DNA from: a virus | DNA length: 39,138 nt | IMG/VR virus record: IMGVR_UViG_3300026272_000002 | Location: 1 to 39,138 of that record | Strand: one strand, 5' to 3' | Shown: piece by piece, positions 1 to 39,138 of the stretch | Numbering within the stretch: the stretch's first letter is position 1 | Layout of the letters: every line of letters begins with the position of its first letter | The notes under the pieces: model-generated | What the model was told of the DNA's origin: nothing | The model's database searches: none | The model's input: the letters and a program-made list of their open reading frames with translations, nothing else | Program-made: the position numbers and the translations under genes

Positions 1-107
1 CGTCGCCGTCGCTACGACCGAGAGCTGGAAAGACAAGAACAGCGGTGAGAAGAAAGAACTCACCGAATGGCACCGCATCACCTTCTACCGCAAGCTGGCA
101 GAAATCG
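1..107. repeat. Terminal overlap, identical to 39032..39138
   Basis: Compared base by base, the 107 nt are identical at both window ends. The overlap lies inside the ssb reading frame. Confidence 0.95.
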
Positions 108-355
108 CCGGCCAGTACCTGAAGAAAGGCAGCTCCATCTACATCGAAGGAAAACTACAGACGCGCAAATGGGAAGACAAGGAAGGTGTCGAGCGCTACA
201 CCACCGAGATCATCGCCGACAGCATGCAAATGCTTGGTGGTCGCCAGGATGATTCTGCACCAGCACGCCAGCAGCAACCTGCACGCCAACCGGCCCAAGG
301 TGCCGCCCGCCCTGCTCCGAACTTCTCGGACATGGATGACGACATCCCGTTCTGA
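2..355 (+). CDS. ssb: Single-stranded DNA-binding protein, C-terminal part (joined ORF is 444 nt, 147 aa)
   Basis: The frame continues ...[63 protein letters not shown]-rich linker follows and the protein ends in the canonical acidic tail DMDDDIPF before TGA at 353-355. Confidence 0.9.
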
Positions 356-429
356 ATTTGAATTTCCCGCAGCCGCCGGACTGCCAGTGCGCGATAGCGT
401 ACTCCGGCACAAACACTTACAAAGGATAG

Positions 430-1122
430 ATGATGAACGCAACTAGCAAACAAGAGCAGTCCACAATCGAAGGCATTGAGCCGGAAGCAGCAGAGTCGAT
501 TCACATGATCGCTCGTATCAATGCTGTTGCGCTGAAGATCGTCTATCCATTCGTGGCGCAGCAAGATATTCGCTTTTATCTCAACGCGATCAACATACGG
601 CCGCTTGATGACGGTTCGGTTATGGTCGTTGCGACAGACGGCCATCGCTATGTCGTGGTACGTGACCCTCACGGCTACGCAGAGCACGAAATCATCGTCG
701 GCATCAGCAAAGATGCGCTTAAGCATGCAGGCAACGCAAAGCACACGCTTGACGTCATGTCGAACGGAAATGCAATGATCTCCGGGCAAGTCGCCGAACC
801 ATTGTTCATCCAGCCGGGAAATGCTCTGGTTGATGCCAAGTTCCCGCGCATTGAACGCGTTGCGTCAACTGTCGGCTACAAGGAGGGGATCGGCGGCGCC
901 GTCAATCCGCGCTATCTGGCGGATGCGCTTGCAATCGGCAAGAGCTTCGGCGAGTCGATCCGCTTCTTCACTCGCGACAACGACAGCCCGCTCACATTCC
1001 TACTCGGAGGAATTGGCGAGCTCGAATGCTTTGGCGGAATCATGAAGATCCGCGACAGCTTCGAGACGCTTCCATCGTGGTTCCCTATTGCGACAGAGCC
1101 AACAACCCTTGATGAAGTGTGA
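430..1122 (+). CDS. Truncated DNA polymerase III beta sliding-clamp (DnaN)-like protein, 230 aa
   Basis: AAAGGA RBS upstream. Motifs IRFYLNAINI...VVATDGHRYVVV, LVDAKFPRIERV, AVNPRYLADAL and the C-terminal GGIMKIRD parallel the DnaN motifs RYYLNG...ATDGHRL, LVDGRFPDYRRV, FNVSYLLDVL and VVMPMRL. It is only about two thirds the length of a clamp monomer. Confidence 0.8.
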   Translation: MMNATSKQEQSTIEGIEPEAAESIHMIARINAVALKIVYPFVAQQDIRFYLNAINIRPLDDGSVMVVATDGHRYVVVRDPHGYAEHEIIVGISKDALKHAGNAKHTLDVMSNGNAMISGQVAEPLFIQPGNALVDAKFPRIERVASTVGYKEGIGGAVNPRYLADALAIGKSFGESIRFFTRDNDSPLTFLLGGIGELECFGGIMKIRDSFETLPSWFPIATEPTTLDEV

Positions 1123-1129
1123 GGATGAA

Positions 1130-2194
1130 ATGAAAGATCAAGACCTGTTCAACCTGCTGAACCGCCACCAAGGACCGATTGGGCAAGTTGAAGTGTGCCG
1201 GGAGGCCGCCGAGCGCTTGGCAGCGCTGTCTCCGGAACTGAATCGGGCATCGCCGCAAGTAACGGATGAGCAGATCAATCCAATATATCAAATCGGCGGG
1301 AAGAATCCTACCGTTTGGTGCGATACGAAAAAAGAAGATTGGGATCGTACGCCTTGGAATATGCGAAGAGTTGTTTATTCTGAACCTTCACAGAAAATGG
1401 TTCACGATGCAGTTAAAGAAGCGTTGGCTAAGGCTGAGAAAATTTGCACAGACTATGCAAGCTCAATGGCGAGCAATAGTTTAGGGGCTGGGGCCGACGT
1501 ATGTGCAGAGCGTATCCGTGCCCTCTCAGCACCGCCAGCAGCAGAGACGCCAAAATGTCCTCTCTGCGGAACGCATGAAATCGAATTGAGCCGCATTTGC
1601 CATAACTCGGCCTGCCATGGATATGCACACGCGGCAACCGTCTATGAAGGATGGAAGATGCCAGCAGCGCCCCAAGAGGCGAAGCCGGCAGCGGCTGATC
1701 CATTTGGACTGTCCGAGCAACAAATCTCCAAGCTGCTGCAAGGTGGCTTTAAGCCAGAAGAAATCGGTGGCGCACCTGAGTTGCAACATGAGCGTGTACG
1801 CGAACTCCTACATTGGTTTGCACGCCTGATTGATGGCAACGCCAACCCGAAATGGGCAAACCGACATGCTTCCGAACTGGCGTACTACGTCGCTACGATG
1901 AGCACGCAAAAGCACATTGACGTGGCTGCTGTTCGCCAAGATGGCTTCATTGCTGGATGCAATATCTCATCGCAAGAGCGTTCTATGCTTGAACGCCACG
2001 GAGTAATCGCCGCCGCACCGCAGGAAAAAGCGCCAGTAGATAAGGATGCGATCCGCAATGCGGCGTTGCAGGAAGCCGCTGCCGAGCTTGACGCAATGCA
2101 TAAGCGCCTACGTGGCAACCAACACAATCATTATGCATTTTGTGCAGCACGCGTACTCGCCCTGCAATCCCAACCGCAGCAGGTGGCAGAGTGA
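1130..2194 (+). CDS. Hypothetical protein (355 aa) with a Cys/His cluster CPLCGTHEIELSRICHNSACHGY
   Basis: Long ORF. The in-frame ATG at 1130 lies just after GAGGA. ATG 1112 and the track start 1088 are alternatives that overlap the upstream gene. Confidence 0.7.
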   Translation: MKDQDLFNLLNRHQGPIGQVEVCREAAERLAALSPELNRASPQVTDEQINPIYQIGGKNPTVWCDTKKEDWDRTPWNMRRVVYSEPSQKMVHDAVKEALAKAEKICTDYASSMASNSLGAGADVCAERIRALSAPPAAETPKCPLCGTHEIELSRICHNSACHGYAHAATVYEGWKMPAAPQEAKPAAADPFGLSEQQISKLLQGGFKPEEIGGAPELQHERVRELLHWFARLIDGNANPKWANRHASELAYYVATMSTQKHIDVAAVRQDGFIAGCNISSQERSMLERHGVIAAAPQEKAPVDKDAIRNAALQEAAAELDAMHKRLRGNQHNHYAFCAARVLALQSQPQQVAE

Positions 2195-2439
2195 GCGCGC
2201 CGGTTACGCAGTGGTTCCCTCCGAACACTAGACCCACGCATGTCGGTTTGTATGACGTTGATCTAACCGGAAACGGGGCATATCAAGGCGCTTCTTATTG
2301 GGACGGAATCGCATGGTGCAATACATGGTCGTGGGGGACAAAGAATGTCGGCGATAAAACGCATACATCGTCTTTCCAAGGCAGATATTGGCGCGGCCTC
2401 GCCGACAAGCCAGCAACTACAGCGAAGGAAGAGACGTGA
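2191..2439 (+). CDS. Hypothetical small protein (Trp-rich, WFPPNTRPTHVGLYDV...)
   Basis: The GTG start forms a GTGA overlap with the upstream stop. The ORF lies in the operon orientation. Confidence 0.6.
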   Translation: MSAPVTQWFPPNTRPTHVGLYDVDLTGNGAYQGASYWDGIAWCNTWSWGTKNVGDKTHTSSFQGRYWRGLADKPATTAKEET

Positions 2440-2639
2440 ACGCAGAAGACAAATTGGTATCGGCATTTAAAGAATTCATTGAAGCCGAAGGTGTTTCGAC
2501 TGGCCTTTCCGTCGTCACTGGAATGTTCGTTTCGCTAGTCGAGGCTGTTACCGAAGCGAAAGGGCTTGATGCCTCAAAACAAATCAAGGTCGATGGCGGC
2601 GAGCAACGCGACATCACTATTCATGCTGCGAAAGGGTAA
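2436..2639 (+). CDS. Hypothetical small protein
   Basis: The GTG start forms a GTGA overlap with the upstream stop and is preceded by a GAAGGAAGAG RBS. Confidence 0.6.
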   Translation: MNAEDKLVSAFKEFIEAEGVSTGLSVVTGMFVSLVEAVTEAKGLDASKQIKVDGGEQRDITIHAAKG

Positions 2640-2642
2640 CCC

Positions 2643-3950
2643 ATGACCGAATTGAACATCGACCGCACTGCTGCCGAGCAGGAATACGCAAATATCGCAC
2701 ACGACTTCGTAAAAAACCCAATCGGAAGCCGTGACTGGTGCATTTTCTGGGAAGGTTGGTGCGCCAAAAAGCGCTCCATGCAGGTCAGCGCGGAGCCGGT
2801 AGCCGAATTTAAGCGATGGAATAAAGGTGGAAGTGGAGAACACGTTAGCGTCCAATTCAATATTGATCCATCTACGTTGCCAGATAACGGAGAATTATTC
2901 CTCGCCCCTCCAGCGCCTGTAAGTGCTTCTGCAATGTCAGACACGATGAAGACACTCGTCGCCGAAGGGCAAGAGCAGGACGATGATGCCGCGTGGCTCG
3001 CGGAACATCGGGAGCGCAAGCTGACAGCGCCTGTAAGTGAGCCCGACGAACCGAAGAAAGGCGATATCGTCGTCTGGCTGCGTCGTCGTGCAGGGAATGA
3101 TCTGGTCATGATTCCGGGGCGCCTTGCTGGCGAGATCGCGGACCACATCGAGAAATTGGCAGCGCCTGTAAGTGCGGAGCCGGTGAAGGGTCATATCATG
3201 GGCAGGTGGTTCGAGGCAAAAACGATAGATGAGATGCAGGCGTTTTATCTTTCCAGACTGTCAGCCATCAAGGAAGCCGCGAAAGAAGTTGGTTATGCAA
3301 TCGCTGTGCATGGATCTACTCGGCGCGACTTCGACCTGATGGCAATGGCATGGCGCGATGGGGCAGTAGATAAAGATGTTCTTGCGCACGCTGTTGCGAT
3401 GGCGGCTTGCGGCATAGATCGTGAAGGCCCTTATCAATGGGAGGAAAAGCCGCTTGGTCGGTCAGCTACATCCATACCGGTTTGCTGGACTACTTGGCAC
3501 GACATGGTCGGCGCTGGACATATTGATTTGTCCGTTGTAGAAGTTCCTGCTGCGGTTGGATTCACAAATCATCTTGCGCGAGCTGAGGGTATTGTCGCGG
3601 GTTGGCCTGAATGGAAACAAGGCTACAAGCTCACCAAGGATTATTCATTGCCAAGCGCGGATGCACCAACTGAAGAGTTTTTAAGCGCCCCGCCATCCAC
3701 AGATGCGAAGGACAGCGAGCGCATGTTCCCCATGCAACATCCTTGCCTGCCAATTCCATGGAAGACGGCGGAAATTATCTATGCCGGGTATGCGGCGCTT
3801 TATGGCACGAAGCAATCAATGGAGCGGATGGCTGAACGTGGCGGGTTCGGATGGGGCGAAGTCGGCATCATTTATCGCGAGCCCCGCGCCGGGAATCTGA
3901 TGGACAAACTATCGCGCGCAGCTATCGCGGCTAAGGAGGCGGGAAAGTGA
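2643..3950 (+). CDS. Multi-module hypothetical protein (435 aa) with three APVS linker repeats
   Basis: Long ORF with an ATG 4 nt after the upstream stop. It contains three exact 15-nt repeats that encode the linkers. Confidence 0.8.
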   Translation: MTELNIDRTAAEQEYANIAHDFVKNPIGSRDWCIFWEGWCAKKRSMQVSAEPVAEFKRWNKGGSGEHVSVQFNIDPSTLPDNGELFLAPPAPVSASAMSDTMKTLVAEGQEQDDDAAWLAEHRERKLTAPVSEPDEPKKGDIVVWLRRRAGNDLVMIPGRLAGEIADHIEKLAAPVSAEPVKGHIMGRWFEAKTIDEMQAFYLSRLSAIKEAAKEVGYAIAVHGSTRRDFDLMAMAWRDGAVDKDVLAHAVAMAACGIDREGPYQWEEKPLGRSATSIPVCWTTWHDMVGAGHIDLSVVEVPAAVGFTNHLARAEGIVAGWPEWKQGYKLTKDYSLPSADAPTEEFLSAPPSTDAKDSERMFPMQHPCLPIPWKTAEIIYAGYAALYGTKQSMERMAERGGFGWGEVGIIYREPRAGNLMDKLSRAAIAAKEAGK

Positions 3951-4153
3951 TATTTAAAATACTGGGAATTATCGCGGCGCTTGCCGCTTGCGGATACATC
4001 GCTGCTGCTGGATGGGCAATGAATGCTATGTCGGTAGGATTTAGCGGAAAGGTAAGCTGGATTGGCGTGATTCTCTTTCTGGCTGGCGTCGCTGTGTTCT
4101 GCCTGACCATTTACTACTCGCCCTTTTCGATTTCGTTTAAGGAATCCCCATGA
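3947..4153 (+). CDS. Small membrane protein (two predicted TM helices)
   Basis: The GTG start forms a GTGA overlap and is preceded by an AAGGAGG RBS. Hydrophobic segments are ILGIIAALAACGYIAAAGWA and WIGVILFLAGVAVFCLTIYY. Confidence 0.7.
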   Translation: MIFKILGIIAALAACGYIAAAGWAMNAMSVGFSGKVSWIGVILFLAGVAVFCLTIYYSPFSISFKESP

Positions 4154-4356
4154 GCCACCAGTTACTAACGAGCCGGAATAAGCGCGAGGGGAAATACGCT
4201 GGCAAATTCAACGCGCGGCATTTCCGTACAAGAGAGCAATACGAAACCATGCCGGGCTACGAGTGCGCATTTGATGAATGGTGGTTCTCGCCATATTTTG
4301 ACGATGACGGCGTATATACAACAATGCCAAGGAGCGTTTCTCGTGACTATGAATAA
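4150..4356 (+). CDS. Hypothetical small protein
   Basis: ATGA overlap with the upstream stop. Confidence 0.6.
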   Translation: MSHQLLTSRNKREGKYAGKFNARHFRTREQYETMPGYECAFDEWWFSPYFDDDGVYTTMPRSVSRDYE

Positions 4357-4582
4357 TCAACTTCCCAAACTACCAGAGCCATTCAGCGCAGAGTTATTCC
4401 ATGCCGACCAAATGCGCGCCTACGCCGAACTCGCCATTGCCAGCGTGAAGTGGGAGCCGCTGAGCGATGAGCAGATTACTGAACTTGATCTGCCGGGAAT
4501 GATGTACATAGACATCGTACGCAAGGTCGAACAGGCCCACGGCATCACCGCTACTACTGTTAGCAGGGAGGATAAGAAATGA
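4343..4582 (+). CDS. Hypothetical small protein
   Basis: The GTG at 4343 lies 8 nt after AAGGAG. ATG 4349 is an alternative start. The track start 4271 would overlap the upstream gene extensively. Confidence 0.6.
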   Translation: MTMNNQLPKLPEPFSAELFHADQMRAYAELAIASVKWEPLSDEQITELDLPGMMYIDIVRKVEQAHGITATTVSREDKK

Positions 4583-4773
4583 CGCTCAACGAACAGTACG
4601 CGAAACACATGATCGCTGGAAACACGAATGCGTGCATCGCCATGGAAGAGAAATATGGCCTGTATGGCTACCCGCCTGAACTAGTCAGCGTCGGCCTCGC
4701 GGCCATCGAAGCTGGTCATGCGCCGGAGGATGCTATCTACGCTGTTATCGGAGAGGATGGGAATGCCGATTAA
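4579..4773 (+). CDS. Hypothetical small protein
   Basis: ATGA overlap with the upstream stop. Confidence 0.6.
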   Translation: MTLNEQYAKHMIAGNTNACIAMEEKYGLYGYPPELVSVGLAAIEAGHAPEDAIYAVIGEDGNAD

Positions 4774-5032
4774 GCCAGTGGTGCGCACGGTATATTTTGC
4801 GCCGACGCGTGGTCGCCACTATATGACTAAAGGCGGCGCTATCAGGGCCGAGGCCCGCGCCCTTCTCAAGAACAAGTTTCCATCGGAGAAAGCGGAGTAT
4901 GAAGAACCCGGCTTTCAGACCTACCCCGGCTTCTACTGGACAGATCTGCCGCGGTCGGACGTTCTGTTTCGCCGCGTATGCCGACTGATCAAGAATTCAA
5001 CGCCACCAGCACCAGGCACTGAGGGAGAGTGA
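4763..5032 (+). CDS. Hypothetical small protein
   Basis: The ATG at 4763 follows GGAGAGGA. It is in frame with the longer track ORF 4718..5032. Confidence 0.6.
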   Translation: MPIKPVVRTVYFAPTRGRHYMTKGGAIRAEARALLKNKFPSEKAEYEEPGFQTYPGFYWTDLPRSDVLFRRVCRLIKNSTPPAPGTEGE

Positions 5033-5034
5033 AA

Positions 5035-5253
5035 ATGAAAGTATATAAGGTTGAATTGCTTGTCTTGGACTTTGAGGGATATGGCGCAGACAACATTAGA
5101 AGCGTTGTCGAAAATAGCCGCCACATGAACGCGTCGGTTATGGCGGTTGAAAGCAGAGAAATCGGTGAGTGGCAAGACGACAATCCACTGAACCACCGCG
5201 ATAAGGCTAAGGAGGAATTCAAACGCCTTTTCGAAAGAGCTGAGGGAGAGTGA
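5035..5253 (+). CDS. Hypothetical acidic small protein
   Basis: The ATG at 5035 follows GAGGGAGAG. GTG 5029 is an alternative start with a GTGA overlap. Confidence 0.6.
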   Translation: MKVYKVELLVLDFEGYGADNIRSVVENSRHMNASVMAVESREIGEWQDDNPLNHRDKAKEEFKRLFERAEGE

Positions 5254-5254
5254 A

Positions 5255-5566
5255 GTGAGCGCGCCGAAAGAAGGAAAGCGAGTGCCGGCCAAAGAGGCTG
5301 CAGCAATTCTTGGAATCGAAGAGCATCTTATCAGTCGGCTGGATGCCGGCGGGCGCTGGATCAAACGGTATAAGCTGACGCGAAAGACACACGTATATGA
5401 CGTCGATTCCCTTTATCTTTACTTAGAATCATGCCAATCGAAACCATTACAAAAGCCGGGCGCAAGCGGCTCCGCTGGACGTTCAACCGGATCATTTCGG
5501 GCCAGCGTGTCCGCCAAACCAAAGTTCTCCCTGCGGGAATATCTACCGCAGAAGCAGACGGTTTAG
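5255..5566 (+). CDS. xis: Excisionase / AlpA-like helix-turn-helix protein (putative Xis)
   Basis: The N-terminal part KRVPAKEAAAILGIEEHLISRLDAGGRWIKRYKL looks like an MerR/excisionase-type HTH. The gene sits immediately upstream of int. The reading frame overlaps the int start by 136 nt, so the real C-terminus is uncertain. Confidence 0.55.
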   Translation: MSAPKEGKRVPAKEAAAILGIEEHLISRLDAGGRWIKRYKLTRKTHVYDVDSLYLYLESCQSKPLQKPGASGSAGRSTGSFRASVSAKPKFSLREYLPQKQTV

Positions 5567-6429
5567 CGCGTGCCTGGGAAGCTGAGATTTACGCGCTGGC
5601 GACCGGCCAGCGGAAAGAGGTTGTGACGATCGGCGATTGCGTTAAGCTGCATGTCGCAGATAAATGCGCTGAATGGAAGGATGCTACCGCGCGCATCGGA
5701 ATTCTGGAAAAGTGGGCTCCCGAGTACAAAGATCAAGACGCGACTGACTTGCATGACTGGTCAAAGAAGTTTGTCGGCTATATGCGAGCGAAGCAGGATA
5801 AGCACGGTAAACCAAAGAATCCGCTTACAGACAGTTCTATCCGCAATGTTTTGGCGTACCTACGGGCAGCGATGAAATACGCATTCAAAGTAGGCAAGCT
5901 TTCTGAGGATCAGACGGCGCGCATGACGATACCGTCAGTCAATAATGAGCGCCACCACTACCCTGATCGGCGGGAGATGCTTCGGATCGCCAGGAAATGC
6001 CGAAACCGCCAGGTACGCGCCGCGATTCGGATCGCCTTCTATTCGGGCATGCGGAAGGCAGAAATATTACGTGCCAAGCGTACCAAGAAGGGATTTTTGT
6101 TGGAAGATACTAAAAACGGTGAACGGCGGATAATCCCCATCCACCCGCGCATTGCTGTTCTGGCACGCAAGATTCGCTTCACGATCGATGAGGAAAAAGT
6201 ATCTGATCAATGGGATATCGCCCGGGAGCTGGCAGGGTATCCGGATACACGATTCCATGACCTGCGACACGGCGCCGCATCAGAGATGATCAACTCAGGC
6301 GTAGACCTATACACAGTCGGCGCTGTACTCGGTCATATGTCGCCGGCATCGACTCGCCGTTATAGCCATTTGGTGACCGACCGATTAGCTGATGCTGTTT
6401 CTAAAATCGGTGGTAAAAAGGGGAAATAG
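5431..6429 (+). CDS. int: Tyrosine recombinase (phage integrase)
   Basis: C-terminal catalytic signature ...HDLRHGAASEMINSGVDLYTVGAVLGHMSPASTRRYSHL (HxxR ... H ... Y), with an upstream Arg in GMRKAEILRAKR. It is followed directly by attP. Confidence 0.92.
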   Translation: MPIETITKAGRKRLRWTFNRIISGQRVRQTKVLPAGISTAEADGLARAWEAEIYALATGQRKEVVTIGDCVKLHVADKCAEWKDATARIGILEKWAPEYKDQDATDLHDWSKKFVGYMRAKQDKHGKPKNPLTDSSIRNVLAYLRAAMKYAFKVGKLSEDQTARMTIPSVNNERHHYPDRREMLRIARKCRNRQVRAAIRIAFYSGMRKAEILRAKRTKKGFLLEDTKNGERRIIPIHPRIAVLARKIRFTIDEEKVSDQWDIARELAGYPDTRFHDLRHGAASEMINSGVDLYTVGAVLGHMSPASTRRYSHLVTDRLADAVSKIGGKKGK

Positions 6430-6461
6430 AGTGTGTGTATTTCTGCCATTCTATTGTATTC

Positions 6462-6481
6462 AACTGTATCTATTCACAGTA
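6462..6481. promoter_or_regulatory. SOS (LexA-type) box AACTGTATCTATTCACAGTA
   Basis: CTGT (6464-67), N8, ACAG (6476-79), with an AT-rich spacer and 16 of 20 matches to TACTGTATATATATACAGTA. It is non-coding and lies in the attP arm. Confidence 0.55.
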
Positions 6482-6483
6482 TT

Positions 6484-6489
6484 TATAAT
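6484..6489 (+). promoter_or_regulatory. Perfect TATAAT -10 hexamer between two SOS boxes (possible SOS-gated promoter)
   Basis: TATAAT lies 2 nt after the first SOS box. No good -35 is present (TTCAAC at 19-nt spacing), so the promoter call is tentative. Confidence 0.3.
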
Positions 6490-6527
6490 GGCTAAGTCAT
6501 TGATATTTGCCTGCAAACCCTATGCAA

Positions 6528-6547
6528 TGCTGTGTTTAATAACAGTT
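6528..6547. promoter_or_regulatory. SOS (LexA-type) box TGCTGTGTTTAATAACAGTT
   Basis: CTGT (6530-33), N8, ACAG (6542-45). It shares the CTGTGTTTA left half with the boxes at 34101 and (reverse strand) 7032. It ends 4 nt before the tRNA-derived core. Confidence 0.5.
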
Positions 6548-6551
6548 ATAT

Positions 6552-6600
6552 CGGACTCTTAATCCGTAGGTCGAGTGTTCGAGCCACTCACGCCCCACCA
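6552..6600 (+). other. attP core: 3' 49 nt of a tRNA-Lys(CUU) gene (anticodon arm to CCA), not an intact tRNA
   Basis: CGGA-CTCTTAA-TCCG anticodon arm (anticodon CTT), variable loop AGGTC, T-arm GAGTG-TTCGAGC-CACTC, and acceptor 3' strand ACGCCCC plus ACCA. No matching 5' acceptor strand or D-arm is found upstream. Confidence 0.8.
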
Positions 6601-6611
6601 AAGAATACAAA

Positions 6612-6644
6612 GGGTTCCAAGCTATTGGAGCCCTTTTTCTTTTT
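6612..6644 (+). terminator. Rho-independent terminator after the tRNA fragment (possibly bidirectional)
   Basis: Stem GGGTTCC (6612-18) pairs with GGAGCCC (6627-33) around an 8-nt loop, followed by TTTTTCTTTTT. Confidence 0.7.
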
Positions 6645-6672
6645 CAGGTCAGTGTGCATTTTTCTGACAAAC

Positions 6673-7026
6673 TCAACTTGGTTTCGGTCCATGCAGCGGC
6701 GCATCGGTAACCGGTGGCGTCTCATTCAGAATTTCAACAGCCCACTCCTGCAAAGTCGTCGCTGCATTATCGGCATCGAATGAATCGCGCTGCCAGCCAC
6801 GTACCATCATCGCCCGATCGCGCAGGCCAATGATCTGAGGTTGATAGAGCGGGAAGAGAAGATCAGCAGTCCCGACGGCCTGACTCCCCCATTCGAAGAA
6901 ATGCATGACCGGGTAGCCTTCAACGATAAAGGCCTGGATCCGCCCGCGCATGCCTACATCGGCGGCAATATCTTGCTCGCGCCGGCGCCGTCCTTTATCT
7001 CTAAGCTGGGTGACTTTTGCGTACAT
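6673..7026 (-). CDS. Hypothetical 117-aa protein; candidate SOS-regulated moron or antirepressor
   Basis: ORF on the minus strand. The track start (GTG 7047) lies inside the SOS box, and ATG 7026 lies 5 nt downstream of it. No Shine-Dalgarno sequence is present, so the mRNA may be leaderless. No family was recognised. Confidence 0.55.
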   Translation of the reverse strand: MYAKVTQLRDKGRRRREQDIAADVGMRGRIQAFIVEGYPVMHFFEWGSQAVGTADLLFPLYQPQIIGLRDRAMMVRGWQRDSFDADNAATTLQEWAVEILNETPPVTDAPLHGPKPS

Positions 7027-7031
7027 GGATT

Positions 7032-7051
7032 TACTGTATAAAAACACAGTG
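7032..7051. promoter_or_regulatory. SOS (LexA-type) box TACTGTATAAAAACACAGTG
   Basis: CTGT (7034-37), N8, ACAG (7046-49), with 16 of 20 matches to the consensus. It lies in the divergent region between the 117-aa gene and the acyltransferase and covers a possible minus-strand -10 (TATACA, 7040-7035). Confidence 0.6.
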
Positions 7052-7107
7052 TATCGTAAACGAATTCAGCCATATAAGATTGCCCGCGAATAATCACGAT
7101 AATTACA

Positions 7108-8202
7108 ATGCATAAAATCGCAAACAAAGACATTCGGCTTGACTTTCTTGATGGGCTTCGCGGATGGGGCGCTTTAAGCGTTCTGCTTTATCACACCTTC
7201 GTACAAGGGTTCCCGATCACGGAAAAGGTTTCTGTCGAACTGTACCGATTTTTCTTATTCAATGGCCCCCTAGCCGTCTGGATATTTTTTATCGTTTCTG
7301 GATTTTCCCTATCAATTAAATATTTCCAGTTTGGAGATATTGCATCGCTACGAAGAATCGCTTTGGGTCGCTATATCCGCCTGATGATTCCGATCCTCGC
7401 GGTGGGCATTATTGTTTTCATTCTATTCAAGCTCTCGATAATTCCCGCGGCATCTGAACGCCCTTCAGCGTTTCAAGCGTTCCTTGCCGTGCCGCCGACC
7501 CTGCATGATGCTTTGAGGTTTGGCCTGTTCGACGTATTTTTCAAGTACGACGCGAGCAAATCATTATCGCCTCCGCTGTGGACGATGGCCTATGAACTAT
7601 GGGGTTCAGCAATGGTCATCGGAACGTTATTTGTCGCTGGAAAATCACCGTATAGATTTGCACTCTATTTGGCAATCGGCGTATTGGCCCTGCTCGTTCA
7701 TGTGTTCTATATCAACTTCATAATAGGGATTGTGTTTGCTGACGTCTACTCTGGCGGCCTCAGGCACAGATATGCCAACCTATGGAAATATCTCCCCGGC
7801 GCGGCCCTTGTCGCCGGCCTAATTGCATCAGCATTCCTCAGAAGAGAATCGTCAGATTTTCATTTTCTTGCCAGCGCTGCGTTAATCTCATTAGGCGTTA
7901 TTTTTGATAAACATGCCGCGCGCGCCATATCGTCCAAGTTGAGCAGGTTTCTTGGGCGCATTTCCTTCCCGCTATACCTCATCCATTCCACGGTATTCTT
8001 TTCATACTCACTTTGGGTATTTGGGATATGGGGAAGCACGGCAGAGAGTTCATTTGAGGTGAAAATCTTGCTGAATATTTCCACTGTTTTAGTGGCAATC
8101 CTTGCCGCCATCGCATTGACACCAGCGGACACTTTCAGTGTCTGGCTATCGAAAAAATTCGCCGCTGTGTTTGTGCGAAAGCCGTCCCCCGATCAGCGCT
8201 AA
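7108..8202 (+). CDS. Acyltransferase family 3 integral membrane protein (O-antigen/LPS acetylase-like lysogenic conversion gene)
   Basis: N-terminal signature RLDFLDGLRGWGALSVLLYHTF followed by about ten hydrophobic segments. The region is AT-richer than the rest of the genome, and the gene is convergent with the late operon. Confidence 0.88.
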   Translation: MHKIANKDIRLDFLDGLRGWGALSVLLYHTFVQGFPITEKVSVELYRFFLFNGPLAVWIFFIVSGFSLSIKYFQFGDIASLRRIALGRYIRLMIPILAVGIIVFILFKLSIIPAASERPSAFQAFLAVPPTLHDALRFGLFDVFFKYDASKSLSPPLWTMAYELWGSAMVIGTLFVAGKSPYRFALYLAIGVLALLVHVFYINFIIGIVFADVYSGGLRHRYANLWKYLPGAALVAGLIASAFLRRESSDFHFLASAALISLGVIFDKHAARAISSKLSRFLGRISFPLYLIHSTVFFSYSLWVFGIWGSTAESSFEVKILLNISTVLVAILAAIALTPADTFSVWLSKKFAAVFVRKPSPDQR

Positions 8203-8609
8203 GCCACGCCTTTTACCTTCTCGATGGTGCGTAGTCCACCGATGCCAAGCATTCCTAGCAGAATGGTAGACATCTCAGTGAAGTCCAGTACTGGCAACGT
8301 GATCGGATGGCCAAAGTATGCAGCAATGAACACCAGCAGCGGGCCGCCGACGAATTTGAAGGCGAACGCCACGCCACACACCCAGCCTACAAACGGGCGC
8401 CAACCAGCCACAAACACGCTTGTATTGGTCGCCTCAGCCTTGTTGACGTCGATCTGACCGGTCGCAATCTGCAGGTCAGCATTCAACTGCGCGAGTTCGC
8501 CAGTTTGCGCCATCTGCATGACTTTCAGCTTGGCTTCATTCGCTGCCGCTGGATCAGGGAAAAGCTTGTCGAGCAAGCCGCCAAGTAAAGGAATGAGTGC
8601 AGGCCACAT
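8199..8609 (-). CDS. Holin (3-TM, GTA-holin-like family)
   Basis: N-terminus LLGGLLDKLFPDPAAANEAKLKVMQMAQTGEL..., then three hydrophobic helices. It lies directly downstream of the endolysin. Confidence 0.8.
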   Translation of the reverse strand: MWPALIPLLGGLLDKLFPDPAAANEAKLKVMQMAQTGELAQLNADLQIATGQIDVNKAEATNTSVFVAGWRPFVGWVCGVAFAFKFVGGPLLVFIAAYFGHPITLPVLDFTEMSTILLGMLGIGGLRTIEKVKGVA

Positions 8610-9122
8610 TTAAAGTACCTCTTTCGCGCGATTGTAGAGTTCCTGGCGATCTACCAGACCATTTGTGCCACCGTTGATTAGTTTTGTGATGCCGATGAAG
8701 TCTCCCTTGTCGGCCAAATCGTTGAGCTTGTGCGTTGACCAGAACCAGCCTGCTGATCGGGCCGCGTTCTCCGGCTCCTCAACCACTTCCGGGTTCTCAA
8801 CGCAATTGATATCCAGCGCCATCATCAGTGCCATATAGTTCGCGCGCCCGGTGATTTGGATCAGGCCGCGACCTTTGTATTTCACGCCGTCACCAGGCTG
8901 CTTGTTTCCGAGATCCTGGCGCCCTTCATAAGCTGCGCCGCTGGCAAGTTCGCGCACGTACCGAAGCTGCCCTGACTCATGCCCTACCTGTGCCAGAAAC
9001 GCTGCTTGACGGGCGGGAGTATTGATTTCAAACTCATCCATCGTCTTGTTGAGGTAGTCGAGCATCACGAAGGCGCGCGCGCCGGCAGTAGGCATTATCT
9101 TGCGGAGTTGATCGATATTCAT
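8610..9122 (-). CDS. Endolysin, glycoside hydrolase family 19 (chitinase-like lysozyme)
   Basis: Motif AAFLAQVGHESGQLRYVRE...YEGRQDLGNKQPGDGVKYKGRGLIQITGRANY. Confidence 0.9.
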   Translation of the reverse strand: MNIDQLRKIMPTAGARAFVMLDYLNKTMDEFEINTPARQAAFLAQVGHESGQLRYVRELASGAAYEGRQDLGNKQPGDGVKYKGRGLIQITGRANYMALMMALDINCVENPEVVEEPENAARSAGWFWSTHKLNDLADKGDFIGITKLINGGTNGLVDRQELYNRAKEVL

Positions 9123-9439
9123 GGCTTTGGCCCTTCCTTAAGATACCAATACGCCGCTGTTGCAAGCACCACAATCACCGCCCAGATGCCTCTATCGGCC
9201 AGCTTGATACGCAGCTCAGCGTAGAACCGCGTTCGCTCCTCTGCCTTCCGTATAAGCGCCTCATGGTATTTCCTGTGAGCCTCGGCATCTCCATCAGGGA
9301 AGCCCTCCTTGATCATCTCTTCCAGCCTCTCAAGGTGGCCTGTGTTCTGCGAGTGACGCGCCCCCTGGTCTTCATTGAGCTTTCGCAGCAAATCCAGCAC
9401 TTTCCGTTCAAAGCCATTGTTTTGTTCCTGTGTCAGCAC
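9119..9439 (-). CDS. Lysis-cassette protein with a C-terminal membrane anchor (function unknown)
   Basis: The stop overlaps the endolysin start (ATGA-type). C-terminal TM segment GIWAVIVVLATAAYWYL. The track start GTG 9463 falls inside the upstream terminator stem, so GTG 9439 is preferred. Confidence 0.55.
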   Translation of the reverse strand: MLTQEQNNGFERKVLDLLRKLNEDQGARHSQNTGHLERLEEMIKEGFPDGDAEAHRKYHEALIRKAEERTRFYAELRIKLADRGIWAVIVVLATAAYWYLKEGPKP

Positions 9440-9449
9440 TATCGCCCCC

Positions 9450-9476
9450 AATAAAAAAGCCACCCGAAGATGGCTT
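9450..9476 (-). terminator. Rho-independent terminator between the tail-fibre module and the lysis cassette
   Basis: The minus strand reads AAGCCA-tcttcggg-TGGCTT followed by TTTTTATT. Confidence 0.6.
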
Positions 9477-9490
9477 GTTGAGATCAGTTT

Positions 9491-9667
9491 TTATGTGATT
9501 GCGGCCAACTCTTCAGGAGTAGGCTGAGGCTTTTCGTAGTTCCAAATGGCGATGAATGGGCCATTTCCATCGGAATTATCTTGAAGCTGGATAGTGCCGT
9601 TGTAAAAATATTCCGGATGATCTGCGAGTTCCGGATAGATGGTGATAATTTTTTCGTAAAGTCCCAT
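9491..9667 (-). CDS. XkdW-like small tail-fibre-associated protein (58 aa; below the ORF-track cutoff)
   Basis: Hand translation: MGLYEKIITIYPELADHPEYFYNGTIQLQDNSDGNGPFIAIWNYEKPQPTPEELAAIT. The pattern I-L-Q-D-x-x-D-G-x-G-x-x-I-x-x-W ... P-T-x-E-E-L is typical of XkdW-like proteins. It starts 2 nt after the tail-fibre stop. Confidence 0.6.
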   Translation of the reverse strand: MGLYEKIITIYPELADHPEYFYNGTIQLQDNSDGNGPFIAIWNYEKPQPTPEELAAIT

Positions 9668-9669
9668 GA

Positions 9670-10506
9670 TTATGCCGTCCTTATAAGTGCGCCGTTGAAA
9701 TAGGTTTGATATTGCTGTGCTGTTGAATTTTGCCCCGTGCCAAGATATGTAAAAATCTCAACGTAGTCGGTTGTTCCGTTGAGATATACAAGCGATGAAA
9801 CTGACGAATTGATCGAAGAAGAGTTACCAATCGACCCATCCTTAAATCGCGTACCATTTTTGAAAATGGATGCAATTACTTGCGTTGCGGGAGACCCGAC
9901 AAATCCCGCACCTGCACTGATCTGATAGTAGCCAGCCACAAGCGGCGTAAACCGATAGTTCGTAGCATTGTCGAATGCAGCAGCAGTATCAAAATCCTCT
10001 GTTTGAAACTGCATTTTGGTGAAAGTGATGGATGAAACGGCCTGCGTAGAGCTTTGGTAAGCTGAAAACGCAAGCCCTCTCGCTGGATCTTTTGCTGCGA
10101 TATATTTCACACAACGCCAATTGCTTGTTCCTTCGCAGACGAATTCAGCGATGTCGCCGGCGACTGTTGTGATGTTTATGCCGCCTGGCAGAATCAGCGA
10201 AGTGGCGTTGTGGGTGAGGGTTAAAGCGCCGTCAAAGACCAACGTGCGGGAAATGCCAGCAGACGATGAGCCAAGCGACGTAATGGTCGTGGTGCCGGTG
10301 ATATGGATATAGTTGCCGTCCGTATTCCCGGCGATTGACACAGTGGCCGCTGATGCCATTGATGCGCCTTGCGCTTGCTCGCGCCGTACAATAGACTGAG
10401 TTGCACGCAGGTAGTCATCGAGGGATGATCCGATCGGATCTGTGCCGGCAGGCGAATTGCTTGCCGCCACAACATTGAGGTCGGTAATTACTGATGGTAC
10501 TGCCAT
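9670..10506 (-). CDS. Tail fibre with a C1q/TNF-like C-terminal receptor-binding domain
   Basis: The N-terminus SVITDLNVVAASNSPAGTDPIGSSLDDYLRATQSIVR is typical of fibre anchor domains. The C-terminal about 130 aa (FSAY...FTPLVAGYYQISAG...NGT...VYLNGTDYVEIF) fits a C1q-type jelly roll. Confidence 0.75.
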   Translation of the reverse strand: MAVPSVITDLNVVAASNSPAGTDPIGSSLDDYLRATQSIVRREQAQGASMASAATVSIAGNTDGNYIHITGTTTITSLGSSSAGISRTLVFDGALTLTHNATSLILPGGINITTVAGDIAEFVCEGTSNWRCVKYIAAKDPARGLAFSAYQSSTQAVSSITFTKMQFQTEDFDTAAAFDNATNYRFTPLVAGYYQISAGAGFVGSPATQVIASIFKNGTRFKDGSIGNSSSINSSVSSLVYLNGTTDYVEIFTYLGTGQNSTAQQYQTYFNGALIRTA

Positions 10507-10606
10507 ATTTTCTCCATTGCTTCACAGCGTTAAGAGGTTTGATTGGATCACTTCAATTTTTGGGAATACATCGAACCGACCAAAGCCGGTGCGATCCTTG
10601 CGTCTA

Positions 10607-13174
10607 TCATTCTTGCTTGGTGGAATTCGCGTTAGCTGGCAACAGTAATGGAGCCGTCAATAAGCCTGCTGGAATTGCTCGCTGGCGCACTGGCGGCGCA
10701 GACAGAAGTCCACTCGGAACATTCAAAGCTTGGTTGATGCCAACTTGCGTGGTGAAATTTCTGATCGGCTGGCGAATGAATGTATCTGCCCCAGGAATCC
10801 GAGAAAGAATCTTGTTGTTTGCAATAAAATCCAGCGCACCGCTCAAAGCTAGCGCGCCTGAATTTGAGTTGTTCACAGCACTTCCAACGGGCTGAAACTG
10901 CTCATAGCTCGACACTCTGCCAAGCGATTTCAGTTGCGCCACTTCCTCCGGCGAAAAGAACATCCCCAGTTTTTGATCGCCGATATTAGCAATGGCCTTA
11001 TTCAGTGAAGACGAGCTGACTTTGCCGACCTCGTCAGCCTTACCGCTGATTGACTGCTCTTTCAAGTATTTCGCGATCTGCCCACGGATTGTTTGCAATG
11101 CGCCAGGGTCTTGCTGTACGGCGGCGCGCAAAGCCTGCAAATCTGCTACATTCGCACGCCCACCTTGACCGATTATGAAGTTCTGCACGAACTTATCTGG
11201 CTGCACCCCATCACGCAATGCCTGCAACGCAGGAGTGCCTTCTACCTGCTGCATGTATGTGCGATTTAGGTTTCGCGCCTGATTGAATGCATCAATTGCA
11301 TCTTGTCCGATGCTTTGCGCTGGCACTGCCAGAGCGTTTAATTCGCCTGGCCTACGCGTCATTATACCTGTCCCTGCTGCTTGATTCGGCACAGGCTGTG
11401 GCGCACGTTGGCTCATCAGAGGCGTCTCGTCTAACGCCTGACGAACCAAGCCAAGAGAATGGCGAACATTACCATCTGCACTTGCCCGTTGAATGCGACC
11501 AATGTTCGTTTTCAGCTGCTCCGCAATTTCTACGTTCAAGGGCATTTGTCCTTGCGCAATGCGGTTCAGTGTGTTGCGAATATCGGTAGGGAGGAAGCTT
11601 TCTGCATTTGCCTGGTTCAAAAGATTACCAGCGCGTTGCGTGAACGCGGAAGGATCAAGATTGGCACTACGCCCAGCAGAGTCACGCGCACGGCTGTACG
11701 CATCTGAGATAGCACTACGCGCAGCTTGGTCAGTGTTGTCGAGTGCCGCCAAGATTCTGCCGCCAGCATCATATTGCGTCTGCGGAGTATTGGCGCCAAG
11801 ATCATTCAGACGGTTAATGAAGGTCGCATTATTTTCATTTTGCACACCAGCAAGACCTTGCAAAGTTGCGTCAGTGGAATTTGCTCCTATTTTTGCCAAG
11901 TTTTTTTCTTGCGTGATTTGTACGGGGTTAAGCGTCAATGAACCGCGTGTAGGAGTCGCGCCGACAAGACGATAGTCTATCAATCGGCGTGCCGCATCAC
12001 TATCAAGAGTTCCGTTGTTCATGGCGGAGCCAATATCATTGCGCAATTGCTGTTTAACGCGGTTCCCGATATCAGCGTATTGAATTCCATAATCTCCGTT
12101 GTCGATGAGATTCTGGATCGTCACATCAATAGCCTGGTTACTACGCGCGGGGGTCACTGCATTCTTCAATGCGCTTACGGCTTTCTGGCCGCCGGCCAAT
12201 GCAGCGGGAGCCAGCAATCCAGCAGCCAAAGATGCCGCCATTTGCGCACCTTCACCGCCTCCAGTTTGCTTCGTGTATTCGCCTGCAGCGCCTGCGGCAG
12301 CGTTCGATGCAGCCTGAGCGCCCGGATTTGCGGCCAGCATACGCATGACGCCTTGTGTTGCGCCAGTGGTCAAGGGAACAGCTTTAGCAGCCAGTGCTAC
12401 TGGAACGGCTCCCCCGGCCACAAGCTCACTCGCGCTGCCGACAACTTTTTCAAGGTCATTCTTTGGCTTTGGAAGTCCGATCGTATCAGCTAAAACTTGC
12501 CCGCTACCACCCTGAATATTCATGCCAAGCGCATTCAGTCCGGCACGAATCGGCGATGATGCTGCATCAAGAATGCCGCCGACGCCTTGTAAGCCGTAGC
12601 GCGCAGTCAAACCTACTTGGCGCGGGACGTCTGCCAAAGTATCGCTCAATTGCGCGCCAAATCCCTTTTCAGGCTGCACCGGCGCTGAGGCATCCAATCC
12701 AAGTAATTTCGCTGCATCCTGTACGGATTGCTGATTTGGCGCAGCAGCTTGTTGAGCCTTTGGCGCAATGCCGAGAACATTTGCGGCATCCTGCACGCTC
12801 ATTGGTGCAGATTTACTCACGCCAGCCATCACCTTTGGGATATAGGCTTGCGTTTCAGCGGCTGGCGGTGCCTGACCATTCATCACCGCTTTACCTGCTG
12901 CACTGCCGCCGTTGTAGTGCGCCACGACTGCCGGCCAGTTGCCCTTGTATTGGCGGCCAAGGTCCGCGAGCATCCGCGCCGCACCATCAGCCGCCTGAGC
13001 CGGATCGAGCGGATTGATGCCGTATGCCTTAGCAGTCGACGGCATAAACTGAAAATCACCCAATGCGCCGGCATCAGAGAGCAAATTCTTCCCGTTCGCC
13101 GACTCCGTGCTGCGGATAGAGCTGAGAATGCCGTTTGGCAGGCTGTATTGAGCCTCCAGATCGCCATAGTTCAT
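10607..13174 (-). CDS. Internal virion / ejection protein with an N-terminal lytic transglycosylase (SLT) domain (855 aa)
   Basis: ILSSIRSTESANGKNLLSDAGALGDFQFMPSTAKAYGI...AHYNGG is an SLT catalytic signature. A long Ala/Gln-rich remainder follows. Confidence 0.85.
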   Translation of the reverse strand: MNYGDLEAQYSLPNGILSSIRSTESANGKNLLSDAGALGDFQFMPSTAKAYGINPLDPAQAADGAARMLADLGRQYKGNWPAVVAHYNGGSAAGKAVMNGQAPPAAETQAYIPKVMAGVSKSAPMSVQDAANVLGIAPKAQQAAAPNQQSVQDAAKLLGLDASAPVQPEKGFGAQLSDTLADVPRQVGLTARYGLQGVGGILDAASSPIRAGLNALGMNIQGGSGQVLADTIGLPKPKNDLEKVVGSASELVAGGAVPVALAAKAVPLTTGATQGVMRMLAANPGAQAASNAAAGAAGEYTKQTGGGEGAQMAASLAAGLLAPAALAGGQKAVSALKNAVTPARSNQAIDVTIQNLIDNGDYGIQYADIGNRVKQQLRNDIGSAMNNGTLDSDAARRLIDYRLVGATPTRGSLTLNPVQITQEKNLAKIGANSTDATLQGLAGVQNENNATFINRLNDLGANTPQTQYDAGGRILAALDNTDQAARSAISDAYSRARDSAGRSANLDPSAFTQRAGNLLNQANAESFLPTDIRNTLNRIAQGQMPLNVEIAEQLKTNIGRIQRASADGNVRHSLGLVRQALDETPLMSQRAPQPVPNQAAGTGIMTRRPGELNALAVPAQSIGQDAIDAFNQARNLNRTYMQQVEGTPALQALRDGVQPDKFVQNFIIGQGGRANVADLQALRAAVQQDPGALQTIRGQIAKYLKEQSISGKADEVGKVSSSSLNKAIANIGDQKLGMFFSPEEVAQLKSLGRVSSYEQFQPVGSAVNNSNSGALALSGALDFIANNKILSRIPGADTFIRQPIRNFTTQVGINQALNVPSGLLSAPPVRQRAIPAGLLTAPLLLPANANSTKQE

Positions 13175-14562
13175 TTGATCCAGCCTTTCTTGCGTGCGCT
13201 GTCCAGCAACTGGGGGTTGCCATCTTTGATGATGAGATCAAGTGCAGCACGTTGCTGAGCATTAAGCATCTTGGCCGTTGGAGTAACCTGCACAGGAGCG
13301 GATTGTTGCTGAGTTGGGGCTCCCTGGCCGCCCTGCAAAGCTTGTTGATATGCCTGATCAGCGCCATTAAGATGCCCATATTGCGACAGATATTTTTCCT
13401 TGAATGCCAGTTCCTGAGCGTCTGAATTGAGCTGATTTTTGTAGTTGTTGCGGATCGCCATATTGACGTCGCCAGTCTTGTCAATGCTGGGCAGCCCGGA
13501 CTTCATCAGGCGCACATCGGTATCCGACGAAGATCCACTTCCAGTAGCTCGCATAGTCGGCGCAAGCGCACTCTGGATCGATACCATCTCTTGCTTACCG
13601 GGATCAAATGTCATGCTGTCAGGAAGCATCTTGTCTGCGATAGTACCGGTAGCGCTTTGCTGATTCAGCGTACCGAAGCGCTCCAAAGCGGAAAGCGTCT
13701 TACGGCCTTTGGCTACCGAATCACGCAGATCTTGCAGCTTCTTGTCCTCTGCCTCATACGTTGACTTGCGCATCTGGTCGGCTTGCTCTGGCGGCATGCC
13801 GGCCCATGGCGCGCGCGGTGCATTTGGAGAATTAGGCGGCGGCCCACCGCCTGACATATCAGGTTGGCCTGTAGGATTTGGCTGCATCGATGGCGATCCG
13901 TTACCGGTGGCTCCTGGCGATACGATTTTCCCACTGGCTTTGTCGAAAATCAGATCAGGCTTATAACCGGTGCCTGGCACATACTGCAGGTCTGGAACAG
14001 GATTGCTATAGATTGGCTTCCCAGTAGCCTCGTCATAGACGATATCGTCTTTCTTCAATGTCACGCGGCCGGCTTGCTTGGCCTTCTGTTGCATATCGAG
14101 TGCGACCATAGGGTACTTCGCAGCAATCGCGCTGATGAGCGCCTGCGAGTCCATGCCGCCCGGCGTTGCAGCGGTAGTTGGCGCCATGCTCGCAGCCTGA
14201 ACCGTAGGCCCAACAGGGCCGCCAGCCTTCGCTACTTGCGCCATGGCGTTCTGATCTGCAGTCATCGCCGGTTTGTAAGCATTTTGCGCAGCCTGATCGA
14301 TGTAGTTTTGCTGATCCTGCTGCCGTTTCATCTGGTCGACCTGCATCTGCGTCATGGTGTTGGCAAGGGATGCGCTCTTGAGGCGTTGCTGCTGGTCTTG
14401 TGCGCTGCTGTAGCCATTCAGGCCTGACAAGCCAGCCATACCGATCGTATTGAGCGGCCCGGCATTGCGTCGGGCGCCAGCTAAACCGCCGAATGCGGCA
14501 GACAGCAAGCCCTGCCCTTCCGGGGTCTTCGCAAACTCGGAGAAATCATCAAGCAAGCCCAT
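13171..14562 (-). CDS. Internal virion / ejection protein (463 aa)
   Basis: Long ORF with a 4-nt overlap to the downstream gene. Its Q/G/P-rich composition is typical of podovirus core proteins. Confidence 0.75.
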   Translation of the reverse strand: MGLLDDFSEFAKTPEGQGLLSAAFGGLAGARRNAGPLNTIGMAGLSGLNGYSSAQDQQQRLKSASLANTMTQMQVDQMKRQQDQQNYIDQAAQNAYKPAMTADQNAMAQVAKAGGPVGPTVQAASMAPTTAATPGGMDSQALISAIAAKYPMVALDMQQKAKQAGRVTLKKDDIVYDEATGKPIYSNPVPDLQYVPGTGYKPDLIFDKASGKIVSPGATGNGSPSMQPNPTGQPDMSGGGPPPNSPNAPRAPWAGMPPEQADQMRKSTYEAEDKKLQDLRDSVAKGRKTLSALERFGTLNQQSATGTIADKMLPDSMTFDPGKQEMVSIQSALAPTMRATGSGSSSDTDVRLMKSGLPSIDKTGDVNMAIRNNYKNQLNSDAQELAFKEKYLSQYGHLNGADQAYQQALQGGQGAPTQQQSAPVQVTPTAKMLNAQQRAALDLIIKDGNPQLLDSARKKGWIK

Positions 14563-15314
14563 TACATGCCTCCACGGTACATTTGACGGCGCGCCATACG
14601 TTGCTGCGCGGCCTGAGCAAGTTCTTGGTCAGTCGTTTGCTGGTTCTGCGCGGCAAGCTGCTGCAGTGCAGTTGATCCGTTCTGACCTTGATAAATCGGC
14701 GACGGTTGCACATGAGACGGTTGTGAGCTAAGCAGGCCTTTTGCCATAGATGCGGCCTGCATCGCGTTACTGCCCTGCTTCGCGTACCCCATCGCCGTGC
14801 TGAATGGAGAGCTTGCAGGTGCTGCTGCGGCCATGCCCGGATAGAGCGATGATCCGGCTCCTGCACCAGCCTGCAGCCCTTCACCTGCGGAGCTTGATAG
14901 CAAGCCTGTGCCTCCGCCCATTCCTTCGGCTGCGCCAGCGCCTGCAGTTGTCAGCCCTGTGCCACCCGATACTCCGCCAGCAGCGCCGCCCGCAGCACTT
15001 GCGCCCCCACCTAAAGCACCAGCGCCAGCACCACCAGCAAACGCTGATGTGATGGCGCGAGCAATGCCGTGCATGGTTGCACCTGGGCCCGTGTTGATGC
15101 CGGCTGCCTTCGCTTTGTCGTAGGTGTCGGAGGAAGCGCCGCCGTATTGATCCACGATCGGCTCGTAGTCCTTGCCGAGGATTGACCCCCATACACTTGA
15201 ACTGAATGGGTCGCCGGCGCCGATAAACGCGCGCTCAGGATCTTTCCCGAGCTTGTTGAGCATCTCGCCAAGGTTAAATGATTCAAAGCTGCCTACATCG
15301 CCTAAAAAACTCAT
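14562..15314 (-). CDS. Gly/Ala-rich internal virion protein (250 aa)
   Basis: ORF with a 1-nt overlap. It has a long GGAGAGALGGGASAAGGAAGG low-complexity core. Confidence 0.7.
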   Translation of the reverse strand: MSFLGDVGSFESFNLGEMLNKLGKDPERAFIGAGDPFSSSVWGSILGKDYEPIVDQYGGASSDTYDKAKAAGINTGPGATMHGIARAITSAFAGGAGAGALGGGASAAGGAAGGVSGGTGLTTAGAGAAEGMGGGTGLLSSSAGEGLQAGAGAGSSLYPGMAAAAPASSPFSTAMGYAKQGSNAMQAASMAKGLLSSQPSHVQPSPIYQGQNGSTALQQLAAQNQQTTDQELAQAAQQRMARRQMYRGGM

Positions 15315-15316
15315 GG

Positions 15317-16009
15317 TTACTTTCCTCCGCCGCCGGTGCTTTGCGTTGTCGAGCTAGCACCTAGATTTGACCCAAACACCCCTGACATAGCGGCGAGTTG
15401 CTTGTATGGCAAATTCTGCTGGTCTTGATACTGACTGTAGCCATAGTCAAGATTTTGTTGCGATTGATCCTGTAGCGTCTGGCCGGCGCCCATCAATTGC
15501 GCGGCGTCGGTGTAAGCTTGATTGCCGAATGTTGGCGCTGTTTGGATTGCTTGTAGTTGGCGACTACGGTCAGAATCGTATGCGGCACCGTACATCTGGG
15601 AAGCGGTGTCATCAAGATTCTTAGCGTACTGAGCCTGTGTCCCCGTATTACCGAACGAGCCTGAGTTGACTGCCGCCGTGTTGAAATTCGACGTCACGCT
15701 GTCTTGTGCCTTTTGGACTGCCTTGTCGAGATATGGGTTGGTCGCCCCGCCGCTAATCATGCCATTCAGGTTGTTTTCGGCATTGTTCATCGTCGCAGAG
15801 CCATTATCTGCACGATTTTGAATCTTCCCAATCGCATCATTCTGGATGGTATTCATATCAGCATAGCGCTGACCATTGTATTGATCGTACCCAGTGTTGC
15901 TTAGATTGATCGCCTTGTTCGTATAGGCCGTTGCAAGCGGCTTAAGTTCGTCGGGGATACTCTGTGTTGTCGTGCTGGTTTGATCGCGACCACCGCCGCC
16001 ATCGCTCAT
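15317..16009 (-). CDS. Virion-associated protein (230 aa, N/Q/S/T-rich)
   Basis: ORF in the ejection-protein gene block, with a 4-nt overlap to the upstream gene. Confidence 0.7.
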   Translation of the reverse strand: MSDGGGGRDQTSTTTQSIPDELKPLATAYTNKAINLSNTGYDQYNGQRYADMNTIQNDAIGKIQNRADNGSATMNNAENNLNGMISGGATNPYLDKAVQKAQDSVTSNFNTAAVNSGSFGNTGTQAQYAKNLDDTASQMYGAAYDSDRSRQLQAIQTAPTFGNQAYTDAAQLMGAGQTLQDQSQQNLDYGYSQYQDQQNLPYKQLAAMSGVFGSNLGASSTTQSTGGGGK

Positions 16010-16404
16010 AGGATTACCTCTAATGTTGTGTAAATAGGCGCAAAGCCAAGTTTCATTTCATACAATCGCGCCTGCGCTAGTTTTGCGCAGCAACGCACCC
16101 GAGAGCATCCGAGATCTGCGGCTAGATTCTTCACGGATCCAAAGAACTGCTCAAAATGCGCGTTGTGTGCGACGAGGTTTGTCACATGCATGACGCGGAA
16201 ATTAGGGAGCGCATCAACGCGAAAGACTGCCCAGCCGACTTTCCCTTCATCACTATCCATCCTGACAAGTTGCCTCTCGCCGCGTGAAATCAGCATCTTT
16301 AGTTGATCTATCGTGCATTCCTCGGCGCAAGACTCAGACAGCGAATTTGCCCCGTCCTTCCATGCTGCATCTGTGTGATGCGATGGGATTGGAATCAGCT
16401 TCAT
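16006..16404 (-). CDS. Small protein with a weak GNAT-acetyltransferase-like C-terminal pattern (132 aa)
   Basis: ...FGSVKNLAADLGCSRVRCCAKLAQARLYEMKLGFAPIYTTLEV resembles the GNAT motif A/B region (A..LY.K.GF). It lacks the canonical R/Q-x-x-G-x-G/A motif. Confidence 0.5.
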   Translation of the reverse strand: MKLIPIPSHHTDAAWKDGANSLSESCAEECTIDQLKMLISRGERQLVRMDSDEGKVGWAVFRVDALPNFRVMHVTNLVAHNAHFEQFFGSVKNLAADLGCSRVRCCAKLAQARLYEMKLGFAPIYTTLEVIL

Positions 16405-16730
16405 CAGTTACCCGTCAAAAAACGGCATTGCAACCATGTTCCAGGCGTCCCGCCAGCCACGCAACGCCATCCATGGACGATGTACTTTGATCCAGCTGTG
16501 CCGGTTTCTGCTGGGGCGCTGTTCAGCACGAAATCTCCAACTGCCCATGTTCCAGTGGTCGGAACGGAAACACGTGCGGTGTAGAAAAATGCCTGTGTGC
16601 CTTCCGATATTCCATTGACTTGTGCAGCGATAGCGCGAAGCAGGTTTGTCAACTTAAACGACAAATCTTTGATGTATTGCGGCTGATCATTCCCAACAAT
16701 AGGGAGGTTCGGATCGACTTGGATCTTCAT
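16404..16730 (-). CDS. Virion structural protein (108 aa)
   Basis: ORF with 1-nt overlaps on both sides. The C-terminal GDFVLNSAP...YIVHGWRCVAGGTPGTWLQCRFLTG pattern is common in small tail proteins. Confidence 0.65.
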   Translation of the reverse strand: MKIQVDPNLPIVGNDQPQYIKDLSFKLTNLLRAIAAQVNGISEGTQAFFYTARVSVPTTGTWAVGDFVLNSAPAETGTAGSKYIVHGWRCVAGGTPGTWLQCRFLTGN

Positions 16731-18184
16731 CAGAAAGTCCCGTTTCCTGCGTATGTCACCGACACGCCAAGTTCTTCATGGTCACCGGTGAAATCAAATT
16801 TCAGACGATGCCAGCGCGCAGAAGACAGCACGTCAAACTTGCCCGCCGCCTCATTGCTGGTCTGGTCTGCCACAAACGCCGTACCTTCAACATCGGTGCG
16901 CAGATGCGTCATAGTTGCAGTTGTTGGAGACACAGCGTGTCTCAGCCTGACTTTTGTCGCCGTTGTGTAAAGCTCGTCGTCTCCCATGTCGAATAGTGTC
17001 AGCGACGAAGCACCGCAGATGCCGGAGATCGATCGCACAATATTGTCAGTGCCAATCACCGCGAGAACTGGAATGGTCGACGTCCAAAACGGCGATTCAT
17101 AGCTGATATTTGGCAGCGAATCCCATGTCGAATACAGCGTTCCCAGTCCGTCATAGGTGATTGATGGCGAATAGTATTCCAGCGCGCACTGTATAGATTG
17201 CGTCGTGGCGCCCCACTTGTTCACTCGGTAGTTGTAGACGATGGCGTCGGTGAGCGCACCGTTAGAGCCGACAGTTGGATAGAAGAACCATACACAGCCA
17301 TTGTTTCGATCATGCGTGCCAATCACGTTGTACCGGTACGCTGGGTCTAGGCGCGACTGAAAGAACCACTTGCGGATCTCGGCGCCAATAGGAACAGGCC
17401 GGGAACCGTCGAACATGTAAAAATCCTCATAGCCCATGAACACATGGGCCGTCTTGATGTTGACGATCGCTTCCTGCGACGGCGCGCCTATCTCACCCGG
17501 GATTGACTGGAACTGCCAGACTGTAGGGGCGCCCACGTAGGCGCCGATGTACATTGATCGGTCTTTGTAGGCGATGATGTTCGTGCCGAGGTTCGCCAGG
17601 CCGGTAATCTTGCCGGGCGTATCGACCAAGCGCCCGGATGTGCACTGCGTTGTCAGCGATGGCGTCCATGCCGTCTCATCGAACACGCCACTGCACCACC
17701 AACGGTCTGGAGAATCCCCGAACGTACCTTCCAGCGTGTCGGCCAGCATCACAAATCCGGACGATGTGGTGATGCATGATGCCTTTGGCGCGCCAGCCAC
17801 ATCTGCGAATGCGCCAGATGTCGAACGTTGCAGCAAGTCGCTTTTTTGTACCGCAAGAGAAGCGTCACCAAACTGAGAGAAGCGCCAACGCGTCGCAGCA
17901 GCGTTGTATGCGCCTCCGGCTGCGCGTGATACATCTACCCATGATCCGCTTGTCGCTTCCCATAGTTTCGTCGCTGTGCCTGCGAAGATGCGCTTGGTGC
18001 TGTCCAACTTCGTGCAGACAGCTGCTGCTGACGCTGCAGTTGCCAGTGCCGACAGGCCCACGCTTTGCGCTGTCGGTGCGCCAGCGTAACCGCGCATGGT
18101 CGGAACCATATTTGTTACGGCAGTCATGATGCCGGCTGTAGTCGGATCTAGGTCGGGCGCGAAGCCGGAAATCTGCTGATACAT
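16730..18184 (-). CDS. Tail structural protein (484 aa; tail hub/tubular-type role inferred from position)
   Basis: Long ORF between the adaptor-like gene and the small tail proteins. No family was recognised by eye. Confidence 0.7.
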   Translation of the reverse strand: MYQQISGFAPDLDPTTAGIMTAVTNMVPTMRGYAGAPTAQSVGLSALATAASAAAVCTKLDSTKRIFAGTATKLWEATSGSWVDVSRAAGGAYNAAATRWRFSQFGDASLAVQKSDLLQRSTSGAFADVAGAPKASCITTSSGFVMLADTLEGTFGDSPDRWWCSGVFDETAWTPSLTTQCTSGRLVDTPGKITGLANLGTNIIAYKDRSMYIGAYVGAPTVWQFQSIPGEIGAPSQEAIVNIKTAHVFMGYEDFYMFDGSRPVPIGAEIRKWFFQSRLDPAYRYNVIGTHDRNNGCVWFFYPTVGSNGALTDAIVYNYRVNKWGATTQSIQCALEYYSPSITYDGLGTLYSTWDSLPNISYESPFWTSTIPVLAVIGTDNIVRSISGICGASSLTLFDMGDDELYTTATKVRLRHAVSPTTATMTHLRTDVEGTAFVADQTSNEAAGKFDVLSSARWHRLKFDFTGDHEELGVSVTYAGNGTF

Positions 18185-18789
18185 CAGCCGGCCCTCACCC
18201 GCATGGTTGATCCGGAATACCAGTCTTGGCTATTCACAGTGTCAATCGCCTCTTGGTATTTGCTTTCCCAAACTGGGATGCGCGCATCGTCTTTCAGGTA
18301 AGGAGCTGACTCACAAAGTGCGCCGTAGAGGTAGACATGCGGGTAATTGGTCATTAGCCACGTAGTGCCGGCAGCAGACAAGCTCGGCACGCGGCCCTTA
18401 TAAATCAGATTGAGCGTGTAGTTTGCGTCGGGGATCGGCGCCATGTAGGCCGACGTCCCGATAACGGAATAGGCGTGCGGAACGCCAACAGTTCCGTATG
18501 GGTGCTTCGTCACCAACGTGTCCGGCGACTGATATTCCATGGTCACGATCGGCGACGCCGAGGCCACTGAAAGGTGCCGGATGTTTATGATGTCTGTCGG
18601 CAGCGCAACGTTGTCTACGCCGGATGTCACGGTCAGGGTTGTTTTGACGTCCTGTAGGCGCGCGTCGAGGTCGCCATTAATACGAATCTCAGCCAGGGTG
18701 ATCAGGTCGGGGATGATCGCCGTCAGGTCGCTCCGGTGCAGGAAATTGGCAACAGAGGCCTGCAGGTCAGTGTAGTTCGTCAGGCTCAT
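18184..18789 (-). CDS. Head-tail adaptor/connector-like structural protein (201 aa)
   Basis: The N-terminus YTDLQASVANFLHRSDLTAIIPDLITLAEIRINGDL is a recurrent motif of structural proteins in epsilon15/BPP-1-type podophages (recalled from memory). Confidence 0.65.
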   Translation of the reverse strand: MSLTNYTDLQASVANFLHRSDLTAIIPDLITLAEIRINGDLDARLQDVKTTLTVTSGVDNVALPTDIINIRHLSVASASPIVTMEYQSPDTLVTKHPYGTVGVPHAYSVIGTSAYMAPIPDANYTLNLIYKGRVPSLSAAGTTWLMTNYPHVYLYGALCESAPYLKDDARIPVWESKYQEAIDTVNSQDWYSGSTMRVRAG

Positions 18790-19079
18790 ACGCGCCCCGG
18801 CCAGATGCGGAATGCCGCCAGTGCCGGATCATTCAGGACACGTTTCATGTGCTCCTTGTTCTGCATGAACTCGGAAAACAGGATGTTATGGTCGTTGCAA
18901 TAGCGCTCGATGATGACGTAGGGAATTTTTGCAGCATGCTTCATCTCGCTGCTGCCGTGGAAACCCTCACGGCTCAGCGCCTTCGTATGCTCCGCAATCG
19001 GCGTGCAGTCCTGCGACCGCTCAACCGTCATCGCACCATCGTGCAGCGTGATTTTGGTACCGATATCGAGTGCGTCCAT
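18786..19079 (-). CDS. Hypothetical structural-module protein (97 aa)
   Basis: ORF with 4-nt and 1-nt overlaps to its neighbours. Confidence 0.6.
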   Translation of the reverse strand: MDALDIGTKITLHDGAMTVERSQDCTPIAEHTKALSREGFHGSSEMKHAAKIPYVIIERYCNDHNILFSEFMQNKEHMKRVLNDPALAAFRIWPGRV

Positions 19080-19387
19080 TACATGTTTTCCAAGGGTGAT
19101 ACTTGGACGACGCCAGCCGCAGCGACTTGAATCGCTGCGATCTTGGTCAGGTTGCCAACGGCGAGAATCACTGCATCGCCCGGCTGAACCTGCAAATCGG
19201 TGGTAACCGCAGTAACGGTGCCGTTACCCAAGCGCACGCAGGCCGGAGCAGTCGCCGCAATCCGAATATAACGAGGCAATTCACCAGACTGCATATTCGG
19301 CAGCGTGGCGCTCGCCGATGTGCCTGAAGTGGCAATCGCAATGCCGGTGACCGTGACGGTAATGCCGCCTTGGAATGTGTTGCTCAT
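19079..19387 (-). CDS. Hypothetical structural-module protein (102 aa)
   Basis: ORF with an AGGAGAAT RBS. Its beta-rich, Thr/Ala/Val-rich composition is similar to the upstream decoration protein. Confidence 0.65.
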   Translation of the reverse strand: MSNTFQGGITVTVTGIAIATSGTSASATLPNMQSGELPRYIRIAATAPACVRLGNGTVTAVTTDLQVQPGDAVILAVGNLTKIAAIQVAAAGVVQVSPLENM

Positions 19388-19417
19388 GAATTCTCCTGCG
19401 TTTCTCAGCGTTAGGCC

Positions 19418-19438
19418 CTCCGGCGCTTGGCCGGAGGT
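19418..19438 (-). other. Intercistronic stem-loop after the decoration gene
   Basis: CCTCCGG-7 nt-CCGGAGG, a perfect 7-bp helix with no T-tract. Confidence 0.45.
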
Positions 19439-19442
19439 TGGT

Positions 19443-19865
19443 TTAGGCCGGGTTCAGCGTGACTGTAATATTGCCGACAGCAGAGGTTGCCGTACCGGTC
19501 AGGTCGAACGCAATCGCGTCACCAGCAGCCAGGAGCAAGTCGCTTGCCGTGGTCGACAGGGTCAGCGCTTGGCCCGCGTTTGCGGTGCCGACGAGGTTGT
19601 AAGTACCGGTATGCAGAACCGTGCCGGATGTGATCGCCGTGCCGCTCGGAACCTTGCGAATCTGAGCAGTGCAGGCGCCACCTGTACCTGCCACATCGAC
19701 ACGGCCACGAATGGCCTTTACGACATACTGACGGTCAGCAACGAAGAACGTCGAATCAACGGTCGACGCCAGGTAATTCAGCGTCACAGGGACGAAACCG
19801 CCATCACCGCCAGCGGAGCCTTCGATGCCGAACGAGCCATCGCCAATTTGTTTCATTTGGGGCAT
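19443..19865 (-). CDS. Capsid decoration / cement-like protein (140 aa)
   Basis: It lies immediately downstream of the major capsid gene, has beta-rich Gly/Thr/Ala composition, and has a strong RBS (AGGAGAAGC). Confidence 0.6.
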   Translation of the reverse strand: MPQMKQIGDGSFGIEGSAGGDGGFVPVTLNYLASTVDSTFFVADRQYVVKAIRGRVDVAGTGGACTAQIRKVPSGTAITSGTVLHTGTYNLVGTANAGQALTLSTTASDLLLAAGDAIAFDLTGTATSAVGNITVTLNPA

Positions 19866-19871
19866 GTTGCT

Positions 19872-19907
19872 TCTCCTAAAAGGAAACGGGGCGACCGAAG
19901 CCGCCCC
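19872..19907 (-). terminator. Stem-loop plus T-rich tract after the major capsid gene (partial terminator/attenuator)
   Basis: The minus strand reads GGGGCG-gcttcggt-CGCCCC followed by GTTTCCTTTT. Confidence 0.45.
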
Positions 19908-19928
19908 TGTTATGTCGATCCGTTAGGA

Positions 19929-20852
19929 TTAAGCGACGTCGTAGATGGCGCCGTTGGCCTTCGGAGCGCGTGCTTCGACGGTCCATTCCACGACCAACTC
20001 GCGTTGCTCGGCATCGCCGGTCTTCGCCAGTTCGATCGTTTGGAACGGACGCAGGTACGAGATGGCCCACTTGTCAGCTTGCAGAACGAACACGTCGTTT
20101 GCATCTTGGAAGCGGGACGGCACGGCTTTCAGCTCGCCGAAGTCCGACACATAGACGTCGACCGAAGCGTACAGCTTGGCATCTTCCGACTTATCGAAGC
20201 GGGTTGCGTTGCCGGTGAAGGACGAAAAGGTTTGCTTGGCGCCAGGTGGCAACAGGATCATGTCAGGATCGCCGCCGGCAGTGAAGATCAACTGCAGGAC
20301 AGATTTCAGGCGCGATTCTGTGAACGCGACCGCCGTGCCTTTGGTACGACCAGTATTGCCGGTGTACGAAGCCAGCGTGCCGCCGTTGTTGCTGACGTTG
20401 TCAACCACCCAGCCGACCAGGCCACGCGATTGACGCGGTGCGGTTGCGGTGACATCCAGCTGAGTCGCAGACGATTCCATGTCGCGGCGCAGCTCCAGAG
20501 CAGCCAAGGACAGCTGATAAGCCAGTTCGTCCTTGCGGCCGGCTGGGTTCATCGCTTGTTGAGTGCCGGAAACCACGACAGTCTTGGTCGAGATTTGCGT
20601 GCGGTTGTTCAGGCGAACTGTCGGTGTCACGGTCTTGGCGGACGCGTTGTCACCTTCGGCCTGGGCATTCGTTTTCACGGCAGCGGCCAGATCCTGAGTT
20701 TGCCATTCGTGCAGCGTGTTCGTCGCTTTTCCCTTGGACGCCATCGAAATGAACGGTGTCGCGGTCGGCGAGATACGGTAGATGGTGTCGGTCAGGTCTT
20801 CGCGGTTACCAATCGCGGCGGTGGTCAGGTAGGTATTGGTTGGTGCGGTCAT
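19929..20852 (-). CDS. Major capsid protein (HK97 fold, SU10/epsilon15-type family)
   Basis: N-terminal signature AIGNREDLTDTIYRISPTATPFISMASKGKATNTLHEWQTQDLAAA. Its size (307 aa) and its position after the scaffold gene fit. Confidence 0.88.
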   Translation of the reverse strand: MTAPTNTYLTTAAIGNREDLTDTIYRISPTATPFISMASKGKATNTLHEWQTQDLAAAVKTNAQAEGDNASAKTVTPTVRLNNRTQISTKTVVVSGTQQAMNPAGRKDELAYQLSLAALELRRDMESSATQLDVTATAPRQSRGLVGWVVDNVSNNGGTLASYTGNTGRTKGTAVAFTESRLKSVLQLIFTAGGDPDMILLPPGAKQTFSSFTGNATRFDKSEDAKLYASVDVYVSDFGELKAVPSRFQDANDVFVLQADKWAISYLRPFQTIELAKTGDAEQRELVVEWTVEARAPKANGAIYDVA

Positions 20853-20883
20853 TTATTTCTCCAGTGCCTCTCGGCATTAAGGA

Positions 20884-21837
20884 TTAAAGGAGGCCACGAA
20901 ACACTGCTGCGGCGTCGTCAATGCTTCCACTCTTACTGAGCTTCTGGAAGGCAGACGATCGCTTGTCCAGCGTTCGGGTTTCGCTGACGCCCGGCTTCTC
21001 GACCTTCTGCGGAAGGGTTGATACCTTCTTCGCGGCGGCCTGAGCTTTTTCCATCATCTTGTCGTAAAGCATGGCCTTACGCGCAACGACGACGTGCCTT
21101 GCATCAACGATGCTGTCGATTTCCTCCGCAGAAAAACCGTTACCTTTCAGGAATTCGGTAACTGCGGTTTGTTCGGCCTTCGATTTCACAGGGTCGGCCC
21201 ATTCTGGCAACTTGGCGATGAGTTCTTCTCGCTGTTGCGCTACGAATCGGTCATAAGCCTGCTTTTGCTCGGCCTGGTGTTGCTGCACGAGTTGCGCTTT
21301 TTCCTGGTGAATGCTTTGCAACGCTGCTTGTCTCTGATCATAGAGGTGCTTTTGTTGCAAATACTCGACCGGGTCATTGGCAAGCAACTCCTGCCAATTG
21401 GTCTGTGATTGCTCCTGCAGGACTGCATGTAACAGCGTTTCCTGGCTGTGGAGCTTCTGCGCGTACTGAGTACGTTCTTGCTGCGCCTTCTGCGTTTCCG
21501 CTTCGGCAGCTTTACGCGCCTCTGCGACTTCCATCGTCTTCTTGGTGTAGTCGCTTTGACGCAAGCCGGATTTGTAATGCTCGGCAATTTCAGATTCAGT
21601 AAGCTCGACGTCCTTGCCATCAACTTTGATGGTGAACTTCTGCGGCTCTTCCTCTGGATTGCCTTCTGCATCTTCCGGCTCTTCCTCAGCCTCTGCTTCG
21701 GTTGCTTGCGCTTCCGGCGCTTCGGCTTCAGGTTGCTTTACCTCTTTCTCCGGCGCCGCTTCTGCAGGCTCCATCTGAGAGGCAAAAATTGCTGCTGCAC
21801 TGTTTACGTCAAGTGCTGAAGAATCGGATTCACTCAC
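20884..21837 (-). CDS. Scaffolding protein (317 aa, acidic, coiled-coil)
   Basis: GTG start after AAAGGA. It has a Glu/Ala/Gln-rich helical sequence and lies between the portal-side genes and the capsid gene. Confidence 0.75.
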   Translation of the reverse strand: MSESDSSALDVNSAAAIFASQMEPAEAAPEKEVKQPEAEAPEAQATEAEAEEEPEDAEGNPEEEPQKFTIKVDGKDVELTESEIAEHYKSGLRQSDYTKKTMEVAEARKAAEAETQKAQQERTQYAQKLHSQETLLHAVLQEQSQTNWQELLANDPVEYLQQKHLYDQRQAALQSIHQEKAQLVQQHQAEQKQAYDRFVAQQREELIAKLPEWADPVKSKAEQTAVTEFLKGNGFSAEEIDSIVDARHVVVARKAMLYDKMMEKAQAAAKKVSTLPQKVEKPGVSETRTLDKRSSAFQKLSKSGSIDDAAAVFRGLL

Positions 21838-21967
21838 GTGATTGTCCTTTATCGATTCTCAGGGTAGCCAGCCCCTGAAAGCGGCGCATCACTGCGGTCG
21901 CGTTGACCTTGCTGGAGGTTTTGAAACTATTTGCGGATCAGGAACGACTGACCGGTGAGGTATGCCC

Positions 21968-22258
21968 TCAGCCCTGCCAGATCCCTTTGACGCGGTCCAA
22001 CATGCTTTGCTGGTGCTGGAGTTCCTTCGACGCCAGCATGCCCGTCTCCAGGCTTGTCTTGAGCGCACCCTGTACTTTGCCCAGCATGTGCAGCATCAGG
22101 TAAATCTTTTCCCGCCCCGCCTCGTCTCTTGCCGGTGAATTTTTCCATGCCTCTTTCAACTCCTGTTCGATGTCTTCGAATGCCGCGGTAAGCGCCTCGT
22201 TTTCGAGTGCTTCCTTAGCTCGATTGCCGTCGTAAATGCGTTTTTCAAGCGCCGCCAT
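21968..22258 (-). CDS. Hypothetical head-module protein (96 aa, helical)
   Basis: ORF overlapping the portal stop by 14 nt. Confidence 0.6.
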   Translation of the reverse strand: MAALEKRIYDGNRAKEALENEALTAAFEDIEQELKEAWKNSPARDEAGREKIYLMLHMLGKVQGALKTSLETGMLASKELQHQQSMLDRVKGIWQG

Positions 22259-24542
22259 TCATTTCTCCGTTTTCTTCTTCCTCAACTGCTTCGGCTGCGT
22301 CTGATTGCTGCTTGCTCAATACCGACTGAGCGCGAATCTGCGCAACAAGGATTTGCGTTTCAGAGTCAAGCTTGGCTTTCCATTGATCAAACTGTAGCTT
22401 TTGCGATGCAAGTTGAGCATCAAGTTCGGCCTTGTGCTGACGTTCCTGCATGTCTGCCTGAGCCTGCAATTGCTGCTTCTGCGCCTCAAGCTCAAGCTCA
22501 TGCTGGCGAAGCTTGGCCTGCATTGACAGCTCTTTCTCGCGCATCTGCATTTCCATTTGCTGCTTCTGCATGTCGACCTGCGTCTGCGCCTGGAATTTCT
22601 GTGCGTCCGCTTGAGTCTGCGCCTGGATCTTCACCAAGTCTGGATTCGGTGCTGGCGGCTTAGGCGGGGCTTTGGCAGGATCCGTCCAGTACGTCTCGCA
22701 GTTCTTGAACCCAAGTGCCTCAGACAGCTTCTTGGCCGACTGATATATGCCTTCCGGCGAAGTGATGCCGATCTGCAAACCTTCCTTCTGCACGTTCAGT
22801 TGCATCATCAGATGCTGAACCATTTGGTCTTTGCTGCCAGTGCCGAGGCCGATGTTGATCGTGAAACTGAACTGATTACGCCACTCGCGCGGGTCAATAT
22901 CAACCCACTCCTCGCTCAGCTTGACCTCTTCGGCGGCGTCCTGATGCTGGCAGACCAGCTTGAGCATCATCTTGAACAAGTCGACCACGCCGCAAGCGAA
23001 GTTGCGCGCGATCAGGTCGGTGCGCATGTCCGCCTTGTTCGTGACGATATTCGCCGCAGTAGCCGTCTGGTTCAACGAGTCAGCGTTCGGCGTAGCCTGC
23101 GACATGCGATTCCAGCCGGTCGACTTCTCGGTGAAGGCTTCCATGTACTGCAGCATGCCCATTGCATCGCCTGAGTCTCCTGCCGCTTGATCGAGTCGGC
23201 CAACGGCACCAGGCGACTTGACACGAACCACACCACCAGGGCGCGACGTCAGCAAGTCGTCCAGATTGACCTGATTTTCGACCGCGTAATACCGGCCATT
23301 GACCTGCAAATACAGGTTGTCCAGCATAGCGCGCAAGATCGACGTATTCGTCTTCTGGCCTTCCATCGCCAAGTCAGCCAGCGACAGGCCGAAGAAGCGA
23401 TGCGGCATGATCACAGGCACGATGTAGACGAACGGCGCCATGTCCACGACTTCATTTTCTAGGATCTCGTTGCCGGCGCGTACAACCTTGCGCAGTTCAG
23501 CAATCCCGTCGCCGTCGTAGTCGCAGCGGATATAGCACTCAGTCACCCAGATGATGCGTTGCGATTCATCCAGTGCCGGTTGATCCGTGTTGGCATAAGG
23601 CATCTCATCGTCAAACGAGAGACGTTCCACGCGCTCCATGCTGTACTGCTGGCCGTTGTCGTCCGAGGTCAGCTGGTCGACGTTCTTGTAGCCCATCGAC
23701 TTCAACTCGGAGACGGTGCGCATTACGCGGTGGCCGACGAACATCGCATCCTTGATGTTCTTGGCTTTGCGGCTGATCAGAAACTCTTCAGGCGGCACGT
23801 TTTCGATGGCGATCTTGCCACCCTTCTTCGACCGCTTGCATGTGATGTCGTACACCATCTTGGGCGGCATCTGCATGATCTGCTGCATTTGCTGCTGCAA
23901 GGCCATGACAGCTTGAGCCGCCTGCTGATTGCCCTGTGTCGATGCGGTTTGCGCCTGCACAAGCTGCTTTTGCAGTTGAGTCAGCGCATCCTGGCGCTTC
24001 TCGGCATCTTCCTCATCTGGGTACTGTTTGACCTCTGTGACTTCGACCTCGTCGTCGTCCATGATCTCGGCAAGCTCGACGTCGGACAGCGCTTTATATT
24101 CCTCGCGCGTCTCTTCGTTGCGCGTATCCCACCATACTTTCAACATGCCGGCGCGCGAGATCAGCGCATCCTTGAACCACGTTTGCAGCACGTTGTGGCC
24201 GTCATTCTTCTTGTAGAACAGATAATTCAGGTAGTCGGTTGCGACCTTTGCGCTTTGCTCGTCGCTTTGCTTGGTCGGCTCCAGCTCAACGACGCGCTCG
24301 CTTGATGCGAACTTTGCCATCAGCTCAGGTAGAACGGACTCGATGACGTTGCGCACCTCGGTCGACACCACGGACGAACGCCCCTCGATGTCTGGCGGCG
24401 AAAGATCGCCCTTTGCAAGACCCTCGTAGTAGTACAAGGCCTTCTGACGCGCGTCTGCCAGCTTGCCGGACTGATAGCCGACAGCCTGCCTTAGCTCGGC
24501 GTCGGTTATTGCCTTAAGCTGGTCTTCGGTCATTCCTGCCAT
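22245..24542 (-). CDS. Portal protein (765 aa) with a long C-terminal coiled-coil barrel
   Basis: Supported by its size, its position after the terminase, and about 130 C-terminal residues of Q/A/E/K heptad-like repeats, as in P22-type portals. Confidence 0.85.
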   Translation of the reverse strand: MAGMTEDQLKAITDAELRQAVGYQSGKLADARQKALYYYEGLAKGDLSPPDIEGRSSVVSTEVRNVIESVLPELMAKFASSERVVELEPTKQSDEQSAKVATDYLNYLFYKKNDGHNVLQTWFKDALISRAGMLKVWWDTRNEETREEYKALSDVELAEIMDDDEVEVTEVKQYPDEEDAEKRQDALTQLQKQLVQAQTASTQGNQQAAQAVMALQQQMQQIMQMPPKMVYDITCKRSKKGGKIAIENVPPEEFLISRKAKNIKDAMFVGHRVMRTVSELKSMGYKNVDQLTSDDNGQQYSMERVERLSFDDEMPYANTDQPALDESQRIIWVTECYIRCDYDGDGIAELRKVVRAGNEILENEVVDMAPFVYIVPVIMPHRFFGLSLADLAMEGQKTNTSILRAMLDNLYLQVNGRYYAVENQVNLDDLLTSRPGGVVRVKSPGAVGRLDQAAGDSGDAMGMLQYMEAFTEKSTGWNRMSQATPNADSLNQTATAANIVTNKADMRTDLIARNFACGVVDLFKMMLKLVCQHQDAAEEVKLSEEWVDIDPREWRNQFSFTINIGLGTGSKDQMVQHLMMQLNVQKEGLQIGITSPEGIYQSAKKLSEALGFKNCETYWTDPAKAPPKPPAPNPDLVKIQAQTQADAQKFQAQTQVDMQKQQMEMQMREKELSMQAKLRQHELELEAQKQQLQAQADMQERQHKAELDAQLASQKLQFDQWKAKLDSETQILVAQIRAQSVLSKQQSDAAEAVEEEENGEMNGGA

Positions 24543-24584
24543 GTTTTCTCCGGGGCGCTTCGCAGCGTTGCCTAAAATTGGTAC

Positions 24585-24887
24585 TTATTCTTGCTGTTCG
24601 AGTTGGTAGAGTGCTTCTTTGAGATCCCACTCAAGCAGCTTGTTTTGCAGCTTCTCGCTCTGCAGTTCAAGGGCTATGCGCTCGCTGCTCTTCGTCATGC
24701 TATCGATTCTTTCGTTCAGGGCAGCTACCTCGAATAGCAGCTTGTTCTGCTTCGTCTGTAGCGCATCCCGCTCCGCGGCGGCCTGTAGGAACTTCTGCTG
24801 CCAGATATCGGCACGGCGCTCACCATCTGTTTGGCAAACTAAGTCAGATGCTTTCACCGCATCATCAATTGGATACATGATCGCCAT
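24585..24887 (-). CDS. Coiled-coil small protein (100 aa)
   Basis: ORF between terL and the portal gene. Confidence 0.6.
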   Translation of the reverse strand: MAIMYPIDDAVKASDLVCQTDGERRADIWQQKFLQAAAERDALQTKQNKLLFEVAALNERIDSMTKSSERIALELQSEKLQNKLLEWDLKEALYQLEQQE

Positions 24888-24897
24888 GCTCTCTCCG

Positions 24898-26205
24898 TTA
24901 TGCGTAATTCATCTTTGGATACTTCAGAGGTGCCGACGTCCTTGGCGGTTCGTAACAGACGCACATAAGGCCGAACGCATCAGAACTGTGTGATGCCCAA
25001 TCGTGGTTAGGGCCGAGGCCGATATCACGCGTTTCATCGCGCTTTTCGTGATACCAGCCCAGCGCGTCAATGCCTGGCTGCGTCTTCTCTTGGTCGAACC
25101 AGATCGATGGGAACAGCCGGCGCGCAGCTTCAACGCGAAGCATCGCAGCACCTTTACCCTGATTCGGCACGACAGTGACCGTGTAGCCAGCGGCTTCAAA
25201 TGCTGACCGGTATGACACATCGATAACCTTGTCTTGCGTGTCGCCATCGTGTGGCAACCAGATTTCAGCCCGGTCAGGCGTGTAGCCCTGCGACCGCAAC
25301 CAGTTCAAGTGCGCGCCGATCGGCTGGCCCTGCTGCTCGTAGTGGTTTATTGCGCGTACTTCCATTCCGATAAATTGCGCAGCCCAGAAGACGAAGTTGT
25401 CAGCCTTGGCGCCGGTGCCGCCGATGTCAGCGAACAGCCGAATCTTCATCAACGGATCGGCAGCCACACGACTGATGCGGCCCTCCGCCTTGGCCGCGTT
25501 GATGCTGGCCGCAAAGTAAGCGCCAGTCATCGCGGTGACGTAATCTCCCTCCCAGACGTGCGGATATGAGTCAGGTCGCTCGATCAAATCGCGCTGCCTT
25601 TCTCGCTCCAGCTTGGCCGGAAATTTTGGATTGTCGCGCCAGTTCAGTTCGGCGATCTTGATCAGCGGGTCTTTCGAATACCTGAACCGGATCTCAACCG
25701 CGGCTGTCTTGCGCGCCGGGTTCCAAGTCACCCAAAGCTCTGCATTCCAGCCATCGCCCTCTTCCCGTAGCGTTGGGATGACGATGTTCCAAGCCTGGTC
25801 TGTGACCGGCTCGGCCTCGTCTACCCACAGTAGAAGAATCCGGCCCTTTGACTTGATGCTGGCGATGTTGCGATCCAAGCCAACAAACGTGAACCAAATG
25901 CGGCCATCGCGGCTTTTGATGTACGTCTCGCCGACGTCGTAATAATCCTTGAGGAATGGCTCATCCTCGATTGCCCGCTTGCACTCTTCCAGCGATGAAT
26001 CCGCCAGCGAGTTCATGAACTGCCGACCGCAAACAATCTGGCCGGTCACTCCCTGCATGCCGTAGATGTATCCACGAACTGCAGCCATCTTTGCAAAGCT
26101 GCGCGTCTTTGCCGACCCCCGCCCGCCGTAAGCACCACGAATGTCTGCTGGCCCGTCAAATATCTGGATCAGCTTCGGTGGAAGCTCAATTCGTGCTGTT
26201 GCCAC
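24898..26205 (-). CDS. terL: Terminase large subunit
   Basis: Walker A-like GGRGSAKTRSF near the N-terminus and a WVDEAE Walker B-like motif. It is 435 aa. The GTG start overlaps the terS end by 20 nt. Confidence 0.88.
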   Translation of the reverse strand: MATARIELPPKLIQIFDGPADIRGAYGGRGSAKTRSFAKMAAVRGYIYGMQGVTGQIVCGRQFMNSLADSSLEECKRAIEDEPFLKDYYDVGETYIKSRDGRIWFTFVGLDRNIASIKSKGRILLLWVDEAEPVTDQAWNIVIPTLREEGDGWNAELWVTWNPARKTAAVEIRFRYSKDPLIKIAELNWRDNPKFPAKLERERQRDLIERPDSYPHVWEGDYVTAMTGAYFAASINAAKAEGRISRVAADPLMKIRLFADIGGTGAKADNFVFWAAQFIGMEVRAINHYEQQGQPIGAHLNWLRSQGYTPDRAEIWLPHDGDTQDKVIDVSYRSAFEAAGYTVTVVPNQGKGAAMLRVEAARRLFPSIWFDQEKTQPGIDALGWYHEKRDETRDIGLGPNHDWASHSSDAFGLMCVCYEPPRTSAPLKYPKMNYA

Positions 26206-26512
26206 TCATGCCAACCAGTTCAACGCGTGTGACAGTCTCGACCGGGCCGCCACCCTTGCCGGACACTTCAATACTCGCCAGCTTCGCATGCACATAAGGC
26301 GCAGCAGCCTGGGCAGCAGTAAGGCGCGTGCGCGGTTCCTCAGCGACGTCACGCATCACGGACAGCAGATACTCAAGCGGCGTCTGGCCGGATTCCTCGA
26401 CGGCCTTCTGCAACTCAGCGGTGCGCTTGTTCGGGACGTCCTTCTTCCGACCTGCGCCTTCACGCTTACCGCCGCGACCTCCTTTGATAGGATTTGATAA
26501 TTTTTCAGACAT
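26186..26512 (-). CDS. terS: Terminase small subunit
   Basis: ATG 26512 follows AAGGA. The sequence GGRGGKREGAGRKKDVPNKRTAELQKAVEESGQTPLEYLLSVMRD is typical of small terminases. The longer track ORF (to 26575) would run through the terminator. Confidence 0.75.
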   Translation of the reverse strand: MSEKLSNPIKGGRGGKREGAGRKKDVPNKRTAELQKAVEESGQTPLEYLLSVMRDVAEEPRTRLTAAQAAAPYVHAKLASIEVSGKGGGPVETVTRVELVGMSGNSTN

Positions 26513-26539
26513 AGTTGGATTCCTTGCGGATTGTCCAGA

Positions 26540-26573
26540 AATAAAAAAGCCCGCGACCTTGTGGGCAGCGGGC
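26540..26573 (-). terminator. Rho-independent terminator T2 upstream of terS
   Basis: The minus strand reads GCCCGC-13 nt-GCGGGC followed by TTTTTTATTT. Confidence 0.7.
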
Positions 26574-26611
26574 AAGTCCGTCGGGAGGATGGAGGAGGAG
26601 ACTCAGAACGC

Positions 26612-26644
26612 AAAAAAGCCCCGACTCAGCGAAGAATCGAGGCT
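26612..26644 (-). terminator. Rho-independent terminator T1 upstream of terS
   Basis: The minus strand reads AAGCCTCGA-12 nt-TCGGGGCTT (9 bp with one G-U pair) followed by a T-run. Confidence 0.65.
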
Positions 26645-26684
26645 TTACAAAATTTTGGAGGCAATAATCCCGCCTTCGAAGCGA

Positions 26685-26713
26685 ACAATATCAATCCGAA
26701 TGATTTTCCGCAA
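26685..26713 (-). promoter_or_regulatory. Candidate late promoter (TTGCGG-17 nt-TATTGT)
   Basis: These hexamers were read on the minus strand just after the Q-like gene stop and about 35 nt upstream of T1. Confidence 0.35.
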
Positions 26714-26717
26714 GTGG

Positions 26718-27113
26718 TCAAAACAAATAACTTGTGACTTCTTTGCTACGCAGGATTCTCGCCAGCTCTATCTTGGCTGCGTTGTACTCAGTCGTCAGGT
26801 CGGCGAAGTTGTACTGCCACACTTGCCCTATGCCAATTACCTTGTAGACCGCCCACTTCTGGCGCTTGCTCAGCGAGTCGATCGCCGCGTCAGTTACCGC
26901 CCCGACCTTCGTATCCTGGGCAAGCTGGGCCTCGTTCGTGTCGTTCCCGTAGCCGTCTTGGTTGCTGGCGAGTCCGCTCATGACCTTGGCCTTGAGGCTG
27001 TCGACGCCCTTGCCGCCCATGTAGAACTTCCAGCATTCGAGGCAATATCCCACCGGGTCAGGCCGGATTGGTTCGTAGCGCTGGTATTCCTCTTTGGGGA
27101 CGCGCCTCAGCAT
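26718..27113 (-). CDS. Putative late-gene antiterminator (Q-like), 131 aa
   Basis: It is the last early gene, immediately before the promoter and tandem-terminator region. Its layout is loosely similar to phage-82/21-type Q proteins (CxxCW... then TDAAIDSLSKRQKWAVYKVIGIG). The assignment is mostly positional. Confidence 0.45.
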   Translation of the reverse strand: MLRRVPKEEYQRYEPIRPDPVGYCLECWKFYMGGKGVDSLKAKVMSGLASNQDGYGNDTNEAQLAQDTKVGAVTDAAIDSLSKRQKWAVYKVIGIGQVWQYNFADLTTEYNAAKIELARILRSKEVTSYLF

Positions 27114-27403
27114 GCTTTCTCCTGATCTTGGATATGGCGCTTAACGGCTTCGTTGGCGACGTCCGCAAGGCCGCTAATGTGGTCTTTCTTTGAATATATC
27201 GTGTGGAGCTCATGAATCTTCAAACTTGATTTCGGATAAACACGCTTTGGTTTTACGCGAAAATTACCGGACGATACAGTCTCAAAAATCATCAAGCTAT
27301 TTACTTTCTCCCAAGCGTCTGGCGTAAAAGGGCTGCTGTATTCGACCTCAGCACCATCTATAAATTCCTTGATTGCCTCTGCGTATTTGTACGGCTTTCC
27401 CAT
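27107..27403 (-). CDS. Hypothetical protein (98 aa)
   Basis: ATG after an AGGAGGA RBS. Confidence 0.65.
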   Translation of the reverse strand: MGKPYKYAEAIKEFIDGAEVEYSSPFTPDAWEKVNSLMIFETVSSGNFRVKPKRVYPKSSLKIHELHTIYSKKDHISGLADVANEAVKRHIQDQEKAC

Positions 27404-27415
27404 GCTTCCTCCTGA

Positions 27416-27763
27416 TTAAGATGCCAGGCCAATACGGCGCAGAAAACCACCAGGCTTATTCTCTGGATCCACATGCACCACGGTGATACTGCCGGCGCGC
27501 GGCGGCATCTGGAACTGATACGCCGCGTCCATCTGCAACAATTCCTTGATCAGTTCCGGAATCGCATCGCGCATCTCATGGGGCATCTCGGAGAAGTTGA
27601 CGCAGTGCATCGCCGACAGGATCTGATACGTTTCCGTGCCTTTGACTTGGATATTCATCAGACCGGCTACCTTATCAATTGCGGTGATATCCAGATAACC
27701 ACGGCGCATCATGTGATTTAGGCTCGTCATTGCCGCAACGTTTTTCAGGTTCTCTTTGTCCAT
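27416..27763 (-). CDS. Hypothetical protein (115 aa)
   Basis: ATG after a GGGAGGA RBS. Confidence 0.65.
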   Translation of the reverse strand: MDKENLKNVAAMTSLNHMMRRGYLDITAIDKVAGLMNIQVKGTETYQILSAMHCVNFSEMPHEMRDAIPELIKELLQMDAAYQFQMPPRAGSITVVHVDPENKPGGFLRRIGLAS

Positions 27764-27859
27764 TTATTCCTCCCAATCCATCAATTCATCAAACACGATC
27801 GCGAATGCCGCGCCAAGGCATATCAGGAAGATTGCGGCGCCCATGAGGATGGCGATCAT
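27764..27859 (-). CDS. Micro-ORF, 31-aa single hydrophobic helix (MIAILMGAAIFLICLGAAFAIVFDELMDWEE)
   Basis: Hand translated. It has an ATGA overlap with the upstream stop, and its TAA is directly followed by the next ATG. It is below the track cutoff. Confidence 0.5.
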   Translation of the reverse strand: MIAILMGAAIFLICLGAAFAIVFDELMDWEE

Positions 27860-28077
27860 TTGCAGGGCTCCAGTAGATTGCCGGAGAAACCAGTTCCAGC
27901 TGCATCAGCCGGAATATATGGAATGGCAACCCATCTTTCTTGGCCTGCGCTGTCCTTCCACAGCTGCTGGACTTCAAACCAATTTGGTGAATGCCGGTGG
28001 TAAAGGCATCTCAACTGCACCGTTGGCGCGAACTCTGCGATCGCCTCTTTCAGCTTCTCTTCGTTGTGGTTGCTCAT
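27856..28077 (-). CDS. Hypothetical protein (73 aa)
   Basis: ATG 28077 forms a TGATG overlap with the upstream micro-ORF. GTG 28080 is an alternative start. Confidence 0.6.
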   Translation of the reverse strand: MSNHNEEKLKEAIAEFAPTVQLRCLYHRHSPNWFEVQQLWKDSAGQERWVAIPYIPADAAGTGFSGNLLEPCK

Positions 28078-28184
28078 CACCCCTCCCTCTTCTCAATCCA
28101 GACTGCCAATGAACACAGATGCCCTACCAGCCAGTACAGGCCGATGCAGATCAGCATGCCGATGATTCGGAGTAGGCGTTTCAT
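28077..28184 (-). CDS. Micro-ORF, 35-aa single hydrophobic helix (MKRLLRIIGMLICIGLYWLVGHLCSLAVWIEKREG)
   Basis: Hand translated. It has an ATGA overlap upstream and a TGATG overlap downstream. Confidence 0.5.
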   Translation of the reverse strand: MKRLLRIIGMLICIGLYWLVGHLCSLAVWIEKREG

Positions 28185-28522
28185 GGCGCACCAACACATT
28201 TCTGTAGACGGGCGATCAGCGCGGCAAGATCAGCCTGTTCCCAGACAGCAAAAAGTTGGTCAGCGTCAAAACTGCCATCACGGCCCATGCAGTTCATATC
28301 TACTGCAGCAGAACCACCTTCTTCCATCAATTGGCATGCATCGAAGAATTCATCGCTTCCTGCGCCTTCGACGGCATCTACGATTTCCTGTACCAAGAAG
28401 TCGCCACACTCAGGCCATGTGTCGCCTTTGATCTGAGGAACCTCAAAAACGCAAGGATGGTATTTACTGAACAGCACGCCGGACGGCATTGACAAAAATG
28501 TCTTTCTGTTGACGATCTTCAT
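28181..28522 (-). CDS. Hypothetical acidic protein (113 aa)
   Basis: ORF starting directly after the upstream stop. Confidence 0.65.
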   Translation of the reverse strand: MKIVNRKTFLSMPSGVLFSKYHPCVFEVPQIKGDTWPECGDFLVQEIVDAVEGAGSDEFFDACQLMEEGGSAAVDMNCMGRDGSFDADQLFAVWEQADLAALIARLQKCVGAP

Positions 28523-28846
28523 TTAAACCATCCTCGTCTCTTCGTTCCGCGCCGCCTCGCACTGGCGCTGGAAGGTTGAAATGTCCAAGATGCCGAGGGG
28601 CTTGAACTCCTGAATGCGCGGCCCGGCTTGCGGTGTTGGCTCTACGTAATCAGGATTCAGCCGGTACACTTTCGACGGCCCAGCATTCAGACGAAGCACC
28701 ACGCCGCGGTCGATCAGCCAGATAAACAGATCGCGGATCGTCTTGGGCGAGCAGCCGAACGACTTGGACAGCCCTTGCACGGTGTAGTCCTCGCCGTCGC
28801 TCAGGGCTTCAACCAGCATCGCTTCGGTTACTTTCTTTTTTGGCAT
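28523..28846 (-). CDS. Winged-helix DNA-binding-like protein (107 aa)
   Basis: YTVQGLSKSFGCSPKTIRDLFIWLIDRGVVLRL resembles a wHTH. GGGAGA RBS upstream. Confidence 0.6.
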   Translation of the reverse strand: MPKKKVTEAMLVEALSDGEDYTVQGLSKSFGCSPKTIRDLFIWLIDRGVVLRLNAGPSKVYRLNPDYVEPTPQAGPRIQEFKPLGILDISTFQRQCEAARNEETRMV

Positions 28847-28885
28847 TTCAATCTCCCTTGCTGCCCGGCGAACCGGGCGGCGGCG

Positions 28886-29188
28886 TTACACTACTATCCA
28901 GTCCTCGGCGAGAACATCATTGACGCCTGGTACCCAAGTGCTGACCGTGTTGTCCACGTTCTTGATCGCCAGATACGCGTTGTAAGGCACCAGTGAGCCT
29001 TCGCCGAAGTGGGACTTGGCCGCACCCGTCTGCACCGGGTAGGATGCTGCTGGAACGTGGTAGACAAACATGCCTTTGCCATTCCAGCCTGCACGTGCGA
29101 GTTTCACACCGGCTTTTAGCCACGCCAATGCAAAACTGAAATCGCCTTTTACATTTCCGCTTTCATTACTTTGGGCTGGATCATTCAT
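28886..29188 (-). CDS. DUF2829-family protein (Tad2-like candidate anti-Thoeris sponge)
   Basis: FSFALAWLKAGVKLARAGWNGKGMFVY ... YLAIK ... WVPGVNDVLAEDWIVV matches the characteristic DUF2829 pattern (G-x-K-x-x-R-x-G-W-N-G-K-G-M ... D-x-L-A-x-D-W). Confidence 0.75.
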   Translation of the reverse strand: MNDPAQSNESGNVKGDFSFALAWLKAGVKLARAGWNGKGMFVYHVPAASYPVQTGAAKSHFGEGSLVPYNAYLAIKNVDNTVSTWVPGVNDVLAEDWIVV

Positions 29189-29219
29189 TTCACTTCTCCT
29201 GTGGTTGGTGCTGCTTGGT

Positions 29220-29864
29220 TTATGCTGCTTCGATACGCTTGAATGCTTCTTCCGGTGCGAGATCTGAGGCTTGCCGCATCTCGATCAGCGGAGCGTTCGT
29301 TCCGCCGAGTTGCACCTGCTTAGCCTTTGTCTCGTTGCCGATCAGGATCGGTTTCTGCATGCTGAAACCTTCCTTGCCGTTGTGCGCGTTGGCGATGCCG
29401 GTCAGGACAGGCTGGTACTCAGGAACCTCGCCGCGCATCCGGTAGCCCTGATAGCGCGTGCGGAACTGGTTTCCTGTGAACTGCCACTCGTCCTCGGTGA
29501 TCGTGCCGAAATTGATCCAGCCGCCCATATCCGCGATCACCCGATGCACGATTGGGTCGTCAAACACGACGTCCTGATACGTCCCGATGCGGCGCAGCGC
29601 AGAATCGACCTTGGACCAAGCGATCGCGGCCTGATCGACCGTCCTGCCCTGCAGGTTCCGCGTGACGTCAGCAATCTTCGGCATAAACTGCCCGTTGTCC
29701 GGGTTCTGCGTGTGTTCCCACAACGCTTTCTCGACGGCCTGGATGTCGTACTGCTTCAAGCCCTGCCAGTACAGCCCAATGACTGCCGGCGCCAGCGTCT
29801 TGCCGTAGTAGTCCGCGATGCCGGTCAGCAGCGTCGCAAATCGAGTTTTGTCCGTGTCATGCAT
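29220..29864 (-). CDS. Replication-associated protein (214 aa; helicase-loader-type role inferred from position)
   Basis: ATG 29864 overlaps the upstream stop by 8 nt. The N-terminal extension in the track ORF is Arg/Gln junk. Confidence 0.6.
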   Translation of the reverse strand: MHDTDKTRFATLLTGIADYYGKTLAPAVIGLYWQGLKQYDIQAVEKALWEHTQNPDNGQFMPKIADVTRNLQGRTVDQAAIAWSKVDSALRRIGTYQDVVFDDPIVHRVIADMGGWINFGTITEDEWQFTGNQFRTRYQGYRMRGEVPEYQPVLTGIANAHNGKEGFSMQKPILIGNETKAKQVQLGGTNAPLIEMRQASDLAPEEAFKRIEAA

Positions 29865-30663
29865 TCGATCCCTCCAGCCATTGTTGTGCCGCTGCTGCTG
29901 TTGCCTGCCCCGCCTTGCCGAGTTGCGATCCGGGCGCCGACGATCCATGCGCCTGTTGCTGCTGCCCCAGCTTCGCCCAGTCGTCGCTAATGGCGTTGCG
30001 CAAGGCAGCGTCCCAGTCGGCATAGACGTAGCCCTTGGCCTTCACCTTGTCGATGAACGATGCGAAGTGGCGATCCAGGTTCTGCACTCGGTTGTTCGTA
30101 GCCCAGGCTTGGACCTGTTCCGAAATGCAAAAGCCGTCAGGCAAAGGAGTGGTTGCGGATTTGCGTGTTCGCTTCGGCGCAGCCGGAGCAGGCGCTTGCG
30201 CCGCACTCCCCTGCAATCCGGAATCAGGATTCAATGAAGAGGGTTTCAGGAAGGGGGAATCAGCCGGAGCAGTTCCGTTTTTATCTGGATTGTTCTGGAT
30301 ACCGCTAGAACCCGCGCCAATACTGGATGCTTGGTCGAAGTCAGGAATATCACTGCCGGACTCCCGCTCGTTCTTGTGCGGGTTCTGGTGCTGCTCGAAC
30401 TTGATGATTTTGATGTAGCGCTGTCCTGCTACGGTATAAATCGCGATTAATCCAGATTTATCCAGATCACTCGCGATCTTTTCGAAATCGCAATCGTCGT
30501 AAGGCATCAACTGCACCTTCAAACGCTTCGGGCGGAACTCGATACAGCCCTTGTAATCTGCGATCGTCCACATGCCAATGAAGGCTAGGCGAGTGATTGG
30601 GGATAGTTCGCCCAATTCCTCATTCTGGAAGAAAGACGGCTTGATGTTGCGTGCGCGTGCCAT
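29857..30663 (-). CDS. Replication initiator / replisome-organizer-like protein (268 aa) containing putative ori iterons
   Basis: ATG 30663 forms a TAATG overlap. The N-terminus ARARNIKPSFFQNEELGELSPITRLAFIGMWTIADYKG is typical of phage replication-organizer N-domains. Iterons lie inside the gene. Confidence 0.65.
   Translation of the reverse strand: MARARNIKPSFFQNEELGELSPITRLAFIGMWTIADYKGCIEFRPKRLKVQLMPYDDCDFEKIASDLDKSGLIAIYTVAGQRYIKIIKFEQHQNPHKNERESGSDIPDFDQASSIGAGSSGIQNNPDKNGTAPADSPFLKPSSLNPDSGLQGSAAQAPAPAAPKRTRKSATTPLPDGFCISEQVQAWATNNRVQNLDRHFASFIDKVKAKGYVYADWDAALRNAISDDWAKLGQQQQAHGSSAPGSQLGKAGQATAAAAQQWLEGSNA
30283..30467. repeat. Putative origin iterons: ATCCAGAT in two inverted pairs with 10-bp phasing
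   Basis: Copies are atctggat 30283-90, ttctggat 30293-300, atccagat 30450-57 and atccagat 30460-67. The second pair is flanked by TCGCGAT at 30441-47 and 30471-77. Confidence 0.5.
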
Positions 30664-30989
30664 TACTCGCCTGCCTTCGTATTTAAGACTGCCTTGACGA
30701 AGCGGATCGCCTCGCCATTCATCACCGCGCCACCGTGGAATCGAAAGATCGACCAGCCAAGGCGCTGCGCTTCGTTGTATTTCTCCAAGTCGGCGATATA
30801 GCCCGATCCGCGTGTATGCCGGCCTTGAGTCCATACGCCACCCTCACACTCGACCGCGATCATGCGATCAGGAAAAGCGAAGTCAAAACGCCATTTACGT
30901 GTCGGGTGAAACTTGAATTCGCGCACCGGCGCCAGCTTCTCGGCGCGGCAGTGCATGGCGAACACGGCTTCAATTTGGCTCTCAGCCAT
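30663..30989 (-). CDS. Vsr/DUF559-like endonuclease-fold protein (108 aa)
   Basis: The pattern EFKFHPTRKWRFDFAFPDRMIAVECEGGVWTQGRHTRGSGYIADLEKYNEAQRLGWSIFRF fits the D...E-x-E/K restriction-endonuclease-like core of DUF559/Vsr-type proteins. Confidence 0.6.
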   Translation of the reverse strand: MAESQIEAVFAMHCRAEKLAPVREFKFHPTRKWRFDFAFPDRMIAVECEGGVWTQGRHTRGSGYIADLEKYNEAQRLGWSIFRFHGGAVMNGEAIRFVKAVLNTKAGE

Positions 30990-31308
30990 TGGAGATCTCC
31001 AATTTCTTATGCGTGTCCGCGATATAGCGCACCGTGCGCTCGTCGGCCTCAGCCTTCGATACGCCGATCAGACGGTCGTGTTTTGCGTGGCAGCCGTATT
31101 CACCTGGGCGCGTGCAGCACAGCGGGAATGTGTTCAGGTAGTGCGCCTTGAGGCCGAGGCCCTTGCCGTCGATTGAGCGGTTGGAGTGGGCACACTGGCT
31201 ATAGCCTTCGATACCGCACTCAGCGCATGGGAGTGCGGCAACGCGCTTGAAGTGAGCAAGTTCATGGGCACGGATAGCCTTGCGGCGGGTGCGGAGGAAT
31301 GAAGTCAT
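30982..31308 (-). CDS. Cys/His-rich (HNH/DUF968-like) putative nuclease (108 aa)
   Basis: LPCAECG...QCAHSN...PLCCTRPGEYGCHAKHD is a zinc/HNH-like arrangement. Confidence 0.5.
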   Translation of the reverse strand: MTSFLRTRRKAIRAHELAHFKRVAALPCAECGIEGYSQCAHSNRSIDGKGLGLKAHYLNTFPLCCTRPGEYGCHAKHDRLIGVSKAEADERTVRYIADTHKKLEISNG

Positions 31309-31739
31309 TTCGGCTCCTGAAACTCGAGCCGGACACCGAGCGGCAGAAAATGTGCCTGCATGGCTTCAGCAAAAGCGCTCAGCTGCCGGGTTGTCATCAG
31401 CGATGTGACCGGCCAATGTTTCATCGCTACAAGCTTGCGCTCATAGGTCATTCCCTTGATTGATCCGTCATAGGCAGCGCGGTATTCTTCATCTTCAGCG
31501 CGCAGAATAGGCACGCCGAAATGCAGTTTGCAGAAGCACTTCCACCCCAGCGCGTCGTCCTCGCGCAGCTCGCGCGCAAGCTGTTCATACCAGCAGTGAA
31601 TTGTTGCGTTCTGATCCAGTGAACGATCTTTCCCTGTTTTAAGGTTGATCTTCAAATAGCGATGCGCGCCGAATTCCTCACGGATGACGCCCATTGCATG
31701 CTGGAATGATTCGGCACTGTTGACCAAAAGCGCGCTCAT
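31305..31739 (-). CDS. ninB: NinB-like recombination protein
   Basis: KTGKDRSLDQNATIHCWYEQLAREL... matches the R-S-x-x-Q-N signature of the NinB/Orf family. Confidence 0.7.
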   Translation of the reverse strand: MSALLVNSAESFQHAMGVIREEFGAHRYLKINLKTGKDRSLDQNATIHCWYEQLARELREDDALGWKCFCKLHFGVPILRAEDEEYRAAYDGSIKGMTYERKLVAMKHWPVTSLMTTRQLSAFAEAMQAHFLPLGVRLEFQEPK

Positions 31740-32506
31740 GCAAATATCTCCTGCTGGAAACCGGCCTTGATGGCGTCCTTAATTCGGTTGCAGGCGATAT
31801 CCACATATGGATAGTGCGAGTCGATCCCGATAAACTTGCGGCCCGTCTGGATGCAGGCGACGCCGGTGGTGCCGCTGCCCATTGTGTTGTCGAGTACCGT
31901 CTGACCAGGGCATGTATAAGTACTGATAAGAAATTTCATCAGCTCGACCGGCTTTTGTGTTGGGTGATAGCTGGCGAACTGTTTATCGCTGGAAAAGAAT
32001 TGAACGGTGCGTGGATAGCGATCCGTTGAATCGTATTCTGTGTTCACCATAGCTTTGCCGTAGCATTCGGAATTCACCGCGCGTCGCTTAGTCTTCTGGC
32101 GCTTGTGGCCGCTAGTCATCTGTGGGTTGTAGACTGGTTGCTTGCGGTAGAACACAAGTACTGATTCATGGGCGCGCAGCGGCTGCTTTCTGGCGTTCAG
32201 AAAACCGGTTGCGTTCCCTTTCTCCCAGATCCACTCATAGCGGAAAAGCTCCGGCCTGCTCGACACCAGCGCAGAGGTAAACGGCTGCATCGCGGTCAGT
32301 ACTATCGCGGCATCTTCCTTGGCAACGCGGCAGTACTGTTCCCACAACGGGGCCAGCGGAATGACGCTATCCCATGCACATTCGGTTGTGCCGTATGGCA
32401 GATCGGCCAGGATCATATCCACCGATGAATCAGGAAGGCAGCGCATTGCCTCGATGCTGTCGGCATAATGAATAATTACGTCGGTACCGATATTCATCGC
32501 GCTCAT
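31736..32506 (-). CDS. Orphan DNA methyltransferase (N6-A/N4-C, beta-class)
   Basis: Motif IV ILADLPYGT precedes motif I VLDNTMGSGTTGVA. No cognate endonuclease is adjacent. ATG 32506 forms an ATGA overlap with a micro-ORF. Confidence 0.85.
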   Translation of the reverse strand: MSAMNIGTDVIIHYADSIEAMRCLPDSSVDMILADLPYGTTECAWDSVIPLAPLWEQYCRVAKEDAAIVLTAMQPFTSALVSSRPELFRYEWIWEKGNATGFLNARKQPLRAHESVLVFYRKQPVYNPQMTSGHKRQKTKRRAVNSECYGKAMVNTEYDSTDRYPRTVQFFSSDKQFASYHPTQKPVELMKFLISTYTCPGQTVLDNTMGSGTTGVACIQTGRKFIGIDSHYPYVDIACNRIKDAIKAGFQQEIFA

Positions 32507-32571
32507 GCGAACCACGCAATCAGAAATAGAATTACGCCAGCCAGGAGGAAGCAAAGAGGGAGGGTATCCAT
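32503..32571 (-). CDS. Micro-ORF, 22-aa hydrophobic peptide (MDTLPLCFLLAGVILFLIAWFA)
   Basis: Hand translated. It is coupled on both sides, with a TGATG overlap to the CII-like stop and an ATGA overlap to the methyltransferase start. Confidence 0.5.
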   Translation of the reverse strand: MDTLPLCFLLAGVILFLIAWFA

Positions 32572-33104
32572 CACGCTGGCTCCTTGCGCATGATTCGCTT
32601 GAGAAGCTTTCCAGAGTCAGACTTGGCGCGAACGCGCAGACGATGAAGCCAATCGTGAATCGTGGGCAGAAGCGCACGAATCTTCGGCTCGATTTCCTGC
32701 ATTTCGCTTTCGGATAGATGCCCGTCAATCAGTGCGTCGGTGGATGCAGACACTGCGGCACCAAATTGCGACATCGCACGGAACACGACGCGCTGGATTT
32801 CTTCCTCGCTGATGTCGCCGCCGTCCGCGTCTGGAATTGGAATGCAAACAAGGCCCAAGCGGTACGCCATCGCATGCAAAGCCGAGAGCGCGTCAGGAAC
32901 GCCAGAACTGTTGCACAGCTCCATGACGACGGCGGCATCCTCAAAGCTGGAATTATTTGCCCTCTCCATCGGCGACAGCTTTTTATAAAGCAGCTTTGGA
33001 TTCATCTCCATGCGATGTGCAAGTGCAGGAATACCGCCTGGATAAGCGCGCGCCGCGTTGTACAGGCAGTCGTGCTGGTCGGTGTCGCCGTATTTGTAGG
33101 TCAT
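32571..33104 (-). CDS. CII-like early regulatory protein (Phage_CP76-type; 177 aa)
   Basis: It is the second gene after cro. ATG 33104 follows AAAGGA. The N-terminal part YNAARAYPGGIPALAHRMEMNPKLLYKKLSP resembles CII/CP76-family regulators (recalled from memory). Confidence 0.55.
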   Translation of the reverse strand: MTYKYGDTDQHDCLYNAARAYPGGIPALAHRMEMNPKLLYKKLSPMERANNSSFEDAAVVMELCNSSGVPDALSALHAMAYRLGLVCIPIPDADGGDISEEEIQRVVFRAMSQFGAAVSASTDALIDGHLSESEMQEIEPKIRALLPTIHDWLHRLRVRAKSDSGKLLKRIMRKEPA

Positions 33105-33188
33105 GGGGAAAATCCTTTTTTTATTCCTGATGCGCAATTGATGCAGTGCGGCTAAAGTTCAGTCATGGAAACTCATGACACGACAAAA

Positions 33189-33392
33189 TTAAGCGACAGA
33201 GCGTCGGCGCTTCGTACTCTTATGAAGTGCGACCAGCTTCTGACCAAGTTCAAAATTGGGAGACGTCGTGACACCTCGCGCCAATTCGCTAATAGTCGAT
33301 TGACCGCAGCCGCAATACTCAGCAACAGCAACCTGAGTTTTCCCGGCCTCGAAGATCTCGGAAAGAAGTTTTGTCCAGTTCATGATCCACAT
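33189..33392 (-). CDS. Cro-like HTH regulator (64-67 aa)
   Basis: HTH motif KTQVAVAEYCGCGQSTISELARG. It is divergent from the CI-like gene. The start is either ATG 33392 or ATG 33383, and the latter would fit a nearly leaderless transcript. Confidence 0.75.
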   Translation of the reverse strand: MWIMNWTKLLSEIFEAGKTQVAVAEYCGCGQSTISELARGVTTSPNFELGQKLVALHKSTKRRRSVA

Positions 33393-33419
33393 TATTATCG
33401 GTCACCCGATATTAGTCAA
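33393..33419 (-). promoter_or_regulatory. Early lytic promoter (PR-like): TTGACT ... GATAAT/TAATAA
   Basis: The minus strand reads CGCTTGACTaatatcgggtgaccGATAATaATG. The -35 context is identical to that of the promoter at 34256. The spacing to the best -10 is short (14 nt), so the exact hexamers are uncertain. Confidence 0.4.
33396..33411. promoter_or_regulatory. Operator, perfect palindrome TATCGG-tcac-CCGATA
   Basis: 6-4-6 inverted repeat inside the PR-like promoter, with the same half-sites as the site at 34267-34282. Confidence 0.65.
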
Positions 33420-33433
33420 GCGGAATACCGTTT
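33418..33433. promoter_or_regulatory. Operator variant AAGCGG-aata-CCGTTT (core CGGAATACCG)
   Basis: It shares the CGG-N4-CCG core and abuts the -35 hexamer in the same way as the site at 34242-34257. Confidence 0.5.
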
Positions 33434-33457
33434 AAGATTATCGGTAGACTGCAAACC

Positions 33458-33880
33458 ATGAATACGAAAGGTCGATCAGCGTTTGGATTGCGCTTGGTAC
33501 AGGCAAGAAAACACGCCAAACTCACGCAAGAAGTTGCGGCAAAGCGCGCAGGAATGGCGCAGTCAACGCTTGGGGAATTGGAAATGGAAGGTCAGGGTTC
33601 GACTTTCACTGCTCAGTTGGCAGAGATTTATTCTGTGAACCCCAATTGGCTTGCAACTGGGAGAGGCGAGATGCTTGGAAAGGATGTTGAGGCTGCTCCT
33701 CCCAGAGTGGCTACAGTCCTTCCCATACCGGCACCTGAGAATCAAGAACTCAATGACGCCATCAGGCTTCTTGAGCTATTCTCCCAGGCATCGGCTAACG
33801 GCAAATCATTTATTCTTACGGCGGCCATCAATGCTGAAAAGGCTTCCGGAAGAAAGCGCAGCACCAGTACCCGCGACTAG
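33458..33880 (+). CDS. CI-like repressor, XRE-family HTH, 140 aa, without a peptidase S24 domain
   Basis: HTH motif LTQEVAAKRAGMAQSTLGELE. The short C-terminal region has no Ala-Gly/Ser-Lys autocleavage module. The gene is divergent from cro-like. Confidence 0.8.
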   Translation: MNTKGRSAFGLRLVQARKHAKLTQEVAAKRAGMAQSTLGELEMEGQGSTFTAQLAEIYSVNPNWLATGRGEMLGKDVEAAPPRVATVLPIPAPENQELNDAIRLLELFSQASANGKSFILTAAINAEKASGRKRSTSTRD

Positions 33881-34009
33881 CTTGAGAGGCGCACGATATT
33901 CATGATGGTGTGCCGCCCTGTCCTTAGCCAGCATCAGCAGCATATTCCTATCTGATGCCGACATCCCCCTGAAAGCTGTAATAAGTTCGCTTTCTTGTCT
34001 CTTCTGCAT
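33806..34009 (-). CDS. Small ORF (67 codons) convergent with and overlapping the repressor gene
   Basis: Strong RBS GGGGAGGAAG 5 nt before ATG 34009. Its last 75 nt are antisense to the 3' end of the repressor gene. An SOS box lies 92 nt upstream. Confidence 0.5.
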   Translation of the reverse strand: MQKRQESELITAFRGMSASDRNMLLMLAKDRAAHHHEYRAPLKLVAGTGAALSSGSLFSIDGRRKNK

Positions 34010-34100
34010 ACCGTCTTCCTCCCCTTCGAATTATCAAAATAAGCAAAGACCCACTACTTGCGTGGTTCAAAGCATGATGCCTTTTGGGGAACGAAAGTAG

Positions 34101-34120
34101 TACTGTGTTTACGTACAGTC
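34101..34120. promoter_or_regulatory. SOS (LexA-type) box TACTGTGTTTACGTACAGTC
   Basis: CTGT (34103-06), N8, ACAG (34115-18). It lies in the non-coding immunity region and overlaps a possible plus-strand promoter, TTTACG (34108-13)-16 nt-TAAAAT (34130-35). Confidence 0.55.
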
Positions 34121-34241
34121 TAAATCAATTAAAATCGAAAAACCATGAAATTTTTCATCGGTTATTGATATTGCTCATCTCTTAACGATCTAGCGAATTT
34201 CACCGGCAGAAAATATGCCATGCAAAATATTTTTTAAAAAA

Positions 34242-34257
34242 TATCGGAATACCGCTT
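34242..34257. promoter_or_regulatory. Operator variant TATCGG-aata-CCGCTT
   Basis: CGGAATACCG core identical to 33421-33430. It abuts the -35 hexamer. Confidence 0.5.
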
Positions 34258-34284
34258 GACTTCATTTATCGGTTGTCCGATACT
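34256..34284 (+). promoter_or_regulatory. Early promoter of the recombination/integration operon (PL-like): TTGACT-17 nt-GATACT
   Basis: Hexamers at 34256-61 and 34279-84 with a 17-nt spacer. An operator palindrome fills the spacer and the -10. Confidence 0.6.
34267..34282. promoter_or_regulatory. Operator, perfect palindrome TATCGG-ttgt-CCGATA
   Basis: Same half-sites as 33396-33411. It overlaps the -10. Confidence 0.65.
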
Positions 34285-34340
34285 TCAATCACACCAAGCG
34301 AAATACACAAATCGCAACCAATAACCAGATGGAGTTGAGC

Positions 34341-34679
34341 ATGAGTACAAAAAATATCGCAATCGAACGCGCAGTTGTCCTGCTTAACGCAGCTGGCGTG
34401 CACTACAAAATCGTCGCGCCAGATGGCCAGGAATTTGGCGATCTGGAAACCAAGCCCGTTGGTAGCTACAAGAAGACTGGCATCAAATACAAATCCATTT
34501 ATCACGAAAAGATGGCTGCAATGAATGTTGGCGACGTCGCCGAATTCAAGCCAGTCGATGGAATGCCTGTGTCCAATCTTCGCGGCGCTATTGCCTCTCA
34601 TGCAAGTGCTTCTTGGGGCAAGGGGGGGCATATCTCCAGCATCAAGGGCGACACAGTTGAACTGCTGCGCGTCCAGTAA
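34341..34679 (+). CDS. Hypothetical early protein (112 aa)
   Basis: ATG 34341 lies 6 nt after GGAG, within the shared AGATGGAG initiation context. It is the first gene after the PL-like promoter. Confidence 0.7.
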   Translation: MSTKNIAIERAVVLLNAAGVHYKIVAPDGQEFGDLETKPVGSYKKTGIKYKSIYHEKMAAMNVGDVAEFKPVDGMPVSNLRGAIASHASASWGKGGHISSIKGDTVELLRVQ

Positions 34680-34725
34680 TACACCAAACGCAAAGCACCG
34701 CGCAACTAGATAGATGGAGATGGAG

Positions 34726-34977
34726 ATGGATCACGGAATTCTGAACGTGCCGCTGGCTAAGCGCGGAAACATCGATGCACAGATCGACGCATACAAAGCG
34801 AAGTTGGCCAAAGAAGAAACAAAAGAGCCGTTGCGCAATGGCGTTCTTCATCTCTGCAAAGGCGGTATGCCACGTGTGTTCGCTAACGCAAAACAAGCGG
34901 AAGCTTCTGCGCAACGTACTGGCGGTGAAACATATCAGTCAGCCCAGTCGCGCCGATTCATGGTGCGTTTTGCCTAA
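34726..34977 (+). CDS. Hypothetical early protein (83 aa)
   Basis: Third in-frame ATG, 5 nt after GGAGA. It is preceded by the 12-nt GATAGATGGAGA that also precedes the next gene. Confidence 0.65.
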   Translation: MDHGILNVPLAKRGNIDAQIDAYKAKLAKEETKEPLRNGVLHLCKGGMPRVFANAKQAEASAQRTGGETYQSAQSRRFMVRFA

Positions 34978-35002
34978 CCCTACCTGATAGATGGAGAGCG
35001 AG

Positions 35003-35146
35003 ATGATCTGCGCAACTTGCGGCGGCTACGTAATCTGGAAAGGCCCATGGTCAAACCTGACTCACACCGAATGCCAAGACTGCGGTCGTCTCAACAATCA
35101 GATTTCGGACTCGATTGAGGACGATGACGAAGAGACTGACGAATGA
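35003..35146 (+). CDS. Zinc-ribbon micro-protein (47 aa; CxxC...CxxC, acidic tail)
   Basis: Hand translation: MICATCGGYVIWKGPWSNLTHTECQDCGRLNNQISDSIEDDDEETDE. It is preceded by GATAGATGGAGA and is below the track cutoff. Confidence 0.6.
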   Translation: MICATCGGYVIWKGPWSNLTHTECQDCGRLNNQISDSIEDDDEETDE

Positions 35147-35704
35147 CCTGCCAATACGCAAACCAAACACTGGCCTAGACCGAGAGGTTCGAAGCGCAAG
35201 CCGGAATCAGTGTCCGGCACCTTTGGCAGCATACGTCATCTGGCCGTCATTCGACACACCAGATCAGAAACTGCACGTGACCATTCGAAAGAATGGCAAC
35301 ACGTCTGAGGATTTCAGTTGTAACCGCCTCGCTCAATCGTATCCGGAAGTAATTCCGGTGTCATGGGGCCGAAGCCCTCAGTCGTGTTGACAGTTATTTT
35401 GGCGAAACGGCCTCAGCCGAAAAGGCCGCAACTTTATATGGAGGCCATATGGACAAGCGACCACGCGCATAACAAACGTAAACCTCCGCCGCGATAGTGC
35501 GGAGGGCCAATATCTCATCCTTTGAGCACCAGCATGCTGGATCGCAAACTCTGTGACGGAGTGGGATGAGATGTTGGCAACCGCATGACTGGATCTGATC
35601 GGCTAGTACCCGATCCGTTTAAAGGACAAGCCCACGGCTGACTCAGTACGTAGCGGTGAAGGTAGCCCGGTCTGCCAACTTCAATTTATAGGGAGAGAAG
35701 AAAA
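35147..35704 (+). ncRNA. Candidate large structured non-coding RNA region (class unknown)
   Basis: A 558-nt segment without a credible ORF in a genome that is otherwise gap-free. It holds about 12 perfect 5-7-bp helices, two of them capped by GNRA tetraloops (GAAA 35287-90, GUAA 35349-52), and two domain-closing 7-bp helices. Confidence 0.45.
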
Positions 35705-35791
35705 ATGCAAAGCGCTCTTGTTTCAGCTGTTCTCGTTCTGATGTCGACCGTCGACTACCTGCTTGATTTTGCCTTGATGGTGCTGCCATGA
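35705..35791 (+). CDS. Micro-ORF, 28-aa hydrophobic peptide (MQSALVSAVLVLMSTVDYLLDFALMVLP)
   Basis: GGGAGAGAAG RBS. The stop overlaps the next ATG (ATGA). Confidence 0.5.
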   Translation: MQSALVSAVLVLMSTVDYLLDFALMVLP

Positions 35792-35904
35792 AGACGATTG
35801 CAATCATCTTGATCCTTCTTTCGGTGTACGTAGCTGGCATTGCAACGCCGTTCGTGTACTTCGCCTGCGCCGATGACATTCAAGTTGCTGGAGCCGCCAA
35901 ATGA
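35788..35904 (+). CDS. Micro-ORF, 38-aa single-TM peptide (MKTIAIILILLSVYVAGIATPFVYFACADDIQVAGAAK)
   Basis: ATGA overlaps on both sides. Confidence 0.5.
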   Translation: MKTIAIILILLSVYVAGIATPFVYFACADDIQVAGAAK

Positions 35905-36137
35905 AGCCCTACACCCGCTTCCTCTTCCGCCGCGCACGCCGCGTTGCCCTGATCTGGATTGCTGCGCTTGGAGTTGCATACGGCCTAGGCGCAATGAAGG
36001 GCATCGAAGAACGCAAGAACGCTGCCGCAGCCAGCGAAGCAAAGATGGCAAAGCGCATCGGCGACAAATGGCCGGAGCTGCTGAGCAAAGCTGAATATAT
36101 GACCGGGATGCCGGTAACGCAAACTGAAAGGAAATGA
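35901..36137 (+). CDS. Small membrane-anchored protein (78 aa, N-terminal TM)
   Basis: ATGA overlap upstream. TM segment VALIWIAALGVAYGLGAM. Confidence 0.65.
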   Translation: MKPYTRFLFRRARRVALIWIAALGVAYGLGAMKGIEERKNAAAASEAKMAKRIGDKWPELLSKAEYMTGMPVTQTERK

Positions 36138-36138
36138 G

Positions 36139-37290
36139 ATGGAAGTCGCAGAAAAGCCAAAGACTGAACTTAGCCTGCCTCAGCGTGCTGCCGTTGCTTT
36201 GGGTAGCTCCGAGTTGGAACTGAGCCTCAAGGCGCTCGCCAAGAAGCATGCCGATATCGTCGCCGTGACTGATGGAACAAGCCGTGACCAAGTCCACGGC
36301 GCCGCAATGACGCTCAAGAGCAACCGTGTTGCCATCCAGAAGACGGCAAAGGCAGCGCGTGAGGATGCTACAGCGTTTCAGAAAGCGGTAATCGCCGAAG
36401 AAAACCGCCTGGTCGATATCATCGAGCCGGAAGAAAAGCGCCTGCTGGAACTGCGCGATGGCTACGACGCCAAGGTGCAGGCAGAGCGTGAAGCCAAGAT
36501 CGCTGCCGAGCGTGCGCGCATCGACGCAATCAAGGCCCGTATTGCTTTCATCGCAAATGCTCCGCTCACCGCCGTCGGTCTGCCATCGGTCGGCATTGAC
36601 CGCATCATTCAATCTTTGCTGGCTGAGGTTTTGGACGAAAGCTACGAAGAGTTTCTGCCGGAAGCATTGGCCGCACATACCAAGGCGTTGCAGCAATTGC
36701 AATCTGCTGTCGAGACAGCCCTGAATGCTGAGAAGCTGGCGGCACAGGAAGCCGCAGCACGAGCCGCCGAAGCACAGCGTATTGCAGCCGAACGCGAAGA
36801 GCTGGCAAAGCAGCGCCAAGCTCAAGAGGCCGTAGCAGAAGCCTCGCGCCTCGCACTGGAAGCCGAGCGTGCAGAACTCGCTAAGCAACGTGCTGCCGCT
36901 GATGAAGCCGCTGCTGCTCAACGCAAGATCGAGGAAGACAAGCTGGCTGAGCAACGCGCGGAACTCAAGAAGCAGCAGGATGCTATCGATGCCACGCGCC
37001 GTGAGCAAGAAGAAGCCGCGCGCGCCGCACAAGCCAAGATTGACGCCGAAGTTAAGGCCGCTGCCGACGCCGAGGCGAAGCGCTTGCAAGATGCTGCTGA
37101 TGAAGTATTGGCTCAAGAGCAAGCAGCAGCACAAGCAAAGAAGGAAGCTGAAGACGAGCAGCACATGGCAGAAGTGCATGCCGATATCGCTTCGGATCTG
37201 GTAACGAATGGATTCAGCACAGAGCAAGCCTCTGAACTGGTCGCGTTGATCCGCGCAGACAAGATCACAAACCTCTACATCCAATACTGA
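36139..37290 (+). CDS. Ala/Glu-rich coiled-coil protein (383 aa; DUF1351-like position next to the recombinase)
   Basis: Long ORF with an ATG 1 nt after the upstream stop. The central about 200 aa are AE/Q/K-rich helix. The family assignment is only positional and compositional. Confidence 0.7.
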   Translation: MEVAEKPKTELSLPQRAAVALGSSELELSLKALAKKHADIVAVTDGTSRDQVHGAAMTLKSNRVAIQKTAKAAREDATAFQKAVIAEENRLVDIIEPEEKRLLELRDGYDAKVQAEREAKIAAERARIDAIKARIAFIANAPLTAVGLPSVGIDRIIQSLLAEVLDESYEEFLPEALAAHTKALQQLQSAVETALNAEKLAAQEAAARAAEAQRIAAEREELAKQRQAQEAVAEASRLALEAERAELAKQRAAADEAAAAQRKIEEDKLAEQRAELKKQQDAIDATRREQEEAARAAQAKIDAEVKAAADAEAKRLQDAADEVLAQEQAAAQAKKEAEDEQHMAEVHADIASDLVTNGFSTEQASELVALIRADKITNLYIQY

Positions 37291-37297
37291 GAAGACT

Positions 37298-38290
37298 ATG
37301 GCAAACGAAGTCATTGAAATGCGCCAGCGCGAAACTGCTGGCCTTGTGGCCGGCGAGGTGAATCGCTTCTCCGTCGCCGAGATTCGCGAACGCGTCAATC
37401 TGGTTCAACAGGTGATGCAGGCAATCATGAAGAAGGATACGCACTACGGCACCATTCCGGGAACACCGAAGCCGACGCTGTACAAGCCTGGTGCGGAAGT
37501 TTTGTGCGTTACTTTCCGGATCGCGCCTAGCTACTCCATTGAAGACCTCAGCGATGAGCTAACCGCGCGCTATCGCATCACATGTCACGGCACTCATCAA
37601 GTTACTGGGATATCGCTTGGTGATGGTTTGGGTGAATGCTCGTCGGCTGAAGAAAAGTACAAATGGCGCGAAGCTGTTTGCGCGGAAGAATTCGATTTGA
37701 CGCCGGAAACAATGCGGCGGCTGAAGTTTAAAAAATATCAAAACAACGTAACAAAGAAAACTCAAGTCCGTACTGAAGCGGCAGACCTGTCGAATACCGT
37801 TCTGAAGATGGCGTGCAAGCGCGCCATGATCGCAATGACGCTGAACGTCACTGCTGCAAGCGACATCTTTACCCAAGATATCGAAGACTTGCCGGAAGAA
37901 CTGCGCGCCCAAGAAGTCGGCGAGCCTGTTCTATCGGAACTCGCTAACACATGGGTTGCCAAGGCCAACGCCGCCACCACAGCTGCCGCTCTGGAGCTGG
38001 TCTGGAAAGATGGCGTCAAGGCCATCAACGAAGCAAAGGACGTATCTGCCTCCAATGCATTCAAGGCGGCAGTCACGGCGCGCGGCACAGCATTGAAGGC
38101 AGCTACAGCCCAAGTTGGCCCGCTTCCCCCAGAACTTGAAGGCTTGGTGGCCGATCTTGAGTCTGCCGCTGATGAAGGCGTCGACGCGCTTACAACCGCT
38201 TGGGACAGCCTTTCGCCGGAAACAAAGGACAAGATCCAGCAATTTCACGCCGCACTCGTCGCGCGCGCCAACAAGGGAGTCAAGAAATGA
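37298..38290 (+). CDS. Single-strand annealing protein-like recombinase (330 aa; family unresolved)
   Basis: It lies between the coiled-coil gene and the YqaJ-type exonuclease plus SSB. Motifs HYGTIPGTPKPTLYKPGAEVL and VLKMACKRAMIAMTL are reminiscent of phage SSAPs. Confidence 0.55.
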   Translation: MANEVIEMRQRETAGLVAGEVNRFSVAEIRERVNLVQQVMQAIMKKDTHYGTIPGTPKPTLYKPGAEVLCVTFRIAPSYSIEDLSDELTARYRITCHGTHQVTGISLGDGLGECSSAEEKYKWREAVCAEEFDLTPETMRRLKFKKYQNNVTKKTQVRTEAADLSNTVLKMACKRAMIAMTLNVTAASDIFTQDIEDLPEELRAQEVGEPVLSELANTWVAKANAATTAAALELVWKDGVKAINEAKDVSASNAFKAAVTARGTALKAATAQVGPLPPELEGLVADLESAADEGVDALTTAWDSLSPETKDKIQQFHAALVARANKGVKK

Positions 38291-38943
38291 AGTTCATCCA
38301 ATGCCAACAGGGATCACCAGAATGGCACCAGGCGCGTGCTGGCGTAATCACTGCCTCTTGCTTCGCAGACGCGGTATCGGTGCTTACAAGGGCATCCGGA
38401 AAGCGCAAAGCAGGCGATTTCTCCGCTGCATCAGATAAGTACGCAGCAGACCTGGCAATCGAACGCATCAGCCAGAAGCCATACGGCGCACCGGTGAAGG
38501 CGTGGACTTTGGAGCGCGGCCACGAAATGGAGCGTCTTGCACGTATGGCATATGAGGCACGCACAGGCCAAATGGCGAACGAATCTGGACTCGTCCTTAC
38601 CGAGGACGATTTGTTCGGCTACAGCACTGACGGATTCGTCGGCGATGTAGGCCTGATTGAAATCAAGGCTCCGGTCGACAGCTTGATCATTACCAACATT
38701 CTGGATACAGGCGATGTATCTGACTACATGCACCAGATGCAAGGCGGCATGTGGATCACCGGGCGCAAGTGGTGCGACTTCGTGATGTATGTGCCTGACT
38801 TGGAGCCGGTCAACAAACACCTGTATGTGAAGCGCATACACCGCGATGACGAGTTCATCGACAAGATGGTTCCGCAACTGGCAGCTTTTGCCGAGCGTGT
38901 AGCCAAGCAAGAAGCACTTTTCCGCATGAAAGAGGCAGCGTAA
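38287..38943 (+). CDS. YqaJ-like (lambda Exo-type, PD-(D/E)XK) recombination exonuclease
   Basis: ATGA overlap upstream. N-terminal signature [19 protein letters not shown], with ...GYSTDGFV...LIEIKAP... as the PD-ExK core. Confidence 0.8.
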
Positions 38944-39138
38944 TGGCATCAGTAAATAAAGTAATCATCGTCGGCAACCTTGGCCGCGATCCTGAAACTC
39001 GTTACATGCCGAATGGCGAAGCCGTCACCAACGTCGCCGTCGCTACGACCGAGAGCTGGAAAGACAAGAACAGCGGTGAGAAGAAAGAACTCACCGAATG
39101 GCACCGCATCACCTTCTACCGCAAGCTGGCAGAAATCG
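38943..39138 (+). CDS. ssb: Single-stranded DNA-binding protein, N-terminal part (continues at window start)
   Basis: The ATG overlaps the upstream stop as TAATG. Translation is [42 protein letters not shown]..., the canonical SSB OB-fold N-terminus. The frame runs off the window end and resumes at nt 2 through the 107-nt overlap. Confidence 0.9.
39032..39138. repeat. Terminal overlap, identical to 1..107
   Basis: Same 107-nt string as at the window start. Confidence 0.95.

Follow-up and report, generated by a model that had tools for sequence, protein, structure and literature searches.

A conserved pair of predicted LexA operators in the attachment-site arm of Burkholderiales phages suggests that DNA damage may be sensed at the site of phage integration

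The attachment site of the phage and its LexA-type boxes

The DNA analyzed here (39,138 nucleotides; hereafter the window) apparently spans the whole genome of a temperate phage. In its plus-strand early operon, a conserved 102-aa ORF with an HTH-like N-terminus precedes the tyrosine integrase gene (int), which closes the operon and reads toward the attachment site (Table 1). Homologous ORFs of 102-103 aa were found by tblastn 5' of int throughout the clade of Burkholderiales integrases described below, with at least 63% identity. Because this ORF matches nothing in Pfam or PHROG, we treat it as a candidate for the excisionase (Xis). Searches of the same two databases showed that the phage also encodes a CI-like repressor, a Cro-like protein and a CP76-type CII. 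The CI protein consists of the HTH alone: the peptidase domain is absent (Pfam), and no S24/LexA-like domain was detected by Pfam in CI or in the other 17 of the 18 ORFs searched. Given that CI lacks the peptidase and that LexA boxes are located at 7032 and 34101, the phage probably senses the SOS response through the LexA protein of its host, in the manner of coliphage 186. The host itself is probably a member of the Oxalobacteraceae, because the 3' part of tRNA-Lys(CTT) contained in the window is identical to the copy that adjoins a prophage of Herbaspirillum autotrophicum (L037; related loci are denoted by L numbers).

Positions 6430-6669 represent a complete attP in the unintegrated state: ARAGORN identified no complete tRNA in the window, which therefore carries the phage form of the attachment site. 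The long (P) arm consists, in this order, of an arm-type Int site, LexA box A, an IHF site, LexA box B and the core, and the short (P') arm comprises the remainder of the tRNA, its terminator and a second arm-type site. When positions are counted from the center of the anticodon loop (6559), the P arm turns out to be nearly filled with recognizable sites. The 49-nt core derived from tRNA-Lys, which had been noted in a preliminary description of this sequence, was recovered with the same boundaries; Rfam yielded only the partial tRNA match listed in Table 1 and matches to the terminator hairpin, all of them below threshold. The strong terminator that the same description had placed at 6612-44 is present as well, as a hairpin followed by a T run with slightly wider bounds. 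Since a homologous hairpin is found 3' of the host tRNA-Lys in Herbaspirillum L037, the terminator of the window is the tRNA gene's own, carried by the phage.

The candidate arm-type Int sites were identified as a 19-nt direct repeat that flanks this entire arrangement. The repeat of the clade is GTGTGnnTTTTTCTGCC, with the family consensus GGTGTGnnTTTTTCTGCC; the P-arm copy is conserved in place across all relatives, and a second direct copy lies 89-114 nt beyond the loop in all unintegrated ones. The TGTAT(T/C) repeats previously proposed for the role of arm-type sites are not conserved, and of their four positions only 6436 proved exact; two others were 1-2 nt off (6455 and 6465 rather than 6456 and 6467), and 6480 reads GTATT. 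We also considered an ORF at 6392-6562 and a 24-aa ORF at 6490 as possible genes within the arm. Both were rejected because conservation is confined to blocks that coincide with the motifs of protein-binding sites and, for the 24-aa ORF, also because its ATG directly follows the TATAAT hexamer.

Table 1 Features of the attachment site and of related loci in the window
Feature	Position	Strand	Distance from loop center (nt)	Evidence and remarks
102-103-aa ORF, HTH-like N-terminus, candidate excisionase	5255-5566	+		ORF list; overlaps the start of int
Tyrosine integrase (int)	5431-6429	+		Pfam PF00589 at 9e-16; PHROG 1 at 3e-36
Candidate arm-type Int site, P arm, AGTGTGTGTATTTCTGCCA	6430-6448	+	-129 to -111	19-nt direct repeat with 6651-6669
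Predicted LexA box A, AACTGTATCTATTCACAGTA	6462-6481	none	-97 to -78	Palindrome 6464-79; PWM 18.8 bits
TATAAT hexamer, probably fortuitous	6484-6489	+		Promoter scan did not call it
IHF consensus, TATCAATGACTTA (pattern WATCAANNNNTTR)	6493-6505	-	about -68 to -33	9/9 specified positions; midway between the LexA boxes
Predicted LexA box B, TGCTGTGTTTAATAACAGTT	6528-6547	none	-31 to -12	Palindrome 6530-45; PWM 18.3 bits; abuts the core
attP core and 3' part of tRNA-Lys(CTT), 49 nt	6552-6600	+		Partial Rfam tRNA match, 25.4 bits, sub-threshold
Anticodon stem, probable core-type Int site			from about -8	
Anticodon loop CTCTTAA, probable crossover region	6556-6562			
Intrinsic terminator, P' arm	6609-6645	+		Hairpin and T run
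Candidate arm-type Int site, P' arm, AGTGTGCATTTTTCTGACA	6651-6669	+		Direct repeat of 6430-6448
117-aa gene	6673-7026	-		Converges on attP; own LexA box 7 nt upstream of its ATG
Predicted LexA box 3, TACTGTATAAAAACACAGTG	7032-7051	none		22.9 bits; promoter-proximal operator of the 117-aa gene; outside attP
CI-like repressor, HTH-only	33458-33880			Pfam/PHROG
Predicted LexA box 4, TACTGTGTTTACGTACAGTC	34101-34120	none		18.5 bits; beside the immunity region

Both palindromes of the P arm fit CTGT-N8-ACAG exactly, as had been claimed. The window contains four exact copies of this motif (starting at 6464, 6530, 7034 and 34103), compared with 0.45 +/- 0.67 in shuffled windows, none of which (0/100) reached four. 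Under a weight matrix built from E. coli operators, whose training sites score 12.8-27.6 bits, the four boxes reach 18.3-22.9 bits, compared with 9.8 for the best of all other 20-mers in the 39 kb. Predicted boxes A and B are thus exact 16-bp palindromes with an AT-rich spacer and with scores inside the range of the E. coli training sites. In most beta- and gamma-Proteobacteria, LexA recognizes CTGT-N8-ACAG (PMC3323433). The relatives of the phage reside in Burkholderiales genomes, and the host of the window is placed by its tRNA-Lys, so that the LexA of these hosts would be expected to recognize this motif. The CI operators of this phage have a different sequence (TATCGG..CCGATA), which led us to reject CI as the protein that binds boxes A and B; a LexA-like protein of the phage was rejected likewise, with none present among the 18 ORFs searched with Pfam. 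Collectively, these observations support the prediction that the two palindromes are LexA-type operators located inside the attP arm, adjoining the tRNA-Lys 3' fragment and its terminator.

Conservation of the box pair among related attachment sites

A search of IMG/VR and metagenomes seeded with nothing but the integrase retrieved relatives with 63-79% amino-acid identity. DNA-pattern searches, which demanded exact boxes, added further IMG/VR members as well as integrated copies in the genomes of Herbaspirillum autotrophicum, Herminiimonas contaminans, two Paraburkholderia and a Caballeronia; the sample unbiased with respect to the boxes is therefore the integrase-based one alone (14 sequences). 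About 27 distinct attachment sites share a common layout and come from phages whose integrases form a Burkholderiales clade with at least 63% amino-acid identity. In the whole of IMG/VR, an exact box pair 48-54 nt apart with a loop-like motif after it occurs in 17 stretches, 13 of which belong to this integrase family. Among cultured phages (50,697 phage records), blastn with positions 5400-7200 of the window and with the attP of one relative matched tRNA genes only, and tblastn with Int gave no match above 43% identity, the best being to Bordetella avium phages; an arm of this type is absent from characterized phages. In a sister clade (40-46% identity), whose integrases use another arm-type repeat, the P arm is about as long but contains no LexA boxes. 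LexA is therefore not generally needed by this type of integrase, and the box pair appears to be an innovation of one clade.

A comparison of related arms, which the preliminary description had proposed, bore out the conservation of the palindromes. In the integrase-based sample, both boxes are kept in every relative with a readable P arm; box A is exact in 13 of the 14 sequences, and box B is exact in 10, with a single mismatch in the remaining 4. The consensus sequences are cACTGTtcaCATATACAGcAT for box A and gcCTGTGTTTACgaACAGtg for box B. Computed on these same 14 sequences, the information content of the CTGT/ACAG columns amounts to 1.95 bits per column in box A and 1.82 in box B, against 0.87 in the DNA between the boxes and 0.85 in the spacer that separates the arm-type site from box A. 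No other columns of the arm are as conserved as the LexA half-sites, and the surrounding DNA has diverged almost to randomness.

Positions are fixed in the 26 modules even where the sequence has diverged. The arm-type site is followed by box A after 16-17 nt, boxes A and B are 66-68 nt apart (start to start), and the sum of the two distances is 83-85 nt; a first gap of 16 nt is paired with a second of 68 nt in 4 of 7 cases, compared with 1 of 19 for a first gap of 17 nt. In 24 of the 26 modules, exactly 10 nt separate box B from the anticodon loop. The P' arm is variable by comparison, with 89-114 nt between the loop center and the second arm-type site. The center-to-center spacing of the boxes, 66-68 bp, corresponds to about 6.3-6.5 helical turns, and accordingly does not permit a simple argument that both face the same side of the helix. 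Sites for IHF are typical of att arms, and an IHF-type site in a single register (W at +41 to +43, counting from the first position of box A) is present in 14 of the 26 modules with a match of at least 7/9, reaching at least 8/9 in 12 of these 14 (the background for the latter is about 0.5%); the match is weak in the Sec-type and some other subgroups.

The pair is retained across six tRNA targets, namely Lys CTT, Lys TTT, Leu TAA, Leu CAA, Sec TCA and a class-II tRNA of 88 nt with a CAT anticodon, and also in loci where attP as a whole has the opposite orientation with respect to int (L012, L013, L053, L058). In integrated members of this inverted class, int adjoins the rebuilt tRNA (L005, L007, L011, L051, L052, L054, L057), and judging from the arrangement of attP, the arm with the LexA boxes would be located at the far end of the prophage. 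The genes that flank attP vary between members on either side. The predicted box pair thus belongs to the attachment site, following the core rather than int or any gene, and the two putative LexA operators are built-in parts of the arm across the clade rather than a private promoter of one phage.

Promoters, neighboring genes and other binding proteins

The main alternative to a role in recombination is that the boxes are operators of one or two LexA-repressed promoters in the arm, from which the SOS response would induce a short transcript across the core, that is, either an RNA containing the tRNA 3' fragment or transcription that itself influences recombination or extends into the DNA of the host. 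On the comparative data we consider it unlikely. The TATAAT hexamer that follows box A in the window, and that had been suggested to drive such a transcript, is indeed present; however, no acceptable -35 element is found at 16-18 nt from it, the consensus scan did not call a promoter there, and the transcription start envisaged near 6496 falls within the perfect IHF consensus. Nor is the hexamer kept even in the closest relatives (L037, L041, L042, L044): its place is taken by TAAAGT (L037), TAAAAA (L018), TTTTAA or nothing comparable, and the GC-richer majority of the family is devoid of it.

Support for a promoter does come from promoter-like combinations in particular subgroups. In the AT-rich one (the window, L037 and L018), the left edge of box A overlaps a -35, and a -10 lies just after the box; in L037 and L018, these are TTCACT and, 16-17 nt on, TAAAGT or TAAAAA. 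In the Leu and CAT subgroups, a -35 (TTTAC(G/A)) lies within box B and, at a spacing of 17 nt, a -10 (TAAAAT or CATAAT) lies in the anticodon loop; these box-B/loop hexamers score 8.8-12.4, compared with a 95th percentile of 9.9 for shuffled sequences, and a promoter so placed would account for the fixed 10-nt distance. Neither arrangement is family-wide, however. The box-A type is missing from the GC-richer majority, and the box-B/loop type is absent at loops of the Sec type (TTCAAA) and poorly matched in the window, although both boxes persist in these members; a promoter beside the boxes that would be common to the family was not found by the promoter scan or by comparison of the relatives. 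Furthermore, the transcript would vary with the type of tRNA and would stop at the tRNA terminator whether the phage is free or integrated, no conserved gene lies downstream in either direction, and a simple promoter has no need of an operator pair that straddles an IHF site with a spacing of 67 bp and keeps a constant distance from the arm-type Int site. A leftward promoter antisense to int was rejected as well, given that the minus strand shows no positional conservation and that the neighbor on this side differs between the two orientation classes. A promoter function thus appears conceivable in subgroups but does not explain the pattern seen in the family as a whole.

The neighborhood of attP offers another possibility, namely that LexA uses boxes A and B as auxiliary sites, which would help to repress a neighboring gene from a distance by cooperativity or looping, or simply raise the local occupancy of LexA, with no part in recombination. 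A third LexA box is indeed located before a neighboring gene, 80-500 bp from the pair, in the window (7034) and in L020, L021, L027, L030 and L049, and a LexA-controlled gene lies just outside attP in the sister clade too. In the window, this neighbor is the 117-aa gene, which has no match in Pfam or PHROG and only 9 homologs, one of which (L017) likewise has a LexA box 7 nt upstream. No third box was found, however, within 2.5 kb of the pair in L018 and L024, or in the approximately 1.1 kb readable on the box-A side of L025, and the neighboring gene differs between members in identity, side and orientation. Integration would moreover separate the pair from its neighbors on the P' side, such as the 117-aa gene, and an effect at a distance leaves the exact register with the arm-type site, the IHF site and the anticodon loop unexplained. 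We therefore regard this possibility as quite improbable. Transcriptional interference with the convergent 117-aa gene, another of the earlier suggestions, is unlikely because this gene is missing near attP in most relatives.

It is also very improbable, in our estimate, that the palindromes are bound by a phage protein, whether the excisionase-like ORF product or another regulator, and resemble SOS boxes by coincidence or mimicry. This proposal draws on the observation that the arm has almost no free DNA for Xis sites, so that Xis may bind over a box, and on some conservation outside the minimal LexA core, seen as cATATACAGcAT in box A and as CTGTGTTTAC in box B. Nevertheless, boxes A and B share essentially only the bases contacted by LexA and the 8-bp spacing, the CTGTGTTT-type half-site recurs in promoter-proximal boxes far from attP (at 7034 and 34103 in the window and in the third boxes of relatives), the scores match those of operators from E. 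coli, and CI recognizes a different motif; the usual targets of excisionases are direct repeats. Finally, that the boxes are an inherited relic, for instance of a captured LexA-regulated promoter, retained for the length of the arm alone, is hardly credible even though the sister clade functions without them, because a constraint on length would not preserve CTGT and ACAG as the most conserved columns of an otherwise nearly random arm.

LexA as a possible SOS-sensitive component of the recombination complex

Of the three explanations offered in the preliminary description, namely an SOS-gated transcript, interference with the 117-aa gene and an accessory or architectural role of LexA in recombination, the last agrees best with the comparative data, that is, with the fixed distances, the six tRNA targets and the two orientations. 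We accordingly favor, with a probability of roughly one half, the interpretation that LexA would bind both boxes and affect recombination, serving the complex as an accessory or locking factor that responds to SOS. In the undamaged cell, dimers of the host LexA would occupy both boxes and flank the bend induced by IHF, filling the stretch of the arm that in lambda holds Xis, Fis and the IHF site H2, with box B abutting the core-type Int site. LexA bound in this manner could shape the integrative complex, block the excisive complex at the prophage junction that retains the P arm, or do both. During the SOS response, RecA-stimulated cleavage of LexA would empty the boxes, and site-specific recombination would thereby be tied to DNA damage, alongside the genes that LexA presumably controls at boxes 3 and 4. 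The more specific version of this model, in which LexA at the two boxes around the IHF bend favors integration and blocks excision until its self-cleavage under SOS unlocks the prophage junction, is more tentative and somewhat less probable than not. A full-text literature search found no description of LexA sites in an att arm, consistent with the earlier remark that they could not be attributed to a described mechanism, and we know of no description of LexA as an accessory factor of recombination.

Mechanistically, the closest precedents are the accessory sites of lambda and those of the Xer sites. The architecture as a whole is reminiscent of lambda attP, where accessory sites decide which reaction is possible. 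In both cases, direct arm-type Int repeats surround the core, the long arm carries IHF and other sites at fixed distances, and int adjoins attP and is transcribed toward it. The difference is that the positions of Xis, Fis and H2 are taken here by two predicted LexA operators, with box B located at what we take to be the equivalent of H2 and box A at that of the Xis and Fis sites; furthermore, each arm of the phage site contains one clear arm-type site, and the core is a tRNA anticodon stem-loop. The use of a host transcription factor in such a position has parallels among the Xer sites: ColE1 cer employs ArgR and PepA, and pSC101 psi employs ArcA and PepA, as accessory factors. There, as in the phage arm, the operator of a host transcription factor is found at a fixed distance from the core of a tyrosine recombinase, and the factor serves as an architectural cofactor rather than as a regulator of genes, a role that may be shared by LexA at the phage site. 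In contrast to the phage system, however, the recombinase at the Xer sites is XerCD, the purpose is multimer resolution with a topological filter, and the factor is not removed by stress.

Links between SOS and mobile elements through LexA are familiar from coliphage 186 (tum) and the Gifsy phages, which possess LexA-controlled antirepressor modules. The phage described here resembles them in its HTH-only CI and its promoter-proximal LexA boxes (7032 and 34101) but differs in that their attachment sites contain no LexA sites; boxes A and B front no gene. In integrons, which offer the closest precedent for a coupling of recombination to SOS, a LexA box next to the attachment site links recombination by the integron integrase to this response (PMC3108266). 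That box overlaps the integrase promoter (PintI) and acts on transcription, unlike those of the phage arm, which are located downstream of int or 40 kb from it, flip with the core and are not accompanied by a conserved promoter. What appears to be new is therefore an accessory-site architecture of the att arm that incorporates a signal-responsive host factor, as far as the role of that factor can be deduced from the arrangement of its sites.

The control of prophage integration and excision is understood in terms of phage directionality factors and the nucleoid proteins IHF and Fis, and the SOS response is, to our knowledge, thought to work through gene expression only. The pair of predicted LexA operators in the arm suggests a direct route, in which the sensor of damage may itself sit in the recombination complex, so that damage to the DNA would be sensed right where the phage integrates into the host chromosome and excises from it. 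If this interpretation is correct, the SOS signal would be read by the attachment-site DNA itself, beyond gene expression, with LexA acting as a damage-sensitive directionality factor, and tyrosine integrases would have acquired a new class of accessory factor. Phages of this clade would then possess a simple device by which excision or integration is made to depend on damage to the host DNA, and their attachment sites could offer a compact, portable, stress-gated recombination switch for engineering.

Genes beside attP

Comparison of the window with the sister contig L122 (ENA ERZ27311005 k141_193531, 42 kb) showed that the attP and the 117-aa gene are identical in the two sequences, which diverge directly past LexA box 3, the operator preceding the 117-aa gene (window 7050-8202 versus L122 1400-1500). 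Because L122 lacks the O-acetyltransferase-like gene present at this position in the window, we conclude that the latter gene is a moron inserted beside attP.

At the other end of the integrase gene (int), a small out-of-frame ORF encodes a protein with an HTH-like N-terminus. Searches against Pfam and PHROG yielded no match for this protein, a candidate excisionase whose full length is conserved across the entire integrase clade.

Coordinates of the features discussed in the window
Feature	Position	Strand	Location or overlap
102-103-aa ORF, HTH-like N-terminus	5255-5566		out of frame with int, whose first ~135 nt it overlaps
O-acetyltransferase-like gene	7108-8202		beside attP
67-aa ORF	33806-34009	-	overlap with the HTH-only CI gene (33458-33880), at the 3' end of the latter
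LexA box 4	34101-34120		upstream of the 67-aa ORF
TATCGG-N-CCGATA-type inverted repeats, repeated	33393-33457 and 34239-34285		between cI and cro, and surrounding the early + strand promoter

Integration targets and crossover loops

In Paraburkholderia-type hosts, the integration target is a class II tRNA with the anticodon CAT (Rfam tRNA, 45.6 bits; called tRNA-Met by ARAGORN). A CAU anticodon on a class II tRNA is unusual. The tRNA of 85-88 nt, with its long variable arm, was observed in the family relatives L005 (4081-4165) and L007, and its 3' parts in L021, L039, L050 and L059. At the crossover position, the loop is non-canonical in two family members, namely TGCCAGA in L030 (7270-7330, oriented), with no tRNA following, and GTTGAAG in L025; their target may be something other than a tRNA, or their overlap may have diverged. 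In L047/L048, a clade integrase (71% identity) is followed after position 2481 by unrelated DNA from which the arm-type site, LexA boxes and tRNA are all absent, which may reflect domestication or rearrangement of this copy.

LexA-boxed genes and the immunity region

Genes for a family of ~115-130-aa proteins sharing the approximate motif ..LT.AQL..I..RN......LL.EI are located just beyond attP in many relatives, among them the sister clade that lacks LexA boxes in the attP arm (seen in L021, L023, L027, L075 and L088); each has a LexA box at most a few nucleotides from its start codon. Outside the integrase family, the AT-rich IMG/VR phages L123 (9030-9200), L124 and L127 contain three to four LexA boxes clustered in a non-coding stretch of ~150 bp, with two boxes adjoining each other.

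In the immunity region, the repeated TATCGG-N-CCGATA-type sequences are probably CI operators and are clearly distinct from the SOS boxes. LexA box 4 lies 94 nt upstream of the 67-aa ORF. This ORF and the 117-aa gene, which has a LexA box as well, are candidate antirepressor genes under LexA control, in an induction scheme resembling that of 186.

Follow-up and report, generated by a model that had tools for sequence, protein, structure and literature searches.

The palindrome at positions 7032-7051 of the viral DNA analysed here (39,138 nucleotides, hereafter the window) is, as judged from its sequence, a strong and non-random LexA-type operator of the Beta/Gammaproteobacterial type, and it lies at the start of ORF117, a gene of 117 codons on the minus strand. 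We favor, at a probability of about 0.58, the reading that this box is a genuine operator for the LexA of the host, and that ORF117 is an SOS-induced cargo gene of the SRAP pathway and probably not the switch of prophage induction. The box itself was examined by motif statistics and by comparison among homologous loci, the protein by structure prediction and family searches, and its proposed role by gene neighborhood. Two further observations bear on how this phage may respond to DNA damage: a second small gene behind a LexA-type box in the immunity region, and a pair of such boxes within the attachment site.

The LexA-type box at the start of ORF117

The exact pattern CTGT-N8-ACAG is found four times in the window (6464, 6530, 7034, and 34103), whereas 0.45 ± 0.67 copies are expected from dinucleotide shuffles, with four copies reached in 0 of 100. 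A LexA weight matrix of 20 nt, made from 21 E. coli sites, was then applied to the window. The four boxes score 24.0, 19.9, 19.1, and 18.9 bits with this E. coli-derived matrix, compared to a maximum of 17.7 bits among 200 dinucleotide shuffles and to only 10.6 bits for the runner-up elsewhere in the window; therefore, the coding regions of the window hold no match comparable to the four boxes. All four are intergenic, given the gene borders around the first three (the end of int at 6429, ORF117 from its end at 6673 to its start at 7026, and the start of an acyltransferase gene at 7108) and around the fourth (the start of ORF67 at 34009 and that of the next plus-strand gene at ~34342). The first-pass annotation of this DNA had counted four such sites, all in non-coding DNA, and the matrix scan of the whole window upheld both the count and the placement. 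The SOS box of Betaproteobacteria is CTGT-N8-ACAG (PMC6595937), and the nearest genomic relative of the window, a prophage of Herbaspirillum rhizosphaerae, points to this clade as the host.

The top site in the window (24.0 bits) is the operator of ORF117 (7032..7051, TACTGTATAAAAACACAGTG), which agrees with TACTGTATATATATACAGTA at 16 of 20 positions by direct count, the same agreement with the LexA consensus as previously claimed. On the minus strand, the box is separated from the ATG at 7026-7024 by a gap of 5 nt and overlaps the candidate −10 elements TATACA/TACAGT. The longest reading of the gene in the list of open reading frames is 124 aa, with a GTG start within the box; the start at ATG 7026, and with it the 5-nt spacing that had been proposed, is set by the family alignments, in which the N-terminus MY... 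is conserved. The further proposal of a nearly leaderless mRNA is plausible. The gap, aatcc, contains no Shine-Dalgarno sequence, and TACAGT ends 6 nt ahead of the ATG. In the relative L030, a TTGACA-17-TATACA promoter ends 8 nt before the ATG, which places the predicted transcription start at approximately the ATG. The corresponding hexamers of the window are weak (TTTACG-16-TACAGT, 8/12) and were not returned by the promoter scan of the window. Because no Shine-Dalgarno sequence fits a gap of 5-6 nt, the mRNA of ORF117 is probably leaderless or near-leaderless.

The position of the box relative to the gene is widely shared. Among 15 distinct homologous loci, 12 have a LexA box either 5-6 nt ahead of the start codon or overlapping the start, such that the gap to the ATG takes the values +5/+6 or −10. 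A gap of 5-6 nt was found in the window and in L001, L002, L004, L005, L006, L007, L030, L033, and L034; in L008 and L029, whose proteins are just 25-30% identical, box and start overlap at ATG-TAC-AG. The site at the gene start is the best LexA-like site of the entire locus in 13 of the 14 homologous loci scored. When the loci were aligned, CTGT and ACAG were seen to be kept and the flanks to have diverged. Exceptions are L010, which has no box, and L011, where the box is 160 nt upstream. In distant family members, the conserved N-terminal Met-Tyr-Ser codons double as an operator half-site.

The ORF117 family and its SRAP neighbors

ORF117 (6673..7026, minus strand) is the founding member of an uncharacterised protein family. 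Its AlphaFold (AF2) model is all-beta (pLDDT 91.6, pTM 0.80) apart from a single short helix (residues 17-22). Neither ORF117 nor its family members matched Pfam, PHROGs, NCBIfam, PADLOC, or the PDB sequence profiles, and Foldseek searches of PDB and BFVD with two AF2 models returned nothing at E<1e-3; the best match, the Ran-binding (PH-like) domain of RanBP3, is too weak to count (TM 0.45, E=0.08). No match to the region (megablast) or to ORF117 (tblastn) was found among GenBank phages, nor one to the distant member P0016 among plasmids (tblastn). The family consists of ~81 cluster representatives (E<=1e-3), with members of ~100-120 aa on prophages and plasmids from Betaproteobacteria and relatives. 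Its carriers differ, including the lysis cassettes of various phages, a KorA plasmid context, the conjugative plasmid pTX1, and Thauera plasmids. The H. rhizosphaerae prophage carries a homolog 94% identical to ORF117. The family is previously undescribed and, by its predicted structure, all-beta.

A gene for an SRAP protein (PF02586) adjoins the ORF117 homolog in 8 loci. The SRAP neighbors matching PF02586 are those of L001, L002/L003, L008/L009, L011, and L012; the neighbor in L004 was recognized by reading its translation, which resembles the SRAP protein of L001, and on two Thauera plasmids the homolog is divergent from an SRAP gene annotated in RefSeq. In L015, the equivalent of the attP-side LexA box precedes SRAP alone. 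SRAP proteins are of the YedK/HMCES type and shield abasic sites. The recurrent combination of a LexA box at the gene start and an SRAP neighbor therefore makes a role of ORF117 as an accessory of the damage response most likely, with a putative functional tie to SRAP that is judged from gene neighborhood. In the window itself, no SRAP gene adjoins ORF117, as just 36 nt separate its stop (6673) from the terminator (6636), and SRAP is also absent in L007, L010, and L030. Both in the window and in the Herbaspirillum prophage, the small gene stands without an SRAP partner. The window may thus carry a reduced version of a proposed SRAP-associated SOS cargo cassette.

This arrangement can be compared with the SRAP neighborhoods treated by Aravind et al. 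(2013, PMC3765255), whose passages on the subject place SRAP genes in contexts linked to LexA and in prophages of proteobacteria. The homologs of ORF117 agree with these passages in adjoining SRAP under a LexA box, whereas the window differs in having no SRAP gene; a small partner family of the ORF117 type is not described in these same passages.

Under the reading of ORF117 as SOS-induced cargo, LexA would cover the core promoter and the start of transcription in an undamaged lysogen, and ORF117 would be off. DNA damage would lead to the RecA-stimulated self-cleavage of LexA and to the release of a probably leaderless ORF117 mRNA, and the protein, given the linkage of the genes, would act as a DNA-damage-response accessory in the SRAP pathway. 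ORF117 would be cargo of the phage, switched on by SOS and located at the attP-proximal end of the prophage. The first-pass annotation had offered two roles for the gene, an antirepressor or an SOS-induced moron; the moron option fits best, and the antirepressor option has gained no specific support.

The immunity region and the switch of induction

The repressor of this phage is a 140-aa CI-like protein (33458..33880, plus strand), whose domain matches are limited to HTH_19, HTH_31, and HTH_3; no S24 peptidase domain was found in the domain search, consistent with the module having been reported as missing. Divergent from the repressor gene lies a Cro-like HTH gene (33189..33383, minus strand), and beyond it a homolog of CII (CP76) (32571-33137). 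Convergent with cI is ORF67 (33806..34009, minus strand, 67 aa), a LexA-box gene that the earlier annotation did not point out. A strong ribosome-binding site (GGAGG) precedes it, it overlaps the final 75 nt of cI, and the fourth LexA box (34101..34120) is located 91 nt upstream of it.

ORF67 may be the SOS trigger of induction, a reading that competes with ORF117 for the role of switch and not for its function. We hold it tentatively, with the balance of probability somewhat against it. Upon loss of LexA, a transcript would be made that encodes ORF67 and extends in antisense orientation into the cI 3′ end. It would work as a small antirepressor, by interference from convergent transcription or antisense RNA, or by both. 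The score of the box (19.1 bits), the GGAGG site, and the overlap with cI are in agreement with such a role. Furthermore, the relative L031 keeps a homolog of ORF67 (72% identical) together with the cI/cro/CII layout and the box, and over the 68 nt that run from TTGATT across the box in the direction of ORF67, L031 and the window share 94% identity, whereas the far side has diverged. Over 43 non-overlapping codons, the substitutions of ORF67 relative to L031 are distributed 8/7/18 by codon position, and this third-position bias supports ORF67 as a coding gene. On the other hand, the sole known homolog is that of a close relative (L031), and a peptide-pattern search of IMG/VR found no relatives of cI or ORF67. 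No family or structure match to ORF67 was obtained, no clear −10 element was found on the minus strand, and the promoter over the box that best fits the consensus (TTTACG-16-TAAAAT) faces the opposite way, though it is degraded in L031. The idea that ORF67 mimics the C-terminal segment of cI was dropped, as BLASTP gave no alignment. Of the two genes, ORF67 is the stronger candidate for the switch of induction.

It is improbable, in our estimate, that ORF117 is instead a LexA-repressed antirepressor inactivating the S24-less CI protein, in the manner of Tum in coliphage 186, GfoA/GfhA in the Gifsy phages, or AntC in N15. Such a role would fit a CI with an HTH domain only, the strong LexA box on the gene start, and a PHROG scan that found no annotated antirepressor among the other early genes. 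It also finds a parallel in phage 186, whose non-cleavable CI and CP76-type CII have counterparts in the window, and in which p95-tum has a LexA site over the −10 element of a dedicated promoter, as the box of ORF117 covers a candidate −10 (coordinates annotated in U32222: 29044-29063 for the LexA site, 29044-29049 for the −10 of p95). The proteins themselves, however, do not resemble each other: ORF117 has no significant similarity to Tum (BLASTP E=1.4, hhalign probability 0.5%), which was the only known antirepressor compared to it directly. The C-terminal domain of Tum is DinI-like, whereas ORF117 is predicted to be all-beta; unlike p95-tum, ORF117 has no Shine-Dalgarno sequence and probably no leader, and it comes from a family with SRAP linkage and with members on plasmids. 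That members of the family reside on plasmids and in prophages unrelated to one another, for the most part beside SRAP, fits portable cargo better than the partner of one particular repressor, and it is ORF67 that lies with a LexA box within the immunity region, conserved beside cI in L031.

A C-terminal resemblance of ORF117 to DinI, which had been suggested earlier, was not borne out, with a BLASTP E-value of 7.3 for the comparison to DinI and no Pfam match (PF06183). The likeness consists in being a small protein, SOS-induced in the case of DinI and putatively so in that of ORF117, and in a superficial ‘..LQE.W’ motif. This motif lies in a helix in DinI, whereas in ORF117 it belongs to the segment TLQEWAVEIL, a predicted beta-strand (block pLDDT ~98), and the model of ORF117 shows no alpha/beta fold with a C-terminal helix.

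The Gifsy phages offer a further comparison. Their dinI-antirepressor operons are LexA-controlled, lie outside the immunity region beside SOS accessory genes, and act on repressors that remain uncleaved (Lemire et al. 2011, PMC3121763). The ORF117 family likewise combines a small protein with an SOS accessory gene outside the immunity region, which would be compatible with an antirepressor, but the accessory neighbor is SRAP rather than DinI, the copy in the window is partnerless, and, unlike for the Gifsy antirepressors, there is no evidence tying ORF117 to the repressor.

A comparably small probability is assigned to ORF117 modulating the SOS response itself, through RecA filaments or LexA. 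DinI, PsiB, RecX, and gp7 of GIL01 modulate SOS, and genes of this kind allow the mobile elements that carry them to tune the response. ORF117 would conform to this group as a small, single-domain protein that is predicted to be under SOS control, whose family is found on plasmids as well as prophages, and some of whose members lack SRAP (those of the window, L007, L010, and L030). It has no similarity in sequence or fold to any known modulator, and the recurring SRAP neighbor indicates lesion processing, as in the favored reading of ORF117 as SRAP-pathway cargo. Very improbable, finally, is that box 7032-7051 is a chance palindrome or chiefly regulates the divergent acyltransferase (7108-8202), for which the first-pass annotation had thought it could serve equally: it does lie within the 81-nt divergent intergenic region, where a −10-like TATAAG (7073-7078) would set a −35 element at ~7050, but its score and the number of boxes are far above chance, its 5-6 nt spacing to the ATG of ORF117 is kept in loci without an acyltransferase, and the sole plus-strand promoter from the scan (7080-7109) misses the box and would start transcription after the acyltransferase ATG.

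The attachment site and its two LexA boxes

The attachment site of the phage lies beside ORF117, as had been recognized, downstream of the gene for a tyrosine integrase (int, 5431..6429, plus strand). Its core (6552..6600, plus strand) corresponds to the 3′ portion of tRNA-Lys(CUU), spanning the anticodon stem through CCA. The core matches the tRNA-Lys(ctt) of L007, arm-type repeats are present on both of its sides, and in H. rhizosphaerae the prophage with the 94%-identical homolog adjoins a complete tRNA-Lys(ctt) gene. ARAGORN found no complete tRNA in the window, and Rfam at gathering thresholds found no RNA family in the whole window. Between the core and the 3′ end of ORF117 is a stem-loop followed by a T-run (6609..6636, plus strand), which would terminate the tRNA reconstituted upon integration; this element also comes after the tRNA in L001 and L007. 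The arm-type site for Int on the P′ side is at 6650..6668 (plus strand, CAGTGTGCATTTTTCTGAC).

The P arm contains the two remaining LexA boxes, which the first-pass annotation had not assigned to attP. It begins with an Int arm-type site (6429..6447, plus strand, GAGTGTGTGTATTTCTGCC; family consensus GGGTGTGGGTTTTTCTGCC), followed by box 1 (6462..6481, AACTGTATCTATTCACAGTA), a putative IHF site (6493..6505, minus strand, TATCAATGACTTA = WATCAANNNNTTR; a match to the IHF consensus), and box 2 (6528..6547, TGCTGTGTTTAATAACAGTT), which ends 4 nt from the tRNA-homologous core. The two boxes are ~66-67 bp apart, centre to centre. The order of the arm (Int arm site, box, spacer, box, tRNA fragment) is conserved, and an arm with two boxes was found in at least 9 other viral contigs that use at least 4 other tRNA types: tRNA-Leu(UAA), a tRNA read as Leu(CAA), a Met-like tRNA with a CAU anticodon, and tRNA-Sec. 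The IHF consensus is matched in only about half of the related attP modules. TTGAT lies at an equal distance from box 2 in L014 and L015.

Promoter roles were considered for both boxes and rejected. The TATAAT downstream of box 1 in the window is unconserved in L014, L015, L024, and the other modules, and so is the −10 element of TTGATA-17-TGCAAT ahead of box 2, where TTGAT fits the IHF consensus. A role antisense to int was rejected as well, since the orientation of the two-box module relative to int varies, with the module inverted as a whole in L024/L025 and L086. Comparison of the related modules revealed no conserved promoter associated with the attP boxes in either direction. The conserved two-box arm suggests that LexA may act on recombination itself.

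Carried further, LexA may be a structural or gating part of attP that couples excision to SOS, with ORF117 as a new SOS-regulated partner of SRAP; this combined proposal is speculative, and we consider it rather unlikely. While bound, LexA would prevent or shape excisive recombination, and its removal upon DNA damage would end this effect; the coupling would take place at the level of DNA, independent of transcription. The arm resembles the attP arms of the lambda type, with their IHF, Xis, and Fis sites, in comprising an Int arm-type site, accessory sites, and a core. LexA is known to couple the recombination of mobile elements to SOS through repression of the promoters of recombinases or activators, as with intI1 of integrons and sgaDC of SGI1 (PMC9927553), whereas here the two boxes are part of the recombination arm, with the arm-type site on one side of them and the core on the other. 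Full-text literature searches found no report of LexA boxes inside a recombination arm.

LexA-repressed prophage genes are well known, and a box alone would be ordinary. What is new about ORF117 is an unannotated protein family without a recognizable fold, with a predicted LexA operator fused to the start codon and a repeated pairing with SRAP. SRAP/HMCES proteins are under active study, and to our knowledge no bacterial SRAP/HMCES cofactor has been described so far; a conserved neighbor that appears to be SOS-co-regulated is therefore a direct experimental lead. Also new are a small LexA-box gene convergent with cI, a candidate for the switch where the repressor is non-cleavable, and the presence of LexA boxes in a conserved attP arm of phages targeting at least 5 tRNA types. 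If the proposed role of these attP boxes is true, LexA would control site-specific recombination directly, which is testable.

A LexA operator at the start codon of ORF117

The window is a temperate phage in unintegrated (attP) form. A tyrosine integrase gene (5431-6429, plus strand) is followed on the same strand by the 3' part of a tRNA-Lys(CUU) (6552-6600), no complete tRNA being present, and by a terminator (6609-6636). Beyond these lie ORF117, a 117-aa gene on the minus strand (6673-7026), and an acyltransferase gene on the plus strand (7108-8202), an Acyl_transf_3 O-acetyltransferase moron. From 8199 upward, holin, endolysin and further genes follow, every one on the minus strand, as far as the cro-like and CII(CP76) genes. 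The ORF117 protein has its closest genomic relative, 94% identical, in the betaproteobacterium Herbaspirillum rhizosphaerae (Oxalobacteraceae), where it is encoded at one end of a prophage integrated into tRNA-Lys(ctt) (L007; L numbers denote homologous or related loci or contigs compared with the window). The moron, which lies between the lysis cassette and ORF117 and opposite in strand, is missing from this otherwise similar prophage end. By eye, an excisionase-like ORF can also be read at 5255-5566 (its sequence includes ...KEAAAILGIEEHLISRL...), with no family match at E<=0.01; it overlaps the annotated int start by 136 nt, and one of these two genes may in fact start elsewhere.

In the 20-mer at 7032-7051, TACTGTATAAAAACACAGTG, 16 of the 20 nucleotides agree with the E. 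coli LexA consensus; on the minus strand this 20-mer ends 5 nt before the ORF117 ATG at 7026. The Betaproteobacterial SOS box is CTGT-N8-ACAG (PMC6595937). This pattern occurs exactly four times in the window (6464, 6530, 7034 and 34103), compared with 0.45 +/- 0.67 expected from dinucleotide shuffles, and four or more were found in 0 of 100 shuffles. A 20-column weight matrix, derived from 21 E. coli LexA sites and indicative only in its absolute scores, gave the four boxes 24.0, 19.9, 19.1 and 18.9 bits; the maximum over 200 shuffles was 17.7. All four boxes are intergenic, and since the next-best site in the window reaches only 10.6 bits, no comparable matches are scattered inside coding regions. 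The LexA-type box noticed in the first-pass annotation is borne out, and the case for it is much stronger than could be known from that reading. Judged from its sequence, the 7032-7051 box is a real LexA operator.

Homologues of ORF117 are rare: a word-indexed search returned nine, and the family counted 81 members when 1.84 billion representatives were searched with a profile. Every close homologue with readable DNA (L001, L002/L003, L004, L005 with a CTGG variant, L006 and L007) has a LexA box that stops 5-6 nt short of the ATG, and conservation in the alignment of homologous loci (A4) falls on the CTGT and ACAG blocks, the flanks upstream being different. The rule extends to distant members with 25-33% identity. 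Among these, L030 and the Thauera plasmids pTX1 and C4PIVTHp keep a distance of 5 nt from the box to the ATG, and the start codon lies inside the box in L008/L009 (TGCTGTATAT-ATG-TAC-AG-TC, L008 5991-6010) and in L029 (TACTGTATGA-ATG-TAC-AG-TA, 480-499), so that the codons for the family's conserved N-terminal Met-Tyr-Ser double as the right half-site. In 13 of 14 loci, no LexA-matrix site anywhere in the locus outscores the gene-start box. The exceptions are L010, which has no box, and L011, with a box 160 nt upstream. In L012, 10 nt separate a CTGG-N8-CCAG box from the ATG that is probably the true one. By this comparison, the 7032-7051 box belongs to ORF117 and is conserved with it.

The gap between box and ATG is too short for any Shine-Dalgarno sequence. 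A TTGACA-17-TATACA element ends 8 nt before the ATG in L030, and TTTACG-16-TACAGT ends 6 nt before it in the window. The simplest reading is that the ORF117 mRNA would be leaderless or near-leaderless, with the predicted -10 region within the operator. The suggestion that the box could equally serve the divergent acyltransferase is unlikely: that gene is missing from most loci homologous to the ORF117 region, so its control is not the main role of the box, and a promoter scan found no plus-strand promoter overlapping the box, the only promoter-like site being at 7080-7109, outside it.

ORF117 as probable SOS-induced cargo linked to SRAP genes

ORF117 and its relatives have no match in Pfam, PHROGs, NCBIfam, PADLOC or PDB sequences. 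AlphaFold2 models were obtained from a 7-sequence (pLDDT 80.1, pTM 0.71) and a 46-sequence alignment (pLDDT 91.6, pTM 0.80), and the predicted structure consists of six or seven long beta-strands with a single short helix at residues 17-22. Foldseek searches against PDB and BFVD returned nothing at E<1e-3; the best match, above that threshold, was a Ran-binding (PH-like) domain (TM 0.45). The resemblance to DinI or 186 Tum raised earlier is rejected, given BLASTP E=7.3 for DinI, E=1.4 and an hhalign probability of 0.5% for Tum, and the modelling of the TLQEWAVEIL segment as a high-confidence beta-strand.

A gene for an SRAP protein (PF02586, YedK/HMCES-type) lies immediately downstream of the small gene in L001, L002/L003, L004 and L012, convergent with it in L011 and two genes away in L008/L009. 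In two Thauera plasmids, where the small gene is a RefSeq "hypothetical protein", the SRAP gene is divergent and the box-containing intergenic region is common to both genes. SRAP genes were recorded in proteobacterial prophages by Aravind et al. (PMC3765255), in the retrieved passages of which the small partner family is not mentioned. The carrier backbones vary: different lysis cassettes occur, as do a plasmid context with KorA and a conjugative plasmid. The window and L007 have the small gene without SRAP, and only 36 nt separate the ORF117 stop from the terminator. From the SRAP neighbours and the differing backbones, which favour the earlier "moron" option, we read ORF117 as SOS-induced DNA-damage-response cargo that would act in or near the SRAP pathway, a function we infer from the observed linkage. 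In L015, whose integrase is 71% identical to that of the window, a LexA box on the far side of attP precedes SRAP alone (4268-5023), and the equivalent box in L014 is followed by a pair of small ORFs and a gene for an ATP-dependent DNA ligase (PF01068; 4279-5333). These far-side boxes are predicted to drive other DNA-repair cargo.

A second candidate for SOS control beside cI

Only an HTH domain was found in the cI-like repressor (33458-33880, plus strand). The premise that it is non-cleavable was therefore right, and SOS induction by the cI-cleavage route needs another input. An ORF117 antirepressor acting on this repressor would have precedent, as antirepressor genes distant from the immunity region are known (PMC3121763), likewise in phage 186. 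That role is unsupported, and ORF67, a 67-aa minus-strand gene (33806-34009) behind its own LexA box, is the more specific and better-placed candidate.

The box at 34101-34120 lies 91 nt upstream of ORF67, which has a GGAGG ribosome-binding site and is convergent with cI, overlapping its last 75 nt. Its single homologue, 72% identical, is in L031 (1380-1707), with the same cI/cro/CII layout and the same box. The two share 94% identity over a 68-nt block that begins at a TTGATT element, takes in the box and extends in the direction of ORF67, whereas the other side diverges. Substitutions across the 43 non-overlapping ORF67 codons number 8, 7 and 18 by codon position, a pattern consistent with coding. 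The candidate LexA-controlled promoter may face either way: the best consensus match at the box points away from ORF67 but is degraded in L031. ORF67 is a candidate for either an SOS-induced antirepressor or a cI antisense transcript. Putative cI operators (TATCGG-N4-CCGATA) were also read on both sides of cI (33400-33454 and 34242-34282), overlapping promoter-like sites at 33419-33391 (minus) and 34256-34284 (plus) in a lambda-like OR/OL layout.

LexA boxes in the attP arm

The remaining two boxes lie in the attP arm. An Int arm-type site (6429-6447) is followed by box 1 (6462-6481), an IHF consensus match (6493-6505), box 2 (6528-6547) and the tRNA-derived core (6552 onward), the first nucleotide of which is 4 nt past box 2; a second arm-type site lies beyond the core (6650-6668). 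The module order is Int arm site GGTGTGnnTTTTTCTGCC, box 1, 46-52 nt, box 2 and partial tRNA, with the second arm site after the partial tRNA where read (window, L014, L015 and L024). The same module occurs in L014/L016 and L015 (3990-4260 in L014 and L015), beside a tRNA-Leu(UAA) fragment, and is inverted relative to int in L024/L025 (L024 4030-4260), so either orientation occurs. When the collection was scanned for box pairs with 46-54 nt between them and the matches were restricted to those beside a tRNA T-loop, the same contigs and at least six independent ones (L035, L050, L066, L086, L129 and L136) came up, all counts being lower bounds. Their cores, with anticodon loops read by eye, derive from tRNA-Leu(UAA), Leu(CAA), a CAU-anticodon tRNA and tRNA-Sec, and phages with the module target at least five tRNA types.

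Across 10 aligned sequences, CTGT and ACAG do not vary in either box, and no conserved -10/-35 lies beside them in either direction. With no promoter conserved next to invariant boxes, the pair resembles elements of the recombination arm more than operators of promoters. LexA, predicted to bind this arm, may block it, bend it or merely decorate it. An extra strong LexA-like box lies about 68-80 nt from box 1 in L136 (5210-5229) and L050 (281-300), so box number in the arm varies. A perfect TATAAT (6484-6489) directly after box 1 faces the tRNA fragment and is not kept in relatives; it could give an SOS-controlled transcript across attP in the window phage.

Full-text literature searches turned up no account of an attP arm with LexA sites within it. 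In SGI1 and the integron, LexA acts by promoter control, whereas the boxes here are inside the arm itself. A LexA-repressed prophage gene is an already known kind of element; what is new is a family of proteins whose operator sits at the start codon, the linkage of that family to SRAP, and an attP arm carrying LexA boxes.

Follow-up and report, generated by a model that had tools for sequence, protein, structure and literature searches.

The stretch of viral DNA analysed here (the window, 39,138 nucleotides) carries an early operon in which an HTH regulator and small ORFs are followed by an RNA segment, micro-ORFs and a 383-aa protein, and then by SSAP, the YqaJ exonuclease, SSB, a RusA-like protein and an integrase. 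The phage also encodes protein regulators, namely an HTH protein and a CII-like protein. The RNA segment (35147-35704, + strand) lies between a 51-aa Zn-ribbon ORF (34991-35146) and a first downstream micro-ORF at 35705, whose SD (GGGAGAG) and ATG occupy 35691-35707 on the same strand, and it is probably transcribed with this lambda-PL-like early operon. A boxA-like GCGCUCUUG is present at 35713-21 within a micro-ORF and is absent from the relative L006. Upstream of the segment, 34681-34720 is 100% identical to L006 2572-2611 (40 nt).

Gene callers leave 35147-35704 uncalled in public contigs identical to the window as well. A preliminary description of this DNA had called the segment its largest non-coding gap, which is roughly right: within the surrounding ~10-kb locus, no other gap between the listed public gene calls exceeds the 754-nt one found here, although in a mechanical six-frame test 35391-35642 (252 nt) is only the second-largest stretch without an ORF of at least 60 aa, the largest being the AT-rich 34010-34265. 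The sole ORF of at least 60 aa in the segment (35115-35390) has no Pfam or PHROG match and no true homologue among 1.84 billion representative proteins, its single match being a tandem-repeat artefact, and the remaining small ORFs have no PHROG match. An intact protein gene at this place, which would point to decay, was looked for and found in no relative, and indels among relatives of the segment have lengths that are not multiples of 3. A decayed gene is ruled out because the ORFs of the segment lack family matches and homologues and because the relatives lack a gene there. The + strand of the 558 nt folds with an MFE of -200.4 versus -172.4 +/- 7.2 for dinucleotide shuffles (z = -3.9) and beats 100 of 100 of them. 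However, the - strand gives a similar z of -3.7, and the energy test alone therefore cannot choose the strand; the + strand was chosen because of G.U counts and gene orientation. On the evidence of its sequence, including the strong covariation described below, the segment is a genuine non-coding region that functions as RNA, and in this respect the preliminary description, which had proposed a structured RNA with a function and not the remains of a gene, is borne out.

The best conserved part of the segment is a 107-nt core domain (35573-35679, + strand; CM R1 score 102 bits), which has the form of a long rod tipped by two hairpins. The lower part of the rod is P1, in which 11 bp join 35573-83 to 35668-79 with C35672 bulged, and the tips are P2 (35597-602 with 35610-15, loop CUAGUAC) and P3 (35616-50, base pairs CGU/ACG); covariation supports these helices, and P3 also folds alone in isolated segments. 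Between P1 and the tips, J1/2 (CAUGACUGGAUCU, 35584-96) pairs with J3/1 (UAGCG-GUGAAGGUAGCC, 35651-67) to give an irregular, near-invariant, G.A-rich 12x12 internal loop whose two strands covary. For example, among 33 members of the family described below, junction pair C6-G7' is C-G in 30 and U-A in 3, C12-G1' is C-G in 27 and U-A in 5 (position 1' had been left free in the search pattern), and U7.G6' is U.G in 31 and C-G in 2. The G.A or A.G oppositions 4/9', 8/5' and 10/3' are invariant, and 9/4' is G.A in 31 members and A.A in 2; this invariance is partly by construction, as many junction positions were kept constant, or given only limited freedom, in the search patterns. A pseudoknot of the P2 loop with ACUGG or GUACGUAG was rejected since it is lost in L006 and L034, which have a GCGG loop, and in the L016 and L021 types. 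A likeness of the junction strings, seen by eye, to Y RNA and to the 5' and 3' ends of tmRNA was likewise set aside, because it has no model support and the strand topology differs.

Together with a hairpin and a leader stalk on its 5' side, the core forms a conserved unit of ~200 nt (35483-35679, + strand), which is found in 33 distinct phage or prophage contigs from Burkholderiales-type hosts, so that the family counts 33 or more phages. The covariance model alone detected two of these members, L034 and L041, in loci that had been fetched via a flanking protein. A blastn search of cultured phages (50,697 phage records) returned no match, the core included at E up to 10, and single-protein queries of viral and genome collections gave no relatives. 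Public contigs that carry this protein do not differ from the window (100% identity) and are hence uninformative for comparison. The conserved 12-mers occur in no relevant paper in a literature search. The preliminary description could place the segment in no known RNA class, and the searches agree. At gathering thresholds none of the 4227 models of Rfam 15 has a match anywhere in the window, and with the limit relaxed to E up to 10 the interval 34900-35900 yields just one chance miRNA match (15.8 bits). Relative L015 gives nothing meaningful in Rfam over 280-680, and no tRNA or tmRNA is detected in the window by ARAGORN or by the corresponding Rfam models.

The pairing of the core is well supported by comparison. 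Its helices are paired in 91.3% of cells, compared with 31-47% when partners are slid, and double-sided changes occur in 18 of 25 pairs; the observed values were reached by 0 of 500 shuffles. P1 and the adjoining junction pairs are 97% paired, and by a tally of the per-pair table P1 contains ~32 G.U cells against ~14 non-pairs of any kind, while two G.U/U.G pairs of the core show little or no variation. SSAP/YqaJ genes stand 0.6-4.2 kb past the element in ~20 of the 33 loci, and they always share its orientation. The retention of G.U pairs and this co-orientation place the RNA on the + strand. Judged by these comparisons, 35483-35679 is a copy of a previously undescribed RNA family.

The unit begins with the hairpin P0 (CCUCCGC-C-GC-GAUA-GU-GCGGAGG, 35483-35505, + strand), which directly abuts the 5' strand of the stalk, X. 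P0 is 97% identical over 34-35 nt in L006, L011 and the L006-like contigs L010 and L012. Elsewhere its equivalents differ in stem sequence, and many have C-GNRA-G-like loops as read from folds, yet 24 of 28 family members have a hairpin whose last base immediately precedes X, and a hairpin near X (at most 2 nt away, dG of -5 kcal/mol or below) is present in 27 of 28 versus 36% in the control. An ORF at 35363-35497 ends KPPPR-stop within the P0 loop in the window and L006 alike; a role as an upstream leader peptide was dropped, as this ORF is without an SD, is not kept in L011 and lacks a counterpart beside other P0 types.

Strand X (GCCAAUAUCUCAUCCU, 35506-35521) pairs with X' (35563-35578) in a 16-bp stalk on the + strand (-28.0 kcal/mol in the window), and an X:X' stalk is found in 29 of 31 loci. 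True partners score -26.9 kcal/mol and mismatched ones -17.2 kcal/mol, with 0 of 5000 permutations as good. At least three Watson-Crick pair types occur at each leader position, and all four at 7 of 10. The stalk encloses a variable insert, which in the window (35522-35562, + strand) contains the CCAGCAUGCUGG hairpin (35529-35540) together with another small hairpin, and which ranges from 40 to ~230 nt in relatives; the insert of L015 looks tRNA-like by eye, although it has no Rfam tRNA match. L011 lacks the core; there the same P0 and an X:X' stalk (-21.2 kcal/mol) stand in front of a tRNA-like gene, and the stalk overlaps the acceptor 5' strand of that gene. From this distribution, the P0 and stalk leader is evidently a portable module.

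The last six nucleotides of X' (35573-78) are the outer 5' strand of P1, so that X' overlaps P1 positions 1-6, and X shares its word with the P1 3' strand. Stalk and P1 are therefore mutually exclusive over 35573-78. The preliminary description had rightly seen that one word is reused in mutually exclusive pairings, but the actual competitor of P1 is X (35506-21). When 35476-35704 is folded, the stalk state reaches -86.5 kcal/mol and a forced P1 state -71.8 kcal/mol; with the stalk favoured by ~15 kcal/mol in nearest-neighbour terms, P1 would need tertiary contacts, a protein or cleavage in order to form. The helices proposed in the preliminary description all exist in the sequence, except that its GUAA-capped hairpin was off by one (correctly 35344-49/35354-59), and several now have a place in this architecture. 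Compensatory changes identify 35573-79/35673-79 as the outer part of the 11-bp P1, 35597-602/35610-15 as P2 and 35514-20/35564-70 as part of the stalk, and 35483-89/35499-505 is P0, with a positional equivalent in 24-27 of 28 loci.

The ends of the core carry a processing-type signature. Position -1 is U in 28 of 33 members and +1 is G in nearly all, and the tail after P1 reads A in 23 of 33, C in 18 of 33 and C in 20 of 33. RNase P is able to cleave hairpin-like phage RNAs such as C4 and CI (PMC5499578). Because of U(-1)/G(+1), the A-C-C-like tail and the leader that stands before a tRNA-like gene in L011, we tentatively favour, with a probability of about 0.42, an interpretation in which the conserved RNA is cut from the early operon mRNA as a stable small RNA whose conserved loop binds a host factor. 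The stalk X:X' would form first during transcription and keep the core open, and endonucleolytic cleavage would then free the core as a stable RNA of ~107 nt. The likely enzymes would be RNase III acting on the stalk and/or RNase P acting at P1 U(-1)/G(+1), perhaps helped by the A-C-C-like tail, after which the internal loop of the freed RNA could bind a conserved host factor in trans. Excision from the operon transcript would be analogous to that of C4 (P1/P7), CI (P4) and DicF. Several points speak against a processed RNA. The tail in the window is UUCA rather than RCCA, and exactly RCC is found in only 10 of 33 members; no promoter or terminator brackets the element. Moreover, the energies favour the stalk state, and the invariance of the junction is in part a product of the search.

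The sequence beyond P1 bears on a second interpretation. A strong-SD ORF starts 20-26 nt past P1 in ~9-10 of the 33 loci (flanks read by eye), the window among them at 25 nt, and this arrangement fits a cis-acting leader as well as it fits a processed RNA. The element could be a conformational switch, either riboswitch-like or a protein-responsive attenuator, with the core as an aptamer that recognises a ligand or a host protein. Its binding would stabilise P1 over X:X', and the delayed-early genes further along that mRNA would have their translation, stability or Rho-dependent read-through set by the fold. Two covarying and mutually exclusive helices are what such a switch needs, a near-invariant junction of ~25 nt is typical of a binding pocket, and the energetic preference for the stalk is that of a state awaiting a stabiliser. 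Many loci also have a C/A-rich, unstructured flank after P1, and in L020 an intrinsic terminator lies 15 nt past the core. However, L020 is the only locus with a terminator directly after the core; weaker terminator-like hairpins stand 163-360 nt past it in five others, and a systematic terminator was accordingly dropped from consideration. Anti-SD pairing by the pyrimidine-rich 5' flank of P1 was also rejected, since matched and unmatched combinations scored -10.55 and -10.44 kcal/mol (p = 0.40). The first ORF past P1 differs by locus, encoding a 28-aa peptide, a Zn-ribbon, a 295-aa enzyme, a methyltransferase or other products, and the downstream genes are thus unrelated. The competitor lies upstream of the supposed aptamer, unlike in the usual expression platforms, and control of genes leaves unexplained why the leader precedes a tRNA-like gene in L011. 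A switch is therefore somewhat unlikely, but it is the strongest of the competing explanations.

The 5' part of the segment raises the question of whether its conservation reflects something larger. Module A (35165-35305, + strand) was recognised by nhmmer, blastn and alignments in L034 (1398-1550) and L005 (570-720) at ~69% identity. It contains the hairpins H1 (35200-35218), in which a C-G pair is replaced by A-U in L034, and H2 (35238-35264), the conserved linker CAGAAACUGCAC (35265-35276) and H3, a GAAA-capped two-part hairpin (35275-35304), all on the + strand. The H2 stem is AUCUGG/CCAGAU in the window, as compared with ACUUGCU/AGCAAGU in L005, GGCAAGU in L034 and GCUUGUU/AGCAAGC in L006, and H3 is identical in L034 except for one U.G and is replaced by a different hairpin in L005. 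Thus the three helices that the preliminary description had placed here (35201-05/35213-17, 35238-43/35259-64 and the GAAA two-part stem) show compensatory changes, in comparisons of 3-4 sequences only, within a 5' module of 140 nt that has such changes in two or three relatives. By contrast, its domain-closing helix 35148-54/35223-29 and the alternative pairing 35223-29/35672-78 are not matched by equivalent helices where L034 and L005 align with the window. The middle stretch (35306-35475, + strand, 170 nt) forms local hairpins, namely the GUAA-loop hairpin at 35344-49/35354-59 and another at 35408-13/35423-28, and has homologous sequence in no fetched locus; the GGAGG that the preliminary description had put forward as a competing strand falls in this stretch as well. 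The 5'-module pattern GTCCGGC...CAGAAACTGCAC met only chance matches in coding DNA when viral contigs were searched.

The whole ORF-poor region of 300-800 nt could in principle be one multi-domain 'ornate' non-coding RNA similar to GOLLD and ROOL, with a conserved 3' part, a variable 5' part and tRNA-like components. An ORF-poor region of ~300-800 nt surrounds the core in every locus examined by ORF listings, the full 558 nt of the window fold better than shuffles, and module A is kept with compensatory changes in L034 and L005. A tRNA-like insert or neighbour is seen in L015 and L011, and in prophages tRNAs are likewise neighbours of GOLLD and ROOL; in addition, the GNRA-type P0 loops and the G.A-rich loop could be tetraloop and receptor partners. 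The separability of the modules in different phages nevertheless speaks against the single large RNA that the preliminary description had envisaged: L005 has module A and no core, L006 combines the core with just H2 from module A, and L011 retains nothing but the leader. No conserved long-range helix joins the 5' and 3' parts, and no Rfam match to GOLLD, ROOL or another large RNA was obtained. An ornate RNA is consequently improbable, and the segment is better described as a mosaic of RNA modules than as one proven large RNA.

Two further explanations fare worse. The internal loop might be the active site of a self-cleaving ribozyme or other catalytic RNA that processes the early transcript, and ~25 near-invariant nucleotides in a loop between covarying helices would suit such a role, as would the location, since a mid-operon placement in phages is typical of several self-cleaving classes. 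We regard this as very unlikely, given that the architecture is unlike any known class, that no candidate cleavage site is identifiable, and that hammerhead, twister, twister-sister, pistol, hatchet, HDV-like, glmS and group I/II models are unmatched at E up to 10. The idea that there is no RNA function at all, and that the segment is a decayed gene, a DNA site (an origin, recombination boundary or protein-binding array) or a collection of chance hairpins, can draw on the good folding of the - strand and on the resemblance to mosaic boundaries of intergenic blocks conserved across diverged phages (34681-34720 and the 31-nt P0 block), but it is already largely refuted and scarcely credible, because pairing is kept through two-sided changes at dozens of positions, the tolerated or invariant G.U pairs would turn into A.C mismatches in cruciform DNA or if read from the opposite strand, and neither protein homologues nor a relative with an intact gene here are found.

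Phage early-operon RNAs have been instructive, in that nut, put, C4, CI and DicF each revealed a regulatory principle, and to our knowledge very few structured early-operon RNAs have been described outside enterobacterial phages. What is new here is a family of at least 33 members with unusually clear covariation, a nearly invariant loop resembling a binding site and a built-in competitor helix, which together make a testable system. A corresponding model would be a new entry for RNA databases and would help to annotate Burkholderiales prophages and soil or bog viromes. A bolder proposal, which we consider doubtful, is that the core and its gating stalk represent a new class of phage RNA device. 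This device might be a surrogate in the position of a tRNA, excised by RNase P/III, whose G.A loop captures a host factor, with a defence nuclease, a tRNA- or RNA-processing enzyme and a transcription factor as candidates; or it might be a new ligand-sensing switch or ribozyme that times the recombination and integration genes. If either were true, a functional RNA family confined to temperate Burkholderiales phages would be added to those known.

Comparison with known systems shows resemblances to several classes as well as differences from each. Like GOLLD and ROOL it is prophage-borne, with a variable 5' part, a conserved 3' part and tRNA-like neighbours or inserts, but it matches neither model, its conserved unit is ~200 nt rather than >500 nt, and the other modules are separable. 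With riboswitches it shares a conserved aptamer-like core, covarying helices and an exclusive alternative helix; it lacks a coupled terminator or SD-sequestering helix, having an upstream competitor helix instead, and its adjoining downstream ORFs are unrelated rather than a coherent set of regulated genes. HK022 put and lambda nut are likewise structured RNAs in early operons of temperate phages, upstream of recombination genes, although in most loci the family element does not directly follow a promoter, the putative promoter region being immediately adjacent in L005 and ~1.3-1.7 kb away in the window, and it differs in architecture, has no conserved boxA/boxB pair and is not systematically followed by terminators.

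Further parallels concern RNAs and stems that are processed. DicF, in the dicB operon of the Qin prophage, also occupies a non-coding stretch in mid-operon with small, possibly toxic ORFs nearby, and host RNases release it from a polycistronic transcript. This sRNA is short, depends on Hfq and acts by base pairing, and it is not known to have a conserved complex fold; the family shows neither sequence nor model similarity to it. The duplex of ~16 bp between the leader and the presumed mature 5' end, with its variable hairpin insert, recalls the RNase III stalks of rRNA and tRNA operons and of T7 and lambda early mRNAs, all the more as the same stalk fronts a tRNA-like gene in L011; it differs in being shorter than the classic two-turn substrates and in having its partner upstream only, not on both flanks. 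Finally, C4 (P1/P7) and CI (P4), stable RNAs of ~80 nt that confer immunity, are small, structured and encoded in an early phage operon, either inside it or in its leader, as is the element described here. In both, a middle segment complements upstream and downstream segments (a1b1/a'b'/a2b2 in P1, seqA/seqB/seqC in P4), and here too X' (35563-78) has two partners, X and in part the P1 3' strand (35674-79), in another geometry. The Rfam C4 model is unmatched, and the fold is different, a rod that is interrupted by a 12x12 loop and forks at its end; the complementary partners would open or close the RNA's own terminal helix instead of acting on RBS or terminator target sites. Nevertheless, C4 and CI are made by processing of operon transcripts, with RNase P acting on hairpin-like substrates (PMC5499578), and the U(-1)/G(+1) and A-C-C-like signature of the family suggests that its RNA may be produced in a similar manner.

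The 558-nt segment at 35147-35704, which adjoins a 51-aa Zn-ribbon ORF (34991-35146) on its 5′ side and is followed by three coupled micro-ORFs (35705-35791, 35788-35904 and 35901-36137), is non-coding. In two public metagenome contigs that are 100% identical to the window, 754 nt at this place carry no gene call. Neither Pfam nor PHROG matches the sole ORF of at least 60 aa in the segment (35115-35390). A search of 1.84 billion representative proteins gave it no true homologue, its single match being an artefact of a target with nine tandem repeats. PHROG likewise has no match for the smaller ORFs of either strand. A preliminary description had called the segment the largest gap of the genome, which is correct by gene calls but only approximate in a mechanical six-frame test, where 35391-35642 ranks as the second-largest stretch without ORFs of at least 60 aa. 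The largest stretch that is ORF-free in all six frames, AT-rich 34010-34265, probably holds the promoter and operators of the genes preceding the RNA. The predicted fold of the + strand segment (-200.4 kcal/mol) is more stable than those of shuffled sequences (-172.4 +/- 7.2; z = -3.9, with 0 of 100 as good), and z is -3.7 for the - strand. All helices listed in that description are present, although its GUAA hairpin was placed one base off and really lies at 35344-49/35354-59. That description could match the segment to no RNA class, and Rfam 15 gave no match over the whole window at gathering thresholds and just one chance miRNA match (15.8 bits) over 34900-35900 at E up to 10. ARAGORN found no tRNA or tmRNA in the window, and a search of cultured phages recovered no similar DNA.

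The window is a complete, circularly permuted phage genome, because an identical 42-kb public contig (ENA ERZ27311005 k141_193531) spans its ends (1-2106 and 30901-39138), running from 39138 to 1 with an overlap of ~107 nt. The operon that carries the RNA resembles the lambda PL operon. A divergent CII-like gene (32571-33137, - strand) is followed by the gene of an HTH regulator (33458-33880). Next comes an AT-rich region, with a GC content of 0.34-0.41 at about 34000-34300, and then small ORFs, the RNA segment, the hydrophobic micro-ORFs, and genes for a 383-aa protein, a 330-aa SSAP-like protein, YqaJ exonuclease and SSB. Past the permutation point the early operon continues with a RusA-like protein gene (430-1122) and, further along, an integrase gene (5431-6429). 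Prophages of Paraburkholderia, Burkholderia, Cupriavidus, Pandoraea and Telluria encode homologues of the 383-aa protein. The peptides encoded at 35705-36137 (28, 38 and 78 aa) are small and hydrophobic, perhaps membrane-active products of the Kil or Icd kind. The phage contig L006 encodes a 60-aa homologue of the 78-aa peptide (MKPYTRFL...) at the equivalent position (4798-4980). A boxA-like string, GCGCUCUUG, inside the first micro-ORF (35713-35721) is probably a chance match, since L006 lacks it at the equivalent position. Some 180 nt upstream of the segment, the end of an 87-aa ORF contains a terminator-like hairpin and T-run (34949-34967). The 40-nt intergenic block 34681-34720 is 100% identical to L006 2572-2611, while the flanking genes differ; it ends with a ribosome-binding box, GAUAGAUGGAGA, found again before the next ORF (CUGAUAGAUGGAGAG, ~34985; 34985-35000), and could be a translation-initiation or mosaic-boundary sequence that the two phages share. 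The phage group of L006 has an HNH_3-type homing endonuclease gene (L006 3374-3850) inserted directly upstream of the RNA region, and this gene is missing at the corresponding place in the window and in another relative, L034.

The RNA is a member of a conserved family whose fold is complex. The first relatives were contigs encoding homologues of the 383-aa protein, in which the apparent gap is conserved at the nucleotide level though the flanking protein is merely 49-55% identical. For example, 35571-35703 is ~74% and 35479-35513 is 97% identical to L006. Pattern scans with conserved strings supplied the input for a covariance model, and searching the fetched loci with this model yielded 33 distinct members. 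Two of these (L034 and L041), in loci fetched via the 383-aa protein family, were detected by the model alone, and two members lie in MAGs (Oxalobacteraceae and Noviherbaspirillum).

The core of the family is a 107-nt domain (35573-35679) closed by helix P1 (35573-83/35668-79), which has 11 bp and a bulged C35672. A junction strand, J1/2 (CAUGACUGGAUCU), leads to P2, a 6-bp helix with the usual loop CUAGUAC; a variable helix, P3, starts directly 3′ of P2 and folds alone in isolated segments, and a second strand, J3/1, consists of five variable nucleotides and then GUGAAGGUAGCC. Across the 33 sequences, 91.3% of core pair cells hold standard pairs, versus 31-47% when partners are slid by 1-3 columns. 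Two-sided changes occur at 18 of 25 core pairs, and 0 of 500 shuffles reached the observed covariation. P1 and the adjacent junction pairs are 97% paired, with double changes at all 11 P1 pairs. J1/2 and J3/1 pair with each other in antiparallel orientation. The core is thus an elongated rod that is forked at its tip and contains a near-invariant 12x12 internal loop. Within this loop, C12-G1′ occurs 27 times and U-A five times (position 1′ was free in the pattern searched), C6-G7′ 30 times and U-A three times with no mismatches, and U7·G6′ 31 times and C-G twice. A5-U8′, U3·G10′ and the G·A or A·G oppositions at 4/9′, 8/5′ and 10/3′ are invariant, and 9/4′ is G·A in 31 members and A·A in two; this invariance is partly by construction, as the search patterns fixed or only partly freed parts of the strings. 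The P2 loop differs between two nearly identical cores, L132 9700-9807 (UUCGAAC, a perfect T-loop sequence) and L134 3905-4012 (CUAGUUC). G·U pairs are frequent in the core, two being invariant or nearly so, and the element is always co-oriented with SSAP (RecT, ERF or other) and YqaJ genes 0.6-4.2 kb downstream, in ~20 of 33 loci. Hence, the element is an RNA of the + strand, that of the operon. Its position upstream of recombination genes is constant.

The core is preceded by a leader that competes with its P1 helix. A sequence comprising the 10 nt before P1 and the first 6-7 nt of P1 (X′, 35563-78) pairs with X (35506-21), located 40-230 nt upstream of X′ across loci and carrying the same word as the P1 3′ strand. 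A helix proposed earlier at 35514-20/35564-70 turns out to be the middle of this 16-bp stalk, whose pairing is kept in 29 of 31 loci. The mean duplex energy is -26.9 kcal/mol with true partners versus -17.2 with partners from other loci (0 of 5000 permutations as good); three or more Watson-Crick pair types occur at each leader position, and all four at seven of the ten. Stalk and P1 compete for 35573-78 and are thus two covarying, mutually exclusive helices; since covariation supports both, each must form at some point. In the window, the fold of minimum free energy (-86.5 kcal/mol, 35476-35704) is the stalk state, and forcing P1 and P2 costs ~15 kcal/mol, in nearest-neighbour energies that take no account of a partner, of tertiary contacts or of the conserved loop. 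In 24 of 28 loci, the last base of a hairpin, P0 (35483-35505 in the window), directly precedes X, and hairpins of -5 kcal/mol or lower end within 2 nt of X in 27 of 28, versus 36% at random positions. P0 stems differ among loci, and by our reading of the folds many loops are of the C-GNRA-G type. A small ORF (35363-35497) ends in KPPPR-stop with its UAG inside the P0 loop, as in L006 (3910-3990), and the other common P0 type (GCCGGAGACGUAACCGGC) also holds a stop triplet (UAA) in its loop. A polyproline stall there would sit on X; however, the arrangement is probably a coincidence, because the ORF has no SD and is not conserved in another contig, L011.

In L011 an identical P0 and stalk (-21.2 kcal/mol) stand in front of a tRNA-like gene (2297-2374; 27.7 bits with the tRNA model of Rfam, slightly below its threshold), with the core absent and the stalk overlapping the 5′ strand of the acceptor stem. 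The leader is therefore a portable module sitting before stable, helix-closed RNAs. A second L011 tRNA gene, just upstream (1995-2101; 39.3 bits), has a 43-nt insertion in its anticodon region; the two genes flank the P0 hairpin just upstream of xis/int, and ARAGORN calls neither. L011 also carries a DUF3800-IX RNA (4917-4988, - strand; 41.9 bits). In another locus, L015, the stalk encloses an insert with a GGUUCGAAUCC T-arm and a cloverleaf-like outline, for which Rfam gave no tRNA match.

We tentatively favor, with a probability of about 0.4, a model in which the stalk would form first and keep the core unfolded, cleavage of the stalk by RNase III, of the U35572/G35573 junction by RNase P, or both would release a stable core RNA, and the invariant loop of that RNA would bind a conserved host factor. 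Bacterial RNase P substrates are classically marked by U(-1), by G(+1) and by a tail of the form RCC(A). In this family, P1 is preceded by U in 28 of 33 loci and its first paired base is almost always G, while the three bases after P1 are A (23/33), C (18/33) and C (20/33). The signature is weaker in this phage, as its own tail is UUCA. In the main rival reading, which we hold somewhat less probable, the toggle between stalk and P1 would be a switch that responds to a ligand or protein and controls downstream expression in cis. In its favor, about 9-10 loci have an SD and start codon 20-26 nt downstream of P1, and in L020, as in no other locus, the core is immediately followed by an intrinsic terminator. 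Against it, no systematic terminator or anti-SD pairing was found among the loci, the downstream genes are unrelated, and a switch leaves the placement of the leader before a tRNA-like gene unexplained. The L020 terminator (1975-2060, oriented; GCCGCCCUCUGAGGCGGC then UUUUU) lies 15 nt after the core, and the gene that follows starts with a C5-methyltransferase-like motif (LFAGAGG).

The 5′ part of the segment, module A (35165-35305), is homologous to L034 1398-1550 and L005 570-720, with indels that are not multiples of 3. Its hairpin H1 shows a compensatory C-G to A-U change, H2 has compensatory changes at three positions, also in L006, and a change in H3 is seen as U·G; from three to four sequences only, these are suggestive, not conclusive. 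L005 has a different hairpin in place of H3. Two long-range pairings proposed in the preliminary description, 35148-54/35223-29 and the alternative 35223-29/35672-78, lack counterparts in L034 or L005, and no relatives were found for the middle stretch with its predicted hairpins (35306-35475). L005 combines module A with a second P1-closed module and lacks the core, L034 has both modules and the core, and L006 carries H2 and P0 together with stalk and core. Because its modules occur separately, the region is a mosaic of RNA modules. The second module (L034 ~1600-1725; L005 ~1015-1115; L014, reverse strand, ~598-730) reads GUUGG...GAAUGCGCAGGCUGAUGCGCA...GCCGGAGAUCAGUGCCGGC-CACCAAC, and its internal hairpin loop, AGAUCAGUG, resembles the H1 loop of the window (AAUCAGUGU, 35205-35213), which hints at a repeated protein-binding hairpin. 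Other explanations rank behind the two models above. A single ornate RNA spanning all 558 nt is possible, if improbable, a ribozyme is more doubtful still, and an explanation that does not involve RNA is very improbable.

The conserved strings of the family occur in no paper of the literature searched, and as far as we can tell this RNA family is new, as are its fold and the toggle between stalk and P1. Processed or regulatory RNAs inside phage early operons are a known kind of element. C4 of P1/P7 and CI of P4 are examples of hairpin-like phage RNAs that RNase P cleaves (PMC5499578). If the core RNA is indeed freed by processing, as we favor, then the making of C4, CI and DicF would be its closest precedent.
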